A stretch of DNA of 20,128 bases from Candidatus Aenigmatarchaeota archaeon (GTDB taxonomy: Archaea > Aenigmatarchaeota > Aenigmatarchaeia > GW2011-AR5): NCBI GenBank assembly GCA_043799385.1, contig JAZDNV010000014.1, forward strand, positions 1 through 20,128, read 5' to 3'. The notes beneath the pieces are model-generated. The model had not been told where the DNA came from and ran no database searches. It was given only the letters and a program-made list of their open reading frames with translations. The position numbers and the translations under genes were made by a program. Position 1 is the stretch's first letter; each line of letters opens with the position of its first letter. Below are positions 1 to 20,128 of this stretch, in pieces.

Positions 1-452
1 ACGTAATCAAGCGCCCACTGCGCGCCGTAATATCCGGCGTAGGCAATGAACAGAGATAATATTATTTTTCCAATCAGGCACGCGATGAAATATTTCTTCA
101 CGTCGTATTTAATCGAGCCAGCTATAATGCCGATAATGTCATCTGGCAGCGGCGTCATTGCAAAGATGAGTATCACGATGAAGCCGCTCTTCTTCATCCA
201 CTTTTCTGCACGAGAAAACCATTTTATTTTTTTCATCTTGACCCTTTTTTCCAGCAGCTTTTTCCCGCCGTAGCCGACACAATAGCCAATTAATTCGCCA
301 ATTGCAGAGCCTACGCCTGCAACGACACCGACTAAAAACGGGTTCAGTGCCGCGCCTGCGCCGAAAACTATCAGAAATGATGGCAGCGGAAATATCACAG
401 TAGCCGAGCCAAGCAACGAGGAAATAAATATTCCAAGATATTCAACCAGCAT
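1..452 (-). CDS. DedA/VTT (SNARE-associated) family membrane protein, 3' end runs off the window
   Basis: Not in the ORF track; translated by hand from ATG 452: MLVEYLGIFISSLLGSATVIFPLPSFLIVFGAGAALNPFLVGVVAGVGSAIGELIGYCVGYGG...FAMTPLPDDIIGIIAGSIKY...LIGK. The 'PLP...G...G...G..Y..G' and 'P.P.D....AG' patterns are typical of VTT proteins. The frame is open to position 1. Confidence 0.88.
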   Translation of the reverse strand, partial: MLVEYLGIFISSLLGSATVIFPLPSFLIVFGAGAALNPFLVGVVAGVGSAIGELIGYCVGYGGKKLLEKRVKMKKIKWFSRAEKWMKKSGFIVILIFAMTPLPDDIIGIIAGSIKYDVKKYFIACLIGKIILSLFIAYAGYYGAQWALDY

Positions 453-502
453 TATTTAAATTGCATAAAGTATCTTAAAAAGTTTTATCGTCAATTAAGA
501 AT
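453..502. promoter_or_regulatory. Divergent promoter region; one AT block gives TATA-like boxes on both strands
   Basis: CTTAAAAA at ~474-481 lies ~22-29 nt upstream of ATG 503 (+). Its complement TTTTTAAG lies the same distance upstream of ATG 452 (-). Confidence 0.55.
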
Positions 503-1087
503 ATGCTTTACGGAAGAAGAGAAAAATTCAGCGGCATCGAAGAAAAATTAGGCAGATTGTTCAGATTCATGAGCCCGAATCGTTTAACCATGATGACGCT
601 GATACCTGCGCTGCTCACGTTCTATCTTCTTGTGCAGAAGTATTTTTTTGCAGCAGGAGTAATGCTTCTCATAACGTTTTTGTTTGACGTCATCGACGGC
701 TCTGTCGCACGATTCGCGAAAAAAGAGACGCGATTCGGCGCGTATCTTGACACAGTTGTTGACCGCTACGTCGAGTTTATAATAATTCTCGGACTGCTCT
801 TTGTTAATCCGCCAATGATGATATTTCCGTCTTACGTCTGGATAATCCTTCTGCTATTCGGTTCGCTGATGACAACATATGTGAAGTCAGCGGCTATCGA
901 GAAAAAAATGGTGAAGAATTTAACCGGCGGTATCGAGCGCGCCGAACGCGGTATAATATTGTTTTTCGGCATTGTCTTTGCTGGATATCAGGAAATCTTC
1001 CTCACCTATGTGATAATAATTTTGGCGATTCTGACAAATCTCTCGGCAATAAGCAAATTTTTTATCGCATCCAGAATCAGGTGCTGA
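503..1087 (+). CDS. CDP-alcohol phosphatidyltransferase (archaetidylinositol-phosphate/PgsA-like synthase)
   Basis: Full signature D-x2-DG-x2-AR...G-x3-D-x3-D in FDVIDGSVARFAKKETRFGAYLDTVVDR. Also SPN..T at the N-terminus, G.IERAER near the C-terminus and several TM helices. Confidence 0.95.
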   Translation: MLYGRREKFSGIEEKLGRLFRFMSPNRLTMMTLIPALLTFYLLVQKYFFAAGVMLLITFLFDVIDGSVARFAKKETRFGAYLDTVVDRYVEFIIILGLLFVNPPMMIFPSYVWIILLLFGSLMTTYVKSAAIEKKMVKNLTGGIERAERGIILFFGIVFAGYQEIFLTYVIIILAILTNLSAISKFFIASRIRC

Positions 1088-1940
1088 ATTTCTCTGTTGT
1101 TGTTCTCGGACTTCCTGTCAACTCTTTAAGCCATACTGAAATTTCACGAATCTTTTTTGCGTCGATTCCAGTATGAATTTTTCTTGATTCAAAGAAATCA
1201 ACGATGTCTTCTGTTGAAACGTTGCCTATTAATTCATCCGTCGGGCAGCCACCCAAGCCTGCCACAGAGCTGTCAAACCCATATATGCCCATTTCTATTG
1301 CAGTTTCTATATTCTTTATGCAGTTGTCGCTGCAGTGGAGATGAAGCATCAAGTTCTCAACTCCTGTCTCATCAGAGACGGCTTTCACCCTTTCTTTGAT
1401 GTCATCAGGTTTTGCAAGTCCGAACGTGTCGGCTAGCGATATCTTCTCTACGCCAATGTCAAATAGCCATCTGGAGATATCAACAATATTTTTGACGTTG
1501 ACATCGCTTTTGCTTTTGTAGCCGAACGCGACTGAGATATAGCCTTTCACCAGTATCGAATCGCGCGCCGCCTCAAGAATTTTTTTAATCTCTTCTTTAG
1601 TTTCTTTGGTACTTCTTCCAACGTTCTTCATGTTGTGTTCGTTGTTTGCAGACAGAAAAACGGCAATATGCTTTATTCCGCTCGCTACAGCGATATTATA
1701 ATAATGGATGTTGGGGACAAGCGCGCAGTAAGTGACGCCTTTTTTCTTCTCGATTCCTTTTGCAACTTCGCTTGCGTCAGCCATCTGCGGTATAATTTTC
1801 GCATCAACGAATGACGCTACTTCTATGAATTTCAGTCCGGCATCTGCCAGACGGTTTATCAATTCGATTTTTTGTTCCGTCACTATCTTTGGCAGCGCCT
1901 GCAAGCCGTCGCGCGGTCCGACCTCGTGTATAGAAATCAT
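1077..1940 (-). CDS. hmgL: Hydroxymethylglutaryl-CoA lyase (DRE-TIM metallolyase)
   Basis: EVGPRDGLQ, IEVASFV, PQMADA, ALVPN, SLADTFG, metal-binding HxH (HLH), GLGGCP with the catalytic Cys, and GNVSTED. Confidence 0.9.
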   Translation of the reverse strand: MISIHEVGPRDGLQALPKIVTEQKIELINRLADAGLKFIEVASFVDAKIIPQMADASEVAKGIEKKKGVTYCALVPNIHYYNIAVASGIKHIAVFLSANNEHNMKNVGRSTKETKEEIKKILEAARDSILVKGYISVAFGYKSKSDVNVKNIVDISRWLFDIGVEKISLADTFGLAKPDDIKERVKAVSDETGVENLMLHLHCSDNCIKNIETAIEMGIYGFDSSVAGLGGCPTDELIGNVSTEDIVDFFESRKIHTGIDAKKIREISVWLKELTGSPRTTTEKFST

Positions 1941-2068
1941 GCTTTTGTTAAGCTGTTATAAACTTAAATTACGATATCCGACAAAGTAATAAATACCGCT
2001 CTCTCCAATAGAATTAATATGGGGACGAGTATGAATGCATCTCAATTTAATACAAAGGTGTCTTTAAA

Positions 2069-2566
2069 ATGAAAGGAATGAAGGGCGCTGATCCGCTGCT
2101 ATCCGCTGTGATGATGATACTGCTCACTGTAACGATAGCTACCATTGTTTCCGGCTGGCTGACCGCAACGTCAGAGCAGACAGGCAAGACGATAAGGAAC
2201 CAGACAAAAGAGCGCCTGAGCTGCAACTACGCCCACTTGTATATAAGGAACGTGACCTACAATTGCAGCGACAACTGCAGCGCTGATAACAACCACAACC
2301 TTACAATAGAGCTGGTCAACTCTGGCGAGGTCGCATTCGAGATAAACAACCTTTACATCAGGAACACGACTGGCACAGTCTTTCAGCTGAGCATAAGTCG
2401 GACAAAATTCAGCGCATCAGACGTGAAATACCTGACAAACATAAGCCGCGAAGCTTGTGACGGGATAAACAACACGATTGAATACGTTACAATATCCAGC
2501 ATGAACTGCCCGAGCAACGCCTACGACAACTATCCCGGCAATCTGGTCAATTTCGTGAATTGCTAA
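2069..2566 (+). CDS. Archaeal type IV pilin-like protein 1 (class III signal peptide)
   Basis: MKGMKG|ADPLLSAVMMILLTVTIATIVSGW followed by a Cys-rich, sequon-rich beta domain. SD-like AGGTG at 2056-2060. Confidence 0.85.
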   Translation: MKGMKGADPLLSAVMMILLTVTIATIVSGWLTATSEQTGKTIRNQTKERLSCNYAHLYIRNVTYNCSDNCSADNNHNLTIELVNSGEVAFEINNLYIRNTTGTVFQLSISRTKFSASDVKYLTNISREACDGINNTIEYVTISSMNCPSNAYDNYPGNLVNFVNC

Positions 2567-2598
2567 TACTTAAATACGGGAGCGACGAATTATTGATT

Positions 2599-3045
2599 AT
2601 GAACGCAAAAGGAGTAAGCCCGCTCATCGCTTCTGTCTTATTGATAGCAATATCTGTTATGATTGCGTATGTGATTATGAGCTGGTCGACGACGCTGACA
2701 AAGGAGCAGACAAAGAGCATATCGAACAAGACTACCGAGCAGGTCGAATGCGGATTAATTCAGATAAAGGACGTCTACATGGACTTAACCAACAACAATA
2801 ACATAAGCCGCGTTTACATCTGGAGCACTAATGCGATTGATTATATAGTTTCGGCGTCAATGATGAACAAGAACGGAGAGCTGGCGAATAACCTAACCGT
2901 TCTGCCGATGAACATAACAAAGGGCGAGCTTAAAGTATTTTTATTCAATCTCAGCGGCAAGATAAACTCATGCGCGAACTTCAGTCAGGTAGTGATAACA
3001 ACGAAATGCACGACTGAAACGTTTACAGGAACTCCGAAGTGTTGA
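2599..3045 (+). CDS. Archaeal type IV pilin-like protein 2
   Basis: MNAKG|VSPLIASVLLIAISVMIAYVIMSW is a canonical archaeal pilin/archaellin N-terminus. Start moved from 2560 to ATG 2599 because TATA-like CTTAAATA (2569-2576) sits ~25 nt upstream. Confidence 0.9.
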   Translation: MNAKGVSPLIASVLLIAISVMIAYVIMSWSTTLTKEQTKSISNKTTEQVECGLIQIKDVYMDLTNNNNISRVYIWSTNAIDYIVSASMMNKNGELANNLTVLPMNITKGELKVFLFNLSGKINSCANFSQVVITTKCTTETFTGTPKC

Positions 3046-3047
3046 AT

Positions 3048-3485
3048 ATGAAAGGAATAAACCCCCTGATTGCATCCGTCATGCTGATAGCAATAACAGT
3101 GCTGCTAAGTGCAGTAATACTCAACTGGATAACCACGCTCACGAAGCAGCAGGGAGCAACAATATCAAACAAGACCACAGACTGCTCAATGGCCGACATC
3201 ACTGTTGCAGAGGTCTACATAGACATTGCGTCAAACAGAAGTAGAGTCGCGGTCAGAAACTCCGGATTCACTGACGATTCGATAGCGTCCGCCATTCTGA
3301 TGAACGCTCAGGGAGAGCCATGCCCGAATCTCACCGTATTTCCGATAAGCTTTCCAGTCGGAAGCCTGCAGACACTAGTGTTTAACATAACAGGAAAGAT
3401 GACAGCCTGCGCGAACTTCAGTCAGGCAATGGTATCCACGAGATGCACCAACGACAAGTTCTACGGAAACCCGAAGTGCGTTTAG
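3048..3485 (+). CDS. Archaeal type IV pilin-like protein 3 (paralogue of pilin 2)
   Basis: MKG|INPLIASVMLIAITVLLSAVILNW. Shares ISNKTT, C-x4-I-x2-VY-x-D, NLTV.P, FN..GK...CANFSQ and G.PKC with pilin 2. ATG 3048 lies 2 nt after the pilin 2 stop. Confidence 0.9.
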   Translation: MKGINPLIASVMLIAITVLLSAVILNWITTLTKQQGATISNKTTDCSMADITVAEVYIDIASNRSRVAVRNSGFTDDSIASAILMNAQGEPCPNLTVFPISFPVGSLQTLVFNITGKMTACANFSQAMVSTRCTNDKFYGNPKCV

Positions 3486-3512
3486 TTCTTAAACGTTTCC
3501 CTATTAATTATT

Positions 3513-3782
3513 GTGGAGGCTAGGTCGGGTAGCTAGGCGATACCTGTTACCGTGAACCGTCTACAGCGGGACCGAAGCCTGAGGGCGATAATTCAGATGA
3601 ATGAGGCCCATTATCAAAGCTGAGAAGCCCAGCCCTTTGGGATTTCAGCATGGCGAACCTGGTGAGAGCCGGAAGGCAGCAGCCATAAACTATTCCTGAA
3701 ATGCTCAGAGGTAAACTGAGTGGAGCGATGGTATTGGACAAACCTTTTTCACCTGTATTAGCCACCAAGGGTGTGCCTCCAC
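3513..3782 (+). ncRNA. ffs: Signal recognition particle RNA (archaeal 7S RNA)
   Basis: Helix 1: GTGGAGGC (3513-3520) / GCCTCCAC (3775-3782). Alu domain: GGTC/GACC, GGGTA/TACCT, UGU motif and loop-loop complementarity TAGGCG (3534-3539) / CGTCTA (3558-3563). SRP54-binding helix 8: GGTGAGAGCC-GGAA-GGCAGCAGCC (3661-3684), resembling the E. coli GGUCAGGUCC-GGAA-GGAAGCAGCC motif. TATA-like CTTAAA at 3488-3493. Confidence 0.95.
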
Positions 3783-3827
3783 TAATAATTATCAATAAAT
3801 ATAAGCTTTTGCTGCGACTAATTCTTC

Positions 3828-4385
3828 ATGAATCAGGAGATAAAGGATTTGGCGATATCCGCAGTCGTTCTCGCATTCGTCTTCGCCTATTCAGGGTTGA
3901 ATCTTAATTTTATAAACGATTTTCCTGCTGCACTAATCGCCGTCTCTCTTGGTTTTATTCTTCATGAGCTAGGGCACAGGGCAGTTGCAAAAAAGTTCCA
4001 TTGCCACGCGGAATACAGAATCTGGAAAGAAGGATTGATGCTCGCATTGCTGATCACGCTCGCAACAAGTGGAGCGTTCGTTTTTGCCGCGCTGGGCGCA
4101 GTCATGATACATTCATTAGGCCCGCTTTCAAGAAAAAGAATCGGTTTGATTTCCCTGACAGGACCTGCGATGAACATACTGCTGGCGTTTGTTTTTCTTC
4201 TGTTGAATTTCTTATTTCCGTTGAACGTATTCTACATGGGCGCCTATGTTAACGTATGGCTGGCTCTTTTCAATTTATTTCCAATACCGCCGCTGGACGG
4301 CTCAAAGATATTCTTCTGGAACAAGGCTGTATGGGTCGGAGCATTTGCGCTGACAATTATAATGTTCATTCTGGTTGGAATTTAA
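3828..4385 (+). CDS. Site-2 protease, peptidase M50 family (minimal, no CBS/PDZ domain)
   Basis: HELGH zinc motif in a TM helix, GP..N motif, and NLFPIPPLDGSK (third zinc ligand Asp). Confidence 0.95.
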   Translation: MNQEIKDLAISAVVLAFVFAYSGLNLNFINDFPAALIAVSLGFILHELGHRAVAKKFHCHAEYRIWKEGLMLALLITLATSGAFVFAALGAVMIHSLGPLSRKRIGLISLTGPAMNILLAFVFLLLNFLFPLNVFYMGAYVNVWLALFNLFPIPPLDGSKIFFWNKAVWVGAFALTIIMFILVGI

Positions 4386-4425
4386 CCAGAAGTAACTTTT
4401 ATTTACACGAATGCAATAGAATGAT

Positions 4426-5658
4426 ATGGAAGAAATCGTTGTTGGTCGCGATGAAGAGGACATGAAGAAATACGGTAAGCGCGGGACGATACTTCTCGGC
4501 CGCCATCTTGTAGGCACAGGCGAAGATGCGCACTTAACTACTTCATTACTTTTAGATGTTGTGCGTCCGCACCTGATAATCATTACAGGAAAACGCGGAA
4601 CCGGCAAATCTTTCAGCATGGGAATAATAGCAGAAGAGCTTGCAAAGCTGCCGGACGATATAAAAAAGAACCTGTGCGGTCTGCTCATTGACACGCAGGG
4701 AATATTCTGGACAATGAAATCGCCTAATGAGAAAGAGATGATTCTTCTGAAGGACTGGGACCTCAAGCCCATGGGGTTTAACGTTTCCGTATGCGTTCCC
4801 GGAGGCCAGGAAAAAGATTTTCTTGATAGCGGAGTCGAATTTGATGCCACTTTCTCAATACTGCCGAGCGAATTGACTTTAGAGGATTGGATAAATGTAT
4901 TCGAACTCAACCCGAATGAGCCGCTTGGTATTTTGCTGCAGATGGCAATCTCAAAGATGGCAGGAAGATATAATATAGACGACATCATATCAAGGATAAC
5001 AGAGAGCAAGGGCTTTGAGAGCGAGCGGCTTGCATTAACGAACATGCTCAACGTTGCAAAGACATGGGGCATATTCGGCGAGTCGCGAATGCCGTCGATA
5101 CTTGAACCAGGCAAAATGACAGTTCTAGATCTCAGCTTAACGCCAACGAATGTGCGTGCGTTGCTCGTTGCGATCATGTGCAGAAAAGTCTTTATAGAGA
5201 GGACCATGGCAAGGCGTGTCGAGGAGATGACAGAGATAGAGATGACAAAAGCGAAGCGCGTGCCAATGCCATGGTTATTCGTTGACGAGGCGCACAACTT
5301 CCTGCCGTCGCGAGGGAAAACGGCGGCGACTGATATTCTCAACCGCATAATAAAAGAAGGCCGCCAGCCAGGGATAACCTTAGTATTTGCAACTCAGCGT
5401 CCGGAAAAATTGTATGAAGATGCATTGGCGCAGTGCGATATGGTTATTTCGCATCGATTGACAGCCAAGAATGATTTGCAGGCGTTGCGTTCGATAATGC
5501 AAACGTATATGCTATTTGATATAAGCAAATACATAAACGAGCTGCCGAAATTGAAGGGAACGGCAATAATTCTTGACGACAACTCTGAGAGAATATACAA
5601 AGTAAGGATGAGGCCACGCCAGTCATGGCACGCCGGTTCGAGCCCGACAGCAATATAA
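4426..5658 (+). CDS. HerA/FtsK-superfamily (DUF87-type) P-loop ATPase
   Basis: Walker A GKRGTGKS, LLIDTQG strand, Walker B LFVDEAH, arginine-finger region KEGRQPG, sensor ATQRP. No N-terminal HAS barrel is evident. Confidence 0.9.
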   Translation: MEEIVVGRDEEDMKKYGKRGTILLGRHLVGTGEDAHLTTSLLLDVVRPHLIIITGKRGTGKSFSMGIIAEELAKLPDDIKKNLCGLLIDTQGIFWTMKSPNEKEMILLKDWDLKPMGFNVSVCVPGGQEKDFLDSGVEFDATFSILPSELTLEDWINVFELNPNEPLGILLQMAISKMAGRYNIDDIISRITESKGFESERLALTNMLNVAKTWGIFGESRMPSILEPGKMTVLDLSLTPTNVRALLVAIMCRKVFIERTMARRVEEMTEIEMTKAKRVPMPWLFVDEAHNFLPSRGKTAATDILNRIIKEGRQPGITLVFATQRPEKLYEDALAQCDMVISHRLTAKNDLQALRSIMQTYMLFDISKYINELPKLKGTAIILDDNSERIYKVRMRPRQSWHAGSSPTAI

Positions 5659-5681
5659 ACATTTCCATGGAATAAGATTAC

Positions 5682-5927
5682 ATGGTCGTTTACGCTGTTG
5701 AAAAGCCAACGTCAGAGAGGAAAACAGGTTCTTGGAAAAGCTTTAAGCCGATAATAACCGAGAAATGCATTGGCTGCGGTTTGTGTGTTAGCGTCTGCCC
5801 TGAAAACTGCATAAGAATAGAAGTCAAGGATGGCAAGAAAAAAGCAAGCATTGATTATGATTACTGCAAAGGCTGCCTTATATGCAGTAGCCAATGTACT
5901 CAAAAGGCGATCGTGAGCGAGAAATGA
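5682..5927 (+). CDS. porD: Pyruvate/2-oxoacid:ferredoxin oxidoreductase delta subunit (2x[4Fe-4S])
   Basis: KTGSW...KP N-terminal signature, CIGCGLCVSVCP and IDYDYCKGCLICSSQC. TATAAA at 5654-5659 lies ~25 nt upstream. Confidence 0.92.
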   Translation: MVVYAVEKPTSERKTGSWKSFKPIITEKCIGCGLCVSVCPENCIRIEVKDGKKKASIDYDYCKGCLICSSQCTQKAIVSEK

Positions 5928-6241
5928 GCAGGATGAAAATCGTATTGACTTATGTTGACAGCGAAAAGAACGCGGAAAATATCGCCGAATCGCTACTGAA
6001 GGAGCGATTGGCGGCGTGCGTTGGCTTCTGGTCTGGTCGCAGTCGCTATTGGTGGAAGGGAAAAATAGAGAAGAATAACAATGAAATCCATATGATTGTA
6101 AAAACAAAAGAAAGCCTTGTAAAAGAATGTGTCAAGCGAATAAAAGAATTGCATAACTACGAACTGCCGGTCATTGATGTTTTGGATATCGAAAAATTGA
6201 ATCCAGAGGCGGAAAAATGGATAAACGAGGTTACAAAATGA
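5924..6241 (+). CDS. cutA: CutA divalent-cation tolerance protein
   Basis: IAESLLKERLAACV, SRYWWKGKIE...E, KT, ELHNYELP.I. Start taken as ATG 5924, an ATGA overlap with the porD stop. Confidence 0.93.
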   Translation: MSRMKIVLTYVDSEKNAENIAESLLKERLAACVGFWSGRSRYWWKGKIEKNNNEIHMIVKTKESLVKECVKRIKELHNYELPVIDVLDIEKLNPEAEKWINEVTK

Positions 6242-7353
6242 AAATTCTGGAAGGCAGCCACGCGATAGCTGAAGCGGTTAAGCAATGCAAGCCGAAAGTA
6301 ATATCCGCATATCCGATTACTCCGCAGACGCACATCGTCGAAAAGCTCGCAGATATGGTCGCTAACGCAGAGCTTAATGCGGAATATATCAACGTCGAGA
6401 GCGAACACTCCGCGTTAGCAACGTGCATCGGCGCGCAGGCGACCGGCGTCCGCACTTTTACAGCCACGTGTTCGCAAGGATTAGCGCTGATGTGGGAGCT
6501 GCTCTATATTGCGTCAGGCATGCGTTTGCCGATAGTCATGGCTGTCACGAACCGCGCTTTGTCCGCGCCGCTAAACATATGGAACGACTGGAGCGATTCT
6601 TTCGGTGCTCGAGATTCTGGCTGGATTCAGCTGTATTGCGAGAGCGTGCAGGAGGCGTTCGACACGATTCTGCAGGCATATCGAATCGCCGAAGAAAAAA
6701 ATATCCAACTGCCTGTCATGGTTTGCGTTGATGGATTCTATTTATCCCATATCTATGAGCCAGTTGATATTACTGATAAAAAATTCGTGAAGGAATACAA
6801 ACCGCGCATAAAATTGGATACAGAGCACCCGGTAACATTAGGCGAATTCGCAACGCCTGATTATTACCAGGAATTCAGGGAAGAACTGCAGATGACCATG
6901 ATGAAAGCAAAGAATGTTATAAAGAACGTCAACGACGAGTTTTCAAAAAAATACAAGAGAAAATACGGCAATGGCTTGATTGAAGTAACGAATCCTGGAG
7001 CAAAGCACGCGATAGTGACGCTGGGCAGCTTGGCCGGCACGATAAAACATGTCATGGAAAATGACAAAATAAAAGATATTTCTCTTGTTCGGATAAAGAG
7101 TCTGCGGCCGTTTCCGGAAGAAGAATTGAAGAAAGCATTGAGCGACGCCCGATCGATTGGCATAATAGAGAAGGATGTATCGCCAGGTCTTGGCGGCGTT
7201 TTATGGAGCGAGCTCAGATTCTTGGAAGAGCCAGTATCCAGTTTCATTGGCGGTCTTGGCGGTCGCGATATCACTGCAAATGATTTGAGGAGCGTTATTT
7301 CGCTTGTAAGAAAAAAGGATAGAGGCGTGCATTGGGTTGGGTCAAAGCTATGA
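6238..7353 (+). CDS. porA: Pyruvate/2-oxoacid:ferredoxin oxidoreductase alpha subunit
   Basis: AYPITPQT, VESEHSA, TATCSQGL, RLPIVMAVTNRALSAP, DGF.LSH, RPFP, GLGGRD. Start taken as ATG 6238, an ATGA overlap with the cutA stop. Confidence 0.95.
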   Translation: MKILEGSHAIAEAVKQCKPKVISAYPITPQTHIVEKLADMVANAELNAEYINVESEHSALATCIGAQATGVRTFTATCSQGLALMWELLYIASGMRLPIVMAVTNRALSAPLNIWNDWSDSFGARDSGWIQLYCESVQEAFDTILQAYRIAEEKNIQLPVMVCVDGFYLSHIYEPVDITDKKFVKEYKPRIKLDTEHPVTLGEFATPDYYQEFREELQMTMMKAKNVIKNVNDEFSKKYKRKYGNGLIEVTNPGAKHAIVTLGSLAGTIKHVMENDKIKDISLVRIKSLRPFPEEELKKALSDARSIGIIEKDVSPGLGGVLWSELRFLEEPVSSFIGGLGGRDITANDLRSVISLVRKKDRGVHWVGSKL

Positions 7354-7472
7354 CAAAGCCAAAGAAATGCCCTAGGTGCGGTTCTATTATGATAGAGGGT
7401 TCGGAGGGAGCAGGGTTTTGGGTTTGCGAGAATTCAAAATGCATATATACGCTTCGTGAAAAGAAGATTTAA
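7350..7472 (+). CDS. 40-aa C4 zinc-ribbon microprotein
   Basis: Below the ORF-track cutoff; translated by hand as MTKPKKCPRCGSIMIEGSEGAGFWVCENSKCIYTLREKKI*. Pattern CPxCG-x-FWxC-x4-C. It overlaps the porA stop (ATGA) and fills the porA-porB gap. Confidence 0.75.
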   Translation: MTKPKKCPRCGSIMIEGSEGAGFWVCENSKCIYTLREKKI

Positions 7473-7487
7473 TGAGTGAAAAATGAT

Positions 7488-8342
7488 ATGGCAGAAAAAA
7501 AGTTGTTTTATCCCGGTCACTCTAGCTGCGCCGGCTGCCCTGAAATGATTGCAGTGCGGACGATTCTGGACGTTGCAGGAAAAAACACGATAATATCAAT
7601 TCCTACCGGCTGCCTGGAGATAACGACAACCCCATATCCTGTAACGTCATGGGGCGTGCCGTGCATCCACGTTGCGTTCGAAACAGGAGCGTCGGTCGCC
7701 ACAGGCATAGCCTCGGCCGTAAAGGCGCTGAATAAGGATGCAAACGTCATCGTCATAGCCGGCGACGGAGCTACGTATGATATTGGTTTCCAGGCTCTGT
7801 CAGGCATGCTCGAGCGGAAGAACAACGTCTGCTATATTTGTTTAGATAATGGCGCCTATATGAATACCGGCATACAGAGAAGCGGTGCGACGCCATACGG
7901 TGCAGCGACGACTACGAGTCCTGCAGGAAAAAAATCCTTTGGAAACGTAACTTTCAAAAAACCGATTGTTGAGATAGCAGCTGCGCACAGGATACCCTAC
8001 GCAGCTTCTGCATCCATTGGATTTCTGCCAGACCTGAAAGCAAAACTAAAGAAGGCGTTGGAGAAGAAGCCTTCTTTCCTAAATATCGATTGCCCATGCC
8101 CGCTTGGATGGCGTTTTGAGTCATCCAAAACAATAGATGTCGCGAAGATGAATGCTGACTGTGGATTAACGTTCCTTTACGAGATAGAAGACGGAAAATT
8201 TACGTTGAATCGCGAGCCTAGTAAGAAGGCCAGTGAATGCGTGAGGATGCAGGGTCGTTTCAGGCATCTAACAGACGATGATATAGAAAGAATACAGGCC
8301 TATATTAATAATGAGCTGAAGAGATACAAGGAATTGCGATGA
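7488..8342 (+). CDS. porB: Pyruvate/2-oxoacid:ferredoxin oxidoreductase beta subunit (TPP-binding)
   Basis: GHSSCAGC, TGCLE, TPP motif GDG...DN.AYMNTG.QRS.ATP and CPCP.GW. Start is ATG 7488, or alternatively GTG 7476. Confidence 0.95.
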   Translation: MAEKKLFYPGHSSCAGCPEMIAVRTILDVAGKNTIISIPTGCLEITTTPYPVTSWGVPCIHVAFETGASVATGIASAVKALNKDANVIVIAGDGATYDIGFQALSGMLERKNNVCYICLDNGAYMNTGIQRSGATPYGAATTTSPAGKKSFGNVTFKKPIVEIAAAHRIPYAASASIGFLPDLKAKLKKALEKKPSFLNIDCPCPLGWRFESSKTIDVAKMNADCGLTFLYEIEDGKFTLNREPSKKASECVRMQGRFRHLTDDDIERIQAYINNELKRYKELR

Positions 8343-9124
8343 TGGATTTCTTTGAAAAATATTTTCTGGAACCGATGGGACACTACTACACGTTGCAGGC
8401 AACGATAGTTTATGCAGTATTGTTTGTTGCTGCTGTTATGCTTGCCTACAGGTATATACTGAAGGGCAGAATAAAAATAGATAAAAAATTTATCGTATCC
8501 CTAGTTCCGTTCATATTAATCGGAGGCGTCATGCGCGCGCTCGAGGACGCAAATTTTTATTCAGGACTACTCTTCGTATCGCCTGGGATTTATGTCACGA
8601 TATTTATCATCACAATTTTTTCATTGACCCTGTCTTTAGCTCTTCAGAAGTACATGAAAAGGCCATACTGGCACTTCATGCTGCTCATGGGTTCTATTAT
8701 AATATTTTATAATCTCATGCAGGTTTTGATGATCGGGATAAAAAACTTCCAAGCACTCCTAATGATTTCAGGGTTGATGCTTTTCTGGTTGTTTGTATTC
8801 TTCTCAATATCAAAGTTCTTTCCAAAATACCTTAGCAGAATGAATTTGTTGATACTCTTATCTCATCTTCTGGACGCAAGCTCCAGTTTTGTGGCAGTAA
8901 CGTTTTTCGGTTACGTTGAACAGCACGTTGTCGCAGGCTTTCTTGCTCAATACGGTTTATGGACGCTATTCCTGCTAAAGATAGCGGTCGTGTGGCCAAC
9001 ACTGCTCATATTTGATAAGCATGTCAGGGATAAGGAGATGGTAATATGGCTCAAGGTCGCGGTTCTGACGCTTGGACTAGCGCTCGGCACCAGGAACCTG
9101 CTCAGCGTATCGATGCTAGTTTAA
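8339..9124 (+). CDS. DUF63 family archaeal membrane protein
   Basis: Multi-TM protein with PFILIGG..RALEDA, SPGIY, H.LDA..S......GY.EQHV and LGLA.G.RN motifs. ATGA overlap with porB. Confidence 0.82.
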   Translation: MMDFFEKYFLEPMGHYYTLQATIVYAVLFVAAVMLAYRYILKGRIKIDKKFIVSLVPFILIGGVMRALEDANFYSGLLFVSPGIYVTIFIITIFSLTLSLALQKYMKRPYWHFMLLMGSIIIFYNLMQVLMIGIKNFQALLMISGLMLFWLFVFFSISKFFPKYLSRMNLLILLSHLLDASSSFVAVTFFGYVEQHVVAGFLAQYGLWTLFLLKIAVVWPTLLIFDKHVRDKEMVIWLKVAVLTLGLALGTRNLLSVSMLV

Positions 9125-11646
9125 TCCTTCGTGGGCCAGAACAAGTATGCTAGGATTACTATGATGGTAATCACAACGATGTAAGGTATCAGCGCAAAGA
9201 TGTCTATTCCGGATAAAGCAGATATCCTATTTCTCAAATCATCGATACCTGTCCCATCCAGTATGTTCTTTGCCTTCGAGTAATCGTTGTCGTTCATCGC
9301 ACCTTTTGCGTTTTTCAGCTTGTTTTCCAGCTCTTCCAGCTGCTTAAGCAAAGCCTGCACGTCAATGCCCTTGCCCTGCAGGTATTTTATCATCTCCCTG
9401 AGTTTTGATACCTCATCCAGATAATTGTTGTAGGTGTTGTTTATGATGACTATTGTCGAATTTGACGGCAGAACATTCAAGGTGAATGCAACACTGTCAG
9501 TGACCGTGGTTGTGCCGGATGCAGAGACAGATGCCGTTACGTCGTAATTTTTTATAGCCACATCGTTCGGGACGGTGAAATCAAAAACAAAACTCCCGTT
9601 TTCGTTTGAGTTCAGACTCGATACAGAGCTCTTCAATGAATAAAATGTTACGCCGGAAATAGTCATGGTAATGCCAGTGAGCGTTGATTTGCCGGTATTT
9701 TTGACCACGAGTGTTGTGTTTTTGCTTGCGCCCTGCACGATACTCAACGAGGCATTATAGCTGACTATGTCTATCGACTCATTGGTCGTTTCAACGGTCG
9801 GGTTTGTTATCGCTCCGGTTTCGTTCGTGACAGTTGTAATGAACGTTCCAGAGATTTCCGTTCCGTCTTTTATATAATATGTTCCGTTGTAATTTCCTAC
9901 CGTCTGATTCGTGACATTTATCCTAAAAGTCACTTGCACGTCTTTTACCAGCGTTGATGCATATGTGTCATAAAAACTAGATACTTCCGTATAGTCGTTG
10001 TAAACCGGTATCGTGTTCGTCGTCCCTTGGCTGTTTTTGTATATGAGGAAAAAGCACTGGCTGCAGTCGTTGTAACCAAGTGTTCCTGTCGTTGATGTTA
10101 TGTTGGATAACTTGAATTTCAGCGTATCGCCTTTCAGCGTTATGCTTATATCTATGAGCGCAGACCTTCTCGAAGACGTCGGATTGGATACCACGACGCC
10201 TGTTACGTTGAAATAGGATGACGAGTTTATGTACAATGTGGAATTCGCCGAATTGTCTGCAGAATCCGTTGCAAATATGGTCATGTTGAAAATCCCTATT
10301 GGCAGGTTAATCATGTTTTTTGAATGATTTATCGTGCAATAAGCAAGCGAGCAGCTGAGGCTTTCATTATAGACAAAGGATGAGTTGTATATCGAGTAAC
10401 GCAAGCTTGTGATTGGTGAGATGGTTCCGTTTGCATCAAGATTCAACTGCATAGTGTCATTTATAGTGGGCGCCCCGGCTACTGTTATTATCGGGTCTAA
10501 GTTGTCTATAGTATACGTTACCAGCGGACTCGTTGAAGAGCCGCCGTCTGTTAAAATATTTCCTGCAGCGTCCTCTGCGTAAATCCAGAAGCTGACGTTC
10601 CTGCCATTCGGGACAAACGAGTCGTTTATTGTTATGTAATACATTGACTCAGTCCCGAGCATCGTTTCTTTCCTGTATTCGCCTGGATCCATAACGCCAT
10701 CGCTGTTTATGTCTTCTGTTCCGTTAGCGCGGAAATAGTATATGTCAATGCTGCCCTTCGGATGCGATTCTATCAGCGTTATATTTATGTTCCGCGCGGA
10801 CGAGTTGTGCTTGAACGATTTATCGGTCGGCAGGACCCTGAGTATATGAGGAGGGATGTTGTCTATGGCAACCGGTATATCCGAATCTTTCTTTCCATCG
10901 TTTGCAACATCGCTCTCCAGCCTGATGCTTTTGTCGTGTGTGGCCCTTATCGTTCTCGTTGCCGCAACCGTCGCGGAAGAAACGACAGTGAAATTAATCG
11001 TGTATTTTCCATCATAGCTCGCATCCTCGTTCAAGCTGAGCAAAATGCTGTCAGCCTCGCCGACAACGGACACGTTCAGGCTCCTGTTTTCTGCAGACGC
11101 CTTTGCATAGACGACAACATAAACCGTGTCATTCTCCTTGAAATACAGCGGCGAGTAGTCAATCTTATCCGCCTTTTTGACGCCTGTTGAAGGGCTCTTG
11201 AAAACAATTATGTTGTCCTTGACATCAAACACGATTTTTATAATGCTATAGCTTCCGTCGTTGTCGAGATCAACCTTTGCAGTGACGTTATCGCCGCCAG
11301 AACAGTTGATTCTCGGATATGGATACGTCGATGACGTCGCATTGCTGCTCAGCGTTTCTGCTGCCTGGAACTCGCCTTCAAATATGCCTGTGCTGACTTC
11401 AGTTTCAGTGACAGTTATATTGACGTCAGAGTGTGAGTTGTTCAATCTCACGATGTAGCTATCGCGAAGTGCGTTGTTCACATTTGCGGACGGGTTCGTG
11501 ATTTTTATCTTGATGATGTCCCATTGGTAGACCAGCGCGTTTGTTATCTTTATACTATCCTTATAGAAATCCGCGTCGTCTATGTAGGCCATTGCCGCGG
11601 GAATCATGAGCAACGCCACGACCGCGCATAAAAAAATCCTTGCCAT
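9121..11646 (-). CDS. Large membrane-anchored cell-surface (S-layer-associated-like) glycoprotein
   Basis: Sec signal MARIFLCAVVALLMIPAAMA. ATG 11646 is preferred over GTG 11667 because TTTAAG lies ~25 nt upstream. Ig-like repeats (YAEDAAGN, FATDSADN), many N-x-S/T sequons, a CARDB/NEW3-like domain (VKNTG...FTVP), a predicted helical/coiled-coil segment and a C-terminal TM. Confidence 0.8.
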   Translation of the reverse strand: MARIFLCAVVALLMIPAAMAYIDDADFYKDSIKITNALVYQWDIIKIKITNPSANVNNALRDSYIVRLNNSHSDVNITVTETEVSTGIFEGEFQAAETLSSNATSSTYPYPRINCSGGDNVTAKVDLDNDGSYSIIKIVFDVKDNIIVFKSPSTGVKKADKIDYSPLYFKENDTVYVVVYAKASAENRSLNVSVVGEADSILLSLNEDASYDGKYTINFTVVSSATVAATRTIRATHDKSIRLESDVANDGKKDSDIPVAIDNIPPHILRVLPTDKSFKHNSSARNINITLIESHPKGSIDIYYFRANGTEDINSDGVMDPGEYRKETMLGTESMYYITINDSFVPNGRNVSFWIYAEDAAGNILTDGGSSTSPLVTYTIDNLDPIITVAGAPTINDTMQLNLDANGTISPITSLRYSIYNSSFVYNESLSCSLAYCTINHSKNMINLPIGIFNMTIFATDSADNSANSTLYINSSSYFNVTGVVVSNPTSSRRSALIDISITLKGDTLKFKLSNITSTTGTLGYNDCSQCFFLIYKNSQGTTNTIPVYNDYTEVSSFYDTYASTLVKDVQVTFRINVTNQTVGNYNGTYYIKDGTEISGTFITTVTNETGAITNPTVETTNESIDIVSYNASLSIVQGASKNTTLVVKNTGKSTLTGITMTISGVTFYSLKSSVSSLNSNENGSFVFDFTVPNDVAIKNYDVTASVSASGTTTVTDSVAFTLNVLPSNSTIVIINNTYNNYLDEVSKLREMIKYLQGKGIDVQALLKQLEELENKLKNAKGAMNDNDYSKAKNILDGTGIDDLRNRISALSGIDIFALIPYIVVITIIVILAYLFWPTKD

Positions 11647-11705
11647 AATCTCATTTAGACCAACCACAACTTAAAGTTTTTGAATCTATCTCACAAATAA
11701 TTATC

Positions 11706-12050
11706 ATGTACAAACAAGTTATAGTGGTCCGTTCTGATCTGAAGATGTCTGAGGGAAAATTAGCCGTGCAAGTCGCTCATGCGTCATTATCGTCAGCGGA
11801 AAAGGTTACCAAGAAGATTCTTGGCGCATGGTCGGAAGACGGCCAGAAAAAAATCGTCCTGAAGGTAAAAAGTCTTGATGAATTGCTCGATCTGAAGGAT
11901 AAATGCAGAAAATTGTCATTGCCGCACTCGCTTATAACAGACGCAGGTCTTACGGAATTTGATAAGCCCACGGTGACTGCGCTGGGCATAGGACCGGACG
12001 ACGAGAAGAAGATAGACAAAGTTACTGGTTCTTTACCGCTTCTCAAATGA
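11706..12050 (+). CDS. pth2: Peptidyl-tRNA hydrolase, archaeal/eukaryal type
   Basis: KQVIVVRSDLKMSEGKLAVQVAHA, W...GQKKIVLK, DAGLTE, T.LGIGP, IDKVTG.L.LL. Confidence 0.97.
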   Translation: MYKQVIVVRSDLKMSEGKLAVQVAHASLSSAEKVTKKILGAWSEDGQKKIVLKVKSLDELLDLKDKCRKLSLPHSLITDAGLTEFDKPTVTALGIGPDDEKKIDKVTGSLPLLK

Positions 12051-12054
12051 TTTT

Positions 12055-13011
12055 ATGTATAAAAGATGGCTCCGTTCAAAAGGCATAGGCGGTTTGCTGA
12101 AAGAACCGGAAGACTTCATCGTCAAAGAAATAGTTGATAAATCATTTTTCAGGAAATTTACAAGAACGGATAATGGCGTAAAGCCCATAGACGGCAAATA
12201 CACATTCTTTCTGCTAAAAAAGAAAAATATGACGACAAAGAATGCGATAAAGAAAATTTCAGATTTTTACAGCGTGAATGAAGATAACTTTGGTTATGCT
12301 GGTCTGAAGGACAAGTTCGCGGTTACTTGGCAATACATGACCACAAAGGCAGATGTCAGCAATGCGAAAATAGGCGATATCGACGTTGAGGTGATAGGCA
12401 AGACCGATAAAAGGCTGTCGATAGGCAATCTCATTGGAAATGAATTCACCATAACTCTGCATGGTTGCAGAACAGAGAATCTGGAAAAAATTCTTGAAGA
12501 ATTAAAGCAGAGAGGCATGCCAAATTATTTTGGCTCACAGCGTTTTGGCAGGAATGAAAACAATCACATGATAGGCAGATGCATAGTCAAGAAAAATTTT
12601 GGCAAGGCGCTGAAAATGATAAACAAGAACAGCAAAGCAGAGTACAGGAACATCAGATACGTCCCAAAGGACCTGCTCAGATTTTTCATCCATGCATACC
12701 AGTCATGGATTTTCAATGAAATCCTCAGTCAATCCATCAGGAAGAAGAAGGCCTTGAAGGAAATAGAGATTATTGGTTACAACAAAAAGGTAATTGGCAA
12801 TGAGATAGTTAAGAAAGAAAAGATATCTCCGAAAGATTTTCGTGTTGACGCCATTCACATATCGTGCAGTGGAACAAAGAGAATTGCTTTCATAAAACCT
12901 GGGGTCAGGTATGATGTTAACGGTAAAGATGTAAAATTATGCTTCACCCTGCCGAAAGGAAGCTATGCTACGGTTTTATTGGCTGAGCTCGGAGCTATGG
13001 CTGATAGATAA
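12055..13011 (+). CDS. truD: tRNA pseudouridine(13) synthase
   Basis: PEDFIVKE, catalytic GYAGLKDKFAVTWQ, GNLIGNEF, PNYFGSQRFG, HAYQSWIFN, FTLPKGSYAT. Confidence 0.95.
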   Translation: MYKRWLRSKGIGGLLKEPEDFIVKEIVDKSFFRKFTRTDNGVKPIDGKYTFFLLKKKNMTTKNAIKKISDFYSVNEDNFGYAGLKDKFAVTWQYMTTKADVSNAKIGDIDVEVIGKTDKRLSIGNLIGNEFTITLHGCRTENLEKILEELKQRGMPNYFGSQRFGRNENNHMIGRCIVKKNFGKALKMINKNSKAEYRNIRYVPKDLLRFFIHAYQSWIFNEILSQSIRKKKALKEIEIIGYNKKVIGNEIVKKEKISPKDFRVDAIHISCSGTKRIAFIKPGVRYDVNGKDVKLCFTLPKGSYATVLLAELGAMADR

Positions 13012-14341
13012 TTACTCTATCCCATCCGCTGCCGAATTCCCTGATTTTTTTAATATAACTCATCATATCCAGTCTCTTTGCATATTCCGGCATATCTACT
13101 TCAGCAAAATCAACGACTATGTATTTTATCTTGTACGTTTCATTGATTAACTGGGATTCACTTGGAGGGAAAGCCAAAATTTTTGCGTTTGTAATGTACC
13201 TCATGACAGGATAATTGCTTGCTACAATGTATTCATCCTCACTAACGCGATCCTTCAGAAATTCTGCAGCGTTTTTTATATTCAAACCAGAATCCCTACC
13301 ATTGATCATAAGAATCGCTGAAGAAGAGACGTTCAATAATATCAGTATTGAAAAAATTATAGGTATTATAATTTTCTTTTTCTTTACCCTGCTCTCTAAG
13401 TTTTTAAGTCCTAACGCGCATGGAAGTAGGAAAATGAATGAGAATGCAACCAGATATCTGAGCTCTTTCCTCATGGAAAAAGAGAAAATCATGAATATTA
13501 TAATAACCGATATTATGGCAAGCTTGCTAAAATTTTTGTCGAAAAACTTTTTATTTAAAAATGCTGGAAACAACAGTATCGGAATGCCGAATATGGCCAC
13601 TGAATATATTATGTAGAAGAATACCGAACCTGAGTAATATGCCTCTGAGACCGGGCTTGTTATCGTATCCATCTGTGCCTTGTAAGAGCCGAATATGTTG
13701 CCGTAATATGTATAGCTAATCAGTAGCCACGGTATCATCAGCAAAATAAAAATAATCGCAGATAAAACAAATTCCTTTGATTTTATAACGGAAAGTTTTT
13801 TTCTGATATAGATGTAGATAATGAATGTTGGTATGAGATAGATTCCCTGGTATTTCGTTAAGAAAGAAAGCCCGGTTAAAAGCCCGACCAATGGCATGTA
13901 TCTTTTATCCTTCTCTATTGAAATGTAGAAAAATAGCAGAGAAGAACTGAAAAGAAACAGAAAGATAGTTTCTGTCAGCAATCTTTCGCCGAAGAATAGC
14001 AGCAATGGCGACGTCAGCAGAAATGAGGACAGATAAAATGCCGTTTTTTTGTCATAGAACCTTGATATAAAATGATAAATTACAAACACTGACGAGAACA
14101 TGAAAATTATCGGCAGAACCTTCAGGAAATGTTCTCCCAACGGATAAAGAATATATAGAATAAATGGAAAGAAAGGCGCACGAAAGCTTTCGTCTCCTGC
14201 CATGTTTACAAAGTATTCCCCGTTTTTAATGTTTCTTGCCAAATCCATGTATACAGCTTCGTCCCAGTAATAGGCACCATTGAAATTATAGAACAATAAC
14301 CATGGCAATGATAGAATAAGCAAAACAATCAGAAACCTCAT
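12995..14341 (-). CDS. GT-C fold membrane glycosyltransferase (GT39/GT83, PMT_2/ArnT-like)
   Basis: WDEAVY after the first TM, R.P.FP, LTE, GLSFLTKY, PWL..SY.YYGN, KE.RY, about 11 TM segments and a soluble C-terminal domain. Confidence 0.85.
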   Translation of the reverse strand: MRFLIVLLILSLPWLLFYNFNGAYYWDEAVYMDLARNIKNGEYFVNMAGDESFRAPFFPFILYILYPLGEHFLKVLPIIFMFSSVFVIYHFISRFYDKKTAFYLSSFLLTSPLLLFFGERLLTETIFLFLFSSSLLFFYISIEKDKRYMPLVGLLTGLSFLTKYQGIYLIPTFIIYIYIRKKLSVIKSKEFVLSAIIFILLMIPWLLISYTYYGNIFGSYKAQMDTITSPVSEAYYSGSVFFYIIYSVAIFGIPILLFPAFLNKKFFDKNFSKLAIISVIIIFMIFSFSMRKELRYLVAFSFIFLLPCALGLKNLESRVKKKKIIIPIIFSILILLNVSSSAILMINGRDSGLNIKNAAEFLKDRVSEDEYIVASNYPVMRYITNAKILAFPPSESQLINETYKIKYIVVDFAEVDMPEYAKRLDMMSYIKKIREFGSGWDRVIIYQP

Positions 14342-14383
14342 AGATATCCTTATATTCGAATCTTTTAAATTTTTAAATCTTCG

Positions 14384-15061
14384 TCAACAAAAATCAAAAT
14401 CTCTCCTATACCTGCATAATATATATTCAAAATTCGATTTGTCCCTCAGCCCATTAATCAACTCTTCTTCCACAACCATGCTTGGATACCGGGTTATGTT
14501 GTAATAACCCATTATTATTTTCATGGAAGGCTCGCTGACATCCGCGTTCAAAGCAAAAATCAATATATTGTCTTCCAGTTTTTTCTTGAAATATGTCAGG
14601 ACAAACGACTGCGTGTCACAATCCCGACACTCTGACGAAAAGAAGTAAAGAGTGGTTATGAAATCCGATTTACATGTCTGCTTCATCTCTTTTGCCATAA
14701 GCCAGTAGGTGACCAGCAGTCTGCTGTATCTTGCCTGCAGCTCGGCATATGATTCGTCATACTCTTTTTTGCCTTCCCTATAGAGTTCCAGATTATTCCC
14801 AAGTTCAGCGGATTGTTTGTTTATGTCAACTATTCTGGTCTTCAGGAGCGAGCACGTAGCATTCTCTCCCAAAGTCTTGAGCATCAGCGTCTCGAGTTGA
14901 AAGCTCTCCAGTTCGCTGTTAACCTTTTCCAGGTCGCTTTCGATCATGACGACCTTTTTTTGGCTCAGCATCGTGCCGACAAATACCCCCGAAACGAATA
15001 TTATGACTGTTATTACCAATGCGCTTACCAGCGTTTTGGCGTGCAATTCCTTTTTTGGCAT
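14384..15061 (-). CDS. Membrane-anchored protein: N-terminal TM, helical/coiled-coil region, C-terminal thioredoxin-like domain (CxxC)
   Basis: TM ALVITVIIFVSGVFVG, then YFFSSECRDC...YNITRYPSMVV....GL (Trx-fold pattern with cis-Pro-like YP). SD GGTGA at 15070-15066 just after the GT2 stop. Confidence 0.72.
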   Translation of the reverse strand: MPKKELHAKTLVSALVITVIIFVSGVFVGTMLSQKKVVMIESDLEKVNSELESFQLETLMLKTLGENATCSLLKTRIVDINKQSAELGNNLELYREGKKEYDESYAELQARYSRLLVTYWLMAKEMKQTCKSDFITTLYFFSSECRDCDTQSFVLTYFKKKLEDNILIFALNADVSEPSMKIIMGYYNITRYPSMVVEEELINGLRDKSNFEYILCRYRRDFDFC

Positions 15062-15072
15062 TAGGTCACCAA

Positions 15073-16305
15073 TTACCAGTTTGTCTTTGATTTTTTTATT
15101 TCTTTGAAAATGGACACGGTCCAGAACACCATCATCAATACAGGGAATAAGAATATGTACAAAAAGTATCCCAGTTTGTTGCTTCTTACCTTCCTGCCTA
15201 TGAAGGTAAAGCTTTTGTAGAGCATATACACACCGAGCAACAACGATGACACGGATAAAAGTGTTGTCAGTGTAACTGAGAATATGCTAACGTTAAAGGA
15301 TTCGAACATGCTTATCAGCGGATATATGTCAAAATTTATGTACAGGAGTTTTATTGAACTGGCTATTAAATTAGAAAATACGTTGTAAAGAATGTTGAAC
15401 AGCAAGATAGCAACAACGAAAACCGCTATGATGTTCATTGGAAGGAAAAATACCCCGAGGTTTCCGTACTGCGGGTTGAAAAACATATGTCTGTATTTTA
15501 CCGAGTTCTGGATTACACCGCGATACCATCTTATCCTCTGCCTGTATATTGATTTTATTTTATCAGGGCATACGGTATAGACGTTAGCGTTCTTGGAGCT
15601 CTCGATTTTATAGCCGGCGTTATGCATCCTCAGCGCTATCTCCATGTCTTCTGTGGGATTATTCGTATCAAAATAACCGATTTCCTTTATGACGGATTTT
15701 TTGTAAAGGCTGAACGGTCCTGGTGTCACAGGCGCAGAGTCCATGAAGCACAGTATTTTTCTCAAAAAGATGTTAAGTATGTATTCCGCGTCCTGGATTT
15801 TTTCCCAGAAATTCCTCGGCTTGTAAACCTGCAACGCTGCGGTCACGGCGGCAACGCCAGGGTATTTGAAATAGCCTATCATGTCCTTCAGTGCATCTCT
15901 ATCAACAAAGGAGTCAGAGTCCATGCACGCGATTATTTCGCCTTTGGCTATTCTTATGGCGCGGTTCAGGGAGTACGCTTTTCCTCTGTTCTTTTTGTTG
16001 GCAAGAAGCTTTACCGGATACGCCTTTGCTATCGCCCTTGTAGAGTCACTGGAACCGTCGTCTATGACTATTATCTCCATCAGCCTTTTCGGGTAATTAA
16101 GGTTTAGAAGCGATTCTACCGTCTTTCCGACAGTCTCCTCTTCGTTGTGGGCAGGAACCAAGAAGCTTATGAATGGCTTGTGACTTGATTTTGGGTCATT
16201 CTTGAATCTGTTTCCATTGATTGTAAAAATCAGCAGCCAGAATACAGAAAAGTATATTGCCACAAACCATGCAGCGTAGTTTATCAGTTCAATCAGCGTA
16301 ATCAT
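15073..16305 (-). CDS. Processive family-2 glycosyltransferase (IcaA/PgaC/cellulose-synthase-like)
   Basis: VPAHNEE, DDGSSD, GKAYSLN, DSD (DxD), TED, QRIRW (QxxRW). One N-terminal TM and about three C-terminal TMs. Confidence 0.92.
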   Translation of the reverse strand: MITLIELINYAAWFVAIYFSVFWLLIFTINGNRFKNDPKSSHKPFISFLVPAHNEEETVGKTVESLLNLNYPKRLMEIIVIDDGSSDSTRAIAKAYPVKLLANKKNRGKAYSLNRAIRIAKGEIIACMDSDSFVDRDALKDMIGYFKYPGVAAVTAALQVYKPRNFWEKIQDAEYILNIFLRKILCFMDSAPVTPGPFSLYKKSVIKEIGYFDTNNPTEDMEIALRMHNAGYKIESSKNANVYTVCPDKIKSIYRQRIRWYRGVIQNSVKYRHMFFNPQYGNLGVFFLPMNIIAVFVVAILLFNILYNVFSNLIASSIKLLYINFDIYPLISMFESFNVSIFSVTLTTLLSVSSLLLGVYMLYKSFTFIGRKVRSNKLGYFLYIFLFPVLMMVFWTVSIFKEIKKSKTNW

Positions 16306-16329
16306 AATCCAACCTTATTTTCTTAAGAT

Positions 16330-16869
16330 TTAAACGTTGACGGAATCTATGCCCATCACTATCATGGAGAACTTGTCTGATGCCAGAACCAGGTCCTTGT
16401 AGCTCGTCCCCTGTATGTATATGATATTGCCCGATAGCATTACTGACGTTTCATTCGCCCCGGTGTTCGGACCCAAAAACCACAGCGATAGCGTCAGGTC
16501 AGGCTTTTCTATCTCGTTCAGTGTCGAATTATACCACACGCCCCCGTCGAAGAAGAATTCGTTAAACCTCATTAATTTTCCTTCGTATGGGAAATACACG
16601 TTTAATTTCGATACTATGTTGTACGCTGAAACGAGAAAATAGGCGTTTTCCTCCTGATTAGAACTGTTGAAAACAAAATTTATAGTATCGATTGAGTATA
16701 CTGCGTTCCTTATGCCAGTGTTGTTTTTCACCTTTATGGATTCCCTTATATCGTAAGAGAACTGGTAGATTGTGTTATGGCCAGGTATCTTAACCTCTTT
16801 TATTTCTTTCTCCTGTACGCAACCTAGAGAGAATAGTATCAGTACAAGAAAAATCCATGCAATTTTCAT
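16330..16869 (-). CDS. Hypothetical lipoprotein
   Basis: MKIAWIFLVLILFSLG|C has a lipobox-like signal. Sequons NNT, NSS, NST, NET. TATA-like TTTTAAAT lies ~25 nt upstream. Confidence 0.7.
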   Translation of the reverse strand: MKIAWIFLVLILFSLGCVQEKEIKEVKIPGHNTIYQFSYDIRESIKVKNNTGIRNAVYSIDTINFVFNSSNQEENAYFLVSAYNIVSKLNVYFPYEGKLMRFNEFFFDGGVWYNSTLNEIEKPDLTLSLWFLGPNTGANETSVMLSGNIIYIQGTSYKDLVLASDKFSMIVMGIDSVNV

Positions 16870-16902
16870 AGCTTTAACTTATTCTGAAAGATTTAAAAAT
16901 AG

Positions 16903-19900
16903 TTAGAACAGGCCTCTCTTTGATTTGCCCTTATGATAATATATTATACCGAGCAATGCTATGAATGCCAGTGCCAGTATTCCTAGTATGGTATAATCCG
17001 TTTTCGGTTTTGTAGTCGGCGTTACTACCTCCTTGGTCTTGCAGTTTGTTGAATCGAACTTGCAATTACTGCACGCAAGCGTTCCTGAATCATATCCAAG
17101 AGCAACGCACGTCTTGCCGGCTAAGTCAGTGCCGTCGCAGTCTTCGCCTGACTCCTTCACGTTATTGCCGCAAACTGCACCTGTTGGTTCTGTCGGTTGA
17201 GTAGGCGCGGTCAATTTGCTGGCTGTAACTGCGAACACAGAAAATCCTGTTGATATTGCTTCAAACTCAATGGTATCGTCGCTCTCACTGAGCTTGGTTG
17301 TCGTTAATTTTTCCCAGTTGCCATTTACGTATCTGTTCAATGAAACTGTGCCTGAATCCAGACCATTGCTAACTAACCATGATTTGCTGACTGTGAATTT
17401 AATCTTCGCGGATTTCACAACGCCTTCAGCCAGGTTATGCGTTATCTCAAGATACTGGTAGACGTTGCCTGAAACATCCTGCGTTACAGACGACGGCTTG
17501 TCCGACAGCTTTGACACAGTCACGTCGACGTTCGTCACCTTGCTGTTGACTTCAACGCTTATCTGCTTGAACACTATATCTGCCTGGTTGATATCAATAT
17601 TGCTTGCAGTGCCAGGGTTAATCACGTCTATCGCATATATGGTCTTTGCTACTGGCACTCCGCCTCCGCCGCCGGTTGATCCTCCGCTTGCAGATGCAGT
17701 GAACGTTAACGTCGTTGAACCGGTATTGTTCATATTATCCGTTGCTGAATATGTTATAGTATAAGTTCCCATGTCGGCTGTATCCGTAAACGAAGTGCCG
17801 CAAGTGGTATTGACATAAGTGCCGCCAGGTTTTCTAACGTTAATTGCTGTGCTTGCGACGCCGCTTGCATCTGATGATTCGCAGCTTATTGTTGTACTAG
17901 AGCCTATTATAACAGACGATGTTGTTACGGCCAGCGTTCTTGTAGGCGCGGTCAGGTCGCTGCTTCCGTTCGGCGCAGGCGCGTTGCCTGAGAAGTGCGG
18001 TATCCACATCCAGAACATGTTGTTCGTTTTGTCAACGTAGCACGTTGCAGATGCATTAGTTTTGCTGCACTGCATCGGAGAGCTCTTGTTTATTAAATTA
18101 ACATAAGTCGCTCCGCTGAAATCTGCGAAATCAGATGGTATCTGTTCTGTCGTATTCACGGTCGCGTTCCAGACGACATTCCAGTCGTTGTCGTATAAGT
18201 ATGATAAACTCATGTTGAAATCACCATAATCATTGTACGTTGAGTCGGAATAAGGTATCCCTGTCAATGCCCTCTGATAGATATCCGGTCCCATTGAACC
18301 GAACTTCCATATCTGCTGCAGTGCAGTGCCAGAAGTCGCGCTCTCTGCTGCTGAGTCCTGATACTCAGCGTCAGGCGGACCAGACGCCAGAAGGTCTACG
18401 TTCTGGTAGTGTATCACAACTCCGTTGGCCTGAACCATACGAATGCTCACTTTTCCTGCTGTCAGCATCTTCAACGGATTGAAATTATCATCGCTCATGT
18501 TGAACAATGAGCAGCCGCCTGCTGAGCGCAGCGCAAGATTCGGGTTAGGCACATCGCACGTTGCGTTCGAGACCAGTGCATATACCTGCACGTCCAACAT
18601 TGTTCCATCCGGTCTTTCCATGCTGAACGGCTTCAACATCATGTTTATCGTCCTGTTTGTCGCAAATAACGAAGCAGGATAGGTTAGCTCTCTCGGCGAA
18701 TAACGATTGCTGTAGATTTTTAATTTTACTCCAGTATAGCCAGCTGGCGTTGCGTTCCATAACGGCAGCATGAACACGCCGGTATTGTTTGCATTCAACA
18801 TCCAGTTCACTGTCATGTTGACGCTGCTGTTAATAGGATATGTTACAATTGCCTCTATGCTTGCCTGACCTGCTGTCTGGTTTGTCGAGCCGTCTATTAG
18901 GTTGAATGTAACTCTGCTCGTATTCACGACGCTTCCTGTCGTGTCAAGTGCCCCGCCTAATTTGTACAGGGTTATGTTGGTTGCATTCGGCCCAGCGGCT
19001 GTTACGCTGATATTCTGCACACCCATATAATAGTTCGTTGAATCATTCACAAACACAGTTATTAGATAGTTTATGTTAGGGCCAAGTACGGGCATGTTGA
19101 ACGTTCCATTGCCAGGATTCGCCGAATAAGGATAGTCAGCGTTTCCCATATCAGTTGGCATTGTCGCGTCCGTAGGAATCATGCCAGCCATCGACAGATA
19201 CGTTACTATTTTTATTGTCCAGTTCGCAGCGCCCGCTCCTTTCTCAGCCACCAGATTAGTGTAATTGAACACACCGCCTGTTGAATTTCTTAAAGTACCA
19301 GATAGGTTGAACAACTCTGTACTCATGTTGAAAGTATACCTGAAAACAAAACGTCCATTGACCGTGAGGTTTTGAGTCAGGTTTACATCTAAAACTGTGA
19401 TAGATTTAGGTGGCGAACCGCCCTGCCCCATACTGAACACTACGACCGAATAGTTTCTTTCCAACGGCACGGTAATTGTTTTTAATGCATAATTCTGGTC
19501 CTGGAACATTTCTATCGGGAATTTCAGAATATTATCGAAAACCATGCCCCTGAACGGTGCATCCTGTTCTCCTGTAATGTTGATTGCATTTATCCTTATG
19601 TTTGCGGCTGGAGCAACATATATTGTTGTGGCGTTCATGAACTGCGTCAGCATCTGAGCTGGAAACGGCGGCAGTATCGGACCAACGTATGTGGCGTTTT
19701 CCATGTCCGTGCCGTTGTAGCCCTTTATCCTTACAGTGAATGGCGCCTGATACGTGGCATCGAGATTATCGACGGTAACATTGCCGTTTGCGTCTGTTGA
19801 TGCATTCCATGTTTCAGCTGCTGCTGGCGCTCCACCTCCTTCTGGCGGTCCTGCCATCTTTGCAACGCTTACCGTTGCATTAGGTACATTACTGAACGTT

Positions 19901-20128
19901 GAATTCTGTATGTTCAAATATAACTGGAACGTAGATGACGTGAAGAATATCGTAGTCTGATTTTGATTGCCGACCGTGTCATTCACAAAGAGCGTTATGT
20001 TGTTCAGGCTGTTCTTGTAATCAGATAGGAACGTTATGGTGCTGTTGCATGTCAGGTTTTTCCTGAAATTGCTGGAATTGACGTACCAGCAGTATGCCAG
20101 TGCGGTATGCGCATCGGCTGCAACATAG
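16903..20128 (-). CDS. Giant cell-surface glycoprotein with PGF-pre-PGF domain, Cys-rich module and C-terminal TM anchor (5' end outside window)
   Basis: The frame is open from 20127 (YVAADAHTALAYCWYVNSS...LFVNDTVGN), so the track start at 19986 is internal. Ig-like xNDxxGN motifs, GGSTGGGGG linker, PGF-pre-PGF-like domain (VYQYLEI...IKFTVSKSW...V.LNRY...WEKL.T...STGFSVFAV), a 6-Cys module, then TM plus basic tail. Confidence 0.85.
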   Translation of the reverse strand, partial: YVAADAHTALAYCWYVNSSNFRKNLTCNSTITFLSDYKNSLNNITLFVNDTVGNQNQTTIFFTSSTFQLYLNIQNSTFSNVPNATVSVAKMAGPPEGGGAPAAAETWNASTDANGNVTVDNLDATYQAPFTVRIKGYNGTDMENATYVGPILPPFPAQMLTQFMNATTIYVAPAANIRINAINITGEQDAPFRGMVFDNILKFPIEMFQDQNYALKTITVPLERNYSVVVFSMGQGGSPPKSITVLDVNLTQNLTVNGRFVFRYTFNMSTELFNLSGTLRNSTGGVFNYTNLVAEKGAGAANWTIKIVTYLSMAGMIPTDATMPTDMGNADYPYSANPGNGTFNMPVLGPNINYLITVFVNDSTNYYMGVQNISVTAAGPNATNITLYKLGGALDTTGSVVNTSRVTFNLIDGSTNQTAGQASIEAIVTYPINSSVNMTVNWMLNANNTGVFMLPLWNATPAGYTGVKLKIYSNRYSPRELTYPASLFATNRTINMMLKPFSMERPDGTMLDVQVYALVSNATCDVPNPNLALRSAGGCSLFNMSDDNFNPLKMLTAGKVSIRMVQANGVVIHYQNVDLLASGPPDAEYQDSAAESATSGTALQQIWKFGSMGPDIYQRALTGIPYSDSTYNDYGDFNMSLSYLYDNDWNVVWNATVNTTEQIPSDFADFSGATYVNLINKSSPMQCSKTNASATCYVDKTNNMFWMWIPHFSGNAPAPNGSSDLTAPTRTLAVTTSSVIIGSSTTISCESSDASGVASTAINVRKPGGTYVNTTCGTSFTDTADMGTYTITYSATDNMNNTGSTTLTFTASASGGSTGGGGGVPVAKTIYAIDVINPGTASNIDINQADIVFKQISVEVNSKVTNVDVTVSKLSDKPSSVTQDVSGNVYQYLEITHNLAEGVVKSAKIKFTVSKSWLVSNGLDSGTVSLNRYVNGNWEKLTTTKLSESDDTIEFEAISTGFSVFAVTASKLTAPTQPTEPTGAVCGNNVKESGEDCDGTDLAGKTCVALGYDSGTLACSNCKFDSTNCKTKEVVTPTTKPKTDYTILGILALAFIALLGIIYYHKGKSKRGLF

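Follow-up and report, generated by a model that had tools for sequence, protein, structure and literature searches.

What becomes of the archaeal SRP when its RNA appears to be missing an entire arm? The particle is described as a 7S RNA of ~300 nt together with SRP19 and SRP54 (passage on archaea in PMC4731332). The SRP19 passages of a 2010 review place this protein in all archaeal subgroups, where it coexists with helix 6 of the RNA, and leave Nanoarchaeota unmentioned (PMC2905702). The locus considered here belongs to a Candidatus Aenigmatarchaeota archaeon and lies in the window that we analyzed, i.e., a stretch of 20,128 nt (contig JAZDNV010000014.1, positions 1 to 20,128 of the forward strand). 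An earlier note, made from the letters of this stretch, took positions 3513-3782 for an archaeal SRP RNA of ~270 nt with an intact Alu domain but no helix 6, and proposed that the lineage had independently evolved an SRP that does without SRP19. We ask whether helix 6 is indeed absent from a genuine SRP RNA, whether SRP19 is absent as well, and whether this form is private to the lineage.

RESULTS

A single full-length archaeal SRP RNA gene of 270 nt

Positions 3513-3782 (+) match the Rfam model of archaeal SRP RNA (RF01857, Archaea_SRP) from end to end (model positions 1-317 of 317), with a score of 125.5 bits (E = 1.2e-28) against a gathering threshold of 96.5. RF01857 is the sole Rfam family above threshold in the 20-kb window, and this match is the single one in the 786-kb genome. 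Both the identity and the length given in the earlier note are thereby borne out, the match being exactly 270 nt long. The comparison with archaeal and large bacterial models that the note had suggested comes out in favor of the archaeal one, with helix 6 deleted in the alignment: the model of large bacterial SRP RNA (RF01854) aligns over its whole length (3515-3780, model positions 1-256 of 256) and reaches 64.4 bits with a cut-off of 60, so that RF01857, rather than RF01854, is the top-scoring model and wins the SRP clan competition for this RNA. RF01854 also exceeds its cut-off in 29 of 41 relatives and in none of four archaeal control genomes.

In addition, the model of the bacterial 4.5S RNA (RF00169) gives a full-model match at 3626-3725 (47.5 bits, cut-off 40). 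The RNA exceeds this hairpin by a further 170 nt, Alu domain included, and is therefore not a helix 5/helix 8 hairpin alone. Annotators should be warned that helix-6-less archaeal SRP RNAs also pass bacterial SRP models. They may also find that gene callers annotate an 82-amino-acid open reading frame (ORF) on the opposite strand over the gene (3547-3795, -); hmmscan assigns it to no Pfam family (E ≤ 0.01), and it is almost certainly spurious.

Upstream of the gene, just past the stop codon of the preceding ORF, a comparison of 47 upstream regions (the window and 46 relatives) points to a TATA-like, A/T-rich promoter box at 3488-3494 (+). In these 47 loci, A/T content is 89-95% at positions about -27 to -22 from the predicted 5' end, where a TTTAAA-like word occurs; in the window this word sits 3 nt nearer the predicted 5' end than in the relatives. 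Downstream, a run of four T at 3807-3810 (+) is a possible terminator, a weak signal given that a run of at least four T within 30 nt downstream occurs in 23 of the 47 loci. Contigs from three public RNA-library runs fall inside the SRP RNA gene and read through from helix 5 into helix 8 with no added nucleotides (X3 record 10, 3603-3733, with 1 difference; X4 record 14, 3558-3751; X10 record 6, 3568-3768); as contigs, they prove neither transcription nor ends nor level, and we treat them as a weak hint.

Among the neighboring genes, three tandem genes directly upstream of the SRP RNA (2069-3485, +; 165, 161, and 148 aa) have weak matches to pilin/flagellin N-terminal families (Pilin_N, Arch_flagellin; E = 0.0005-0.006), and an ordinary peptidyl-tRNA hydrolase, PTH2, is encoded at 11706-12047 (+; Pfam E = 2e-39).

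Helix 5 closes directly onto helix 8

The large domain of the RNA has no place for a branch. In the Rfam alignment, the 40 positions of RF01857 that make up helix 6 are represented by 3 nt in the window RNA, and by 0 nt in both relatives whose Rfam alignments were inspected (n = 2); the window RNA thus has no GNAR-capped helix 6 of the kind found in archaeal SRP RNA. The two pairings with which helix 5 had been said to end, 3634-3641/3704-3711 and 3642-3648/3696-3702, are present in the sequence and are both recovered in the single-sequence minimum-energy fold. This fold has an energy of -95.4 kcal/mol (z = -2.25; shuffles -83.3 ± 5.4 kcal/mol) and is unbranched.

The 47 nt enclosed by helix 5 (3649-3695) fold into a single hairpin capped by a GGAA loop (3671-3674), leaving 1 nt on the 5' side (3649) and 2 nt on the 3' side (3694-3695) between helix 5 and the hairpin. 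With just these 3 nt in total to separate the two elements, there is no space for a helix 6 branch, and the expected branch point is reduced to the single unpaired nucleotide 3649 (+) between helix 5 and helix 8. As such, the three structural statements of the earlier note, namely the helix 5 pairs, the restriction of the enclosed 47 nt to helix 8, and the absence of helix 6, all hold; the last of these is further supported by the consensus fold of 59 RNAs, which is equally unbranched.

The helix-6-less architecture is under purifying selection

Besides the window RNA, the 59 RNAs comprise 46 of the same phylum and 12 of a second DPANN phylum, with genes longer than 290 nt excluded. RNAalifold folds their alignment into an unbranched rod of helices 1, 2, 3, 4, 5, and 8. 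Standard pairs occupy 90.6% of the cells of this structure, compared with 63.9% in column shuffles, none of which (0/500) reaches the observed value. Sliding the partners by 1-3 columns lowers pairing to 38-47%, a margin that is large even though the consensus structure was derived from the same 59 sequences and is somewhat favored over the slid controls for that reason. Compensatory (two-sided) change is seen in 84 of 88 pairs. The covariation survey of related SRP RNAs that had been suggested therefore supports the fold, and it does so at the decisive place as well: where helix 5 meets helix 8 (columns 130-152/187-212), 20 of 21 pairs show compensatory change.

The covariation extends to both ends of the RNA. 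Helix 1 pairs its 5' strand at 3514-3520 (+) with its 3' strand at 3775-3781 (+), with compensatory change in 7/7 pairs and 91.9% of cells paired. The core of the Alu domain (3523-3573, +) consists of helix 2 (3523-3526/3570-3573), helix 3 (3527-3532/3540-3545), and helix 4 (3550-3553/3566-3569), which are 93-98% paired, and of the UGUNR word at 3545-3549. The loops of helices 3 and 4 are joined by five tertiary pairs (3535-3539/3558-3562); across the 59 RNAs these are 98.3% paired, with compensatory change in 5/5, compared with 27-53% when slid. All parts of an intact Alu domain, as the earlier note had described it, are therefore found. The long rod of helix 5 is formed by a 5' strand at 3577-3654 (+) and a 3' strand at 3689-3772 (+), both supported by covariation.

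At its tip, helix 8 (3650-3693, +) is the SRP54-binding hairpin, also matched by RF00169. It has a 5' loop at 3655-3659, a stem (3660-3662/3683-3685), an internal loop (3663-3667/3678-3682), an apical stem (3668-3670/3675-3677), and the GNRA-like GGAA tetraloop (3671-3674). Its two short stems are 98.8-100% paired in the 59 RNAs and show compensatory change, and the invariant columns of the alignment (RNA positions 144, 145, 153, 154, 159, 160, 162, and 167-169) are the helix 8 loops, i.e., the SRP54 site. Altogether, the architecture of the helix-6-less RNA is maintained by purifying selection.

The form is common to two DPANN phyla

To see how far this RNA extends beyond the window, consider first the 41 relatives from its own family and order: RF01857 matches 34 of them, over 268-273 nt in 26 cases. 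In the same class, 112 of 121 genomes have a match; 97 of these RNAs are 266-289 nt long and 15 are 306-399 nt. The second DPANN phylum, entered via a Woesearchaeota record (L144, genome G317), gives matches in 95 of 101 genomes, with 91 at 263-278 nt, 3 at 309-320 nt, and 1 in pieces. The helix-6-less form is vertical across 30 of the 31 genera searched. Breadth was assessed in these two phyla.

The ~270-nt form without detectable SRP19 is thus a broad trait common to at least the two DPANN phyla sampled. Since it is shared by the class, by the phylum sampled, and by a second DPANN phylum, it is not private to the lineage of the window, and the proposal that this lineage evolved it independently is not supported.

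The longer genes do not change this picture, with one possible exception. Inserts were surveyed in 25 of them (L019, L026, L030, L031, L037, and L259-L278): all 15 long genes found in the class and another 3 from the order, 3 belonging to the second phylum, and 4 genes of intermediate length. The inserts measure 10-126 nt and occur at various sites, namely in the Alu domain between helices 3 and 4, within or beside the tetraloop of helix 8, on either strand near helix 8, and once in helix 5. An insert in the helix 6 slot occurs in 1 of the 25 (L037:1501-1847, genome G120), where a hairpin of 43 nt with a loop of ~16 nt, GNAR absent, is aligned to helix 6 by Rfam at low posterior probability. 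A second insert of this gene, 31-32 nt long, lies in the tetraloop of helix 8. An insert at the helix 8 tip is common to all four placed long genes of its family (f20), G120 included, and the three others (G054, G072, and G105) are without the 43-nt hairpin. We read the G120 hairpin as a secondary insert rather than a retained helix 6; it is nevertheless the single observation that counts against a clean "no helix 6 anywhere."

Several of the Alu-domain inserts and the insert of genome G012 share a similar hairpin with a pyrimidine run. Those inserts that would break the GGAA loop or the UGUNR turn look intron-like, and introns of the tRNA type or a hairpin element that spreads may account for them. 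An observation that bears on the intron idea comes from contig 23 (L234:10642-11172, -), where a 177-aa ORF matches just the C-terminal part of the tRNA-splicing ligase RtcB (positions 252-426 of 426); this gene may be split, frameshifted, or mis-started.

SRP19 is undetected and SRP54 is of archaeal type

The genome that contains the window (786 kb in 31 contigs, 91% complete) was searched for SRP19 in six frames with the PF01922 profile, and no match was found even at E ≤ 10. The same profile gave 0/41 among the relatives, 0/301 above cut-off among the genomes of the phylum (a lone 16-bit match has 6 stops), and 0/201 in the second DPANN phylum. As controls we used four archaea, none of them a DPANN archaeon with helix 6. 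Three were matched, and Sulfolobus acidocaldarius, which we take to carry SRP19, was missed even at E ≤ 10. The six-frame search is therefore not fully sensitive, and for this reason a direct ORF scan was also done. Translation in six frames gives 3,658 ORFs with a minimum length of 50 aa. Of these, 995 have no more than half of their length overlapped by a longer one, and all 407 of the 995 with a length of 60-180 aa (ORFs below 60 or above 180 aa being excluded) were compared with Pfam by hmmscan. SRP19 is not among these 407 (E ≤ 0.05 for 136 of them and E ≤ 0.01 for 271). The same scan recovered other small archaeal proteins, namely L37ae, S28e, S27a, S24e, L21e, Rpr2, Pop5, Spt4, Alba, NAC, and eIF1A.

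SRP54, in contrast to the undetected SRP19, is present. Its M domain scores 97 bits in the window's own genome (ORF of 433 aa, contig 14) and is found in all of the genomes sampled from the class (41/41). Among solved structures, the best matches to this SRP54 are archaeal, with 388 bits for 2v3c_C compared with ~257-271 bits for bacterial Ffh. The genome has two SRP GTPase loci, the second of which, on contig 21, is presumably FtsY. Judged by sequence, an archaeal-type SRP54 and a receptor GTPase are therefore both encoded. The search for srp19 and srp54 that the earlier note had called for thus returns SRP54 without PF01922, and its suggestion of an SRP19-independent SRP gains support, given that SRP19 is undetected in all searches, helix 6 is absent, and SRP54 is present.

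DISCUSSION

Proposed particle

With an archaeal SRP RNA whose helix-6-less fold is under selection, no detectable SRP19, and an archaeal-type SRP54 beside a second GTPase, we hold with high confidence that positions 3513-3782 are the single SRP RNA of a small-genome archaeon, with an unbranched large domain lacking helix 6, and that it most likely works as a two-component particle with SRP54. In this RNA, helix 5 continues straight into helix 8, making the large domain one unbranched hairpin as in bacterial SRP RNAs. The particle that we propose would most likely consist of the RNA and SRP54 alone, with the M domain of SRP54 binding the conserved helix 8 loops unaided by SRP19. In bacteria, the GGAA tetraloop helps receptor docking. 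With neither helix 6 nor SRP19 to engage it as usual, the tetraloop of the window RNA would be kept for the corresponding step with the receptor, FtsY. Similarly, the Alu domain of the Bacillus SRP RNA mediates elongation arrest, and by analogy the Alu domain retained here may serve the same use.

Comparison with known systems

The canonical RNAs of RF01857 (Methanocaldococcus jannaschii and Archaeoglobus fulgidus) resemble the window RNA in helix 1, in an Alu domain with UGUNR and loop-loop pairs, in the long helix 5, in a helix 8 with a GGAA loop, and in the archaeal SRP54 partner. The window RNA differs from them in that helix 6 is absent, SRP19 is undetected, the length is ~270 rather than ~300 nt, and the large domain forms an unbranched hairpin where theirs has a three-way junction. 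The Bacillus-type RNAs of RF01854 (Bacillus subtilis scRNA) have the same helices 2, 3, 4, 5, and 8, also without helix 6, and place the Alu motif at an equal distance from helix 8. They are not known to have a helix 1, whereas the window RNA has one, is archaeal by sequence (125.5 versus 64.4 bits), and is paired with an archaeal SRP54 rather than Ffh. A search for the Alu CCUGU-to-helix 8 pattern at helix-6-less spacing found at least 119 loci, nearly all bacterial by title, with 2 archaeal among the matches listed, which suggests that large Alu-bearing SRP RNAs with this spacing may be widespread outside Bacillota. The titles of the bacterial matches listed name Bacillota, Actinomycetota, Planctomycetota, Chloroflexota, Paenibacillus, Bacillus, Cohnella, and Solirubrobacterales.

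Two archaeal systems offer further comparison. Archaeal SRP54 binds SRP RNA without SRP19, and in Haloferax volcanii deletion of SRP19 leaves translocation unaffected, according to passages in PMC2905702 and PMC6098224 that cite these SRP19-free results to Yurist et al. 2007, Diener and Wilson 2000, and Tozik et al. 2002. The window case resembles the Haloferax deletion as an archaeal SRP without SRP19; the latter is a laboratory deletion in which helix 6 is kept, whereas here the protein and the RNA arm are missing across whole lineages. Since an archaeal SRP can work without SRP19 in the laboratory, a natural SRP19-less form is plausible. The SRP RNA gene of Thermoproteus tenax is likewise non-canonical, with a permuted and circularised RNA, but it has retained the GNAR loop that caps helix 6, and SRP19 binds to it (passage on Thermoproteus in PMC4731332), so it is no precedent for loss. 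The earlier statement that helix-6 loss is reported in Thermoproteales thus does not fit this passage, nor does it fit the placement of SRP19 and helix 6 in all archaeal subgroups in the SRP19 passages of PMC2905702.

The absence of the protein has been foreshadowed in marker lists. PF01922 is one of the completeness markers given as absent, in PMC8421398 for 152 Woesearchaeota genomes and in PMC10134863 for Parvarchaeales and Jingweiarchaeales. The lists in both papers give it by accession alone, and neither SRP19 nor the RNA is named there. The relevant passage of a nanohaloarchaeal paper lists FtsY, Ffh, and SRP RNA, and no SRP19, without comment (PMC10266531). In the full-text passages of the literature searched, supplements aside, there is no description of a helix-6-less archaeal SRP RNA, and SRP19 is nowhere named as lost in DPANN, its accession appearing in marker lists only. 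The absence of PF01922 is nowhere linked there to that of helix 6; the marker lists foreshadow the finding in part.

Alternative explanations

The first alternative concerns the protein: SRP19 might exist and have been missed, being too divergent, very short, fused, or encoded in the unassembled 9% of the genome, and might bind the RNA independently of helix 6. We consider this improbable. It draws on the failure of the PF01922 search with the Sulfolobus acidocaldarius control, on a genome that is 91% complete, and on a direct scan limited to ORFs of 60-180 aa. Incompleteness is ruled out as the cause, however, because SRP19 is detected in 0/301 and 0/201 genomes of two phyla, and hmmscan gave 0/407 while recovering other small, fast-evolving proteins. 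Furthermore, helix 6, the chief SRP19-binding element of the RNA, is itself gone, and the PF01922 marker is missing in the lists of two independent papers (PMC10134863, PMC8421398). That the helix would be supplied after transcription or in trans, by a permuted or split gene as in Thermoproteus, to give a canonical mature RNA, is scarcely credible to us. A permuted SRP RNA is known in Thermoproteus (passage in PMC4731332) and the SRP RNA genes of relatives do contain inserts, but the gene in the window is contiguous, with helix 1 closing its ends, helix 5 closing onto helix 8, and covariation throughout; there is a single match in the genome, and RNA-library contigs of close relatives cross the junction without extra letters. 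We therefore reject it. Acquisition of the gene from bacteria with a large, Bacillus-type SRP RNA is very improbable and is likewise rejected: the RNA does pass the cut-offs of RF01854 (64.4 bits) and RF00169 (47.5 bits), yet the archaeal model scores about twice as high at 125.5 bits, helix 1 is present and covarying, SRP54 is of archaeal type, and the form is distributed vertically in 30 of the 31 genera searched.

There remains the direction of change between the two archaeal forms. Instead of having been lost, the helix-6-less, SRP19-less form might be the original archaeal state, a Bacillus-type large RNA plus helix 1 that the small-genome DPANN phyla kept; on this view, helix 6 and SRP19 would be later additions, made toward other archaea and the eukaryote stem. 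This reading is rather unlikely in our judgment, though several observations speak for it: the form is common to two large phyla, the RNA fits the bacterial large-SRP model RF01854 from end to end, and the bacterial loci matched, presumed to be large SRP RNAs, have the Alu motif just as far from helix 8. Its weight is reduced by the position of these DPANN phyla in the archaeal tree, which is disputed, and by a sample that consists of two DPANN phyla and is unrooted. Moreover, the marker lists in PMC10134863 describe reduced genomes without many otherwise universal markers, which makes loss the simpler reading. We thus favor secondary loss over an ancestral state as the likelier direction of change, though as no more than a preference. 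Should the ancestral reading prove true, SRP architecture would be a rare discrete character for placing the DPANN phyla in the archaeal tree.

Significance

Two large phyla of small-genome archaea lack both helix 6 and SRP19, yet what remains of the RNA is clearly under selection. This amounts to a correction of the textbook picture for a large share of archaeal diversity and provides a natural counterpart to the dispensability of SRP19 seen in the laboratory with Haloferax. It also explains one of the archaeal completeness markers, SRP19, that published lists give as "missing" (PMC8421398, PMC10134863). Finally, the form provides a simple character with which to distinguish loss of helix 6 and SRP19 in these lineages from a state that precedes their origin.
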